A stretch of 64,000 nucleotides of DNA from positions 248,001 to 312,000 of the forward strand of contig OZ025737.1 of NCBI GenBank assembly GCA_964019335.1, in the 5' to 3' direction. The notes under the pieces were generated by a model. The model saw nothing but the letters and a program-made list of their open reading frames with translations, was not told the DNA's origin and made no database searches. The translations under genes were made by a program, and so were the position numbers. Within the stretch, counting starts at the first letter, position 1; each line of letters opens with the position of its first letter. The stretch is from Diplonema japonicum (Eukaryota > Protista > Euglenozoa: Diplonemea). Below are positions 1 through 64,000 of this stretch, piece by piece.

Positions 1-2509
1 CAGCCAGCGAGACCTGCCTATTGGCATCGCCTTCCGCGTCGTCGACCCGCCTCCTCAGCTGCTGCTGGTTCTTTGCCATCACAGCAAGCTCCCTTCGCAG
101 CTCCTCATTTACAGCCTGCAGTTCGATTACTGCATCCTGCCTCTCTTCTTGGGTGAGCTCCTTCACCATGTCTTTGATGCTCTTCATGCCTTCCGCCCTC
201 TTGACGATTTCCATTGCCATCACGATCTCGTCCATCTTCAACCTGTCGAGCACTTCTTGCCCGCCGCTGTCTTTCACAAGCAGCGCCAGTTTTGTGTCGA
301 GGATCTCGTTCTCTCCCTTGACCTGCCTCCGTCCAGCCTCCACCTCTGCAAGCTTCATCGTCACCTCGTCCCTCTCCTTTACGGCATCATCTAGCTTCAG
401 GCACAGTGTCTGGTACTGCTTGAACTGCGTCTTCGAAGCAGCCTCCCACTTCACTATTGTGTTTTTGAGTATCTCAATCTCGCCCTTTGTCTCCTGCCGC
501 ACGTCCATTTCTGTTATGTTGCGGGTCTCGAGCACTCTGTCCATCGCCAGACTGTGCTCTCTCTGCAGACCGACGTACTCTTCCCTCAGTCTTCTGTACT
601 GCTCTGATGAAGCTGTGGTGGCTTCGCATTGCAGCTTCAGACGCTCAATTTCAAGCTCCTGGTCGCGCACCGTGACCCGCGACTTCGAAAGATGAGTGGT
701 GAGGTTCTCCATCTCTTGCAACATGTCAAGATTGGTGCTATGCAGTCTGCTGGAACGCTCATCTAACTCGCGCGACTTGCTGTCTAGGATCACCAAGGCC
801 GCGTTCTTCTCCTTCAACGACAGTTGTAGTGCTTCCAAGGCTTCCATACGCGAAGACTCATTGTCATCCCACCTGCTGCGCTCTTTTCGTTGCCTGTCCA
901 TCACCTGCTCCATCTCCTCCCGCAGCCGCACTCTGTCCCTGTGTAGGATCTCGATCTCGTTGGATTGACTCTTCATGTCCTCCTCTGCTCGCGTCTTGGC
1001 TTTCACGGTGTAGTCCCTTTCGTTGATGATGAGGTCTCTTTCGTTGTACGCCATGTCCCTCCCCTTCACCGCTTCGTCCCTCTCCACGCTGCGTGCGATC
1101 ACGTCGTCTCGTAGTTCGTTGATGATGGCCTCCGACTGCACGAGCTTATCTTTGAGGGCGATCACAAGGCTTTCCAACTGGTGGATGATTGAGCTTTTTT
1201 CCTCGAGTGCGGTTTCCGACTGACAAAGTACCTCTTCTAGGGATGTGTGAAGCCGGGCGTTCGGTTCGGGCCGTCCTGTGTAAAGGGATTCAGGGGGGAA
1301 CTGGGGACCAAGAGTGTCGGAAGGGGGCTGCTTGAGGTTCGTGATGGTGACAGGGACGGCAGAGGGAGGGGCCGTGACGCGTACCCGTTTCAAGGCTGCA
1401 GGGACAGGCTCTTTCGTGGGGATGAGAGACGGGTGGAGAGGAGACGCAACCTTGGGCGATGTCTGAGTGTCGACCATGATTGTTGCCACACGTGGGGACG
1501 TGCCAATAGCAATGCTCTCCTGTGCAACACGTTCTAAGGGCGACACTGAGATGTCCGCCATGACGCCAACATCCATCGACACCACCTTCGGTGTCGTATT
1601 CTTGGAAGCTGAGTTGTCTTTCTTTGCTGCCCCACCGCTTTTCCCCAAATATCTGGGAAGGACTCCCCGACCCGACGTGCGTACTTTCTCTTTGAGCTTC
1701 GTGTTGTTGTCTTCTAGTCTTCTGTTTGTCTTTTTAAGGGTTTCTACTTTGCCTTGCAGCTCCTTGATGTACGCCTCGACGCCCTTGTCCTTCGTCAGGA
1801 AGGGTGCGGGGATGTTCTCCATCGCTGTTTTTTCTCCTTTTACAAGCCCTACCACTTTGGTAAACTGTCGCTTCATGTTTCGGTTGTCATCTTCAAGCTC
1901 GTTCTTCTCGTCTTTCAGGCAGCGGATCTCTTCTTTCATGCGGAGCGCCTCGTCTTCGAGTGTTTTTACATGGCGGTCGGCATCGGTGGTAGCCCATCCT
2001 CCCCCGGCAGCATGCACCCTGCGCATTGGTGACCCCTGTACAGTGATGTGACGAAGTAAGGAAGAAGAAGACAAAAGTAATGGCCAATAGGTCGATGGAT
2101 CGTAAAATCCATACTGGTGTGTGGTACAAACTCGAGTATGAGAGATTTTCTTTTTTTTTTCTTTCTTTTCTTTCCCCCGTTCTCACAGAGGTGTTTCACC
2201 GAGTCTATCACCCAGCAATGCTATTTTTATAATTTTCACAAGCAGCATATTGCTTGCTTTGGGTTCTTTAACGAGTGTGGTGCAGTGGGTGAAGGCTTCT
2301 TGCATGAACATTTCCAAGGCCGCCTGACCCTCCGATGCCGTACTTCTATAGTGATCTGTAAGGCAGTTCGCCTTTCGAGCGAATTCTTCGGTCTTCCGTA
2401 CAAGCAAACCCACACTGTCGTCCGCGGTGCAAAACGGTAGCTCTTGCAACCCGTCCTCCCACACAGGCATCCCTTCCAGAGCTGTTTCGTAGCCTTCCAG
2501 AGCTGTCAT
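1..2509 (-). CDS. Long coiled-coil protein, 3'-partial (runs off window start); exons 2509-2187, 2130-2115 (16-nt microexon), 2035-<1
   Basis: Open frame 2035->1 (GSPMRRVH...LEDEALRMKEEIRCLKDEK..., heptad-rich); absent from the ORF track because it has no stop in the window. Joined in frame to MTALEGYE...LGETPL through GT-AG introns 2186-2131 and 2114-2036. Confidence 0.75.
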
Positions 2510-2858
2510 GTTCCTTCGGAGAATAGGGCACGGTGCTTTAAAATAGAAGGGGAAAAAAAAAAAGGGAAGTGGTTGAGATAAGGGGAGAGGTAGGGGAGGG
2601 GTGAAGGACATTGTTTCATTGTGGTTTATACAAGTTTTTTTTAAAGTTTTTAAAAAAGAGCGCGCGATGCGCAAGTGTTGATTTAAGGGGGGGGGGGGGG
2701 AAACAGAAATAAAAAACCCTCTCTCTCTCCCCCCCCCACCGGAAAAAAAGAGAAATGCAGCGGTCATCGTTATTATTTTAAGGGTGATAGTACAAAGGTG
2801 AAACAGGGTGACAGTTTTCCCTTTTCCTTTTATTTCTTTTTTTTTCTCGCCCCTTCTG

Positions 2859-5350
2859 CTACGACGCAGCTTGGACATCAACAAGAAGGTTCGCGGCTGC
2901 TCGCTCTGCCTGGTCTCGGGCCTCTGTCGTTGAAACCACCTCTTCTATGAGTGACTCGGCTGCCGCCTCAGCTTGATCCCGTTGCTTGAGTGCATCTTTC
3001 AGTTGTAGTTCACATTCGTCCAATCTAATAATAATATACATGTCTTTTTCCCGACATACTTTTTCTGCCCACTCTGCCTATCCACTAAACCTTCTATAAG
3101 TTCCTCTGCGGCAGTCTCTGCCTGATCCCTTTGTGTTGTGGTTTCTCTCAGCTCGGTTTTCAAACTCTCATTTTCAGATTCCATCTTTTGCAGTCGGGCT
3201 GTTAGAGCCCCTACCTCAGCACTGCTGGCTTCAGCTTGCCTGAGGTCATTTTCCGCTTGGTTTCTCTGTGCTGTCAGCTCTCTTCTGTTCTTTTCAGCTT
3301 CTTGAAGCTCCTCCAGTATGCTTTCGGATGCTTCTTCTGCTTGGTCCCTTTGTGTTTTGACTTCTTGCAGCTCTGCCAACACATCCATTTCAGCAGTATT
3401 GGCCTTTTCCATCTCAACGATTTTTTCTTCAGCTTGTTGGAGTTCGTTTAGGTTTTGGTCCCGCTGTGCTTTGACTTCTCGCAGTTCTATGAGCAATGCA
3501 TCTGTTTCGGCAGTGTTGACCTTGGCCTTCTCTAGGTCAATGACCTTTGCTTCAGCTTGTTGGAGTTCGTTTAGCATTCTTTCTGATGCTTCTTCTGCTT
3601 GGTCCCGCTGTGCTTTGACTTCTCGCAACTCTATGAGCAATGCATCTGTTTCGGCAGTGTTGACCTTGGCCTTCTCTAGGTCAATGGCTTTTGCTTCAGC
3701 TTGTTGGAGTTCGTTTAGCATTCTTTCTGATGCTTCTTCTGCTTGGTCCCGCTGTGATTTGACTTCCCTTAGCTCAGTGAGTAACGAATCAGTTTCGGCA
3801 GTGTTGACCTTGGCCTTCTCTAGGTCAATGGCCTTTGCTTCAGCTTGTTGGAGTTCGTTTAGCATTCTTTCTGATGCTTCTTCTGCTTGGTCTCGCTGTG
3901 CTTTGACTTCTCGCAACTCTATGAGCAATGCATCTGTTTCGGCAGTGTTGACCTTGGTCTTTTCCAGCTCCCATGCTTCTTCTGCTCTGTCTCGCTGTGT
4001 TTTGACTTCCCGCAGCTCTGTTGTCAACAAATCGGTAGCGGTAACCTTGGCCTTCTCTAGTTCAACTGCATTTGCTTCAGCTTGTTGGAGTTCGTCGAAC
4101 ATTTTTCCCGATGCTTCTTCTGCTTGGTCCCGCTGTGCTTTGACTTCCCTTAGCTCTATGAGTAACGCATCAGTTTCGGCAGTGTTGACCTTGGCCTTCT
4201 CTAGGTCAATGGCTTTTGCTTCAGCTTGTTGGAGTTCGTTTAGCATTTTTTCTGATGCTTCTTCTGCTTGGTCCCGCTGTGCTTTGACTTCTCGCAACTC
4301 TATGAGCAATGCATCTGTTTCGGCCGTGTTGACCTTGGCCTTTTCCAGCTCAATGACCTTTGCTTCAGCTTGTTGGAGTTCGCGCAGCATCCTCCCTGAT
4401 GCTTCCTCCGCTTGGTCCCGCTGTGCTGTGATGGTGTCCATTTCATCATTGGCGGCATTGGCGGCGGGTTTGTTTCGCACCTCTGTGTTTAGCGATTCGA
4501 TCTTTGCCTCCGCCTGTTGGAGCTCGATGAGCATTTTTTCTGATGATTTCTCTGCTTGGTCCCTTTGCATGGAGACCTCTCTGAGGTTTGCCAGTGTTTT
4601 TTGCAGTTCTGCGATGATCGACTCCGAGGCGTCCTCTGCCTGGTCTCTCTGGTGTAGGGCCTCTCTTAAGGATGATGTGTTGCTGTTTTCGGCACACTTC
4701 AGTAATTTGATCCCCTCCTGTGCGAGGTGAAGCTCTGTGCGGAGTTTGGACTCCTCTGCCGTGTTGTCGGCCTGCTGTGGAGGAGACGGCATGTGGCGGG
4801 ATAAGGCCACCTCGCGTAATTCGTTTCTAAGCTTCGCAATGATGTTCCCGGCCTCGTCGAGGTTGTGCTTCTGCTGGGCCACCGTCTCTTCGGAGTTGGC
4901 CAGGCGTTCTTCAAGTTGTCGGTTTGGCGAGGTCCTCTCTGCGATTAGATTGTCAGCGCTCTTCACGAGAAGATTATCGTTAATACCCTTCAGCTCAGCG
5001 TAGTCTCGGTGTAGGCTTGCCAGTGCTGTCTCGAGCTGCATGACCCTCCGCAGAGCAGATTCGGCATCTGGCGATGAACTGAGCTGCCTGACGCCGTCTA
5101 CCTTTGCAATATCGCGTATCGGGGATCCACCTTTGGCGGGGCGTTGTGGGGACAGGTATTTGCACTGGTTCCCGTCTACTTTGCTCTTGACGCTGCTTGG
5201 CGGAAGCGGTGATGTAACGACAGCTTTTGCCACCGGTGTTCCCGGGTTGTAGAGCGGCGCGCCTGCCCATGACGAACTGTATCCTTTGGGGCTCCCTCCC
5301 AGAGAGGCCCTTGCCAGGATGCTGCTTTTAAACGATGAACGCTCCGCCAT
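2859..5350 (-). CDS. Coiled-coil repeat protein (~818 aa) with 48-aa tandem repeats; one 35-nt intron (3059-3025)
   Basis: ATG at 5350 (MAERSSFK). The GTATGT...ATTAG intron joins ORF 2999..5530 to ORF 2859..3041, which continues the QRDQAE motif. Confidence 0.8.
3457..4425 (-). repeat. Coding tandem repeat, 144-bp/48-aa unit (QRDQAEEASERMLNELQQAEAKAIDLEKAKVNTAETDALLIELREVKA), about 7 copies, some internally deleted
   Basis: GGTC(C/T)CGCTGTG recurs at 3457, 3601, 3745 and 3889 (exact 144 spacing), with further copies to ~4420. Confidence 0.95.
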
Positions 5351-5526
5351 TTCTCCCTCACCCCAACCTCTATTTTTTCCTCCACAAATGAGAAATAGAA
5401 TTTTTAAAAAACAGGGGAACAGAAAGAAAAAGAAGAAAAAAAAAAAGAAGAAAAAAAACCTTTTGAAAAAAAGGGGGAGGGGTTTTATTTCTTTTTTTTT
5501 TTTTGTGTTTGTGTTTGTCTTCTCCT

Positions 5527-7086
5527 TCAAAACTGAAGATACGCGTTTCTCTCCACTCGCGTCGGGTGGACGATGGAGACAGCGTGCTGCTGGAACATTT
5601 TACAGTCGGAGGCTTGCCGCAGTTTCTTTTTTTTTTGCCGTTTTCGATTCGCATCGACTGCCGCGAGCATTCGTGTTAAGTGGCTTGGGGTCGTGCTGGG
5701 TCGGCAGAGGGACTGGTTAGCTCTGGACATAGAAGGTTCCAAAGGGACGGAAAACGGGAGGCAATCGAGAAATTTGTCGATTCGGGTGGCGAACGTCAGA
5801 TTTTGAACGTGGGACAGATCCGTGGATGAGATGACCTTTCTTTGAAGGACCGCTCTCTTCGAATTTTGCACCACGCCTTGCCGAGGCTTCATGAGCTGCG
5901 AGAACGACGGCCGGTGATTGGACGAAATGGTAACACCGACGTCCTTGTCGCCAAGCCGTGCTGCAACCCTCCACGACAAGAGCGAAACATTCCCCGATCC
6001 CAACACAATATTCTCGTTCAGAAGAATGAACAATCTTCTTGCGCATGGGTCGGCCAGCAGCCTCAACGTGTCGCCGTTCTTCAATGCTGGAGCGTCGCGA
6101 AGCCGCGTCCCACCTTCTTGTATAAACCCACCACCACAACCACCTACCTTCCATGATGAATAGATAATTCCGTTTTCTAAATTCGTTGCTTCTGATATTC
6201 CGATGTGAATGTCACTAGGGTCTCCTAAAATTAGACAGGAGAATTCTGTAGGGGTTGTGAAGGGTTTGGTGAAGCAAACACCTGAGTCTTGTATCGTGGT
6301 GGAGGTGATTCTCATCGCGGTTTTCCTGTCAGCGAGGAGCTTCACTGCATGATCGTGACGGGACCATCTGAAACAGTTTTGTTCGGCCAGCATTGGGACG
6401 AGCTTGCATTTCAATGCTTCGTTAGATGGTGGGGCGGTTTTCAAACGGGGCTGCTTTTTTCCGGGTTTTTTCAGAACGGTTTCTTTGAATCCGGACGGGA
6501 TGTCGTTTAACGCCTGCTGGACCCTCTCGATCTGGTGGGGGATAGGTTGCAGCTTTTCAGAGATTTTTCTCTGTTGTATCCCTCTGGGTGACATTTTTGA
6601 CAACGCGCCTTTCCAACGGTGTGATGGCGACGCGGGGTCTGGCTTTCTTATTATTGGGTTTTTGGGTTCCGGCAATGCTCCTAGTCCTTCCACAGGGTCC
6701 TTGTCTAAGCAATTCAAAAAATGGTCGTTTTCAGCTTGTTCTGTATCGAGATCTAGTTTCATATTTAACTCCGAAGATGAGGACACCCCGTAGCTGTTTA
6801 GTATTTCCATCGCTTCGTTCTCCTTGAAGGATACTGTCTCGTCGCTCCGAGTGCAGAACACCTCCTTGCATTGGTTTGCGACAGTCTGGAACACCTTGAG
6901 CCCCATCGTGTCTCCTTCTGCCCATTGCTCTAAAGGGATGTCTGTTAGTACTTTCTCGAATTCTTCGGTTTGCAGGTTGATTTTCGCGCGTTGCAGGCAG
7001 CTTCGGAGGGACCACTTGTTGTCTATAGCCCCGCCTCCTTCGTATACTTTCACCAGCTCACAGAGTTCGGTTTCTGTTAACTGCAT
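5527..7086 (-). CDS. Hypothetical protein with a probable SPRY/B30.2-like domain and a degenerate EF-hand-like N-terminus
   Basis: ATG at 7086 after a poly-A run. Beta-rich segment ...IHIGISE...LKNGDTLRLLAD...RLFILLNE... resembles SPRY. Confidence 0.55.
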   Translation of the reverse strand: MQLTETELCELVKVYEGGGAIDNKWSLRSCLQRAKINLQTEEFEKVLTDIPLEQWAEGDTMGLKVFQTVANQCKEVFCTRSDETVSFKENEAMEILNSYGVSSSSELNMKLDLDTEQAENDHFLNCLDKDPVEGLGALPEPKNPIIRKPDPASPSHRWKGALSKMSPRGIQQRKISEKLQPIPHQIERVQQALNDIPSGFKETVLKKPGKKQPRLKTAPPSNEALKCKLVPMLAEQNCFRWSRHDHAVKLLADRKTAMRITSTTIQDSGVCFTKPFTTPTEFSCLILGDPSDIHIGISEATNLENGIIYSSWKVGGCGGGFIQEGGTRLRDAPALKNGDTLRLLADPCARRLFILLNENIVLGSGNVSLLSWRVAARLGDKDVGVTISSNHRPSFSQLMKPRQGVVQNSKRAVLQRKVISSTDLSHVQNLTFATRIDKFLDCLPFSVPLEPSMSRANQSLCRPSTTPSHLTRMLAAVDANRKRQKKKKLRQASDCKMFQQHAVSIVHPTRVERNAYLQF

Positions 7087-9243
7087 TTTTTTTTTTTCTT
7101 TCTCCCTCCCCTCCCCTCCCCACTCCTCTCCAAGAGGCTGGGCTGTACGGCGGGGGGGTGACAAAAAAAAAAGGAAAAAAAAACATTTCTTTTACCCATA
7201 ATGGAACCGGAACTGCAGAAAGAAAAAGAGATACGGGGGGGGGGGGGGAAGGGAGGTTCTGTCAGCTCTTGGGGGGGGGGGGGGGGGGGGCAAACAAACC
7301 ATATCCGTATTGTTTGATACAGAAAGCAGGAAAAAAAAGGAACAGCGGTGTCCTTTATGGGGGTTTTAAAAAAAAAAGGATAGGGGGAAAAAAAAAAAAA
7401 ACATACCAGTAAAGAAGAAGAAGAAAAGGCTAGCAGACGGAAATAAAAAGTTTTTTTTTTTCACTTGGGGGGAAGACAAACAAGGAAGGGGGAGAAAATT
7501 GGGAATGGGGAGCGGGGGAAGAGTAGGTGTAAGGAGGAAAACTGAGGCTGCGATAGCTTACTAAAATATAGTCCCCCGGAAAAAAAAGTAAAAATTTGCA
7601 TATCTCTAAAAAGCCCACATCAAACTTTCTCTAAGGGGGTACACAGGGGACTTTTTTTTTTTCAAATCATCTTCCAAAAAAGAAATCCATATTTCAAAAC
7701 AATAGATTTGGCCTCTCTCCCTTTTTTTTGTCCTCTCTTTTTCCCCCCCTCCCTTTTTCACCCCCTTCCTTTTTTTTTTTTTTTTTTTTTTTTTCCCCCT
7801 CTGCCCGAAAGAACTTAAACACGGAATAAAAAGAGTTGGCTTTGTTGGTGTGCAAAGGTTCGGCACCTTCGAACTCTTTTTCAACAAATCATTGTCAATA
7901 CCCCCCCCCTTTTTTTTTAAAGACGAAACACAGTGTAAGATTTTTGAGAGTAAGTTTGCAAGTAAGTTACTTGAAGGCGTTACTTTCCTGTTTCGTATCA
8001 AGCTGCTCCCCCCCCTCCCACAGTTTTTTTTTTCTGAAAAAAAAAGAAGAAGAAAAAAAAAAGAGATGAGATAAAGGAGGTTCCTGTCTTGGAACGTCCT
8101 TGTCTCTACTTATCTACCCCTTTCTCCCTTCTGGGGTCTCGACCTTTCTTTCTTTTTCGGCTGTGTTGCAAACTGGCCTTCTGTGCCATCCCAGACTCTT
8201 CTTCGCACCTACCGGATTCACTTTAGGAGGCCGTGGAAATTCCGTGCCTTTTTCCGTATCATGAGTTCCTGTGGTGACCGTCGTCTTCCTCAGTCCGTCG
8301 TACTAATTCAGCTTCCGCTCACGTGTTTCAATATAAAAAAAAAAAAAAAAAAAAATAATAAAAAAAACCTAAGCCTGGTATACACCTCCCGTTTGTTGAG
8401 GATCACTTAAATCGTAAACTATTCTGGTCGCTACATTGTTACAGGTTACGGCAACGGAGCAAAAAGATTTTTTTTTTTTAATAAAAAAAAAAAAAAAAAA
8501 AAGAATGAAGGGGAAGTAAGACAAACCAGAAGAAAGAAGACATACCAGCGAGAAGAAGAATGGGAAGGAAAAAAAAAAAAAAAAAGAAAAAAACATGACA
8601 AGTTACGGCTCATATAAGGTCTCTAAAGTGTCCCGAGATCCCCTCCCCGTGCATGGGGGTGCTCACAAGCTTCAAAAAGATTCTTTAAAAAAAAAAAAAA
8701 AAGATTGTCACCGAACAACCTTTTTCATTGAAATCACATTTTAGAGATATGAGGCAAACAAAGAGGACTGTGGGGGCTAAGGCGCCATCGCTTTGACACA
8801 GATAAAGGGTGCCAATTACACGGGAGAGACTGCTTCTACTCTCTCTCTCTCTCTCTTTTTTTTTTTTTTTNNNNNNNNNNNNNNNNNNNNNNNNNNNNNN
8901 NNNNNNNNNNNNNNNNNNNNNNNNNNNNNNNNNNNNNNNNNNNNNNNNNNNNNNNNNNNNNNNNNNNNNNNNNNNNNNNNNNNNNNNNNNNNNNNNNNNN
9001 NNNNNNNNNNNNNNNNNNNNNNNNNNNNNNNNNNNNNNNNNNNNNNNNNNNNNNNNNNNNNNNNNNNNNNAAAACCAACAATCATATTTCTTTTGCAGGG
9101 AATATACCATTTTTTTTCACCCATTTTCCTCTCCCACATTAATACCCCCCCCCCCTCCCCCCCTATTCCCTTCGAAGTCTAAACAAAAAAAGGAGGGGAG
9201 GGAGGACGAGGGGAAGAAAGAAAAAAAAAGAAAAGAACCGAAG
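7087..9243. promoter_or_regulatory. Divergent strand-switch region between the minus- and plus-strand gene clusters (candidate Pol II initiation region)
   Basis: All real genes to the left are minus-strand and all to the right are plus-strand. Function is inferred by analogy with kinetoplastid divergent strand-switch regions. Confidence 0.5.
8871..9070. other. Assembly gap (200 N)
   Basis: Run of n. Confidence 1.
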
Positions 9244-10986
9244 ATGCCTGGGGGCGAACTCTCAAGAAAGCTGTCTGTAGAGACAGGGGTATCAAAAGAT
9301 GCGGTTGAGGCACTGGAGGAAGTCGGGATCGATCAGACAAGGCTACGCATGGCCATCGCAGAGGTGGACGATCAAGGAGACGGGGAGCTAGAGTTGTACG
9401 AGTTCCGAGAATTTTGGGGTTTAGTGTTCCCTCAACGACCTATGACGGAAAGCGCGTGGAAGTATACAGAAACAATGTTCCGAGAGATCGACAAGGACGG
9501 GAGCAACAAGGTTTCGTTTGTGGAAATCGTGGATTTCTTAGAATCATCTTTGAAACACGAGCAGATGCGGTCCAAACGCCCTTCGAATTTAAAAGTATGG
9601 TGCTGGCTGTTCTGCGGAAACGGTATGGCGAAGAAAATACAAAAAAAAAAATTAAAAAAAAAAAAAGGCCCCACCGCTTGGTTAACCAAAAAAGACGGCT
9701 GCATACGGGCCATCATCATCCTGATCAGAACGCTGGAAATCGTGGTGACAATCGTCGCGGTCTGCGTCATGATGGTCGAGACGCTCCCCGAGCACCAGTT
9801 CAACAGCGAAGGGAAGAACCTACAAGGCACCCACACAACACACATCATAGAAGGCTGCTGCGTAGGCTACTTCGTCCTACACTTGATATGCTACACAATC
9901 GGGTACCCCAGCACAGTCGTCACCGACGACATGGAGGAAAGCCCCGGTATGACCGAAGACGGTGTCGAAAACGGAGTAATGAAGAAAAAAGTTACCAGGG
10001 TGTGGAACTACTTCCACGATTGGGAGACGTGGGTGAACCTGTTCTCGGTGATCCCTTATGTGGTGTACCTTTCTACCGATGAAGCGACGTTTTTATCAGC
10101 ATTGACAGCTCTGCGGCTGTCAAGAGTGCTGCGTGTTCTTCGTTTAGTCCAGCTCTACGGCGGGACAAAGAGCAAGGTCCCCGAGCTCGGGCCTGCATTG
10201 GTGAAGTCTTTGATGTCGTTGTGGTTTTTGTTCCTGCTGATCGTGATATCCATGTGCCTGTCGGCGTCGTTTCTGTTCTTCGCGGAACAAGACGAAGCTA
10301 CCTTCGTGTACTCCAAACAGCTTTGGTTCCGAGACAACAACAGCATATATGTCGATGCTGGTAATAGGATCGATTTCCAGTCCATTCCGGAAGCCCTGTG
10401 GTGGTCCATCGTAACCCTCACCACGGTTGGGTACGGAGACACATCGCCAAAAACGATTGGCGGGAAAATCATCGCTGTCTTGACAATGTTCGGAGGGTTG
10501 ATTGTAGTGGGGTACCCGATTACCATATTGACAGGGACCTTTCAAATGATGGAGATCGAGAGGATTGAACGGGAAGACAGGTTGGAACGGCATCGTGAAC
10601 TGTACGAGGGCATCCGAAGCTGGGTTATCTCCGCGGAACTCGAGCATATCAAAACATCAAGGGAGCTTTTGTGTAAGTCGGACCGTGCTGTGAACCGGGA
10701 CATGTCCACTAAGAACGAGGCGCGGAAGGAGTTCTTGCTTGACCTTGTTGTGCAGATTGAGCAGAGGCTGGCGTCGAAGTTTTCTACTATTGAGAAAAAG
10801 ATACAGCAGCTCGAAAGCAAAAAGCGGGTCCAGAAGAAAGCGGAGAGGGAGCGACGCAAGCAATCTGTCGCTGGCTCTGAAGTCGCATCTCCAACCACCA
10901 CTTCCGTTACCGCTACCGCCCCTGACCAGGATCCTGCAGCCCCTCCTCCCAATGTTCCGAAATTAACCATCCCCAAACTTGGGTAA
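9244..10986 (+). CDS. Voltage-gated K+ channel (6TM, Kv-like) with two N-terminal EF-hands; probable 45-nt in-frame intron 9623-9667
   Basis: Filter TTVGYGD, pore helix FQSIPEALWWSIVT, S4 LRLSRVLRVLRL, EF loops DDQGDGELELYE and DKDGSNKVSFVE. Confidence 0.92.
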   Translation: MPGGELSRKLSVETGVSKDAVEALEEVGIDQTRLRMAIAEVDDQGDGELELYEFREFWGLVFPQRPMTESAWKYTETMFREIDKDGSNKVSFVEIVDFLESSLKHEQMRSKRPSNLKVWCWLFCGNGMAKKIQKKKLKKKKGPTAWLTKKDGCIRAIIILIRTLEIVVTIVAVCVMMVETLPEHQFNSEGKNLQGTHTTHIIEGCCVGYFVLHLICYTIGYPSTVVTDDMEESPGMTEDGVENGVMKKKVTRVWNYFHDWETWVNLFSVIPYVVYLSTDEATFLSALTALRLSRVLRVLRLVQLYGGTKSKVPELGPALVKSLMSLWFLFLLIVISMCLSASFLFFAEQDEATFVYSKQLWFRDNNSIYVDAGNRIDFQSIPEALWWSIVTLTTVGYGDTSPKTIGGKIIAVLTMFGGLIVVGYPITILTGTFQMMEIERIEREDRLERHRELYEGIRSWVISAELEHIKTSRELLCKSDRAVNRDMSTKNEARKEFLLDLVVQIEQRLASKFSTIEKKIQQLESKKRVQKKAERERRKQSVAGSEVASPTTTSVTATAPDQDPAAPPPNVPKLTIPKLG

Positions 10987-11332
10987 AACTTTTTTTTCTT
11001 TTATAGTGTTTGTACCTCCCCCTCCCCCCCCCCATTGTGATTGTATGCAACACATATCTCTCGCATTATTTTTTATGTAACAATCTAGTCCCCCCCCCCC
11101 CCCCCCCCCCGTAATTGGACTTCAAAAAAAAAGGTTGTGAATTTGAAAAAAAAAGTGCTTCGGAAAAAGAGAGAAAAAAGAAATAGTTTTTCCCTTTCCT
11201 ATAGAAGGAAGCAGAAAGCAAAAAAGAAAGTAGAATCGGCGCCCTCGGTGTGTCGTTGCAAACGCACCTTCTCCCTTCCCCTTTTCCCCCGACCACTACC
11301 ACCGTGCTGAATATCTATCTTTCACTATATAC

Positions 11333-11335
<3 letters not shown>

Positions 11336-11374
<39 letters not shown>
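11336..11374. repeat. (CT)n microsatellite
   Basis: Pure CT dinucleotide run. Confidence 0.95.
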
Positions 11375-11377
<3 letters not shown>

Positions 11378-11730
11378 TGCATCCTGCGTCTTCGGCAGCA
11401 AATCGAGAGATATTCCCATTCACTTCCTCCTCCAGCCTTTGCCTCTCCCTCCATTCATCGCGCATGTACATATGGAAGGCTGCCCCCGTAATAGAAAAAA
11501 GAAAAAAAAAAAAGAAAATGAGAGGGAGATCGTCACTTGCTTTGTAGTGTTGACTTTTCATGCTTTTCTTCTTCTTTTTTTTTTTCCCCCCGTGTTGTAG
11601 TTTGTCGTGTTGAGCAAGAAGAAAAGCGTGCCTTCGCTATGTCAGATCCTCCTTCTCTTTTCGTTGCTTTTTTGCGATGGAAACGAAAAAAAAAAAAAAA
11701 AAAAAAAAAGAGCAAAACACAAAAAGAAAT

Positions 11731-11770
<40 letters not shown>

Positions 11771-11907
11771 CCCCCTTCCCCCCCTCCACTTTGTTCTGGT
11801 AGCTTCTGTCGGCACAGTTCTTACATCTGTTCTTTGTTTCTACTTTTTTTTCTTTTCTTTGTCATCTTTAAGTCTAATTCATGCAAGGAGGGGAGGAAGG
11901 GTGAACG

Positions 11908-13992
11908 ATGCCAGAAGGATGGCTGGTTCCAGCTCTACTCGTGGTGATTTTGGCATTGATGCGGAACCACCCGTTTACACAACGTGCAGCGGTGAAGGTC
12001 AAGAGCCTTTGGAACGAAGGGGGGGGGAAAAAACAGCTAAGAGTCGACACAGATTTAGAGGAAGGGAGCAACGGGAGTCCCGGGCAAGGGACTCTGCGAG
12101 AAAGAGGGAGAAAGACTGTTGGGCTGCAGTTGGGGAGCTTAATTGACACTCCTAAGAAGACAACAACAGTCTCAACAGTACCCTCGCCCTTTGGTACGCC
12201 CTCGTGCGACACACTAGAACTTGAGCTCAAGAGAGTCCAACATATCCAACAGCTTACTGATGACGCCCGAGCTCAGACTCTGACAACAATGAAGATGCTG
12301 GAGCACGAGATTGCACTCGCGCAGCCTGGGTTCAACCACCACTCGCAGACCTTGCTCAGCCACAAGACTCGTCTTCTCCAACAGCAATCTGAACAGCTGC
12401 AAACAACAGTTGACCTTCACCTCCAGCAGCAGGAGATCCTTTCTAAGATGGCGGCCCGCCACACCACCCCGAAGCTGACCCCCCAAGACGAGCTCCTCGC
12501 CCCCTTAGAGGAAACCGTCCCTCAGGGAAGGCAGCTGTTCTTCTCCAGAACAAAGTCCGATCTGCGGAGTGACCACATCGCACGGCAGCACACCCCTGTC
12601 ACACCCCATGCCCACACCCCTACGTCCCTGCAAGGCGACTTCCCTGTCCTGAAGGTACCTAGGAGAATGTCCGCACGTGGGTCCCCACGTTCCGGAAAGC
12701 AAACTACGCAAAAATGGATCCGCGGGGACTTGATCGGGAAGGGTGGGTTCGGGATGGTGCACATTGCGATGGACCTGACGGACGGGGGGAAGATGGTGGC
12801 TGTCAAGAACGTGCCGATCGGCTTGCACGAACCTGCGGACAAGAGAAACGCGAGGTTGGCGTCTCTGAAGACCGAGATCGAGCTGATGAAGTCGCTGTCG
12901 CACCCGAACATCGTGCGGTACAAAGGCGCCGAGCGGGAGGGCGACTCGCTGAACATCTTCATGGAGTACGTCTCGGGCGGCTCCATCGCAGGGCTGCTGA
13001 AGATGTTCGGCCCGCTCACCGAAGACGTGGCCATAGCTTACACCTACCAGGTCCTCAGTGGACTGAAGTACCTGCACAGCTGCGATGTCGTTCACAGAGA
13101 CATCAAGGGCGCCAACATCTTGCTAACAGTCGACGGCGTCTGCAAGCTCGCCGACTTCGGCGCCGCCACGCAAGTAGGCCTGGACGTGCACACGTCTTTC
13201 GTAGGCACACCCAACTGGATGTCACCAGAGATGATCAGGCAAGAAGGCCATTCCCAGTCAGCGGACATATGGTCGCTTGGGTGCACTGTCATGGAGATGC
13301 TGACCGGCTCCCCGCCATGGTCGAGGATCAGCGACAAGGCCAAAACGATACAGATCCTGCACTACGTCACATCGGACTCCAACTTTGAAGAAGAGATTCA
13401 AAAGGTGATGGAAGGTTGCTGCGATGAAAGGGGACTGTCGTTTGTAATGCAATGCATCCAGAAAGACCCTGCCGACAGACCCAAAGTAGAAGAGCTGATC
13501 GAACACGAATGGATGGCTATATTAGAAGACCCGCCAGAGGAGACTGAAATGGAAACAGAGGGCGCGCAATGGAAGATTGCAGCACAGGAGGCTGCAAACA
13601 AACTGAAAGAGTCATTAGGTGGTGCGAATGGAGCTACGGGTCCTCCTTCCCCAACTATCGCGTTGGTGCCTCTAAAGATCCGACGCCCGCCGGACTTCAG
13701 AAATTCGCATTCGCCTGACAATCAAAATCTTCCACAGAAGACGAGCTCCCCGACTTTCACCATACCTGAGGTTGCATCGGTAGAAAGTAGCGTAATCGAT
13801 CCTGACGAAGATTTGTTGCCAACTCTGCCTGTTGCTAAAAAGTCACCTGAGACTGCTAACCTCCGGTCTCCTATCCGCGGTCCTGGTTCCGCACCTTCTC
13901 CTCAAGCCATTGCGCCGATGATGCACCGGGTAAGCGTCCAGCTGCTGGAGGATGAGGCTTGTTTTTTTACGGACAGGGTCATTTCTCCTTGA
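11908..13992 (+). CDS. STE11/MEKK (NPK1-like) MAP3K Ser/Thr kinase with an N-terminal hydrophobic anchor
   Basis: WIRGDLIGKGGFG, VAVK, HRDIKGAN, DFG, GTPNWMSPE, DIWSLGCTV; N-terminal WLVPALLVVILAL. Confidence 0.93.
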   Translation: MPEGWLVPALLVVILALMRNHPFTQRAAVKVKSLWNEGGGKKQLRVDTDLEEGSNGSPGQGTLRERGRKTVGLQLGSLIDTPKKTTTVSTVPSPFGTPSCDTLELELKRVQHIQQLTDDARAQTLTTMKMLEHEIALAQPGFNHHSQTLLSHKTRLLQQQSEQLQTTVDLHLQQQEILSKMAARHTTPKLTPQDELLAPLEETVPQGRQLFFSRTKSDLRSDHIARQHTPVTPHAHTPTSLQGDFPVLKVPRRMSARGSPRSGKQTTQKWIRGDLIGKGGFGMVHIAMDLTDGGKMVAVKNVPIGLHEPADKRNARLASLKTEIELMKSLSHPNIVRYKGAEREGDSLNIFMEYVSGGSIAGLLKMFGPLTEDVAIAYTYQVLSGLKYLHSCDVVHRDIKGANILLTVDGVCKLADFGAATQVGLDVHTSFVGTPNWMSPEMIRQEGHSQSADIWSLGCTVMEMLTGSPPWSRISDKAKTIQILHYVTSDSNFEEEIQKVMEGCCDERGLSFVMQCIQKDPADRPKVEELIEHEWMAILEDPPEETEMETEGAQWKIAAQEAANKLKESLGGANGATGPPSPTIALVPLKIRRPPDFRNSHSPDNQNLPQKTSSPTFTIPEVASVESSVIDPDEDLLPTLPVAKKSPETANLRSPIRGPGSAPSPQAIAPMMHRVSVQLLEDEACFFTDRVISP

Positions 13993-14328
13993 AAATTTTT
14001 TGTTTTTGTTTTTTGTTTTGTTTCTTCCCCCCCCCCCCCCTCCCTCTTTGTGTTTGTATATTTTTTAAACTAGAATTATGCTACCCCCCCCCCCCGTTTT
14101 TCTTTCTTTAGAAAAGAATGTTAAAAGAAAAAGTTATAAAAAGAAGAAGAAAAAGGAACGCGCGGGGGGGGGGGGGGGGTGTCATAGTTTTATTTCTGTT
14201 TGTAAAAAAAAAAGGGAAGAAAAAAAAGTAAAATAAATACGCTTTACGCCGCACCCGGTTTTGTTCAAGTTTTTTAAATTTTTTAAAGGGGGGAGTGGGT
14301 TGCGCCATATACTGTTAGTCCCCCTTAA

Positions 14329-14362
<34 letters not shown>

Positions 14363-14935
14363 TTTTTAGGTGAGCATGTTATGTGTTTCCTTTTTTTTTT
14401 TTCCCTCCCGGCTGAGACCTTTAAAAGAAAAAAAAAAAAGCTCTCCGTGGAAATGTTTCTGCTCTGTCTGTTTCCATGTTACGGTTTTGTCACTGATGTT
14501 GGTGGGTTAAAAAAAAAAAACTTTGTAGTAATATCCGTCTCTTTTAGTACCTGCTAACTGCCAACTTTTGTGACACTACACTGTGAATTTAAAGAGAAGG
14601 TAAATAAATGCAATATAGAGGGAGCTCACTATAGGTCACTCAAATCCCTCCCGTCGTGAAGGAAAGGAAAGGAAAGGAAAAAAAAAAAAAAAAAGAAAAA
14701 AAAGAGAAACTCTGTCCCTCTGTTCTCTCCGTTCTGCACCCCAGTGTTCCCCTTCGCGTTTTTTCGCAAGGAAAGAGGAAGGAAACAAGGGGGGAAAGAA
14801 AAATAATTCTTTATGGCTATATGTCTTTGTTGTTCGCACGAGCAAAAAAGGTTTCTAAAAAGCTGCGAAAGTTTTTTGCTCGGCACAAGTTGCATATAGT
14901 TATAAAATCATTTTTTGAAAGATAAATATTTGTAA

Positions 14936-14977
<42 letters not shown>

Positions 14978-14978
<1 letters not shown>

Positions 14979-15072
14979 GCTATTTACTGCCAACAAGTAA
15001 TGACTTTACCGTTACCTCGAGGTAAAATGCGGAACCGAGAGGTCGGTAAAGCATTACTTGGCGGTAGGTAAG
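14978..15072. repeat. ~95-bp imperfect fold-back (MITE-like)
   Basis: TACTGCCAACAAGTAATGACTTTACCG versus reverse complement of the right arm TACCGCCAAGTAATGCTTTACCG. Confidence 0.55.
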
Positions 15073-15075
15073 TGG

Positions 15076-15698
15076 TTTTATTTCACGACACTCAGAAATT
15101 ACTTCACCACGAGGGGCACAACAGGGTGACAAGGGGTACAACAAGAGAGGGGTTACAAAGGTTACAATACAAGTTGTTTTCCCTCCTTTTGTTGACTAAG
15201 AGCTGCCGCTGTCGCTGGCATTGCCACTGTCACCATCTCTAATCAGGCCTTCCCATACCTGGCGCGGCCGCTGGCTCCTTTTTTTCTGCTGCTTCGGTAT
15301 TTTGAAGTCATTTGGGGAGCTTGGGTAAGCTGACTAAGTTACCCTTACCCACAGAAGAGTTACCCCCAGAAACTGGGAACAAGGCCTAGCCAAAAGTGGG
15401 CAAATTGGGAGGAAAAAGTAGTCCAACTTGGAACTGAGCCGAGGCAAAAGTTGGCCAATTGAGCTGAACCTGGGGGGAAATAGCAAACTGAGAGGAAAAA
15501 GTAGCCCCACTGGGAACCGAACCGAGGCAAAAATTGGCCTACCGAGGCATATTATTTAACGGAAACCCCCTATTACTTCACGGAAAACAGGCCATTATTT
15601 CACCGTGAAGTAATGAGATTTAGCGTGAAGTAATGAGATTTAGCGTGAAGTAATGGGCCCCCCAGTGCGTGAAGTAATTTCTGAAGAGTGAAATAAAA
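15076..15698. mobile_element. Non-autonomous TIR element (~620 bp) with internal tandem repeats
   Basis: Left TTTTATTTCACgacacTCAGAAATTACTTCAC / right GTGAAGTAATTTCTGAagaGTGAAATAAAA. Internal 20-bp repeat GTGAAGTAATGAGATTTAGC (~15605-15655) and a direct repeat of ~83-bp period (15402, 15485). Confidence 0.75.
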
Positions 15699-16970
15699 AA
15701 AAAAAAAAAAAAAAAAGAAACCAAATAAATAACGCCTCATGCCTTTGAAGTGCAGTAACAATAAGAAAAAAAGAAGATAAGATACCCTTTATTTTACCAA
15801 CAAAAGATCAATTTAGAATTTAACAAGCAAAAAAGAAAAAAAAAGAAAAAAAGTATACAATAGAAAGAGTGAAAATGGTTGAGGAAATCGCGCAAGGGGA
15901 AAAAAAAATAATAATTTTTGGAACTTGCCGTTGCTGGGGGTTTTCGCTCATGGTTGCTACTGGCACATTTTAGAGGAAGCGAAGGAAAAATAAAATAAAA
16001 TAATAAAAAAAAAAGAAACGAAACAGAAATTACAAAAAAAAAAAAAAAAGATGAAGGTGTGTAATTATTTTTTCTTTTTTTTTTCTGTCATTTATTGTTC
16101 TTGCTTTTTCTACCCCCCCCTCTTTTTTTTCCTTTTTTTTGGGAAAGAGACCTTTGAGTTCACTCGCTCCACGCACCTGCGAGCATTTGTCTGAGAAGGT
16201 GCGTTTCGCAAAAAGAAAAAAAAGAAAAAAAAAGAAAGGGACTTATTCATGATTTTCCCCCTCGAGTTTCTGCATTTTCACCACTGGAGACCTGATTGAA
16301 GTAGTGGAATTTGGCAAAATTTGCTGGTTTACAAGGAATGGAAGGGGGGGGGGGGGGGGGGGGGAATCAAGATTTTAACATTTCAGCTGCGGGAGACTTT
16401 ATACTTTTTTTTTTGTTTCACCCTTTTTTTTTTTCTTTCTTCATTTCGTTTGTTTGAAAATACTGTAACCCATCCACTGTTTTTATTTCGCTACTTGTGT
16501 GCCGAAGTTAGCATGGAAACTTTATTTTCTAGTAATTTAAAAAAAAAAAAAAGAAAAAAAAAGAAGAAACAAAAGCAGATTATTCTCTACATTTCTTTTT
16601 TTTCCCCCCCTTCAAAGGTCACAAAGGAAAAGGGCGGTCACCCCCCCCAAAAAAAATCGGGGATGTTTCCTGTGCCAATTTGTGATTTTTTTTTCTCTTT
16701 TCCGACCTAATCACTTTACGTAACTCCGGAAGGAGGGTGAGAATTCTGAGTTTTTTTTTTTTTAAGTAGGGGAAAGACCTAAGCTAATAGGCCCTCCTGT
16801 GCATTTTAAAAAAAAATTAAAAAAAAAGAAAAAGAAGCAATCGTCTGGATGTTTTTCCTTTTTTTTTCTTTCTCTTCCCGATAAGATATTTTCTTTTTAC
16901 TTTTGTCCCTTCCCTCTTCCTCCCCTTCCCCCGTGCGATTAACGCTTTTTCTCTTTTTAGTTTTAAGGAA

Positions 16971-17597
16971 TACCGGATTTGGAATATGCCCCCCCCCTCA
17001 GTTTTTTTTTCCCCGCAGGTTTTTCGGGTACAAAAAGAAATTCCATATGTCGGACATTGGGCTCCGGGTACAAAAATCCTATTCCAGCCCCAGAAAAAGC
17101 ATTTGGGATTTTTTTTTTTAGCCCCTCAAAATGCGGGCGTGGATATGAGCGTTAGTTAAAAGTCCCAAGTTGGCTTTTTTTTTTTTTTTTCAGGGGTTCT
17201 TGAATTTGGGTTAAAAGAAATAAATGACAACATCAACATCATCGACGTCCAGTGCGGTGGGAGCGACCTCCTCGAGGTTGAACCCCGGGCAACGGTGCCA
17301 CATGATGGGGGGTGGCAACGGCGAAGGCTTCGGCCGCGGGACGAACGGGGAGGTGAGCAAGGCGAAGGCCCTGGCGAAGCTAGGAGGTGGAGTCTCGATC
17401 AGAGACTACTCCAAAACTGAAGGAGAGTGCCTCTACGAGGCGTATCCAGCCATCTGGCAGCCACCGACAACAGTGCGCTATTATACGCCCCAGAGCGCTA
17501 CGGGGAGTACGTGCAGGCGGTGAGGGACGGGGCATGGGGAGACATCCTGCAGCTCCTCGCGGTCAGCCAGGTATGTCGGCGCATACCTTAAAAGAAT

Positions 17598-17642
<45 letters not shown>

Positions 17643-17708
17643 CCGGTCCGGGAAATAAAATCGGTTATAAAAATGTAGATTTGGGTACGGCATATTCAAA
17701 TCCGGGTA
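16971..17708. mobile_element. TA-flanked TIR element carrying a GC-rich decayed gene fragment (RCC1-repeat-like)
   Basis: TACCGGATTTGGAATATGCC ... GGCATATTCAAATCCGGGTA; cargo ~17222-17599. Confidence 0.7.
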
Positions 17709-17832
17709 TGAAGAAGAAGAATTTAAAAAAAAAAAAAAAAGAGAGAGAGAGCGAACAAAAAAAAAGAAAAGGAAAAAAAAGAAGAAAGAAAGAAAATGTA
17801 AAAAGGGTTCGGTCAATGACGACTATTGTTCT

Positions 17833-17836
<4 letters not shown>

Positions 17837-17868
<32 letters not shown>
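17837..17868. repeat. (GT)n microsatellite
   Basis: Pure GT run. Confidence 0.95.
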
Positions 17869-17869
<1 letters not shown>

Positions 17870-18445
17870 CTTTTTTTTTTTTTTTTTTGTCCGCACTTGG
17901 GTCCGGGTTTCAAGTTCAAAAAAAAAAGAAAAAGAAAAGACAGCATGCAACCAGAATAGGTGCTCTTAGAAAAGCTGATCACACTCAAGACTTCATGGCC
18001 AGGTATATTTATTTTTGGCCTTTTTTTTCTTCTTTGCTTTTGTTTTAAATTTCTTTCTTTTTTTTTTTTGACCCCTCGGTGGTATTTTCCAGGTTACGCT
18101 TCATCCTGGTACTAGAGCTCGCTTTCCAAGGTAGTCGGGCGTAAGCATCATATTTCAGAGGAAATTGCAACCCCCCCCCCCCCCCCCCCGCCCAGTGAGA
18201 AAACATTTCTACGCCTTTTTCTTTTTAATTCCCCTTCTCCTATTTTTTTTTTTGCTCTCTTTTCGGCTTGTACCTCATTTGTCACCTTTTATATATCTTC
18301 TCTGCTTACCCCTTCCTCTAATCCTTTTTTTTTTTTTTTTTTTTTTTGCCCTTTTTTCTTTTTCTTTTTTTTTTCCCTAAGGCGGGGAAACAAAACAAAA
18401 CAAAAAAAAAAAAGAGAGAGAAAGAAGAAGAAATAACATTGAAAT

Positions 18446-18942
18446 ATGACGAACCACCGGAAATATGGGAAGTCAAAATTGAACATGAAAAAGTCAAAAA
18501 AACAAAGGGCGCAAAAGTCGAAGCTGGAATCAACATTGGAAATGGTATGGGAGAGAAAAAAAAAAAAAAATACCATCCATCCACAGGACCTAGTAGAGAC
18601 GAGAGACAAAATCGAAGGTGAGCTAGCCACGGTAAGGCCCGTGATGACACGAATACTGAAGAAGAGCAGCGAGCGGGTTAAGCGCCCGAAATCCAACGTG
18701 GCCCCCACTCCAAAAACGATCGTCAGTGATTTGAACCCGTTAAACGAATCGCGAAAACAACTCCGGCAGCGAACCAAGGGGCAGGGCGGTGCGGGCCCTG
18801 CAGGGCCTGGCATCGAACGACGGGCTGTGGGCTTGAAGACAGAATCTACTGCAACAAAATTGGTATCCCCCCCCCCGACCCCTCCCACACACCACAGCTT
18901 GCGAAAATAGCAGCAAAAAAAGCGGCACGGGCAAAAAACTGA
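18446..18942 (+). CDS. Small basic hypothetical protein (~139 aa); introns 18545-18586 and 18863-18897
   Basis: Two GTAT...CACAG introns give MTNHRKYGKSK...STLEM|DLVETR...TATKL|LAKIAAKKAARAKN*. Confidence 0.7.
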
Positions 18943-19027
18943 AAGAAAAAAGGGAGGACGCGATAATAAAAAAAAAAAAAAAGAAATATCATCATCATCT
19001 GTTTAGTATTCCCCCCTCAAAAAAGAA

Positions 19028-20371
19028 TACTGTAAAACGAATAATGTCGGACGGAAAAAATCTCGGACAGAAAAACTCCCGGACACCAAAAAAAACCCGG
19101 ACATTTTTCCGTCCGGGAGTTTTTTCTGGGAAGAAGTTTTTTTACTTAAGGGGGGGGGTAGCAGCTCCCACCACGTTTGCCTGGAAGGGCTTTATTTACT
19201 TGTGCAGAGCCAAAATGTTTACCCTGCGTGGCAGTTTGAGTTTTTCTTCCCCTTTCAATGCACCAACAAACAGCACCCACGGGATCTTTAACTTCTCATA
19301 AACCCGTACTTCTTTCGTCAAATTAACCAGTTCGACTACCCAAGGCACGTTGTGAGGGGCCCAACTTTGGTGCTGACACCCCGGCCAGCTCACCCCCGAG
19401 AGGTGGAGGAGATAAACTCCTTACACCGGGCCGAGAAGGCCAGTACAAACCCCCGAAAGCTTGGCGGGAACAGGTTCAACAGAGCCCCCAGTTTCTTCCA
19501 GACGGAAATACTGGACGTTGCTATTCCACCCTACCACACCCTGGCCGCCGCGACGCCGTGATAGCAGCGTATCGCCCAATACGGGATTTAGCATCCTTCG
19601 GGGGCTGAAAGGTTTTTGCTTGAGTCGATAGGTAAAACGGGCTTGGTGAGCCTATCCCAGCACAACAAATATGCACCTATGCAGAAGGGCTGCTGCGCGC
19701 CAATCCAGCCCGAAAGACAGACCTGGTAGACTTTGGTGGGTTGAGCTGGCTGTTTCCTTGGCTGGATGGGTTGCACCGCAACTTAAATACAGGCAAAGCG
19801 GAAACGCAACCGGCAGGGATTATCCGTGCCCCGTCAAGCACCCGCCCATCGAATGGAGCCTAACGGCATCGCCCAATCATTGGGCTAATTATGATACTCG
19901 GTATCTGGGTTACGGAGCTGTTTCTTCCTTTTTGCTATAAATCATCGATTCCCATGGTTTTGCCGAATTCTGCTGCTTCACCTCTCATACGACCTATGCC
20001 TATGGGTTCGTAGAGTTGTTCGCAGGCGCAAACGTGCACATTGCTTTTGTCCCCCTGGGCTCACCTACATGGTTCAACCGATGGATATTGGGTTGAACGC
20101 AGCTGTAAAGCATCTATTAAGAAAGGTAGTAGGCCACACGAAGGCTCGACAAGCTGATTGCCTCAGGGGCAGCAAGGGGGACAAAGATGCAGAAAGGGAA
20201 CCCTGGGGGTTTCTTCGCGCGGTTGCCGTTTGCAGCCCAGGCCAGTATGTAGGTGGTAGTGGACCAGGCCCCCTGACGGCCTTACCTAAAAAGAATTCCC
20301 GGACGGAAAAATTCCCGGACGCCAAAAAAACTCGGACATTTTTCCGTCCGGGAGTTTTTCGTTTTACAGTA
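19028..20371 (+). mobile_element. Decayed pogo/Tigger-type (DDE_1) DNA transposon
   Basis: Perfect 14-bp terminal IR including TA (TACTGTAAAACGAA / TTCGTTTTACAGTA); subterminal CGGAC repeats; frameshifted transposase relic HIAFVP..G-LTYMVQPMDIGLNAAVK (QPxD catalytic motif) at ~20037-20110. Confidence 0.88.
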
Positions 20372-20383
20372 ATGTAAAAAAAA

Positions 20384-21907
20384 GAGAAAAACTACAAACA
20401 TGACAAGCGAATTTGGATTTTCCACCAAACTCTGTAACCTGTTTTTTGCCCTTTGTCCACGGTAACTCGAATATATTTCTCAATTGTTCACGGAAACTTG
20501 CAATTTCAAATCCACCAAACACGTTTTCAAAATATTTTGTCCACCATCCACAGTAACCACTTTTGAAATCCACCAACCACGGCAACTTGGCGGCATATTT
20601 CCACCATCCACGGTAACCGCGAGATTTATTTCCCATCATCCACGGTAACCTCGAAAATTAATTTCCACCATCCACGGTAACTACCAAGGCTTTTTCCACC
20701 TTCCACGGTAACTTCGAAAATTATTTCCACCACCACGGTATCCTCCAAAGGTTTTTCCACCTTCCACTGTCCTTTACTTGACTGACCCCAAACCTTATCA
20801 CTACTTACCACAGCCTTCTTTGATTTATTTCGCCTTCTTCCTTATTCACAACCACGTTGCACGGCCTCTAACTGACCCCCTGGCCAAGGACACCGTTTTC
20901 GCCACAATTGTGGGGACGGCGGTGGCCCTGTTTGGGTTTGACGAACGCAGAGCCAAGCAGAGCGTCAGAAAAAACAGCCGTGCCACCATTCTTTCCCTGT
21001 TGACAATTGCAACATGCGGATTTGCGCCGCTGTCTCACCAAGAATGACGCAAGCCACAGTTTCGAAAGTGGCAAGCACACAACGTAGGTGGGCCTTGGGT
21101 TCTGCTCAAAGGGCCACAGTTCTCTGAGTGGTTCCCAGGGGGGGGGGGGGGGGGGGGGGGTTTGAGTGTACTGCAGGGTTGGATGTGTTGAAAACACCCT
21201 GCGTTCACATTTGTGCTGTGGCCCGCGAGGCACAAGAACCACTTGGATCTCCTTCCCAAGTGTTTGCGGGTCGCCGCTTGGCGTTTGATGTATTTCGCCA
21301 CCCCCCGCCCGCCTTCTGTCAGGGTCCTGTGTGAAGATAACCTCAAGCCCCCCGTTGTAACTAAATCAAGAACGGGGAGGCCCTCGTTGGAGATAAGAAG
21401 AAACTGAGCGAGGGAGAGGGGACATACACCTGCGGCAACTGCAAGAAAGTGGGGCACAATGCCCGTTCTTGCAAGAACCCCCACTACTCGACTGCTGCGT
21501 CACAGCCGCAGAACCCTAGAAGTGCTCTTCTGAGCTGAAGCAGACCCAGCTAACGTAGTGCCATAGTGTAGAGTCATCCCCCCCCCTTTTTTTTCCTTTT
21601 GCCTAATCATTTATTCCTATTGTTGCAGTGTGCTCTATATTTCGCCAAATAGTCAAAAAAACGAAAATGCGAAAGGTTCCGTGTTTGGTGGAAATTCGAA
21701 ATTAGGTTTCCTAAAGGAAAATTTTGATGGTTTACAGAGAACGGTGGAAAATTGAAATTGGGTTTCCGTGTTTGGTGGAAATCGAAATTAGGGTATCATT
21801 TTTGGTGGAAAAATGAAATTGGGTTACCGTGTTTGGTGGAAAATGAAATTCGGGTTGGCTTGAACGGTGGAAAATTTTCATTTGGTTGTCGCTGTTTGTA
21901 GTTTTTC

Positions 21908-21909
<2 letters not shown>
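20384..21909 (+). mobile_element. Decayed Mutator-like (MULE) transposon with repeat-array TIRs and a 9-bp TSD
   Basis: Termini GAGAAAAACTACAAACA / TGTTTGTAGTTTTTCTC; TSD TAAAAAAAA at 20375-20383 and 21910-21918; relic SWIM (ECTAG...PCVHICAV), PPVVTKSRTGRP and CCHC knuckle (CGNCKKVGHNARSC). Confidence 0.9.
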
Positions 21910-21941
<32 letters not shown>

Positions 21942-22002
21942 AACCAACCACCACCATCCACCTCCAGGGGCATTGTAGTTACAAAAAAAGAAAAAAAAAA
22001 AA

Positions 22003-22830
22003 ATGTGCCGCAATGACTCGATGGTGATCGGTGACGTGGAGAAGCAACTGCTCGCGAAAAGCATGCAGCAGAAGGAGGAGCCGAAGAAGGAGAGCAAGGC
22101 AAGCCCGGTGGCGAGGAGGGTACCGCCGCCTAGCTTAGACAGCAAGAACAAGGTGGAGCTCGGGGGTGAGAGCTGGACAGAGGTTCCAGGGTGGCTGAAA
22201 CCAGCATTGGCGGCGTTGGTAATGAGGTGCGAGGAAGTTGAAGAAGAAAGCGACGACAGAAATCAAATTCAAGAAGATTTCGAGTGTGTGACTGTGCCCA
22301 GTGTGGCTATTGAGGAATATGCAGGATGTCTCCACTCATCCTTCCCAAGACTGATGTGCTGGGTGAGGAGCCTTGTCCTCCTGAACCGGTTCATTGAAGT
22401 TACTGGTACAAAACTCACACAATTGACGATCCACCGGTTGCTCCTCACAGCAATCGTGTCAACCGCCCGCCACCAAGGTCTTATGTGTGAAGTCGACCCC
22501 TCTTGGGGAATTGAGAGGGACGACCTGTGTTCAATGGAGCGTACTTTTGTTGAACACATTAAAAATGATTTCTCGGTAACCATTGTTTCGTGTCTAGAGG
22601 CGTTGCTGCCCTTTTCCGACCCGCCGGCTGAGACGGTGATGGCCGCGGGGCTTATTTCCGCTGAAAGAACCCCGATATCATCCAGCCAAAGGGTGGCCAA
22701 CTGGGTCATGAATCTTCCACAAGAACCTTCTCAAAGCGGGCCCAAAAAGGTTGGCAGCAGTATTAAAAACACGCTCAGCAAGTTGCGTGAAAAATCTCTC
22801 GGTAAGATTTTCAGAGCGGCGAGGAATTAG
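22003..22830 (+). CDS. PHO80/U-type (CYC2-like) cyclin, divergent
   Basis: VPSVAIEEY...LVLLNRF...LTQLTIHRLLLTAIV...GIERDDLCSMERTF pattern of the PHO80 cyclin box. Confidence 0.75.
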   Translation: MCRNDSMVIGDVEKQLLAKSMQQKEEPKKESKASPVARRVPPPSLDSKNKVELGGESWTEVPGWLKPALAALVMRCEEVEEESDDRNQIQEDFECVTVPSVAIEEYAGCLHSSFPRLMCWVRSLVLLNRFIEVTGTKLTQLTIHRLLLTAIVSTARHQGLMCEVDPSWGIERDDLCSMERTFVEHIKNDFSVTIVSCLEALLPFSDPPAETVMAAGLISAERTPISSSQRVANWVMNLPQEPSQSGPKKVGSSIKNTLSKLREKSLGKIFRAARN

Positions 22831-23800
22831 AAAGAGAGTGGGCGGTCCCACCCCTCCCTTTTTTTTTTCCTTTTTTTTTTTTCCCTTTTTTTTTTCTTTT
22901 TCTCTTCGGTTTTATCGCGCCTTTCTCTTTGATTTGAGACACTTTTTATTTTCTTCTTTCTCATCTCTCCCCCACCCCATACCCGTTCTTCCCTTTTCCC
23001 TTTCTGGTAATGAACCCGCCCGTATTTTTTTTTCTCTGGATTCCAATACCCCCCCCCACCCCACCCCCAATGATTCTACCTTTGTGTGCCGGAGAAAAAG
23101 AGAATTGCAGCTAAGGCTTTTTTTTTTTTTTTTTTGCCTGTGTGAACATGGACATGAGTCGAAAAAATAAAGTAATCTTGATTTGAAAAAAAGATAGAAA
23201 AAAAAAAAAAAAGAGCTATTTTTTTTTTCTCTAGGCGCAGAGAGTGTAACCACTACTTCTAGTTATCTATTTTTTAACACCCCCCCTTTGCTATCACATT
23301 TTGTGTTGGTACACTCTTAAGCAGAATACGGAGAAATTTACCATTGGAGCTGAAACATGTGAAAATATGGACAGCTGTCCAGATAACACATCTTTCTTTT
23401 TTCCACTTTTTTCTACTAAGGAGGGTACCGTTTTGCGAAAGAAGGTCAAGCAAGTCTTTTCTTGTTTTGTTGACAATTTTAAGTCTAAAAGACCCCCCCC
23501 CCCCCCCCCCACGGAATCCAGAGAGGGTTGGACAAAGTGCTACAGAAAGAAAAGGGAAAGAAAAAAAAAAGAAAAAGAAAGAAAAAGGAAAAGGAAAGAA
23601 AAATCAAAGAATGGCCCTCGTTTTATTTCTACTTTATCAACTTTTTTTTTTATTACTTTTTTTTTTATACCTTTCTCTTCCCCCTTTCCCCCTTCAAAGT
23701 TATTGCCTCCTTGTGGCTCTCACATTTTCTTCCCCTTTTTCCCCCTTTTTCTCTCTCACTCTTCGGTCATCCACTTTCTTCTTTTGCCCTTTTTTTACCG

Positions 23801-23845
<45 letters not shown>

Positions 23846-23880
23846 TGAAACTTTCTGGGGTTGCCTCAGGAAGGCTTTTT

Positions 23881-23914
<34 letters not shown>

Positions 23915-23955
23915 AATAGAAAGAAAAATAAAATAGAATAAAACCCACACACGAA

Positions 23956-24156
23956 TACTGTAAAGTGAAAAAGTTGTATTGACGATTGTTCGAAGCCTCT
24001 CGGCGTCTGGAAATTTGTCAGGCCGGACTATTTTAATTTTTGTAAAATAACGTCCGAGGTTGATCTTGACGCTGCGAAGCTATTGGATGAGCTTTTTGGC
24101 TTCTGATTTGTCAGTCCAAAAATTATTTCAATGTCCTTTTTCATTTTTAAACAGTA
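23956..24156. mobile_element. ~200-bp MITE with TA-CTGT termini (pogo-like end)
   Basis: TACTGTAAAGTGAAAAG ... TTTTTCATTTTTAAACAGTA imperfect IR; same TACTGTAAA start as the 19028 element. Confidence 0.5.
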
Positions 24157-25227
24157 TTTGTAATAAATGAGTTGTTTTTGTTTTTAAAAAAAAAAAAAAA
24201 AGAAAGAAAAAAAAGAAGAAAGAAAAAAAAGAAAAAGAGCCCGGAGGGGGCAGCCATTTTGTTCGGTTTTTTTTTAGCCTTGTTTTCCCCAACCTCCCTT
24301 GGGTTTTCTCACTCCCTTAGTCCCTTCCCTTTTCTTCAAGAAAGAAAAAAAAAAAAAAAAAGGAAGAAAAAGGAACGAGGAAGAATCCTAGTGGCTACAT
24401 GGGATGCCTGTTCAACACCTCTCCCCAGTTCTCTTATACTTTTTTTTTTCCTTCTTTTTTTTCTTCCTTCCCCCCCCCCCCCCCCCCCCCCTCCTTTATT
24501 CCCTTCATGGCTTTAAATTTGAATGAACTACCTCGAATACAATAGAATTTATCTTTCAAAAGTGAGAAAAAAAAAGTAAAGTGCAGCCATGCTGAGGGGG
24601 GGGGGGGGGGGGGGGAGGGACTTTAAAAAATTATTTTATTATTTTATCTTTTCTTTTCTTCTTTGATACCGAGAAAGAGCAGTAAAAGATGAGGAGGGCA
24701 TTGTCACAAGAGGGAGTTTAAAAAAAAAAAAGAACAAGAGGGAAACAAAAGAAAATGAAAATGAAAATGAAACAAAACGTGAATAAACAATAAACGAAAA
24801 AAAAAAAAAAGAAAATGATAGGCTTTTCTTTCCCTTTTTTTTATTTTTATTTTTTGTCATCAACGTGGTTGTCAGACCACACCCCCCCCCCCAGCTTTTT
24901 TTTCCTCTAACAGAATCATCAAGTACTACTAAACTAGGCTTGACTCCGCGCAGGGCCAACCTTGGCCCTAGGCGCAGAGATTTCCTTCTTTCTTTTCTCC
25001 TCAAAAATTTTCCTTCTTTTCTTTCTTTCCTTTTTTTTTTTAACGAGAAAAATAAGGTCCTCAGGTTTTACCTCCTTTAAACCTTGGAGGGCCTCTTATT
25101 TTTGCTTTTTTTTTTTGCGAAAAAAAGGAGAACGAAAGAAGACCCCCCTCCCCCCGTTTTAAAAAGAATAATGAGGTACACGAATGATGCACTATTGGGG
25201 ACACCTTTCTTTTCAATAATAATAATC

Positions 25228-25680
25228 ATAGTATCCAGGGCTAACCCATCGCGGGTTTTTAAGTACAGCCGAGTTTTAAAATTGACGTCAAATGAACAGC
25301 GAGCGTGCAACCATGCTTATAACCCTTCTATTCGTATCCCGGCCCCCCAGCATCAAAACGACTTGAAAAAGGATTATTTTCCCGAAGGCTTTCCCTGTTT
25401 TTTCCAGGAAAAAAAAAAAAAAAAAAAAAAAAGAAAAAGAAAAAGAAAAGAAAATTAAGCATGGTCTTGGTATTTAAATATGGGTAGATAAGTGGAGACA
25501 AGGGGGACGTTCCAAAACAGGAACCTCCTTTATCTCATCTCTTGATATGGGTTTTGGATCGATCAAACCGATCATTATCCGAGATAAACCCATTCATTAA
25601 CCCGACTGTGATCGAAAAATCTAAAATTGCTCGGGTCAGGTTTCAAAACCCGAAGGTGATCGGTTAACCCTGGATACTAT
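25228..25680. mobile_element. Non-autonomous TIR element (~450 bp), superfamily unresolved
   Basis: ATAGTATCCAGGGCTAACC / GGTTAACCCTGGATACTAT (18/19 match); followed by (TACTA)n. Confidence 0.75.
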
Positions 25681-26064
25681 ACTATACTATACTTTTAACA
25701 ACCAAGCGATCGAAGCTAGAATGAAGGTGTAGAAAAAAAAAAAAGAGACATTTGTTATTACGCCCTTCTTTATTCCATTGACCCTTCCCACCCAACCTTT
25801 TGCTTTGTAAAAGAGTCCATGGCTTTCCCCCCTGCTGGTGGGCGTGGCTCAGTTCTTCATCTTTCTTTCGCATATTCCTTTCTTTCTCGTTTCCCTTTCT
25901 TCAGGCTTTCTTTGTTGTACCCCTTTGCACTGATACAGACCTAAGGTGGGTGGTAACTATGATTGCGTCTTGTATGAAAGGGGAACCCAGTTTGTTATTA
26001 TTATTATTTTTTTTTCTCCAGTTACTTAATGTAAACCCCTTGATTGAATTGTTATTGTTTGGGG

Positions 26065-26103
<39 letters not shown>

Positions 26104-26147
26104 CGACCTCCTTTATTTAAACAAGCAATGCTCAGTTTCTTGTATGA

Positions 26148-26150
26148 AAA

Positions 26151-26189
<39 letters not shown>

Positions 26190-26190
26190 A
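26148..26190. repeat. (AAAT)n microsatellite
   Basis: About 10 copies. Confidence 0.9.
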
Positions 26191-26390
26191 GAGGAAAACA
26201 ACGTACACGATAACCAGTTAATTTTTTTCCCCACCCAAGTCAGTAAGCAGAATTTCCACCACTGTTTACGGTAACCCACAACTTCTTTCCCACCGTCCAC
26301 GGTGACCCTAGTTATTTGGTAAACCCGGGTTTGCGGGTTTGGCGGGTTTTGGTCCCTAGTTATTTGGTTACCGTGGACATTGTTATTCTC
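26191..26390. mobile_element. 200-bp MULE-derived MITE related to 20384-21909
   Basis: 25-bp TIR, 20/25 match (GAGGAAAACAACGTACACGATAACC / GGTTACCGTGGACATTGTTATTCTC); shares TTCCACC...ACGGTAACC motifs; flanks ATAAATAAA / ATAAATTTA resemble a decayed 9-bp TSD. Confidence 0.7.
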
Positions 26391-26554
26391 ATAAATTTAA
26401 TTTAAAAATAAATAGCAAAAAGGCACGTGCCGATTCTTTTCCACTACTTTTCGGGCTGCCCCCTCCCTTATCCCCTTATCTGGTAATTTGGCTGTAGCTA
26501 CAGAAAGGGAATGGATGAGAAAATAAAAGGGGACCCTAAACATATTTTTTTTGG

Positions 26555-26599
<45 letters not shown>

Positions 26600-27426
26600 G
26601 TTTGTCACCTCCTCCCCTCCCTTGTCAATGGCCTTTTTTTCTTTTTATAGCAAGTCAGTCATGAGTCAGTGCTTAAAAGCGCAGAATTTGACAAGAAAAA
26701 AAAAATAAGGAAAGTGCCTCATTATCAACACCCATCCCTTCCCCTCCCCTCCCTTCGAATTCCCGCGGTCCCTCTTGGGCGCGCACTGTGGCTTTAAAGT
26801 GAGTGGCGCTGGAGTTTTTAATGTGTGGGAAGCCGCCAGCACTGGCCTCATTGTTATTTTTATTTTTTAAGGTGGTGGGGATAACATGGAAAATAAAAGA
26901 AGTACATCAGAAAGCCCCTCCTCTATTCCAGACCCCTCCTTTTTTTTTTCTCGACCGACTTCCCCTTTCTCCCCCCCTGTATTCCCTCTCCTTCCTTCTT
27001 TGTACTGAAAACATATACTTTTTTAGAAAAAAAGAAAAAAAGAAAAGAAAAGAAGGTGTTTCGTGTTTGTGAAAAGAAAAAAGAAAAGCAGGAGGGACCT
27101 ACCTTCTCTTTTTGGTCTTCACAGAGTGCCAATGTACCGCAGAAAATGACAAGTGGAGGACAAGTGGAAATGAGGGGATAATGAAGAAAAAGGGGAAGAA
27201 GAAAAAAAAGAAAGTGGCGCCATGTTAATTAGCTGTTTTTTTTACGGTGTACAGGAAACTCTGGCCACAACGCGCCACTTCTTTTAAATAGTTTTTTTTT
27301 TTTCTTTTTCTTTTTTTTTTATAAACCACCCCCTCCTAACTTTTTTTTTTTTTAAATTATTAACCTTACTTCCCTTTTTTTTCATTGAGATTTATCTTTG
27401 AGAGCGTGCGCATATTTTGCGAATGA

Positions 27427-27462
<36 letters not shown>

Positions 27463-29362
27463 CAACAACTAAAAGAACCTGTAACTGGGGAACCTTTCCC
27501 TCCCCTTTTACTGTAATTTTATTTATCGGTACCCTCCCTCCCCGCCTTTAAATGTGCGATTTATTTCCCCCCCTTTTTTTTTTCTTTTTTTTTCTTTTCT
27601 TGCTTTCTTTCCTTCGTTCTTTTATCTTTTCAACCCTTCAAAAAAGCTGAACAAAATGGAGGGGGGAAAAGAAAGAGAAAAAAGAAAAGTCTATATAAAC
27701 CGTCGGGGAGCCGCCTGGTAGTTTCACAAAGAAAAAAAAAAAAGAAAAAAAAAAAGAAAGCAAAAAGTCCACTTTTTAAAAAAAAAGGGGGGGGGAAAGA
27801 AAAATGTTGCCAGAGCGGGCACTCTCAAACCCCTTCTCATCTTTATTATTCCTTCCCTTCTTTTTTTGTTTTTTTTTGTTTTCTTTTCTGCGAAACGAGG
27901 TGCTAAACCTTCTTTTATTTTCTCCCGGCTAGAAAAATGGTGTGCCGCCAAGCCGGCAAATAATCTCAGAAAAAAAAAAAAAGAAAAAAAAAATGGTGAA
28001 ATTAAATTTAAAAAAAAAAAAAAAAAAACTTCTTTCCCGTGTTTTCTTTCTTTTTCTCTTCTTCTCTTCTTGGCCCGCAAAGAAAAAAAAAAGTTTCTTA
28101 TTTCTTCTTTCCCATGTTTCCATTGCCGGTTGGCGAAAAAAACCAGCGTTGTGGAGAACTGTTTTTCAAAGGATCCTCTTGATACAGGTTAAACGCACGG
28201 TGCACTGGTGCTTGGTGCACTTCCCAAGGGGTCCTAGCAAAACCTCCCAACGGGGGCTTGGGGCTTGCGTGGTACCAGACTTCAAATATAAAGTGGGAAA
28301 AAAGAAAAGAAAAGGATGAAAGAAAGTATTCACCTTGCCCTCCCCCCTATTTTGCCGCCCTTGGTGTCTTCACGTTTCAAGGCTAAAAAGTGTGTTCGTT
28401 CTTTGCGCAGTAGACCAGTCTTCTTCCCCCCCCCCCCTCCCCACAACACATTTTCCTTCTTTTGTAAAAACAAATTTCATACAAAGCCGCCTGTCTCTCT
28501 GAAATGCCCGAAGCAGCTTTTTTTTTTTTCTCTTTCTTCTTTTCTTTTCTTTTCTTTTCTCGATTCTTTTTTGGGGGGAAGGAAAAAGAAAAAAAAAAAA
28601 AAAAAAAAAAGCAAAAAAAAGATGATTTTAGGTTTTGCTTCGGGTAACCAAATATACGTGATATGGGGGGTTTTTTTTTATAAAGAACAAAAAAAAAAAA
28701 AAAAAAAGAAAAAGAAAACACTTTATCTTTCCACCCTTTTATTATTACTTTTTCTTCTTCCAGACTAACAGAGATTCTGGGGTGACGAGAATGTGCCCAA
28801 TGTTCCCAATAGAAGTCCAGCCAAGAGTCACCCCCCCCCCCCCCCCCCCCCCCCCCTCAGTTTCAGTTCTTTCTTTCCCTGTTAAAATTAACCCCTCCCT
28901 TTTGCTCCCTCCCACAAAAAAAAAAGAAATTAAAACAAAGCGGATCGACTCTAATTTTTTCCGATTTTCTTTCCCCTTCCCCCCTTTTTTTTTCTCTTAC
29001 TTCTCACCTCTCTACCTCCCTGCATCTTGATTTTTTTTTTTTTTTCTTTCATTTTCTTTCTTTCTTTTTGCTGGCGCATCAGCGAGCTGAAACGCCGCCG
29101 AATCCCATTTCCGACCGTTCGCGGGCCTCTTCAACCTGTCAACGTGATAGAGAGGACAGGACAGTGGCCGAAACTGATCACGACCTGCAAACTGCGCTGG
29201 GCTGGCAGAAGGCTCAATGAGGCCTACATTTCTGCATGAAAACAGTGGCCTTCAGCACAGCCAGGTGGTGTGTGGTTAAAAAAACGTCCTTGCCCTCGCT
29301 GTGTTGCTGCAGATGAGACACAGTGACCTCGTGGGATTTGCCTTAAACATCGCCCCTCCCCT

Positions 29363-29397
<35 letters not shown>

Positions 29398-29613
29398 CTT
29401 GCTCCCCTCCTTTTTTTTCCCCACCCCCTTTCCCTCGGTTTTTTATTTTTTTTTAAACTTTTTAAAAACTTAAAAACTTCTTTTTTATATGGATTCACCT
29501 TACAAAACAAAAGTATAAAAAGGAAAAGGAGGCGGGAGGGTGGGGTGGGAGGGTGTGAATATAACGAACATAGACTGGTCCGAGACGGCAGGCACTTGGC
29601 ACCCGGTGGTGGG

Positions 29614-32436
29614 ATGCCAAGGACTCCAAGTGTAGGGAAAAGAGCAAGCCCAAGAGGGATGAGCCCCAGCCCAGGGGGTGCCCTCGCCGAGCAGAAAGAA
29701 CACATATCTCCAGGGAGGAAAAACAATAAGCTGGTCACAGTCGTAGCACGATGCCGGCCGCTGCTGGAGGGTAAGGACTCCGAAGTTGGAATCACCATGG
29801 CAGGGAGCACTTTCCACGTCTTACCCGTTAGGGAAACAGGCCACAAAGGGAACTCATTCACATTCGACCACACCTACTGGTCGATCCCGAACACATCAGG
29901 CATACCCTGCGCGTCGCAAGAAACAATCTACAAAGATATAGGCCGCACTACCTTAGCAAACAGTATGAAGGGGTACAATTGCACCATCTTGGCTTACGGC
30001 CAAACCGGGTCAGGCAAGTCGTACTCCATGTTCGGCGGCGAGCAGGTCACACAGGGGAAGCAATCCCGGAAGATCCGCCCCCCCCGCCTTGCAACCACCG
30101 TGCCCTCTTCGGGGATCATACCCAGGCTTGTCAATGATTTGTATGCGTTCATCGATGGCCATTCTGATGTCCGGTTCACTGTTGAAGTAACGTTCTACCA
30201 GATATATTTGGAAAAGGTGACGTGTTTATTAAGCCCTGGGAAAGGTGTGCTAAAGGTGAGGGAGCACCCTCTGACGGGGCCTTATGTGGAGGATCTGACG
30301 AGCTGTTTGTGCGATTCGAAAAAGAACTTCTTAAAGGTTCTCGAGGAAGGGAACAAAGCCCGGCGTGTAGGGTCCACCCGGCAGAACCTCGTCTCGTCTA
30401 GGTCCCACGCCGTCATCGGGATCACAGTGACGCACCAGTCTCGAGCCAGCAACACGACCACTGTGTCCAAGATCTCGTTGGTGGATCTTGCTGGGTCTGA
30501 AAGGGTGGCAAAATCCGGTTTGTCTGGTGTTGGTGTAATAGAGGCCACCACCATCAACCAGTCCCTTTCCATCCTCGGTAAGATCATCTCTGTCCTCGGC
30601 AGCAAAGCCTACAAAAGCGGCACTTCTTCCTCTTACGTCCCTTATCGCGACTCTGTCCTCACCTGGCTCCTCCGCGAGTCCCTCGGTGGCAACTCCCGCA
30701 CCATAATGCTAGCGACCATCAGCCCCTGCGCCTCCGACCGCGAGGAGACTCTCTCCACACTCCGCTACGCTGACCAAGCTAAGAAGATCGTCAACAAGGC
30801 CGTTGTGAACGAAGGGTCCCCCCGGAGGATCATCCACCAGCTCAAGTGCGAGATCAAGTTCCTCGAGGAGCAGCTGTACAAGGGGGCCGACGTTGTCCTT
30901 CAGCAGAAGCTGGTCCAGTCGCAGAAGCTGATGGAACAAATGTCCAAAACATGGGACGAGAGATGGACCGACACCCAAGCGCTGCTGAAGGAGAAAGAAC
31001 GGGAGACAAAAACGCTGCAAGAAGAGAAGATTAATATGGGGCGGGAAATCAAGAGGCTTGCGGAGGAACTCAAGAAGGCCCAGTTGCAGAAGGAGACAGC
31101 CGTGGAGACAGCAAAGATGGAAGCACAGCAAGTGAAGATGGAGTACCAACGGCTGCACGACGAGTACGCTGGGAAGTGCGAAGAGCTGATGAACTTGACG
31201 AGCAGGACGCCTTCGCTGTCTTCAGCTCCTGTGCTGGGCTCCAGTGTGTCGAGCTTCATGTCAACACCACCCATCACGCCGAGGGACCCACTGTTGCGGG
31301 AGGTGCGTGAAACAGCACAACACTTGCAAGAGACCTTCAGAGCAGGCTTCCGTACGAACTCCCCGCGTCCCATGTCACGGCCTACAGGTACCGGCCGTGG
31401 TCCGTCCCCCCTCCCTCGCCGCCCGCCACCTTCTCCTTTGTCGCACCGTGCCGTCTACGCACAACCGCAAGTAACCCTGCCTCGCAGGTCGCCCTCTCCC
31501 AGCACATGCTCTTCTTCCTCCTACGACTCCGAGTCCTGTACGTCCGATGAGTCTGATGCTTCATCAGAGATACCATTTAGGCAATACAAACCCCTGCGCC
31601 CCCCTGTGGCCCCCTTGAGGGACACCTCCCGCTCTCTGCCTGATAGGGGCAGAGGGCGTGAGCGTGCCAAAGAGGAATACGAACCAGTGCCCGAGCCCGT
31701 ACGGGTGGGCGAGCGTGAACAGGACTACATGCAAGAACGGGGCAGGAGCACAGAAACACGCGGTGACAGCGTGCAGTCGACGGGGACTGCGGGGAGCTTC
31801 TTTGACAGGCCTCGTCCGGGGTCCCCGTTGATTGCGGTAAGACAACCATCGCCGTCGGGGAGGAGGGCGCGGCAGAACGTGGAAGAGGACGAGAGGTGGC
31901 GGAAGTGGTTGGAAACAAGAAAGAACGGTGAGAAGGGACGCCCCTCAACACCAATACCTATGCAGCAGGGGAGGGAACAACCTGCACCAGTGCCTATGAA
32001 CGGAGCAGGGATGCTAGGGGCGCTAGGGGTCACGGGGAGGGTGCCGGTCATCAAACACGTGAGGCAGCCGTCGCCTCACAGCATGGCACGGCGGGAGGAC
32101 AGAGCTGCACCGAAGTATGTGGACCCTGTTGCTGTGACACCGAGTGAGACGCTAGAGGCCAGAAGGGAACGGGAAAAAGAAAAAGAGAGAGAAAGGGAAA
32201 GAGAAAGAGAGCGAACGACCAGCCCCTCTGATGACTCCAGTGATGATGAACTGCAACACGAAACGGATGCAAATACACGCGAGGCGGTGCGCCTTTCTGA
32301 GATCGCAAGGAAGCGCATAGACACTGACTATCGCCGCACTAAAATGGGCCTTGCTCCCCTGCATAAGACGGCACCTGCTTACTCCTCTTCTTCTGTTACG
32401 GTTGGCTTTAACCCTGAGCTGGTTTACATCCAGTGA
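29614..32436 (+). CDS. Kinesin-3 (Unc104/KIF1/KIF13-like) motor with coiled coil and a Pro/Ser-rich tail
   Basis: FTFDHTYWS, AYGQTGSGKS, VREHPLTGPYVEDL, SSRSH, DLAGSER, PYRDSVLTWLLRESLGGNSRT; first ATG at 29614. Confidence 0.92.
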   Translation: MPRTPSVGKRASPRGMSPSPGGALAEQKEHISPGRKNNKLVTVVARCRPLLEGKDSEVGITMAGSTFHVLPVRETGHKGNSFTFDHTYWSIPNTSGIPCASQETIYKDIGRTTLANSMKGYNCTILAYGQTGSGKSYSMFGGEQVTQGKQSRKIRPPRLATTVPSSGIIPRLVNDLYAFIDGHSDVRFTVEVTFYQIYLEKVTCLLSPGKGVLKVREHPLTGPYVEDLTSCLCDSKKNFLKVLEEGNKARRVGSTRQNLVSSRSHAVIGITVTHQSRASNTTTVSKISLVDLAGSERVAKSGLSGVGVIEATTINQSLSILGKIISVLGSKAYKSGTSSSYVPYRDSVLTWLLRESLGGNSRTIMLATISPCASDREETLSTLRYADQAKKIVNKAVVNEGSPRRIIHQLKCEIKFLEEQLYKGADVVLQQKLVQSQKLMEQMSKTWDERWTDTQALLKEKERETKTLQEEKINMGREIKRLAEELKKAQLQKETAVETAKMEAQQVKMEYQRLHDEYAGKCEELMNLTSRTPSLSSAPVLGSSVSSFMSTPPITPRDPLLREVRETAQHLQETFRAGFRTNSPRPMSRPTGTGRGPSPLPRRPPPSPLSHRAVYAQPQVTLPRRSPSPSTCSSSSYDSESCTSDESDASSEIPFRQYKPLRPPVAPLRDTSRSLPDRGRGRERAKEEYEPVPEPVRVGEREQDYMQERGRSTETRGDSVQSTGTAGSFFDRPRPGSPLIAVRQPSPSGRRARQNVEEDERWRKWLETRKNGEKGRPSTPIPMQQGREQPAPVPMNGAGMLGALGVTGRVPVIKHVRQPSPHSMARREDRAAPKYVDPVAVTPSETLEARREREKEKERERERERERTTSPSDDSSDDELQHETDANTREAVRLSEIARKRIDTDYRRTKMGLAPLHKTAPAYSSSSVTVGFNPELVYIQ

Positions 32437-33093
32437 AACGTGGAAGAAAAAAAAATGAAGTTATTTTATATTTTGTAAACAGAATTATAAAAAAAAAGAA
32501 AAGTTCCTCTCCTTCTCCTTTAGATCCCCCCCATTTTTTTTTCTTAGCTAAAGATCACCTTGTTCCCTTTTCTCCTCTACCCCTTTTTTTTTATTTCATT
32601 TTTTTTTTTTTTTTTTTTGCTTTGTAGATCATCCTTTTGTGTGTGTTTTCTGTCTGGTGTCCCCCCTTCCCCCCTTCTCGAGTTGTCTAATAAATTTTAA
32701 CTGCCGCGTTCAACTTCTGAATGCCTGAGGAGACGGGACCTTGTTCAGTGCCTACGAGAGGCTGATGCCGCAAGACTACCTGGGTGAGCGTGAAACCTCA
32801 GGATTATTATTAAAAAGAAAAGTTCGCTCCAAAAAAGAAAAGCTGATCTTTGGGAGTGGCGGGGGGGAGAAGAGAAAAGTAGCACGGCTTTTCTTTTTCT
32901 TTTCTTTTTATTTGTTGAACCACCCCCCCCCCTTTTTTTTCCTGCTACTTTGTTTATGTTATTTATCCCCCTCCCTTTCCCCAATCCATTCTCCCTCCCC
33001 CCTCCAATTCCCTTATTCTTAAATTTTTTTCTCGCACCCCTACATTACATTAAAAAAGATCTTTTTACACAAGAAACCAGGGGGGGAGAGGGG

Positions 33094-33124
<31 letters not shown>

Positions 33125-33127
<3 letters not shown>

Positions 33128-35026
33128 TGTTCGCCGTGTTTGGTAAAGTTGCGGTTGAAATGCAGCGATTTAATGGTGTTTACAGATTTCGGGAGTGATC
33201 CGATAATGGTTATCGTGAAGGAGGTGCGGCTCGGGGAGGTGGGCGGCGGGGTGGAAATAGGGAGGGTGGAGGATGGTTCCACCATTGACGTGAACTTAAT
33301 CCTTGACGGTAGAAGAGGCTTCGCACTCTCCGTGATGAGCGGCCCCGACCTTGTAGGGGAGGCCACCGTGGGCATGGCCGACCTTTTAACACAAACAGAA
33401 ATCGCCAGACACGTCATCCTCGACAACTCAAGAAGCAAGGGCATCGTTACCATCAACGTCTCAGACCACCCCGACTACAGCGGCGAAGCATGGGTCTCCG
33501 CAGTGGGGTTCCAATCTATAGGCGGCTACTACGACGCCGCCACAACACATTTATCATTCCGTCGTGCTGGCGTTGTTGTGTCCCGTTCACCATCGCAATG
33601 GGAAACATATCGAGGTGACCTCCACAAATTCTCCACCGGGAAGAAAACATCGTTGTTCAAGAACTGGAAACCGAGATGGTGCGAGATCTCAAGATCGGCC
33701 TTTGCGTACTTTGAAAGTCCTGGAGGCGTGGCCAAGGGGAATATAAAATTCGACACAACTTGCATAACAGCACCTTTCTCAGCCATTAAAGAACCCGATC
33801 CGTCGGTGCACAAGGAGGTTAAGGACCCCACAACGCCTTACTTCGCGCTTCGCTGCCTCGACGGTGTGAAGCCTTTAACGGTTCTGTTCCGGGCGGAAAC
33901 GCTTACCGACAGGGATGAATGGGTTGATTTTCTGGAAAACGAAATCGAGAAATCCGTTTCCGCACCCTCAACATGGCCGGTTCTAAGAGTACCGCTGTCG
34001 ATGTTTCAGAATAAAACAGGCGATCTTGAAATGTCGGTTGTTGCGAATGATACAAATAAGCCGATCGCGTCGGCGCTCCTGTCAACGTTAGACCTCTTCG
34101 AGTCGAGAAAAATCGCACTCTCCGACTCCAAAGGACATATTTCGCTAGCGAGGGTTAAACGGAAGCGGCCTACGTTGCGGGAGTATCTCTCTTCTGGCAG
34201 GTTTGCCATCAAACCCGTTATCGCGCTCGATATGACGGCTTCGAACGGAAACGCGTCCCTCCCAACATCCCTCCATCACCACACATCCGAGTCACCATCG
34301 ATATACATGACAGTGGTAAAGGAAATTCTATCTTCATTGCAACCGTTTTCGGACGACAAACCGGTTGGGTACTACGGCTTCGGGGCGAAATTGGAAGACG
34401 GAAGCTATTCCACATTGTTCCCGATGGACAGGGAGCGTGGCTCCGAAGTGGTGCACTCTTATAAGGAGGCGGAGGGTTTTTACCAGGACGCGCTTGCAAA
34501 ATGTGATTTGTACAACCCAAGGAATTTTTCCGCGGTTTTGAAAAGCGCGTCGGAGAATTCCTCCCCCGGGGAGTACACAGTTCTGTTCATCGTGACTGCT
34601 GGGGATCCTTATGATATCCAGCAAACGGTTGACCAGTTGGTGAAGTGTTCAAGGGATGGGGTGTCAGTGGTCGTGGTGGGGGTTGGGGGGGAGCCTTTTA
34701 CGGATCTGAAACAGTTGCATCAACCTCTTCATGCGGCACCGTTTGTGTCGCCCTTGACGTTCGAAGGCGGAGTGCGCCCGAATTTCCGATTTGTGAGATG
34801 TCCGCCTCGTTCTTCTGCAGCGATACTTGCGTCTCAACCCACAACGCTTTACTCTGCGTCGGCGTGCAATCCTTTTGCAGACCAGGCCTATGATTTGAGT
34901 TCATCGCTTCTTGCTGTCTTGCACCACTTTTTGGACTGGACGCGTTACCACGACCTTCCTGTGACGCTTGACCTGGACATGAGCGATTCTACTGTGTTCG
35001 TCCCTGTCAGCGTGGATGCGGAATAG
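33125..35026 (+). CDS. Copine-like protein (C2-like regions + PH + copine vWA)
   Basis: vWA: IALDMTASNG...SLHH...YGFGAK...PRNFSAVL...YTVLFIVTAG; PH: GDLHK...KNWKPRW...FRAETLTDRDEWVDFL. Confidence 0.82.
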
Positions 35027-36408
35027 GGGGTGTTTTGTGTGTGGTTTTTTTTTTTTTTTGAAGATAGGGCTCGCAAGATCAAAGCACTGATAAGAAAGCT
35101 GAACGCGGCATGCAGGGCACGGAAGAAGCCACGCCCCTTCCCAGCAGATGAACAGAAGAGAGTGAAGTCCCTCATCGCAATAGGTGGGAAGACGGCTATG
35201 GGTTTCGCCAGGAGGCCCATCTTCGCCACCCACTCCACGCACGACAAGCTGATGGAACTGAAAGCCGCTTACAAGCGAGACCGCATCACACGACTCCGCA
35301 AGACGCTCAAGGCCTCGATTGGAACGAAAGCAATGCTCCAGAAGGGGAGTATAAATAGATAAATAGATAGCCCCAACCCACCCAAGGGCGGCCCTCCATG
35401 AGGGGGTTTGTCCTGCACTTTGAGTTTTTTTTTTTTTTTTTTTGCTCTCAAAAAAAAAAAGAAAGAAAAAGAAAAAGAAGTCTTTAATTTTCGCGCAAAT
35501 ACAGAAACTATTTACTTGGTTTTCACTTTCTTCCCCCCGTTTCCCCCCCCTTTTTTTTCTTCTCGTGATTGGTTTTGTCAGGATCAAGGGAGGGGGGGGG
35601 GGGGGAGAGAGAGAGAGAGTGAGGGAGAGAAGGGTGGAATGGAAAGAGATAACTTTTCTTTTCTTTTTGTTGCTGAAACACATCAGCAGGGGGGTTTTTT
35701 TTTATTGTCAACAAATATGATCAGTCTTTTTTTTTTATTCAGTGAGTGACAAAAAAAGAACGGGGAAAAAAATCGAAAGTTAGTTAGTGAGTATTTTTTT
35801 CTTCTTCTTCAGATCTTGCAATGCCCCCCCCCATTTTTTTTACACCCCTTTTACAACAACCTTTCAAAACCCCCCCCCCCTTATTTTGGAAGGTTCCTTC
35901 TCCGTTACTTGCGTAAGTTTTCTCACTGCTCCACCCAGATGGGAGAAGAAAAAAAATAAAAAGAAGAGGAAGAAAATAAGCTTTGTGAGTTTGCAACCAA
36001 TGCTCAAAGAAGAAAGATGAAGCAGCCCTTACCATTGGGCTAGCGCCCGCCGACAAATGATGAGAAATGAATGAACAAGAAAAAGAAAGAACACGCTGTC
36101 ACCTACGAGGGGTGTTCAAAGTTGTCAAACAACTTTGCCTATTTTAATCGGAGCTGTTTTAAAAAGAGAAATTGCATCTCCCCCGACCCCCCGCCATTTT
36201 TTCTTTGCTTCTACAAACGGCTTGAGCGCCATGTTATGATTCTCAGTTCCATTGATTTTGAATTTCTTTTGCTAGTTTTGTTTTTTTTTTCTTTTTTCAG
36301 AACCAGCAACCGCAATTGTAGGTAAACTATGTTTGAGGCCTGGATAACCCCCCCCCTATGTTTTTGTTTCCATTTTTTGTATTTCTCCCTTTCTGTATTT
36401 TTCTCCTC

Positions 36409-36448
<40 letters not shown>

Positions 36449-36616
36449 GAACAAAAAAAAAACAAGACTAAACTGAAGGAGCAGGGGAGAGGGGGGAGGG
36501 AGGGGGGAGAAACAAAAAAGAAAAAGGACGAAAGCGGGAAAAAAAGAAAGAAAAAAAAGCCCAGCAATTTCTTTATAGAAAGAAAGAAGGGAAAAAAAAA
36601 AAGAGTCAACTTCCAA

Positions 36617-39600
36617 ATGTCGCACGCAGCGAAGTGCAGTGGGCTGCTGCTACTGCTAGTGTTAGTGGTGAAGGGGAACGAGGAAAGCGCATGCGACAGG
36701 GCTCGGCTGCCGCACGACTTGGACATTCTAACGTACGCAGAGAGAGAGCGAACGAAAGAAGAAATTCACTTAACCGGGGAGTACAGACTGTACAGGGACG
36801 AGGCGGCCCCTGGCGGCGGCATCGTGCACACCATGCAGCTTTGTAAAAAATGCACTGCTGACGCTCACTTCCGATTCTCTGTGACCCCCCATGACCAATT
36901 CGACTTTGTACTGACCCTTCGGGACGGGACAGGAGAGCCCCTCATGACTTCACAGGCGGGTGGGAAGACAGTATCAAAGACCATCTCTTACCTCCTCAAG
37001 CAAGGCGGCACCTATGATCTGGACATCTGGTATGACAGCGAGCCTGTCGAGTGCGCTGCTGTGTTCATCGAGCTTGCCATGAAAGAAGGCACCATCACGG
37101 ACAACTTTTGCCACGTGGGTGTTCCCCCCACCGACGACGACAAGCGTCCCATAGCCTTCGACTTCTCCAACACCAAAAACCCTGAGAAGTTCTATAGCTT
37201 CGAGACCAGCATGGCGCACCCCCGTCCCACCGCCGCTGGCTGGGACATCGACTTCACAGGGTTCCCCCTTGTCGCCCCTGTCCTCCCAGGACACGACGGG
37301 CAGTGGCGCTTCCGCTTCGACCTCCGTACTGAGTTCATTTCCGGCGGTGATTTAACAGCGTTCGTCTCCAACCGAGAGACGCGTCCCGAGCTCAACGAGT
37401 GCAACAAGGAGGGTACGGTGTGCGCATTCGGTGCTCGTGGTCGTTGGAAGAACATGTACTCCATCGACATGACAATCCGCAGCGGTACCAAGTGGTACGT
37501 CCACTTCTTCAGGCTGGTGTCGGAGGAGGACAAGGCGATCGAGGAGGGGGAAAAGATCGTACCCCCGTGTGTGCGCTACTGGTTCAAGGCACAGTTGCGT
37601 GCTGAAACCTTGCAGGAGAACTTCATGTCGTGCGACGCGGAGCCGCTGCCATTGAGCCTGAACCACCCTGGGTACTACGACGACCGCACAGGCGAGATGG
37701 CACTGGACATGGAACTGCTGCTCTCGACGGTCTCCACCTCGCAGACTGCCACCATCAGGCCTAGTTTCAATTCCATCTTCAAGCTGACTGTCTCCCATGA
37801 GACCATTGATGTTGACGTCTGGCTATTCAAAGGGACAAACCAGATCGCCACTTCGGAGGGCATCCTCAAGCCAGAGGGCATCACGGCCCGTCTCGAGGCA
37901 AACACGGACTATCATGTGGCGGTGTCGCACAACTTCGACTACATCCGGTTCGAGGACGGTTGGAAGCCCAACTGCAACAGAGCGCTTCTCAGGATGGAGA
38001 TTGCGAAAGAAGACAACGTGCCGTGCAGCGAGGGCAACATCTTGCCCACCTTGAAAATCACACATGAGATGGACTACAAGAGCGAGCAACAGGAGTTCAT
38101 CTTCAACTATGGTGCCTCTACCGTCACGGACGGCGAACAGGAAGTCATCAAAGCATGGGACTTCGAGTTGCAATCTGAACGCCTCCTCCAGCTGTCCATC
38201 CCGCACGACTACGTGCGTGGTGAGGTGGCTGCCACACTGACCACCCTGCATTCTTTGGAGGTGCAGGTCACGCAATTCATATTTTACTCTGACTCCAACC
38301 TACCATACAACACGGAGACCACGAAGAACCGCGACATCAATCTCGAGGTGACTTGCAAGGAGTGTGCCCCTTCGTTCGGAGAGGGTCCCGAAAATGTTAT
38401 CTCTCCCGACGCAAGCACAAAGTGGTTGTCCTTCACCAAGGCACCGCTCGTCTTTGACTTTCACCAGAACGTTACCATCTCGAAGTACCAGTTCAAGACC
38501 GGAAATGACTACGAGAACCGTGACCCGGTGCAGTGGGAGATATGGGGGTCCGACACAGAGGACTGGCTGAAGGACGGCGAGCTTCTTCAGAAGCAGGACA
38601 CAAACTTCGCCACCCCACTGCTTCGCAAGCACCCCACCCCCATGATAGAGCTGTCCCGACCGCAGACCTTCAGGTACTTCGTGTTCAGAGTGACGGAGAC
38701 CAGGGACTACCTAGAGGGGAGGGATATCACATATGCCGACTCTGACTTGGATGGCACCTTCCTGAGCAAAGTGCTGCCGCTGGGGAGGTACAGGCTCGCC
38801 CTGACAACGGGGTGGGGCAGAGTGTATCCCAAGGTCGACAATAGCGGGATTCCAAAGTGCGTTAACTTCGGGATGTCCTTGTTGGTGACGGAGAGCAGGT
38901 GCGAGCTGAAGAGGCTGCCAAGCCACTTGGGCGTGATCGCCAGCAGGGCATACCTGTTCGGTGAATACAGAGTGCCGCCCACAAAGGTGTGGTCCATCCA
39001 CTTTGAGGTGACCAAGCCGTCCATGCTGAACCTCGATGTGGTCAGCGGTGCTGTGAACGTGTCGTCCATCGTGCTGCAGAACAAGGACGGTGCCGCTGCA
39101 GGGTCGGAGGATTACTACAAGAACGGGCTCCACTGGATGATGTCGAAGTTGGAAGCGACGAACTACACGCTGACTTTCAACTTCGCAGGTGAGGTGCATG
39201 CGTGCGATAACATGAACTTGCAGGTGAGCATCATGGAGCTCCCGTCGAGCACAGGCAAGTCCGCAGACGCGCCTGATATACGCAAAATGAAGATCAACGG
39301 CGACGACGGTATGGTGAAGTTGCCCTTCACTCTTAACGTGGTGTACCAGTACGGCGTCGATAAGCAGGACCACTTCCACCACGAGATGCACCTCATGGAA
39401 CCTGCTGAAATTCGCATACTCATCACCTTCAACTTCGAATTTCTTCACGTCTATGTCGACATCTGCCAGTGCAGTGACAGGAAGTACGCCAAGTGCTTCG
39501 ACTGCGGGAAGGCCAGGGGGTACTCCGTCTTCAACGGGAACCACCTTGAGGCGCAGACCCTCCCTGCGGGGTATTACATCGTGAAATTCTACGAAACGAC

Positions 39601-42600
39601 GTACTCTGAGGACCTTTTGAACAAGGTGTCGTACTACAACAAGTTCGCTGTCAACATTAACATCGAAGCGCAGGACAAGCAGGCGGAAGACCAGATCATG
39701 TGTGGCCACCAGCCCCTCCCCTCGCACTTGAATGGCCCTGGCATGATCGACGAGCATTCGTTGGAGAAGAACACACTGCACACCATTGCGGAGGCTCTCG
39801 TCCCTGAGCCTGTCCCGGGCAGTTCAGTCAGGACGAGCGACACCTTCTTCGAGGTGCACACGTTGTCCATCTTCCGCATGTGGGTCCCCCTCAAGAAGGG
39901 TCTCAAGACCGCTGCAAGACTCGTCAAAATGGAGTCCGACCGCCCCGAACCTGAGGACCACACATGGCCTGCCGGCAGCACTCCTGGTGTTGGTGTTGTC
40001 AAAAATGATGGCGAGGCGCTGTACCATGTGCTCAAGAAAGGGCACTACAAGTTCAGTCTGACCTTCACTACCGACCTGTCGCTGGACTGCATCACGTACG
40101 ACATCGAGCTTTCCCTGACGCCCATCGACGGCAAGAAGGCAGGCTCCTTCAATACAACGTGCCCCAAGGACTCTTTCTTTCCCAACGTATGTTATGATGG
40201 CAACGTTCACCTTTAACAGGAGCTTAATTCGAGGGGTCACGACTTCAAGACGCGGTCCATCCCCGACCTGGGTGAGGACAAGAAACCATCGGGGAACAGG
40301 TTCAGGGTATGGCAAAAGAAATAAATAAAAATAACTTTCCTCGTGTGACCATGAGGCGCTCTGGGCACAACCGTATTTGTTCTTGTGTGCGATGGACTTC
40401 ATCTGCCATCACGCTCGGAACTCCCGCCTCTGGAAGTGTTTCGAACATATCTGGTGATCTGTTCTCGAAAAAACCACTGAGAGCCATGGCCCATTGTCTT
40501 GTAGTCTGTTGTATTACACATTTCACACCCACAGCATATCATCCCCTTTGAGATCACGTCCATGCAGGGAGGCAGGGTTGACATCGACCTCGTCAGCACG
40601 TTCGAGTCAGGTGGGCTCACAGCTGAGGTATGTAGAAGGCGAGCAAAATAAAAAAAAAAAAAAATGCAGGTGAGGGACGCAACATCGAAGGAAACGGTGC
40701 TGTATCCCATTAGGTACCTGCACAGAGACTTCATCCAGCAGGACCTGTACATGGGCAGCTACGAGCTTGTGGTGCAGGATATGGCGTCACAGGCGGAGAA
40801 CATAGAGGTGGTCAATGTGGTGACTGGAGTGAGTGAAGTGAAGGCCATGTGCAACAGATACAGCATCCATCTGAGGTACGACGACTACAAAGACGAATCG
40901 TGCACACTGCATGCGGTCGACGGCCCCCCCGAAGAAGCCATCTCCAACTACGAAACAACGCACAAGATCGACTACTACAAATATATGCGATTCCCAACCG
41001 AAACTCAAAGCATCGAATTGGACTTCAAGGTTTCAACCCCAGGCACCGTCTTCAAGGTCTGGACCCGCTCTTTCCCTAGTCTCATCACTGTTTCCGTCTT
41101 GCTGAACGGGATGGAGGAGTACTCCGGGTATGCTTGCGTGACACACAATTCATTTCACACCTCCTAGGAGCGCCACAGGTGGGCTCAGCACCATCGTGAA
41201 CAAGCCCGGTTCCTACACATTGCTCCTTTACTTCGTTACAGAGATTGAGGAGTTTGATCTTGATGCATCATTGGCGTGTGATGAAAAGGTCCTTTATGAG
41301 ACCTACGATCTTGCCATAGGGGTATGACAACCTTGCTTCATACACATTGCACAGTACTATGCGAATGCCTTGTCCCAGGGTTTGTTAGGGGTTCCTTCAT
41401 GCAGTGATATTCCTGCGCCCCCCACCGAGCTCACTCTAACAACTGCTCTCCCCGGTGCTGTGTCCAGCCACTTCCAGCTCGCTGCCAACAAGCAGTTGGA
41501 GTACTCCCACACTGTGAAGCTGCAGGTCGCCGAAACCCTGAAAGGTATGGCCACAACCGTCCGCACCATGTCATTCACCACAGGCGGTCACTTCTACGTT
41601 GTGTTCAAGTGGAACTGGTACGTGGCCGACGCAAGGTATGCTAGCCAACAGGTCCCTTTGACCAACACACTCACTCACAGCATCGTGCTGAAGCACTTAG
41701 AAGACGACACGATCCTCTTCGAGCCTTCGATGGTGGTCGACACCACTCAGGAGGAAGGGTACACATCTGCGATGCGCATCCAGGGCGAGATCATGCGTGA
41801 GGGTGACTACCAGCTAGAGATCACAGGCACCACCGTAGAGCCCAGGTCCTGCTTCACATTCTACCTGTCTGCGCTGGCAACGCCCATAGATTCGGAGGCC
41901 CACATCGAGGTAGTGGACCCATGGGAGGCGAAGGACGTGATCCCTGTGGAACCCTTGGTCGTGCGTTTGGTGCTGTCTGTGCCTGCCCAGCCTTCTGATG
42001 TGCGCGCTAAGAAGTTCGCATACTTGGAAGACCAAGCAGGCAACAAGGTGCCCCCTTCGCGTGTCACCTACGACACGTCGCCCACTGTCCTCAGGGTGGA
42101 GTTCCCTGTTACTTATGATAAGACGTACTCGCTTAAGCTGGCCGCTTCGCAGTTGAAGACATCTTCTGGATCGGCATTCTCGTCGGCCAGGGTGGACAAG
42201 AAGCAGCTGAAGTACACGACGAGCACCTGCTCATGCATCGACAGCATCCACTGTGCGTGGGGGAGTCCGTGTGGGGTGGCGGGGTGCACCTGCAGGACAT
42301 GCCCTGAAGGCGCTTTGCCTATCACAGCGAGCAGAACAACGTGCAAGAAGGACGAAGGGAACGGGACACCAGAGCCAACATCGAAGATTATGCCGACAGC
42401 ACCGCCCACACGTGCTCCAGCCACACTGGCACCACCGGTAGTGAAGACACCAGCAGACTCAACATCTAGCGGTAGTAGTGGTGGTAGTAATGGTGGTAGT
42501 AACGGTGGTAGCAGTGACGGTGGCAGTGACAACAGTGACAGTGGTAAAGTACCTGTGAAGCCACCGCATGAAAGTGATGGTGGGAGCAAAGGGAGCGGGA

Positions 42601-42989
42601 AGGCATGGGTGATTGTGTTCGTGCTGCTGCTGCTGATGGGCGGGTTGGTGTTCCTTGCCCACAAGAAGGGCTTCGTGAGCATCCCGTGCCTCTCCCGGGA
42701 CCCGGGGCCTAGAATGGTACGTATGGCAGATGACTCCCTCTTCATGGATGAGGATGATGATGAGGAGGAGCCTGTGGGCGCGGGGGATGAGGACGGCGAA
42801 GGCGGTCAGCCTATGCTTGAGATTCGGGATCAAGATGAAGTGGTGGAAAACGAAACCGAACAACCAGAGCCCCCGCAGCCTGAGCCTTCTCAGCCAGAGC
42901 CCACTCCTCAGCCTCCCGTCTCAGAGTCGGACCCCTTTGCGGGGCTTGATTTCAGTGCACCTGCCCCCGCACCTCGGGCAGAACCGTGA
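36617..42989 (+). CDS. ~1998-aa type I membrane/surface protein (signal peptide, beta-sandwich repeats, F5/8-type C/CBM32-like domain, Cys-rich segment, P/T/G/S stalk, TM, acidic tail); 6 exons
   Basis: Introns 40187-40219, 40307-40534, 40628-40669, 41128-41167 and 41322-41354 (all GTATG...AG) join ORFs 36617, 40664 and 41370 in frame (5997 coding nt). TM AWVIVFVLLLLMGGLVFLA. Confidence 0.8.
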
Positions 42990-43621
42990 GTGAGCTACAG
43001 ATGTAGGGAAGTGGGGTTTTTTTTTTTGATAGTGTGTTTTTCTCTTTTTTTATTTATTTATTCATCCGCCCATCGCGGGGGGTTTTCTGCCCTCTTTTTT
43101 CTCTCTCTCTTTTGTTTTCTCGTTTTTATGTTGTTTTCTTCTTCCTCTTCCGCCTATCTTTTTTTCTTTGCGCCCCCCTCACCCGAGAATCAGATGTGGA
43201 ACAAAGAAGGGAGAAGTGAAAGAATGCAAGAAAAAAAAAAAGAGATCCAAAAAAAGAAGGGTATACAGACCCCGTGATGATTATTTACTTTCAAAAAGTA
43301 GGGAGGGGTGGGGGGGGGGATTTTTTATTTTACGGGAGGCTGTCCTCAAGTCTTTTTTTTTTTTTGTTCCTCGTTCAATTCTCAGTTTTCTTTTTTACTT
43401 TTTTTTTTGAGTAGAAATGATTCTGTCGTTAGCCTACCGTGATCTTTAGCGGCATACAAGGGTGTTTTTTCTTTGTTTTAATTTTTTGATTTTTTTTTCC
43501 CCCCCCTTTTGATCACCAAATAAATTCTCTCTTTAGCCCTTTTTTTTTTTGTTTTTTCGTTTTCGGGTGGCAGAATCGTTTATTTTTATTTTTATTTTTA
43601 TTTTTATTTTTATTTTTATTT

Positions 43622-43790
43622 TTACGCGAGCCAGCCGGGGAATCCAAGACAAGCCGAGGGCCCTGTTGGTGCAAAGAGTACCTGCTGGAGGTGGTCACGC
43701 TGAGGGCTGCGGCGGTGGATGCGAACTGCAGACGCAGGCATACCGTGATGGTGAGCGCAAAAACGCATACCTTAATTAAAAGAATGTTTT
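43622..43790 (+). pseudogene. GC-rich island, possible RCC1-repeat-like fragment sharing its 3' end with the 17.2-17.6 kb cargo
   Basis: Translates ...LEVVTLRAAAVDANCRRRHTVMVS; ends CGCATACCTTAATTAAAAGAAT + poly-T, versus CGCATACCTTAAAAGAAT + poly-T at ~17580. Confidence 0.35.
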
Positions 43791-44174
43791 TCTTTCTTTT
43801 TTTTTTTTTTTTTTTTTTTTTAATCTGACAAGCCCTCCGTTTTCTATCTGGACAAACACGGAAAAGAACTTTTGAGATTTTTTTTTCTTTTACTTTTTTT
43901 TGAGTATTTTATTTTGCAAGAACAAGTCTTTGACTTATCTTTTTTTTTTTTAGAAAAAAGAAAAAAAAAAAAAAAAAAGAGAACAAAAAAAGTAAGGTAG
44001 TAGCGTGTGTTAACCCCCCCTCATGGTTTTCTGACAAACATGTGAAGAAACCAAAAGCCAAAAAAAAAAAAAGAATTTCTTTCTTACTTTTTTTTTTTCC
44101 ACTCATCCATTTTTCTTATGCACAACGTAATACATATTTTTTTTTTCTCTTTTTATCCCTATCGGTTTTGGTTG

Positions 44175-44211
<37 letters not shown>

Positions 44212-44269
44212 CTTCCCTTTTTCTCCCCCCACAAAAAAAAAGTAAACAAAAAAAAGAGGGGGAAAAAAA

Positions 44270-45115
44270 ATGGAAAAGCACCTTCACGTGTACGTATGCG
44301 ACGCACCGAAGAATATTACAAACGATAAGCTAAAATCCATTTTCAGAGGGGTGGCAAAAATAGTAGAGGGGGGTTGCACGGTGGGGACGAGCAAAGGTGC
44401 GGTGACACGGGTTGTGTTCAAAGATGTGATCGAGGCCGTGGCGGGGGGGGTCCTCTCGAGCGAGGGCGTGGAAGGGATGCGCTGCTTCGTCGATAAACGA
44501 ACCGCAAAACAACACAGGGGGAAATGGGTGTGGGTGAGAAACCTTGCAGAGGTCACCGCTGAACAAACCCTCAGCGAGCACTTCTCAAAATTCGGCAAAA
44601 TACAAACCGTAGTCCACAGGATTGACGGCCACAACGACGAGGCAGCAGTTCAGTACGAATATGACGCAGAAGCACATAACTGCATCCATGTTCCCTTGGA
44701 CCATGAAATCGATGAATGTATATTAACAGTAGCCCCGCTGCCCTCTGAAAAACTCAGAACCATCGATCAAATTCCGAGCAAACGCCCTCGTCTGGCAGCA
44801 CCGGCACCCAAGTCTTCTGCACAAGGTTACAAGGGGCCCAACTCCGTTCAATGCCTGTCCCTATGCTCCGACTTCACCGTGGTGGTTCCACGCCTCCCCC
44901 TGTCCACCTCTCATTCAGTTCTCCAGTCGATTTTCTCCGGGTACGGTGCAGTGAGCCACATTGGGGTTTATGATGGGATTTTCCATGTAGAATTTTCAAG
45001 CAAAGAGGCTGCAGCCTTCACCGCCGACATCGGCTTCACACACTGCGAGGGGGTTACATACAAGGTCCTCACGTTGCAACAGCACGAGTCAAGCGGCAAT
45101 TCAAAAAGGGGTTGA
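44270..45115 (+). CDS. RRM-domain RNA-binding protein (2-3 degenerate RRMs)
   Basis: VWVRNLAEVTAEQTLSEHFSKFGKI; VVVPRLP...LQSIFSGYGAV...FHVEFSSKEAA. Confidence 0.75.
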   Translation: MEKHLHVYVCDAPKNITNDKLKSIFRGVAKIVEGGCTVGTSKGAVTRVVFKDVIEAVAGGVLSSEGVEGMRCFVDKRTAKQHRGKWVWVRNLAEVTAEQTLSEHFSKFGKIQTVVHRIDGHNDEAAVQYEYDAEAHNCIHVPLDHEIDECILTVAPLPSEKLRTIDQIPSKRPRLAAPAPKSSAQGYKGPNSVQCLSLCSDFTVVVPRLPLSTSHSVLQSIFSGYGAVSHIGVYDGIFHVEFSSKEAAAFTADIGFTHCEGVTYKVLTLQQHESSGNSKRG

Positions 45116-45197
45116 AAAAAAATTTTTTTTTTATTTTGTTCGGTGTAAAAGGTATTACAAATGAGGCGGGGGGAGGGGGGGTCAAAAAAAAAGAGAT

Positions 45198-45905
45198 ATG
45201 CAAAACCCCGATGAGGTCAACCCCGCCCATCCAGAGTTTTGGGACACATTTTACGAAACAGGAGAAGGGAGCACCGGGACCTACGAATGGTTCATGGACT
45301 GGAATGGGTACAAACACCTTGTCGAGGCGATTCCAAAGTCGCCAGGAATGAACGTTCTGCACATTGGGTGCGGGAACTCAACATTCCCCGAGAGGATGAA
45401 GGACGGGTGGAAGGAGCCCTTCAATGCCACCATCCTGAGTGTCGACATCTGCAAGAACGTGATCGAGGATATGAAGAAAAACTGCGGGGCGAAAAAGAAA
45501 TCTGCGAAGACGAAGAAGGGTAAGGGTTCTGTTTCCCTTCAATGGCAAGTGATGGACTGCTGCAAACTGGACCTTCCCGACGAATCGCAAGAAGTGGTAT
45601 TCGACAAAGGTACCGTCGATGCTCTGCTGTCGCAGTGCGACGAGCACACCGAAGCGGAGGGGAATAGTAATGTCTTCTTGTACTTTCGCGAGGTGTACCG
45701 GGTTTTGAAGCCGAAAGGCACTTTTTTGCTGATCACGATCAACTCCCCCGAGGTTATCTTCCCATACGCCATGGCGGCAGATGGCGGGTTGGACCTGAAC
45801 TGGTCCATTGACACCAGCACCATTGAAAAGCCACACCACAGCAAGGATGCCATTGTGCACAGCCACGGTGGGCACAACACCGCATTCACTTTGATCAAAG
45901 AGTAG
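45198..45905 (+). CDS. Class I SAM methyltransferase, METTL13/EEF1AKMT4-like
   Basis: FWDTFY...TYEWF, VLHIGCGNS, VDI, MDC, VFDKGTVDAL, RVLKPKG. Confidence 0.9.
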   Translation: MQNPDEVNPAHPEFWDTFYETGEGSTGTYEWFMDWNGYKHLVEAIPKSPGMNVLHIGCGNSTFPERMKDGWKEPFNATILSVDICKNVIEDMKKNCGAKKKSAKTKKGKGSVSLQWQVMDCCKLDLPDESQEVVFDKGTVDALLSQCDEHTEAEGNSNVFLYFREVYRVLKPKGTFLLITINSPEVIFPYAMAADGGLDLNWSIDTSTIEKPHHSKDAIVHSHGGHNTAFTLIKE

Positions 45906-45957
45906 GTTTTTTTTTTTTTTTTTTTTTTTGTGTTCTTGATTTTTGAAAAACGGGGAA

Positions 45958-45990
<33 letters not shown>

Positions 45991-46010
45991 GGGAGGAGGA
46001 GGGGCTCCCA

Positions 46011-46484
46011 ATGTCACGCACACAAACACTGTCAGGGAGCAGCTCGTGGATGACCCCGCGAAGCTCTAGGTGTTCAAGCGCTTCGTCTACAAAGGTTAGG
46101 CTGAGAAAACTAGAACGCATGCTTGAGGACGAAAGGACAGCACGGCAGGAAGCGGAGAAAAAGGTCAAACGTCTTGTGAGCGAAAAACGGCGGCAGGAAG
46201 ACGCAGCACAGAAAGGAACAGATGCTCAAGCGCACCTGCAAAGGGTGCTCAGCAGCATCAGCGAAGTTCTAAAACGGCCCGAGAACACCACTCTTCTCAG
46301 AAGACCAACTTTAGCCGACCACATAAAGCAGAGACAGCTCCCGAGGGAACGGCCCACCTCCTTCCTCGACTCGTTGGCTTCTAGTGACGAGAGTAATCCC
46401 AATAACACTATTCGAACCAACTACTGTCTAGACCATAAGGGGGCTTTGCACTTCCGTTCATTGACTACAGCTAAAGCAGTTTGA
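46011..46484 (+). CDS. Small coiled-coil hypothetical protein
   Basis: 157-aa ORF with coding-like composition; RLRKLERMLEDERTARQEAEKKV. Confidence 0.65.
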   Translation: MSRTQTLSGSSSWMTPRSSRCSSASSTKVRLRKLERMLEDERTARQEAEKKVKRLVSEKRRQEDAAQKGTDAQAHLQRVLSSISEVLKRPENTTLLRRPTLADHIKQRQLPRERPTSFLDSLASSDESNPNNTIRTNYCLDHKGALHFRSLTTAKAV

Positions 46485-46746
46485 GAATCCCCCCCTCCCC
46501 CTCCAGCCCGATTCCAATACGTTTGGCGATTCTTTTTTTACAAGAAGAAGTAATTTTTTTCCCCCCCTTTCCTTATTCATTTTGTTTTTCCTAAGTCGGA
46601 AATTGTCAAAAAAGAAAATATATCTACCACAGGGTGAAAGAAATAGATTCAAAAAAGAAAAAAAAAAACTAGAACAAAAAAAAAAATAATAACCACTTCT
46701 CTTCACCTCCTCGCAATTCCTTTTCTGCACTCAACTCCCTTGGTGC

Positions 46747-48050
46747 ATGCCAAAGACTGGAAGTGGGATGCCTTTGCCATTCGAGACCGCTGTGCCACCT
46801 ACTCCTCCTAGCCAAATCATCCACGAGGTGCCAGTGTCACCTAGCATATGGAGTGACAATGGAGGTGTTGGGGACGACAAGCAGTGGGACGCACTGTCGA
46901 GGAACCTGAGGTTCAGCGACGCGCAGGAAATACCAGGTATTCCACAACCAATTACTCACACTAAACACCCCAACATACACCATCACAGCCCAATGCACAG
47001 CCCCAACCCCAGCACCTACACCCATGAAGCAGATCGGGAGGCAGCCAGTCAACGATGACGATGATGTATGCAAAATATTAAAAAAGAAATATTTTTGATT
47101 TTTTTTTCCCCCTTCCCACAGCCCAACCAGCTTATGAGCCAGCTCGCCCGCCTTCTAGAAACTAGCCCCATTGGGGGTGTTGATGATGCGGTGCCGGACC
47201 TCATCATCAGGGCGGATGAGGGAAAGAAGGAGAGCAGCATGCTTCAGAATTTTCTCACACCCCACGCTGAACCGCCCACACCTTTCACGACACCTATGAA
47301 GACGCTGCATTCTGTGAACGGGACGCCAAGCAAGGTGGCGAGGGATGTGTTCGCCATGCCGCCGTTGGTACCTTTTGAAGAGCAGGGTTTTGTGCAGCAG
47401 GCGCCGCCTCCGCCGCCTCCCTTGTTCAACGTGCACGTTCCTCAGCAACAAGTGTATCATCACCCACCACCACCCGTAGTCATGGAACCTCCACCGCTTC
47501 TTGCCCGACAGCCCCGTATTGCCACGCTTACACTGCAAGGACCGCTTGTTCCCGTTGTCGTTGAGTTCAAGAACGGCCGTACGCTTCAGTTTGACGCGCC
47601 TTCCAACATCAACACTCTTAAGGACCGAACTTACGTGATTGTCAAAGGAGATAGAGGGGAGCATGTAGGGAAGGTACACATCGACACTGGGCGCACGCAG
47701 TACAAGCAGGAATCGCAAGGGCAGGTTTTGCGGGTGGCGTCGCAGGAGGAGCTGAACCAGTTGGCGCAGCACGGTGCTATGGAGGAGGAGGCGCTTGCTA
47801 CTTGCTATGCGAAAATTCAGGAAGCTGGTCTTGTCATGGACCTTTGCTATGCGGAATATCAGTTGGATATGAAGAAGCTGACGTTTTTTTACAAGGTAAG
47901 TGGGGAAGGAGAATGGGGAGAAGGGGGAAAAAAAAAAAAAAAAAAAAAAAAAACCCACAGTCGGACGCTCGACAGGATTTTAGAGATTTAATTAGAGACC
48001 TGTACAAGCTATACCGCGCTAGAATATGGATGGAAAAACTTAGAGATTAA
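46747..48050 (+). CDS. PSP1 C-terminal-domain protein (~376 aa); introns 46937-46988, 47066-47121, 47896-47960
   Basis: VVEFKNGR...YVIVKGDRGEHVGKV...AEYQLDMKKLTFFYK|SDARQDFRDLIRDLYKLYRARIWM matches the PSP1 signature once spliced. Confidence 0.88.
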
Positions 48051-49254
48051 AAAAAAAAAAGTTTTTTTTTTGATCCTTTTTATTTTTTTTATTTTTATAC
48101 TGTACACCTTCGTTTTTATTATTTTTTTTCTTCTTTCCCCTTTCTTCCACCCCCTGCCTTCTTCCCCCCCCCCCCCCCCCAGGCCCAACAACAGTTGCAT
48201 TGATATCAAAAAGAAGAAAAAGGGGGGGGAGGGGGCCAAGATAGATTGGAAAAGAAAAAAAGAAATAAAGGTTTAGTATTCTTTTCTTCCCTTTTTTCAA
48301 AAGAGTGATATAGTTCTTTTTTTTGTTCGTACCCGCCCCCCTTCCCCTTTTTTTTTACAAAAGAAAGCGTGGCCATAAGAGAGGTGGGAGGAAACAGGTA
48401 ATGCAAATGCACTCCTTACATTCTCCGATGGCATATCCCCCCTTTTTTTTCTGTTTCGGCTACTTCGGTTTTTTCATCCCCCATTTTCTTTTTTTTTTTT
48501 TTTTTTTTTGCTTTCTCTGGTTGCATCGGTTAACCTGTGGAAGGCTACCCGGATCATATTTCATTTCTTTATTTTACTTTCTCTCTTTTTTTTCTTTTCT
48601 TTTTGCTGCTTTCCACACATGCAGATTGAGCCTTTGCGAAAAAAGGGGGGGAAAAGGGAAGAAAGAAAATGGAGGCTCATCAAAAACAGTAAAAAAAAAG
48701 AGGGGGGGGAAGGGACCAACTTGTGCTAGTTGGCTATGGTGTTAAACTATTTTACTTTTCAATTTTTTTTTTCCCCTTCTTCCACCTTTTACTTTCTCTG
48801 AAACCGTAAAATGATGTTCTGAAAGTGCAGGGTTTTATACGCTTAGTAAAGCTTCTTTTTTTTTATTTCTTTTTTCTTCTCCTAATATAGACTTTTTCAA
48901 GGGAGGGAAAAAAAAGCGGGAAAAAAAAAAAGAACCCTGTGAACAAAAAGGCGGTTGAAGAGGGAGGGGGAAGAGACGCGTGGGGAAGAAAGAACATCAA
49001 GCAGCAAAAGAAAAAGAAAGAAAAGAGGGAAAAAAAAAAAAAAAAAAAAAAAATGGGGCCATCCAAGTGGGTGTTTTTATTTCTTAAAGAACATGAAAAT
49101 ATAAGAAAAATGAAACCAAAAAAAAAAAAGAAAAAAAAATACATTAAATAGACTCCTTTCCCTTTGTTTGTTCCCCCCCTCTTTTTCTTTGTCCCCCCCC
49201 ATGCGCGCTCTTTCAGCTACCTAACCAGGCTGATTTAGTATCATAAAAGGGATC

Positions 49255-49286
<32 letters not shown>

Positions 49287-49489
49287 GAGACGTTCAACAA
49301 ACATGCACACCAATTTCTTTTTATTTTTTTATTTTTTTTAAACCTCCCCTTTTTTTTTTTACAACACCCCCTAGACAGACTTTTTTTTTCCCCTTCATTT
49401 TTTTCCCACCCCCCTACCTTTTATTACTTTTACTCTTTCCCCCTCATCTTCCCCCCAGTCATTTTTTTTATAATTTTTCCATTCATTCA

Positions 49490-50407
49490 ATGTCGTCAAC
49501 AGCAACACACATGGATGACTGGTTTCCGGAGAAGCCGCTTACAGGGTGGCTGGAAAGTGTGACGAATATAGTATCGGACCTGGCAATGGCAGCAACAGGG
49601 ACTGGGGAGTCACCGGAGGAAGATGAGACAATTTCAGAAACAGCAGGCGAACAAAGCAGCGCAGGAATGGTATGGCCAGATGGTGTCAGAGGAACCTGCC
49701 ACAAGAAGGCAGTGGGCGGGCAAACCCCGAACATAAACAGCAATCACTTACAACACTTGCCGAGAAAGTTGGGCAGATCCAACAAGGCAGATGACTTGGG
49801 AATCGGCAACCCTATAGACATCCTGAAGTGGGAGGCTGTAACATTCCCTGACAATCAGATAAATCTCGCAAAAAACAAAGGTGCGGGTTTTGCCCCGGGA
49901 CTTCCCACTCTAAACCCCATTCTAAAGGTAGAAGAGGTCCCCATCGGTGCTGATGCCTCAGCAACACCTTTAGGAGCCTGCAGAGCGTCTACACTGTCGC
50001 AGGTCAATCGTTCTTCCGATGCGTCTCTTCAAAGAGGCCTGCCGCACCTCAACGGGGATGACTCTGTGGCCCCGCCTCCAGTTCTTGTCGCGCTTACAGC
50101 TTCTGTCATTAGTTCCTTAGAAAGTACCGTTAGAATAGCCACACCCGGCACATTCATCCCTTCCCCCTCGCCCCCTCCCGACTACCGGGAGCAAGGCCGC
50201 CCAGTCTACGATTACTTACAAATCCAAAAAGGGAGAACAGGCGACGGGCAAGGTGGTGAGCCAACACCCTCCGAAGGCCCCCCCGCGAGCAATATTAACT
50301 TCAGATTCCTCAAGCTCTCGAAAGACCCAGAGCACACGTGGAAAGTTCCCGATAGGACGAGGCTGGTCGATAATTATTTGGGGAAGGTTTTTAAAGAAGA
50401 GGAGTGA
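49490..50407 (+). CDS. Hypothetical protein (305 aa)
   Basis: Long ORF in a balanced-composition island between homopolymer-rich spacers; no motif recognised. Confidence 0.6.
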   Translation: MSSTATHMDDWFPEKPLTGWLESVTNIVSDLAMAATGTGESPEEDETISETAGEQSSAGMVWPDGVRGTCHKKAVGGQTPNINSNHLQHLPRKLGRSNKADDLGIGNPIDILKWEAVTFPDNQINLAKNKGAGFAPGLPTLNPILKVEEVPIGADASATPLGACRASTLSQVNRSSDASLQRGLPHLNGDDSVAPPPVLVALTASVISSLESTVRIATPGTFIPSPSPPPDYREQGRPVYDYLQIQKGRTGDGQGGEPTPSEGPPASNINFRFLKLSKDPEHTWKVPDRTRLVDNYLGKVFKEEE

Positions 50408-50476
50408 GGAGATGCATCCCCCCCCTTTATTTCTTCTTACTTTCTCTCAGGAAAAAAAAAAAGAGAAGGAAACAAA

Positions 50477-51076
50477 ATGCCGGTTAAGGGGAAGAGGGAA
50501 AAGAAGGAAAAGAAGGAGAAAAACCATAAAAAAGAAGCAAGTGAAGCGAAGAGGAAGCGAGAAGAGTCGAAGAAGAGTGATGCCGAACCGAAGAAGAAAA
50601 GGGCAAAGAAGGAAGAAGATGAGGAAGGCGACGACGTGGGAATGCTGGAAGAGATGATGATGGAGGGCAAGGCCGGCAGCGTAGAAGAAGAGAGTGACGA
50701 AAGCAGCGAAAACAGCGAGTCAGAAAGCAAAGAGGCAGCAAAAGCCGAGTCGGACGAAGAAGCGAGTATTGAACCATCAGAAGATGGTGAGGATGAGGCG
50801 GCAAGCTACCCGTCCTCTTCTTCCTCTGAAGACGACCCAAGCGAGCCACCGTCCCCTGCCAAGGCTAAGAATTCCAGCATCGCCCAGAGGCAGTTAAAAG
50901 CCCTGAATTCTCTCAGCTCCTCAATACCCTCCTCAGTCCCCTCTGCTATACTTCGAAAGACGACCTCTTGCACGCTCTCTTCAGAGAGGCAGAAGGCCCT
51001 TGCAGAGCTGTACTCCAAAGCCAGCAAGATCGAGAAGGCGCATCTCAATACGATGTTCCCACAGTACCGACAGTAG
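50477..51076 (+). CDS. K/E/S-rich hypothetical (probably nuclear) protein
   Basis: 199-aa ORF with PKKKRAKK NLS-like motif; upstream pyrimidine tract + AG at 50449-50450. Confidence 0.6.
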   Translation: MPVKGKREKKEKKEKNHKKEASEAKRKREESKKSDAEPKKKRAKKEEDEEGDDVGMLEEMMMEGKAGSVEEESDESSENSESESKEAAKAESDEEASIEPSEDGEDEAASYPSSSSSEDDPSEPPSPAKAKNSSIAQRQLKALNSLSSSIPSSVPSAILRKTTSCTLSSERQKALAELYSKASKIEKAHLNTMFPQYRQ

Positions 51077-51138
51077 TGTCCCGTGCTTCCCCTTTCTTTT
51101 AACTTATACCATATCACCCCTCCGCCAGGACTAATGCG

Positions 51139-52197
51139 ATGAAGCTAGTAACGTACCTGTGGGTGCTCATAGCAATATGCATGGTGGCGGTGTTGAAGCA
51201 GTTCAAGGCGGTCGCAGATGAGGACAAGAAAGACGACGACGTTGTGGTGACAGAGGTGAGCGTGAAGATAGTAGAGGACAGCAGCGTGGTGGCGGAAAAA
51301 CAGCCTGTGCAGCCGACAGGGGATGGGGTGAGGTTCTACTGCATGCAAACAAAAAAGTCCTCTGCTTGGTGCAGGATGCTTCACTCTGCGTCCTACCACG
51401 GGTTCAAGGTGGACCACCACAACTGGGGTGACGCCTACGTCCATGCAAAGAGGATCAAGTGGGTTCTTGAAATCACCCGACGTCTGCCGCCTGACCAGAT
51501 AGTTGCCTTTAACGACGGCACAGACGTGATGTTCAATGGCGGGATGCGAGAGATGGAGGCACGGTTCATGCAGATGGAGGCTAAATGGCGCAAGAGCCTG
51601 TTTTTCAACGCCGAGAAATCCTGCTACGCCCAGCAAGCCTTCCCAGAAGGAAAATGCAGCAAAAACTGCCGCTGGGCTTTGAAAAAGGCCCGGTGCCTCA
51701 CAACCTACCGCAACACCATATGGTCAAACGGGACAGAAGCCATTTCGAAGTGGCGGTACCTCAACGCAGGGTGCTTTATCGGGCGAGCTGGCTCCGTAAA
51801 GCTGTTCTTCTCCAAGGTCGCGGAGATCACCTTTAAACCTGACGGGGTGACATTACTTCCTGGTGTGTGGTGCGACCAGTCTATGATCACAAAGACTCTC
51901 CTCTCCCACCCTGCTTTGTACAGAGACACAGTGGGGCTTGATATCGAGAACAGGATATACCTCCCGGCGTATCATTTGCACCCAGATGTGGACTTCTGTC
52001 CGTCAGGCTCCTTGCATCCATGTCACAACAAGGAGCACCCTCGTGAAGAGCCCCTCATCTACCACCTCAACGGAAAATCGGGTACCGCCCTTGCCTCGCA
52101 CGCTACTAACTGGTCGTCCTCGACACCCCTCGACCCTGCTGCGCACCACCACCTTGTGTCTGGGAAGCAGCGTTCCCTCGTCAGCCTCTGCGGGTGA
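51139..52197 (+). CDS. PLOD-type (procollagen lysyl hydroxylase GT-domain-like) glycosyltransferase, type II membrane protein
   Basis: N-terminal TM; FNDGTDVMF, FNAEKSC, YLNAGCFIGRA, DQ, LDIENRI, HLNG. Confidence 0.8.
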   Translation: MKLVTYLWVLIAICMVAVLKQFKAVADEDKKDDDVVVTEVSVKIVEDSSVVAEKQPVQPTGDGVRFYCMQTKKSSAWCRMLHSASYHGFKVDHHNWGDAYVHAKRIKWVLEITRRLPPDQIVAFNDGTDVMFNGGMREMEARFMQMEAKWRKSLFFNAEKSCYAQQAFPEGKCSKNCRWALKKARCLTTYRNTIWSNGTEAISKWRYLNAGCFIGRAGSVKLFFSKVAEITFKPDGVTLLPGVWCDQSMITKTLLSHPALYRDTVGLDIENRIYLPAYHLHPDVDFCPSGSLHPCHNKEHPREEPLIYHLNGKSGTALASHATNWSSSTPLDPAAHHHLVSGKQRSLVSLCG

Positions 52198-52300
52198 GGC
52201 AAACGAAGGCCATTAACATTTTTTTTTTAAACAGTCTCTTTTTATAGTTCTTTTTATTTTTTTTCTTCTCCAAAACCTGTTGCCACCCCCACTAGACACC

Positions 52301-53005
52301 ATGTGCAACGAGATCTATCTTGACGGGGTACAGTGGGGGTGCCATGGACCGACGGATTCCTTAAAAGATCTACGGAAGGAGCTGCTTGGTCTAGGTGTCG
52401 AGGTGGGGGAGACAACCATACCACGTGCATCGCAAGGGGGTGCAGACACCAAGAAGACGGGGATTTGTAACGAAGACGACGGTGGCAGGATAGGTGGGGA
52501 GGTGAGAGTGCTCAGCATGCGAAGGGAGCTGGCGATACTAGAGGGGGAAGACAAACAAGCAAAGCAACAGGCGTGGAAAGAGAAAAGATTAAAGGTAGCA
52601 GTGGCACTGCTAGAGGCGGAGAGGGACGGGAAAGAAAAGGTGCTTGTGATGGAAGAAAGCGACACAAGGAGAGCCCTTATGAGGGAAGCAGCAACCAGCA
52701 CCATGCTGCAGGAGCACAGGGTTAAGGTGCGCGAGTACGCAGAAGCACTGCAGGAACGGGCCATAGACCATCAAATAGACGAGGTGCAATGGATCGTGAA
52801 TGAGGGCCACCGCGAGATGCTGGACAACGCAAGGTACAAAGTGGCCAGAGAGTTTGAGGCACTCGAGAACTGCCACTACGAGCGAGCCGCAAGAGACCAG
52901 ATGCGCCGCGAGGCCATCAACAGGATATTCAAAGCTGATAGCGCACTCTTCAAGGTTGAGGCCTCCACATTGCGGGACGTAGAAACCCCCCTCCACACGA
53001 CCTGA
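52301..53005 (+). CDS. Coiled-coil hypothetical protein
   Basis: ORF from ATG 52301; E/R/A-rich helical content (MEESDTRRALMREA). Confidence 0.6.
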   Translation: MCNEIYLDGVQWGCHGPTDSLKDLRKELLGLGVEVGETTIPRASQGGADTKKTGICNEDDGGRIGGEVRVLSMRRELAILEGEDKQAKQQAWKEKRLKVAVALLEAERDGKEKVLVMEESDTRRALMREAATSTMLQEHRVKVREYAEALQERAIDHQIDEVQWIVNEGHREMLDNARYKVAREFEALENCHYERAARDQMRREAINRIFKADSALFKVEASTLRDVETPLHTT

Positions 53006-53150
53006 GGTTGAACACGCAGTGCTTTTCCAAGCCTATCTTGTGTTCTCAGCATTTTTATCGTTTTTTTTTCTTCTTTTTTCTCTGTGCTACGCTCTAACCT
53101 CACCACAGTGAACATCTTTTCCAAACCTTTTCAAACTTTTAATTAAAAAA

Positions 53151-54245
53151 ATGTCATCCCCCAAGCCTTGGATTGCGGAGTACCTTTGGGTTGCAGGGCG
53201 CAACACGTACACGGACCTGCGTTCGAAGTACAAGACGATGACCGGGGTGTCCCTGGAGAAGGCGGAGCTGTCGGACATGCCGGTGTGGAACTTCGACGGG
53301 TCGTCGACGAACCAGCACAGGGGGAGCAACACGGAGATCATCATCAAGCCTGTGGCGATGTTCCCGCACCCGTTCATCGAGAACGCGAAGGCGGTGCTTT
53401 GCGAGTGCTACTACCCGGAGGGGGAGGCGGAGAGGGCGAACACGCGAAAGGTGGCTGCGGAGATCTTCGAGCGACACGCGGAGGAGGAGCCGATGTTCGG
53501 GCTGGAGCAGGAGTACTTCATCTTCAAGAACGGGAAGCCGTTCATGTGGCCTGAGAACGGGTACCCGGCGCCGCAGGGAGACTACTACTGCGCGAACGGG
53601 TCGCAGGTGTGCGGGCGAGAGCTCGCCCTGGAGCACTACCAGGCGTGCCTCAGGACGGGGCTGAAGATCTCCGGGGTGAACGCGGAGGTGGCACCGTCGC
53701 AGTGGGAGTTCCAGATCGGACCCTGCATCGGGGTGGAACAGGGGGACCACATGGTGATGGCGAGGTGGATCTTCCAGAAGATCGCTGAGAAGTACGGGCT
53801 TGAAATCAACTACGAGCCGAAGCCGATCAAGGGAGACTGGAACGGGTCCGGGTGCCACATGAACTTCTCGTCGAAGGCGATGCGCGAGGAAGGGGGCATG
53901 AAGGAGATCACCGAGGCCTGCGAGAGGCTCTCCAAGACCTACCTGGACGACGTGAAGTTCTACGGAGGGGACAACATGGAGAGGATGACCGGGGCCCACG
54001 AGACCTCCAAGCTCTCCGAGTTCACCTACGGGATCGGGACCAGGCACACCTCCGTCAGGATCGGGAACGACATCGCAAAGGCCGGGAAGGGATACTTCGA
54101 GGACAGGAGGCCCGCCTCCAACATCGACCCCTACATCGCCACCGCCAGGTTCTTCGCATCCAGCATGGGACACGAGGGTCCCTCCGTCGACCTCCTCACC
54201 CCCCAGCCTTGGTGGGAGGTTCTCGAGGCTGAGGCCAAGCAGTAG
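53151..54245 (+). CDS. glnA: Glutamine synthetase type II
   Basis: WNFDGSST, FGLEQEY, SGVNAEVAPSQWEFQIGP, PKPIKGDWNGSGCH, GAHET, YFEDRRPASNIDPY. Confidence 0.97.
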   Translation: MSSPKPWIAEYLWVAGRNTYTDLRSKYKTMTGVSLEKAELSDMPVWNFDGSSTNQHRGSNTEIIIKPVAMFPHPFIENAKAVLCECYYPEGEAERANTRKVAAEIFERHAEEEPMFGLEQEYFIFKNGKPFMWPENGYPAPQGDYYCANGSQVCGRELALEHYQACLRTGLKISGVNAEVAPSQWEFQIGPCIGVEQGDHMVMARWIFQKIAEKYGLEINYEPKPIKGDWNGSGCHMNFSSKAMREEGGMKEITEACERLSKTYLDDVKFYGGDNMERMTGAHETSKLSEFTYGIGTRHTSVRIGNDIAKAGKGYFEDRRPASNIDPYIATARFFASSMGHEGPSVDLLTPQPWWEVLEAEAKQ

Positions 54246-55472
54246 AGGCTGAAAGAGAAAGGAAATAATTAGAACAGACAACTCGAAAAGAAAAGAGAAA
54301 ACATTAAAACCTTTTAAATTGTGTTCAAAAGAGAGTCAGAAAGAGTAGCTGAATCGTGAGGGGGGAGCAGCTGGACAAGGCCTGCTTTGGGGTCCAAAAG
54401 AAAAAGAAGAAGAATAAAGCAACGCAACTTGTCCTGCTGCTTCATATCCCCGCGGTTCTTTCCCCTTACTACTTTATGACTAGAAATCGACACAAGTACC
54501 TACGAGGGATGTGCCCCATTTGTCCCTTCCCTCCTTTATCCCCAGAATGTTTTTTTAATAGCCGATTCACACCTTTTTCTATCTGTAAAGCTACCCCACC
54601 TACATAACTTTCTTTTTTTTTTGATGAACTTTTTTTTTCTTCATTTTGCATTTTTCCTTTCAATAAAAAGTAAGAATCTTTAAATTTTCTTCTTCTTTTC
54701 AAAAAATAAGACGGATGACCGGACCCCTTTGGAAAAAGAGGGAAAAAAAAAAAAAAAAGGAAAAAAAGAACCTGATAAGATAACGATGTAAAACAAAAAC
54801 AAACAAAAAAAAAAAAGAAAACCTCTACTGCTTTAGCCCTCGCGAACGGGGGATGACATTTTTTTTTTCTTTCCTTTTTTTCTTTTTTTTTTCTTTTTGT
54901 AATTACAATCATATTTTATTTCTTTTTCGACTTTTTTTTTGTATCAAGAAGGGAGAGTAGCCCTTTTCTTTTTTCCCATAGAATGAAAAAAAGAAAAAAA
55001 AAAAAGAAAAAAAAAACAGAGAAATTGAAGCAACGAAGAAAAAAAAAATGTTTTAGAAAAAAAAAAAAAAAAAAAAAAGAAATCTCAATTTTTTCTGTTT
55101 TTACCCTCATTTTCCCCTTTTTGCTTCCCGACCCCCATTCATTCCTTTCATGTTGAAAAAAAAGATTTTTTTTTTCTATTTCTTGGAGTTGCATTTCCCC
55201 TTGCCAGTATGAAAGCCTCAACGAAGCAGCCTATCTTAATAACACTTTAATTCCTTAATCAGCTTCTCAAAGCGATGGGACACTGCGTTAGGAGAAGAGG
55301 GCATGTACGTTGGGGTGCAGAGGGAAAGGTATTCTCCGGGATGTCATTTTCTTTCCTTTTTTTTTTTCTTCTTCTTTTTTTTTCCTATGTTCCATTTTTT
55401 TATTATTATTTTATTTTCACTATTTTTTTGTTTCCCCCCCCCCCCGAAAAAAAATTCAAGGAGAAAAAAAAA

Positions 55473-56261
55473 ATGCCCCATCGACAAAACACAATACTGG
55501 TGCTTCTTTGCACTGTAGTACTACATTGCACTGCGAGTGATGCTTCATCATGTGACGAAGCTCAAAAACAACCGATGACCGCCGTTGTCATAGGCGGAAC
55601 AGGGGCCATCGGGAGGGAACTCGTCCGCGAATTAGTCCAAAGCACCTACTTCGAAAAGGTGAAGGTTCTCGTGAGAAAAAGCAGAGATGAAGGGTTCTAC
55701 GGCCTGACAGCAGACGAGGCAGCCGCCAAGATGGAACAACAAGTCGTAAACTTCGACGATCTGAAGGAAGAGGACTTCACAGGGTACGGGTACGGCTTCT
55801 CTGCCTTCGGAACGACAAGGAAAGACGCTGGGAGTGCAGAAGAGTTCAAAAGAATCGACTACGGGTACAACGTAAAGGCCGCAGAGCTCATGAAGAAAGG
55901 CGGTGTGAAGCACATGCAGCTCGTGTCGTCGCAGGGCAGCAACGCAAACAGCTGGCTTCTATACCCCAAAACGAAGGGCGAGATTGAAGATTTTCTCAAA
56001 GGCCTTTCCTTTGAGAAGCTTACCATCTGGAGGCCCGGGCTCCTCGCAGGCCGCCCGCAAGGCCGTTCCTTCGAAGGCCTCGCCAACACCCTCACACCGA
56101 ACTTCTTCCGCATCCACGTCCGTACCGTTGCGAGAGCCATGCTCTACGACACCACACAGCCGCAGAGCACAGCACCCACAGCAATCATCGAGAACAGCGG
56201 TATCAAGTCATATGTGGAAGAAGTAGGTGGGAAGGATGCTCTCTTCGATGAGTCGTACTAG
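55473..56261 (+). CDS. HTATIP2/TIP30 (CC3)-like NAD(P)-binding oxidoreductase with a predicted N-terminal signal/anchor
   Basis: GGTGAIG, FGTTRKDAGSAEEFKRIDY, SSQGSN, YPKTKGEIE, IWRPGLL. Confidence 0.9.
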   Translation: MPHRQNTILVLLCTVVLHCTASDASSCDEAQKQPMTAVVIGGTGAIGRELVRELVQSTYFEKVKVLVRKSRDEGFYGLTADEAAAKMEQQVVNFDDLKEEDFTGYGYGFSAFGTTRKDAGSAEEFKRIDYGYNVKAAELMKKGGVKHMQLVSSQGSNANSWLLYPKTKGEIEDFLKGLSFEKLTIWRPGLLAGRPQGRSFEGLANTLTPNFFRIHVRTVARAMLYDTTQPQSTAPTAIIENSGIKSYVEEVGGKDALFDESY

Positions 56262-56556
56262 GAAAGAACGGGATTAATAAAATTCTGCTTTTCTTTTGCA
56301 CTGTCCCACGTTTCACCCGCAACGCACAGCACCCAGCTGCCTATCATCTGCCAAAGATCGGAGGTGAAGCCTCTACCAGGGCAGTGTCTGAGGTCGCAAG
56401 TTAATGCTTCTAACTTCTTTTTTTTGGTCTAGCTTTTTTATTTTATTTTTTTAGCTATGTTCGTGTCGGAGAGAGGGGGGGGGGGGGGGGGGGGGGGCGT
56501 CACTTTCTTCATTCATCCCCATGTGGGAGAAATAGAATTGTTTCGAAATGTTCTCA

Positions 56557-56626
56557 GCTTCCAGTTCAAAAAGATTCTCAGCCCTGCTCATGCGGTCAAT
56601 CTTTACCTACACTGGAAGCGACACAT
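56557..56626 (+). ncRNA. Candidate single-hairpin H/ACA-like RNA (ACA-ending), target unresolved
   Basis: Perfect lower stem GCTTCCAG/CTGGAAGC, internal loop, upper stem AAGATT/AATCTT, then ACA. Confidence 0.5.
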
Positions 56627-56653
56627 TCGATTCGAGGAAAGACGTGAGAAGAC

Positions 56654-56727
56654 CTCACCAAGAGCTTCCCTGGTGCCCGTTATTTTGAACAAATCAAAAG
56701 GAGCACCCCTACGCAACTGGGAGATGA
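56654..56727 (+). ncRNA. AGA-box pseudouridylation guide snoRNA, predicted LSU rRNA target GUAGG-(Psi)A-AGGGAAG
   Basis: 5' pocket CTTCCCT, upper stem GGTGC/GCACC, 3' pocket CCTAC; AGA (56722-56724) 14 nt from the upper stem. Confidence 0.78.
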
Positions 56728-56756
56728 CAAATAAATAAATAAATAAAAAAAGAAAT

Positions 56757-56827
56757 CATCAGGTGGAAATTAGGCCCTCTTTCGGCCTGAAATGCCACAT
56801 GAGGGTGCATCACAGACACCGAGACAG
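56757..56827 (+). ncRNA. AGA-box snoRNA copy 1, predicted SSU rRNA target immediately 3' of GUCUGUGAUGC
   Basis: Stems GGTG/CACC and GCCCTC/GAGGGT; 3' pocket GCATCACAGAC antisense to conserved SSU GTCTGTGATGC; AGA 15 nt from the upper stem. Confidence 0.8.
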
Positions 56828-56830
56828 TGC

Positions 56831-56892
56831 GGGTTCATCAGTGGCCCAGGCAACCATGAGAGGTGCCGAGTATCGAGTCCGGACCTAGACCT
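56831..56892 (+). ncRNA. Candidate AGA-box snoRNA, target unresolved
   Basis: Lower stem GGGTTC/GGACCT directly followed by AGA; upper stem GGCA(A)CC/GGTGCC. Confidence 0.5.
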
Positions 56893-57063
56893 TCCTCGAA
56901 AAGGCTTCTGTGCTGAGAAAGGCAAATTCACCTGACAAGATGAGTGGGGAGGTGTTGACTTGTCACAAACTGTCCTGGTTGCAGTGCTGCAGTGCACTTG
57001 ACAACCCTTTAAACGGTTTGGGCGGACTGTGTTCGCCATTTTTATGTGGTGGGGTGCAACGGA

Positions 57064-57134
57064 CATCAGGTGGAAATTAGGCCCTCTTTCGGCCTAAAAT
57101 GCTACATGAGGGTGCATCACAGACACCGAGACAG
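57064..57134 (+). ncRNA. AGA-box snoRNA copy 2 (duplicate of 56757-56827)
   Basis: 77-bp direct repeat at offset 307; the two substitutions lie in the apical part, leaving pocket and box unchanged. Confidence 0.8.
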
Positions 57135-57156
57135 TGCGGGCAAAGGTAGAATGAAC

Positions 57157-57223
57157 ATCACATCGAATCCCCTGTGACAGCCATCTGGATCAAGTCATGG
57201 GTCCAGACAACCGTGAAAGAGGA
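57157..57223 (+). ncRNA. AGA-box snoRNA, predicted SSU rRNA target UUGUCUGG-(Psi)U-GAUUC
   Basis: 5' pocket GAATC, upper stem CCTGTGAC/GTCATGGG, 3' pocket CCAGACAA, lower stem TCAC/GTGA; AGA 15 nt from the pocket start. Confidence 0.8.
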
Positions 57224-57239
57224 AAGGCGGCGGCAACAC

Positions 57240-57305
57240 GGCACCCGAGTCAGCTTGCCCAGCCACTACTTGTAGGCGGCAAGTGTTAAGGTGGGGCCCA
57301 GACAC
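57240..57305 (+). ncRNA. AGA-box snoRNA, predicted SSU rRNA target within CUUAAUUUGACUC
   Basis: 5' pocket GAGTCA, upper stem GCTTGCC/GGCAAGT, 3' pocket GTTAAG; AGA (57300-57302) 15 nt from the upper stem. Confidence 0.82.
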
Positions 57306-57415
57306 CCGACTATATCTGCGGATTTGAGGGAAAAAAAAAGAAGAAACACAAAAGGATTACACAAGTGAGCTCCGGATGGTTACACATTGAAACTATAAGA
57401 CGACATAAATTTTTA

Positions 57416-57676
57416 ATGGGCGGTGTAAAGATTTCCCTTGGGGACTCAGGGGGCATCAAAGCCACCGACACCTCAAAACACAAAGTGAAGGGGAAGGCTG
57501 CTCCTCCTCCAGCGAAGATCGAGCAGGTGGACACAGAGCCGGCTTGCAACACGCTACAGTCAGAGGCAGAGTGTATTGGCGCAATGTACCCTAATGGGGG
57601 ACGGTACTGCGGTTGGAACAAGAGCTCCAAGACGTGCGCCAACAGCAGTATGGTGCCAGGGTGCTCAGTGCAGTGA
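57416..57676 (+). CDS. 86-aa Cys-containing protein ending in a CaaX motif (CSVQ)
   Basis: MGGVKISLG...CNTLQSEAEC...YCGWNKSSKTC...PGCSVQ*. Confidence 0.6.
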   Translation: MGGVKISLGDSGGIKATDTSKHKVKGKAAPPPAKIEQVDTEPACNTLQSEAECIGAMYPNGGRYCGWNKSSKTCANSSMVPGCSVQ

Positions 57677-57901
57677 ATTGACTTTTGTTGTTGCAAAAAC
57701 GGTTTTAACTTAAACTTCTTTTACTCACAAGTTGGTTTCACGACCAACACCACGACGAGAGGGTCGAACACAAGATGAGGTGGATGTCGTTAGGCGATCC
57801 TGTCACATACTGCAGGTTCCCTTAAAAGACACGTTTTTTTTTAATAGTATTCTACAACCTCCTTTTCAAAACCCAAAAAATAAAAAAGAAGGAGGTCGAA
57901 A

Positions 57902-60298
57902 ATGGTTGGTAAAAAAGGCGGGAAAGGGGGCAAAGGAAGTAAAGGAAGTAAAGGCGGAAAAGGGGGCAAGGGAGGAAAAGGCGGGAAAGGATGGAAAGGA
58001 GGAAAAGGCGGGTCTGTCCAAGATTCGAAAACAAGGAGGAAGCAAGAACAAGAACAGGATCTGAAAAGGGTGACGAAGGGTGTCGATGCATTGGATTTGG
58101 AGTTTAAAGCAGAGACGTTCGAAGACCTGCCCCTATCGAAGCTGACTAAGAGGGCATTGGAAGCCTTTGGGTTCACCGGCCCAACGCAAGTACAACAGCT
58201 CACAATCCCTGCCGCACTGAAGGGACGTGACGTTCTTGGAGCGGCAAAGACAGGCAGTGGGAAAACTCTCTCTTTCGTGATACCCGCTGTGGAACTGTTA
58301 TACAGGAACAAGTGGCTGCCGAGCGACGGGCTTGGCGTTGTGGTCCTGTCCCCTACCAGAGAGCTTGCTTCGCAGATCTTCGAAGTGGTGAAAATCGTTG
58401 GCAAGTTCCACACCGTGACAGGCGGTCTCATCACTGGTGGCAGCGACATGGAAGGCGAGGCGGGTATCGTCAACTTGAACCTTATCGTCTCTACACCTGG
58501 GAGGCTGCAGCACCACATCGACTCCACCATCGGCTTCGACCTCACCAACACCCGCATGCTCGTGATGGACGAGGCGGACAGGTTGCTCGACGAAGGGTTC
58601 AAAGAGAATGTCAACAATATTATTGATGCTCTCCCCAAGCCCATCCAGACACTCCTGTTCTCCGCTACCCAAACTAAGGACCTCGACGCACTCACCCGTG
58701 TCTCTGTCCACGACCCCTTCTACGTCTCCGTGCACTCCAACTCCAAGTTCGTCACCCCCAAGAAGCTCTGCCAGAACTTCGCTGTCGTCCCCCTCAGCGA
58801 CAAGCTCTCCACTGTCTACTCCTTCATCAAAAGGAATGTCAGGGAGAAGACCATCATTTTCTTTTCGACCTGCAACCAGGTCAAGTTCGTGTACCTCGCG
58901 TTGAGCAAGCTGCTGCGCAAGGACAACACCTGTGCCATGTGTCTGACAGGGAAGATGAAGCTGTCGCAGAGGAAAGAGGTGTACCAAGCGTTCTGCCAGA
59001 AGTCTAACGCGGTGCTGCTGTGTACAGATGTCGCGGCACGTGGTCTCGACTTCCCTGCAGTGAAGTGGGTGATCCAGGCAGACTGTCCTGAGGACGTGGA
59101 GACCTACATCCACAGAGTGGGCAGGACAGCACGTGCTGGCGCAAACGGTGCCTCACTACTGCTGCTGACGCCAAATGAGGAGAAGTTCCTACAGAAGCTC
59201 GCAGAAAAAAGGATCAGAGCTAGAGAGGTGGTAGTGAACCCCAAGTACCTGACGACAGTGACGCCCCTCCTTGTTGCCATCATCATACAAGACCCGGAGC
59301 TGAAGGCCAATGCGCAGAAGGCAGTAGTGTCGTATCTACGTGCTTTGTACTTCCAGAAGGACAAGGAGGTGTTCGATGTCCACGCAGTATGCCCCGTCGA
59401 GCTGTCCACAAGCATGGGGCTCTCAAAAGCACCCATGTTGAAGTTCATCGAGCAGGGATCGAAGGATTCGAAGAACATGTCGTGGGAGTTGAAGAACCTG
59501 CAGGACAACCGCAAATCATCAGGGCTGTCGAAGAAGGACAGGAAGAAGGTATCGATGCACGAGACCACGCTGCAGGAGGCGAGGGGGAGGCTGATGGCCG
59601 ACGACGACGATGATGACGATGACGATGACGATGACGTGATTGTGAAAATGGTGAGCGACATCACAAGTGTCACAGCCCCAGTCAAGGAGGAGGAGTCGCA
59701 TGTGAAGTTCGACAGTGACAGCGAGGAATGTGAAACACACGCACAGAAGGCGATGCGGGAGTTGAAGGAGAAGCAAGCAGAGGAGACGGCGAAGTACATC
59801 CGCAAAGACGTCGGTGTGTCGAGGGAAGACATAAGCAAGCACGCGTCGGAGCTGAAAGAGAAAGTGGAGGGTGTCAACAAGGTGTCGAAGGTGGAGGACA
59901 GGAAGCGTGTGCAAGATATCCACAAAATGAAAAAAGAGAAAATGAAACAGCTGAAGCACGGGAAGAAGAAGTATGAAACCTATGAGTTAAAAACACCAAC
60001 CACCCAGGAACGAAGAACAAGACATCCCGATGATGATGGAGACAGACGAGTCAGGGGACTCGGAGGATGAGGGAGACGAGGCAAGCGATGCCAGCGATGC
60101 CAGCTTTATGTACGATGACCGCAGTGAGGACTCCTTGGGCAACGTGTACGAGTCGTCGGGCACGGAGAGTGAAGACGAAACACCGCAACCACCGAAAAAA
60201 CGACAGAAAAAAACAATAGTATACCATTTACCCCCCTCCCCCCAATCAATCATTCACAGCACTCGCAAGAATCCGCCATTTTGAAGATGATTGGCTAG
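57902..60298 (+). CDS. DBP4: DEAD-box RNA helicase DBP4/DDX10 (~772 aa); introns 59971-60007 and 60219-60259
   Basis: GAAKTGSGKTL, LYRNKW...DGLG, PTRELA, TPGRL, DEAD, SAT, ARGLDFP, YIHRVGRTAR. Spliced C-terminus ...HSQESAILKMIG*. Confidence 0.92.
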
Positions 60299-60357
60299 AT
60301 GCTTACCAGCTTATCAGTAGTATCAGTATCATGTTTTGTGCTACCGTCTGACTACAA

Positions 60358-63300
60358 ATGCAAAGCACACAGGGGGGCCTTGTCCCAATTATGTCAGGCG
60401 GCGCTGGTGTGGGTGCGAAGAAGCCTAGAAGAACGTCCCAGCAAAAAGCACCCCGAACGGGCGAATTGGGCGAACCCGGTGCCCATGAGTGGGACCATGA
60501 GCGATTTGTAGAGGAATCGCTCCGTGGGTACGGTGAGGTGCCTGGCATGGGTCGGTCTTCCAGCATCCCTTCAATGCCCTCTATCAGAGGGCATGCACAC
60601 ACAAACCCATGTGTTAACTCTTATTCGACTCCTACTTTCCCAACACCTCCCGCCACGATGCCCTACCCAAGCCAACACGAAGTACCTGCTCCCCCACTCA
60701 CCTCAAAGCCTCCGCAGAGAGCACCCCGTACCACTGTTCCCAGACAGCAACGCAACTCCCATCCCAACTCATCCACCCAACGGCACAAGGTGCCCTCTAG
60801 GCGCTCGACACAGCCCGTCTACAGCAAGGAGGTGTTCGTCAGCAGTCCAAAGCGCAAAGCGCGAAGCAAGCTGCAGGAGGGTTTCATAGCAGGGAATGCT
60901 GGGCCTGGGCTGAGCAAGCTGGCGGGGGCCTCGATGAAGCACGCAGAACGGATGCTGCAAAGACGCAACAAGACGGAGATGCGACATAACAAAGAAGAAC
61001 GGCAACGCACGCTGGCGAAGAAGATCTACGAAAAGGAGATAAAGATAAAGATGAAGCGAGAGCAGGAGGTCGAGCGCAAGAAGAGGGAAGAGATGGCGAA
61101 GCTGATGTACGAGAGGATGTGCGCAGGGCTGCGTGCTGACGAGATGAAAAGGTATCGGGCAGCAGCGAAGAAGATCCAGAAGGTGTGGAGGGGAGTGATG
61201 GCAAGATGCATGGTCAGCAGGTGGGAGGCTGCGGTGCTAACGATTCAATCTGTGGTGAGAAGCCACCAGTGCAGGGAGTATCAGAAGCGGAGGAGGCTAC
61301 AGGAAGATGAGTCAAGACGGGAAGCGATAGAGTACGCGAAGCTGAATAGAGCGGCGCGCATTGTCCAGCGAAGGGTTAAATACATGTTTGCACGCAACGC
61401 ACTGTTGAGGATCAAGAGGGCGAAAGAGCTCCGCAGGTGGTACAGTGCACGGATCATCCAGAGAGGATGGTGCAGCTACAGGAATGCGGTCGAGACAGAG
61501 ATGCTGCGAAAGGAGGAAGAGCTGAAGCTCATGGACCTCGTCAGGCAGCGGCAGGTCAACATCGCAGTGCGCAAGATACAGAAGTGGTGGGTGTGCGTGA
61601 AGCAGTCAGAGCAACTCCGTGCCATCAAGGATGACATGGACGTGAAGGAAACCGCAGCCACCACCATCCAGAAGAGGTGGCGTGGCATTATGACACGCTC
61701 TAAAGTTAAGAGACTGGTCAAACTCCGTCAGACACGCGGAAAGGGCAAGGATGTCCTCATCTATACTTCCGCACTTGCCATCGAGCTCTTCTTCCGTGTC
61801 TCCATGGCAAAGCTCAAGGTAGAGCGTCTTAAACAGCAGAAACTCTACAAATCAGCAGCCATTTGTGACGACAAAGCTGCAGAGATAATCCAAAAGAACT
61901 TCCGGTGTTACAAGGCACGGCAGTTGACGGCACAGCTCAAGAGCTGCAACATATCCTTGCACAACAAGGCCGCGTCCATACAGGGAGCTTACAGGATGCA
62001 CAAGGCAAAGCAGCTTGCTCAGCAGAAGAGAGAGGAAAAGAGGAAAATACCAGCGGCGATTGTCATCCAGCAGGCGTGGAGAGCGTGCTACACAGCAAAG
62101 AAGAAGCGCGAGACTGAGTTGTACCACCTCAGGAAGCAGGAGGAAAAGAGGAAGGCGGAAAAACGAACGTGTGCCGTCATCGCGATGCAAGCATGGGTGA
62201 GAGGCAACAAAGGGAGAGACGAGGCGCGGGCTGTAAGAACCAAGTGGCGCAAGAAGAACGCAGACGTAGTCACCATCCAAAGGACATGGAAAGGCTGGGT
62301 GGCACGGAAAGAACTCCGCACTCTGAGGAAGATAGCCAAACGTGTCGCAGAGCAGGAACAGGTTTTTAAAGAGCAGTCCAAAGCTTCCATCATCATCCAG
62401 AAGGCGGTGCGCAGGATGCTGGCTATAAAGAACGTACAGCACCGTAGAAAGCTGCACCGAACCGCAATCTGTCTTCAAAGGTTCTTCCTGGTGGTGCTTG
62501 CAAAGGCTCTTTTGAATCGGAAGAAAAAGTGCAGGCGTGAGAGGAAGGAAGACAGCGCCGCAAGAAAAATTCAAAGGAAAACGAGGAAGTGGTTGTACAT
62601 GTGCGAGCTAAGGAGGCTTGAAGCTTACTACAACGGGAAAAGGCAGAAGAAGCTGCATGAGGACAAAAGACAAGAAGCAGTGATTGCGATCCAGTCCAGC
62701 TGGAGGGGGTTCCAAGGGAGGAATCTGTGGCGCGTGGTTAAAGAAAAACATGACATACGAACTGAAGCCGCACAATTGGTGCAAAGGAACTGGCTCATCT
62801 ACAGGTTCAGGGGCGCGATGGAAGGCGAGCTGGCATCACGCAGAAAAGTGAAGCTGTGCACCGAGAATGCAGCACTGACAATACAGGTCTTCTGGCGAGG
62901 CGTGCTGGCGCAAGAATACATGCAAATGCTTCGGGAGGACAAGGAGATACAAATCGACGCAGCTATACACATGCAGTGCTGGTGGAGGAGACACCTTGCT
63001 GTGCAGGAGACTGCATGCAGACGCAAGGCTAAACAGCTCATACACCGCAAAGCAGAGCTAGAAGCCGTGAACTTCGAGAGGAGCCTCATCCTTGCGCAGG
63101 CTGCAGCACGGTCCATCGTCGCGCAGCTCAACAGGAACACCCGCATCGTCGCTTTTATCGAGAAGCAAATCACTGTGCAGCACACCTACGCCATCTCCAT
63201 CCAGAACGGTGCAGCAGTGGCCATCCAAGCATGCTACAGGGGGTACAGCGACCGCATGTTCGTGAGGGGCTTGAAACGAGAGAAGAAAGAGGAGGAGCTT

Positions 63301-64000
63301 GCGCACCAGCGAAGCCTCGAGAAGAAGGACGCCGCAGTGCACACCATGCAGTGCTTCATGAGAGTCAGCATCGCGAAGATGCGGACGGCGGAAAAACGCG
63401 AGGAGGTGCACGAAAGGGCAAACGCAAACACGCAAGAAGACCCTGCAGAGGTGGTGCAGCAGCTTTTCTGGGAGATGGAGACGCGCACGGGAAGGGCCGT
63501 CATCAAAGAGAACGAGGAGAGGAAGAACAAACGAACGAAAGCAGCGACCACCATCCAATGCCGAACAAGAGTGTGGCTGGCACGCAGGGTTAAGGGTAGT
63601 CTCGACGAAGCGAGGGCGCAGGACCGGAAGGCCTTGATCATCCAAAAGGCGTGGGCTGTGAAGAAGGAGAGGCTTCATGAGGCGGCGGAGAACAGACGCG
63701 AAGCAGCAGCGGTGAAGATCCAGTCACAACAGCGTGCGATGATGGCGAGGGCGACATTCAAGAAACTGCTGCACAGACACAACGAGGAGGTGATGGTAGA
63801 GCTCAAACAGGAGGAGCTTATCGACAAAGCTGTGGTGGCGCTGCAGTCGTTCTGGCGGTTGGTGTGCGCGAAGAAGGTAGCGGCAGCGAGGGCGATGGAG
63901 CTGTACACTGTGAGGGCCACGAAGAAAATGCACGAGTCTGCCACGTTCATCCAAAAAGTCTGGCGCGGCATACTTGGGCGGAGGAGGGCCGCAAAAATCA
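60358..64000 (+). CDS. Large IQ-motif-rich calmodulin-binding protein (>1200 aa), 3'-partial
   Basis: Open frame from ATG 60358 to the window end (absent from the ORF track: no stop). Many IQxxWRG motifs, e.g. AAKKIQKVWRG, AATTIQKRWRG, AVIAIQSSWRG, SATFIQKVWRG. Confidence 0.85.
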   Translation, partial: MQSTQGGLVPIMSGGAGVGAKKPRRTSQQKAPRTGELGEPGAHEWDHERFVEESLRGYGEVPGMGRSSSIPSMPSIRGHAHTNPCVNSYSTPTFPTPPATMPYPSQHEVPAPPLTSKPPQRAPRTTVPRQQRNSHPNSSTQRHKVPSRRSTQPVYSKEVFVSSPKRKARSKLQEGFIAGNAGPGLSKLAGASMKHAERMLQRRNKTEMRHNKEERQRTLAKKIYEKEIKIKMKREQEVERKKREEMAKLMYERMCAGLRADEMKRYRAAAKKIQKVWRGVMARCMVSRWEAAVLTIQSVVRSHQCREYQKRRRLQEDESRREAIEYAKLNRAARIVQRRVKYMFARNALLRIKRAKELRRWYSARIIQRGWCSYRNAVETEMLRKEEELKLMDLVRQRQVNIAVRKIQKWWVCVKQSEQLRAIKDDMDVKETAATTIQKRWRGIMTRSKVKRLVKLRQTRGKGKDVLIYTSALAIELFFRVSMAKLKVERLKQQKLYKSAAICDDKAAEIIQKNFRCYKARQLTAQLKSCNISLHNKAASIQGAYRMHKAKQLAQQKREEKRKIPAAIVIQQAWRACYTAKKKRETELYHLRKQEEKRKAEKRTCAVIAMQAWVRGNKGRDEARAVRTKWRKKNADVVTIQRTWKGWVARKELRTLRKIAKRVAEQEQVFKEQSKASIIIQKAVRRMLAIKNVQHRRKLHRTAICLQRFFLVVLAKALLNRKKKCRRERKEDSAARKIQRKTRKWLYMCELRRLEAYYNGKRQKKLHEDKRQEAVIAIQSSWRGFQGRNLWRVVKEKHDIRTEAAQLVQRNWLIYRFRGAMEGELASRRKVKLCTENAALTIQVFWRGVLAQEYMQMLREDKEIQIDAAIHMQCWWRRHLAVQETACRRKAKQLIHRKAELEAVNFERSLILAQAAARSIVAQLNRNTRIVAFIEKQITVQHTYAISIQNGAAVAIQACYRGYSDRMFVRGLKREKKEEELAHQRSLEKKDAAVHTMQCFMRVSIAKMRTAEKREEVHERANANTQEDPAEVVQQLFWEMETRTGRAVIKENEERKNKRTKAATTIQCRTRVWLARRVKGSLDEARAQDRKALIIQKAWAVKKERLHEAAENRREAAAVKIQSQQRAMMARATFKKLLHRHNEEVMVELKQEELIDKAVVALQSFWRLVCAKKVAAARAMELYTVRATKKMHESATFIQKVWRGILGRRRAAKI

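What the first reader, a model, noticed from the sequence alone, without database searches (positions are those of the whole stretch)
56557..57305. Unannotated cluster of single-hairpin AGA-box (H/ACA-like) guide RNAs with readable rRNA targets
Seen: an ordinary-composition island inside homopolymer-rich spacer DNA resolves into about 7 tandem ~70-nt hairpins. Five (four distinct sequences) have the lower stem/pocket/upper stem layout with AGA 14-15 nt from the pocket top. Their pockets are antisense to conserved rRNA: SSU GUCUGUGAUGC (x2), SSU UUGUCUGG-UU-GAUUC, SSU CUUAAUUUGACUC and LSU GUAGG-UA-AGGGAAG. Established: trypanosomatids and Euglena use single-hairpin AGA RNAs in clusters, and Psi lies 14-16 nt from the box. 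Inference: a co-transcribed pseudouridylation guide cluster embedded in the protein-coding run, ~600 bp upstream of the ribosome-biogenesis helicase DBP4. The rRNA sequences are from my memory of conserved regions, not from this organism.
Basis: partly seen in the sequence, partly recalled or inferred. Interest (0 to 1): 0.8.

Follow-up and report, generated by a model that had tools for sequence, protein, structure and literature searches.

The report
Diplonemid single-hairpin pseudouridine guide cluster
A 750-base stretch between genes of a diplonemid (a marine relative of trypanosomes and Euglena) holds six short hairpins that match ribosomal RNA and likely guide its chemical modification, an RNA class already known from those relatives but apparently not yet described in diplonemids.

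Summary
Confirmed and extended. The window is from a diplonemid (DBP4 tree). I fetched 60 diplonemid rDNA contigs with an independent probe. The pockets pair 10-14 Watson-Crick bases around a U; the summed pairing of five distinct guides is 60 against at most 44 for 100 shuffled rRNAs. Three of five predicted sites map to documented pseudouridines: Leishmania 1841/T. brucei 1907, T. brucei 1612, human 1367/Arabidopsis 1311. Pockets follow letters where diplonemid rRNA departs from the eukaryote consensus. A seventh hairpin (56556-56626) has an ACA box and no secure target. Not shown: expression, ends, Cbf5 binding, the modification itself, pairing to this species' own rRNA. The DBP4 link is unsupported: a small gene and a dispersed repeat lie between. 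Verdict: new members of the known trypanosomatid/Euglena H/ACA-like class, filling the diplonemid gap; I found no description of diplonemid modification-guide snoRNAs in my searches.

The parts
56556..56626 (+). U0: well-folded hairpin with internal loop, A before stem I, ACA box at 56621; target unresolved (best candidate: U in SSU helix 45 loop, position 2048 of the L042 SSU, non-canonical geometry)
   Evidence: Fold z -3.76, 0 of 200 shuffles as good; best strict-geometry target only 7 bp; relaxed geometry 10 bp, reached by 12 of 200 shuffled rRNAs
56653..56727 (+). G1: predicted guide for LSU U1969 (L042 LSU numbering), AGA 56722; stem I weak (3-4 bp), 5' end uncertain (56653-56657)
   Evidence: 7+5 WC pairs plus 2 G-U in 10 of 10 LSU contigs; 0 of 100 decoy rRNAs reach 12; no T. 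brucei site listed in this part of LSUb; equivalence to the human ACA61 site is recalled, not tested
56761..56827 (+). G2: predicted guide for SSU U1695 (helix 34), AGA 56822
   Evidence: 4+10 WC pairs, target identical in 57 of 57 contigs; same context as L. major Psi1841 / T. brucei Psi1907, guide TB11Cs4H2
56876..56943 (+).
   Evidence: 12-13 WC pairs in 49 of 52 anchored contigs; 16 nt 3' of the m1acp3Psi anchor, as T. brucei Psi1612, guide TB10Cs1'H1; guide fold is the MFE fold but no better than shuffles (z 0.41); 2 of 100 decoys reach its score
56944..57067 (+). 124-nt spacer with a long multibranched hairpin (56971-57065); no guide assigned
   Evidence: z -2.15, 6 of 200 shuffles; no AGA hit; only weak ACA-box candidates in the loose scan
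57068..57134 (+). G4: second copy of G2, AGA 57129
   Evidence: 77-nt repeat, 97% identical, both differences in the apical part
57157..57223 (+). G5: predicted guide for SSU U1517 (helix 37), AGA 57218
   Evidence: 5+8 WC pairs in 51 of 53 anchored contigs; 119 nt 3' of the m1acp3Psi anchor with no indel against the Rfam consensus, as human U1367 and Arabidopsis U1311 (1248+119, 1192+119)
57239..57305 (+). G6: predicted guide for SSU U1392 or U1393 (helix 31 region), AGA 57300
   Evidence: 11 pairs in 43 of 52 anchored contigs; 1-2 nt 5' of T. brucei Psi1592, so not a documented site; 8 of 100 decoys reach its score of 10; the unit alone recurs in contigs of runs X11 and X12
57416..57676 (+). 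Neighbour: likely small gene, 86 aa, ending CSVQ (CaaX-like; motif recalled)
   Evidence: 4 of 4 listed in-ORF differences in run X11 are synonymous; no homologue found
57902..60070 (+). Neighbour: DBP4/DDX10 DEAD-box helicase, used to place the organism

Best explanation
The stretch holds six single hairpins with an AGA box whose pockets pair with diplonemid rRNA, and they likely act as H/ACA-like snoRNAs that are cut from a polycistronic transcript and guide Cbf5 to convert five rRNA uridines to pseudouridine. Shown: layout, box spacing, pairing to rRNA of other diplonemids, excess over chance. Inferred from trypanosomatids: RNA polymerase II read-through with the flanking + strand genes, trimming to about 67-75 nt ending 3 nt after AGA, binding of one Cbf5/Nop10/Nhp2/Gar1 set per hairpin, and modification of the U held 14-15 nt from the box (SSU 1392/1393, 1414, 1517, 1695; LSU 1969; numbering of locus L042).
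For: Layout and 14-15-nt spacing in 6 of 6 match the trypanosomatid consensus (PMC2613932 passages). Strict scan 5 hits vs mean 0.076 in 500 shuffles. Decoy-rRNA test: sum 60 vs mean 36.5, max 44 of 100; per guide 0, 0, 2, 0 and 8 of 100 decoys reach the score. Three of five sites are documented pseudouridines elsewhere; two of four SSU sites on a 23-site T. brucei list has a rough chance of 0.011 among 516 U. Pockets follow letters where diplonemid rRNA differs from the Rfam consensus: the G2 target U is C in the consensus, G5 pairs GAUUC (consensus AAUUC), G3 pairs CUAGG (consensus CCAGG); G2 has UUAG for diplonemid CUAA where TB11Cs4H2 has UUGAG for CUCAA. In other runs, 9 listed substitutions and 3 indels in the cluster fall in spacers (7), loops (4) or keep a pair as G-U (1), none in a pocket or box (40 of 68 substitution rows were shown), and guide-sized pieces recur inside contigs that otherwise do not match (table 8).
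Against: Stem I is only 3-4 bp in G1, G2, G4 and G5, shorter than the 5-8 bp trypanosomatid consensus. The guide fold is not the lowest-energy fold for G2, G4 (0.9-1.4 kcal/mol above) and G5 (4.4 above), and no AGA hairpin alone folds much better than shuffles (z -1.8 to +0.4). G6 is the weakest by the decoy test and lands 1-2 nt off a known site. Rfam finds no snoRNA family of this kind even at E 10. The rRNA used is from other diplonemids, not this species.
Confidence: 0.9

Rival explanations
1. The units are guide-derived but this particular cluster is a set of scattered, partly decayed copies that are not matured into working RNAs.
For: Guide-sized pieces occur in other contexts; stem I is short in 4 of 6 and the guide fold is not always the MFE.
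Against: All six keep box, spacing and full pocket pairing; listed differences avoid pockets and boxes while five substitutions and two indels crowd one 22-nt spacer.
Confidence: 0.05
2. The hairpins are expressed small RNAs that pair with pre-rRNA but act as folding or processing aids, or are Cbf5-independent 'AGA-like' RNAs, not modification guides.
For: PMC2613932 describes AGA-like RNAs of the same shape that are not destabilised by CBF5 knock-down; U0 has no canonical target.
Against: Each AGA unit brackets a U at the canonical distance, and three of the five U are documented pseudouridines in other eukaryotes.
Confidence: 0.03
3. Chance: structured UTR or intergenic sequence that a permissive model reads as guides.
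For: The loose model has a high background in this window, and such models give millions of raw candidates in trypanosome genomes.
Against: Strict scan, region shuffles and decoy-rRNA test; regular tandem 67-75-nt units on one strand; match to known sites.
Confidence: 0.02

Closest known systems
Trypanosomatid H/ACA-like (single-hairpin, AGA-box) snoRNAs, e.g. TB11Cs4H2 / LM27Cs1H3 (SSU Psi1907 / Psi1841) and TB10Cs1'H1 (SSU Psi1612)
   Same: One hairpin, AGA box, 57-91-nt size range, A or C before stem I, pocket 14-15 nt from the box, clustered genes; G2/G4 and G3 point at the same rRNA positions, and G2 shares the 3' pocket letters GCAUCA with TB11Cs4H2.
   Different: Stem I shorter in four of six; no C/D snoRNA found in this cluster whereas trypanosomatid clusters mix both; no Rfam match outside the pockets; G1, G5 and G6 point at positions absent from the T. 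brucei list.
Euglena gracilis single-hairpin pseudouridine-guide RNAs
   Same: Single-hairpin form (one sentence in PMC2613932); AGA box and clustered genes are recalled, from no call.
   Different: Target lists could not be compared: the Euglena snoRNA paper was not held and the ribosome paper's supplement could not be read. Euglena LSU rRNA is fragmented, that of D. papillatum is not.
Canonical two-hairpin box H/ACA snoRNAs (human guide of 18S U1367; ACA61)
   Same: Same pocket geometry; G5 points at the position of human U1367 and Arabidopsis U1311.
   Different: No hinge with an ANANNA H box linking two hairpins was assigned here; units are separated by 15-124-nt spacers and recur singly in other contexts.

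Membership tests
H/ACA-like single-hairpin AGA snoRNA (Euglenozoa) | Single hairpin: stem I, pocket, stem II, apical loop; 57-91 nt | tested here: met
   6 of 6 units can form it, 67-75 nt; it is not the MFE fold for G2, G4, G5
H/ACA-like single-hairpin AGA snoRNA (Euglenozoa) | AGA box just after stem I, 14-16 nt from the target U | tested here: met
   14, 15, 14, 15, 15 and 14/15 nt for G1-G6; U0 has ACA instead and is not filed here
H/ACA-like single-hairpin AGA snoRNA (Euglenozoa) | Two-sided pocket pairing around an unpaired U-N in rRNA | tested here: met
   10-14 WC pairs with diplonemid rRNA of other species, above decoys; this species' own rRNA was not obtained
H/ACA-like single-hairpin AGA snoRNA (Euglenozoa) | Stem I of 5-8 bp with A (or C) just before it (trypanosomatid consensus) | tested here: inconclusive
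   A or C present in 6 of 6; stem I 5-7 bp in G3 and G6, only 3-4 bp in G1, G2, G4, G5
H/ACA-like single-hairpin AGA snoRNA (Euglenozoa) | Discrete small RNA ending 3 nt after the box | not testable with these tools
   Only assembled contigs were available; they cannot show ends or strand
H/ACA-like single-hairpin AGA snoRNA (Euglenozoa) | Cbf5 dependence and pseudouridine at the target | not testable with these tools
   Needs pull-down, knock-down and modification mapping; Cbf5 in this genome was not looked for (no genome held)
H/ACA-like single-hairpin AGA snoRNA (Euglenozoa) | Sequence match to a curated Rfam TB/LM family | tested here: not met
   No such family at E<=10; this bears on orthology by sequence, not on the class
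Canonical two-hairpin box H/ACA snoRNA | Hairpin-hinge(H box)-hairpin-ACA tail | tested here: inconclusive
   Each hairpin has its own AGA and recurs alone in other contigs, which favours single hairpins; AGANNA-type H-like readings at some boxes (for example AGAUGA after G1 and G3) were not excluded, and mature RNA ends would decide
Box C/D snoRNA | C box, D box and >=10-nt antisense element next to D or D' | tested here: not met
   No RUGAUGA-type C box in 56262-57900; none of 6 antisense matches of >=10 nt is followed by CUGA

The most novel reading that the evidence does not exclude
Diplonemids, which keep an unfragmented LSU rRNA, use the same minimal single-hairpin AGA guides as their fragmented-rRNA relatives but with a 3-4-bp lower stem and a mixed repertoire (sites shared with trypanosomes, sites shared with animals and plants, one shifted site), and the ACA-box hairpin U0 is a non-standard guide or chaperone for the helix 45 loop at the SSU 3' end.
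Probability: 0.12. Interest if true: 0.6.

Novelty: new member of a known kind. Interest (0 to 1): 0.4.

Why it matters
Single-hairpin AGA guides are known from kinetoplastids and Euglena; diplonemids are the remaining large euglenozoan group and have an unfragmented LSU rRNA. If these RNAs work as predicted, the architecture is likely common to Euglenozoa and not tied to rRNA fragmentation, and the units give seeds for a diplonemid snoRNA search that Rfam misses. A full diplonemid guide catalogue would test whether heavy rRNA modification goes with fragmentation, as proposed for Euglena and trypanosomatids. The result is expected by parsimony, so a specialist would find it useful more than surprising.

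Tried and rejected
No genome is held for this window, so no genome-wide guide search, no own rRNA and no Cbf5 check; pairing to the species' own rRNA stays open. Rfam: no family at gathering score in the window, only chance-level matches at E<=10. Sequencing runs: no RNA holder listed; I laid 4 of the 14 runs on 55400-58200, all contigs, so no ends or strand; the bin 56528-56621 (most of U0) had no cover in any of the 4, which proves nothing. The diplonemid probe found nothing in viral contigs; 23 of the 83 metagenome loci were not rRNA and were dropped. My first idea that G5 matches the yeast snR83 site was rejected: that site is 99 nt from the anchor (chicken table), G5's is 119. G5 is also not T. 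brucei Psi1710, which lies 5 nt 5' of it. G6 aimed at the T. brucei Psi1592 position would need non-canonical geometry and was not adopted. C/D snoRNAs in the cluster: none found. Two script slips: the G1 5' pocket constraint was one base off, so its constrained energy is not used; the G1 offset was one base off and was redone. The DBP4 tree is the quick IQ-TREE run on 23 rows (22 of the 120 listed hits), not the finished careful search. No homologue of the 86-aa ORF. Earlier findings of the scan: nothing. Supplement searches in PMC4855143 gave nothing. Cross-species covariation of the guides was not tested: no other diplonemid cluster was in reach.

Full report
Organism and setting. No genome is held for the window. 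The DBP4 protein (57902-60070) has its best hits at 49-62% identity in a group that includes a record labelled Hpha (the same prefix names the diplonemid Hemistasia in the tables of PMC10161547). In a quick tree of 23 rows it sits in a six-row clade with that record (support 99), sister to kinetoplastid rows. I read the organism as a diplonemid; the species is not known to me. The cluster lies between an NAD(P)-binding gene (ends 56261) and DBP4. Of 17 + strand ORFs between 9244 and 60070 that I scanned, 12 have Pfam matches; I scanned only two - strand ORFs, both before 7.1 kb. D. papillatum genes lie in one-directional arrays thought to be co-transcribed (PMC10161547 passages), so read-through transcription of the cluster is a reasonable inference, not a result.

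Getting real rRNA. I scanned metagenome contigs with a published diplonemid probe that lies outside all targets: 83 loci, of which 60 are rDNA by their flanks. L042 holds a full SSU, 5.8S and LSU and gives the numbering used here. These are other diplonemids; this species' own rRNA was not obtained. The target segments are nearly invariant: G1 10 of 10 LSU contigs, G2/G4 57 of 57, G3 49 of 52, G5 51 of 53, G6 43 of 52 in full and 5 in part (the remaining rows are variants or wrong anchor hits).

Anatomy. A scanner built on the trypanosomatid consensus (PMC2613932 passages) found six AGA hairpins on the + strand: G1 56653-56727 to LSU U1969; G2 56761-56827 and its 97% copy G4 57068-57134 to SSU U1695; G3 56876-56943 to SSU U1414; G5 57157-57223 to SSU U1517; G6 57239-57305 to SSU U1392 or U1393. 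Spacers are 15-124 nt. U0 (56556-56626) folds best of all (z -3.76) but has an ACA box; its best canonical target is 7 bp, and a 10-bp match around a U in SSU helix 45 needs relaxed geometry and is reached by 12 of 200 shuffled rRNAs, so it is only a lead. No C/D snoRNA was found.

Is it more than chance? Loose scoring with G-U pairs gives 5 non-overlapping hits against a mean of 0.43 and a maximum of 2 in 150 shuffles of the region, but it also gives 95 hits at that score over both strands of the window and one other 800-nt bin with 5. Strict Watson-Crick scoring gives 5 hits against a mean of 0.076 and a maximum of 1 in 500 shuffles; the whole window has 12 hits, 5 in the cluster, and 4 of the 5 with 12 or more pairs (G3 misses this filter because its contiguous upper stem is 4 bp; G2 and G4 count twice; thresholds were set after the loose run). 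Holding the five distinct hairpins fixed and shuffling the rRNA instead gives a summed pairing of 60 against a mean of 36.5 and a maximum of 44 in 100 decoys; per guide 0 (G1), 0 (G2), 2 (G3), 0 (G5) and 8 (G6) decoys reach the real score.

Independent support 1: known sites. L. major SSU Psi1841 was mapped by mass spectrometry in the fragment that follows GAUG, the context of the G2/G4 target, and equals T. brucei Psi1907, guided by TB11Cs4H2 (supplement rows of PMC11156624). Counting from the hypermodified U of helix 31 (T. brucei 1596, which I take as the m1acp3Psi; that identity is inferred from its guide-table row and lack of signal), G3's U is at +16, as T. brucei Psi1612, and the pockets of its guide TB10Cs1'H1 bracket the same U. 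G5's U is at +119 with no indel against the Rfam consensus, as human U1367 and Arabidopsis U1311 relative to U1248 and U1192 (PMC8351944 passages). G1's site is not on the T. brucei list; that it equals the human ACA61 site is recalled and untested. G6's site is 1-2 nt 5' of T. brucei Psi1592 and is undocumented in what I read. So 3 of 5 are documented.

Independent support 2: lineage letters. In the Rfam eukaryote consensus the G2 target is C, G5's partner reads AAUUC and G3's reads CCAGG; diplonemid rRNA has U, GAUUC and CUAGG, and the pockets pair with those forms. G2's 5' pocket is UUAG for diplonemid CUAA, where TB11Cs4H2 has UUGAG for trypanosomatid CUCAA.

Independent support 3: variation. 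I laid 4 of 14 listed runs on the region. Among the 40 substitution rows shown (28 were not), nine fall in the cluster: five in the 22-nt G4-G5 spacer, three in apical loops, and one turns a C-G pair of G2's stem II into U-G; of three indels two are in that spacer and one in an internal loop of G3. None touches a pocket or box, but cover is partial. Contigs of 188-241 nt match only 57237-57306 (X11, X12), 56652-56721 (X13) or 56874-56944 (X5), the spans of G6, G1 and G3, which suggests further copies of single guides in other contexts; some of these limits may be contig ends.

Against. Stem I is 3-4 bp in G1, G2, G4 and G5, below the 5-8 bp trypanosomatid range. The guide fold is 0.9-1.4 kcal/mol above the MFE for G2 and G4 and 4.4 above for G5, and the AGA hairpins are not clearly more stable than shuffles. 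Rfam finds no relative. Nothing here shows expression, ends, Cbf5 binding or modification.

The DBP4 link. Between G6 and DBP4 lie an 86-codon ORF (57416-57676) whose four listed differences in run X11 are all synonymous and a repeat found in many contigs with unlike flanks (57767-57842). I see no evidence that the nearness of DBP4 means anything.

What is known. The class is established in trypanosomatids and reported for Euglena. For diplonemids, a search for 'diplonem' with 'snoRNA' gave 18 papers, 17 listed, none on diplonemid snoRNAs by title (I opened passages of two); a second search listed 20 of 810 papers, two holding all four terms, neither opened. The D. papillatum genome paper has no 'snoRNA' in its main text or in 7 readable supplements, but its Additional file 1, which has a section on structural RNAs, could not be read, and subscription papers are not searched. 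Papers seen: passages only of PMC2613932, 10.1101/2020.05.14.095992, PMC11613528, PMC12772313, PMC7672448, PMC6366073, PMC2653536, PMC8351944, PMC7991803; passages and supplement searches of PMC10161547; one whole supplement table and a partial supplement search of PMC10662448; supplement rows of PMC11156624; an empty supplement search of PMC4855143; search listing only of PMC7970053; title only of the 2018 Euglena snoRNA paper.

Verdict. A real cluster of six predicted H/ACA-like pseudouridylation guides (five distinct) and one unresolved ACA hairpin; confidence 0.9; new members of a known kind; interest 0.4.

Noticed in passing
window 57767-57842: A roughly 75-nt element just upstream of the DBP4 start is matched by many contigs with unlike flanks in all 4 runs laid (summed depth 43,365 in X5 against 5-60 nearby, which is no copy number); left ends vary (57767, 57774, 57785, 57790), several after pyrimidine tracts, and the right end is a T run. 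One copy in the window, no Rfam match. It holds 10 nt complementary to SSU helix 45 at 57810-57819. Likely a dispersed repeat or a shared 5' UTR / splice-acceptor element.
   Followed up: partly
window 57416-57676 (+): 86-aa ORF beginning MG and ending CSVQ, cysteine-rich in its second half; 4 of 4 listed differences synonymous; no homologue. Likely a small lineage-specific, possibly lipid-anchored protein.
   Followed up: partly
window 56965-57066: Long multibranched hairpin in the 124-nt spacer between G3 and G4 (z -2.15); could be a processing aid or another small RNA with a target outside the rRNA tested.
   Followed up: partly
window 56556-56626: U0 hairpin with ACA box and a possible 10-bp match around a U in the SSU helix 45 loop; 12 of 200 decoys reach it. 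SL RNA and snRNA targets were not tested.
   Followed up: partly
window 9244-60070: A long + strand run of ORFs read without introns, with homopolymer-rich spacers; denser than the D. papillatum arrays described in PMC10161547.
   Followed up: no
L042:744-6746, and L053, L030, L061, L058: Long diplonemid rDNA contigs of several clades in public metagenomes; L042 has a full SSU, 5.8S and a continuous LSU match.
   Followed up: partly
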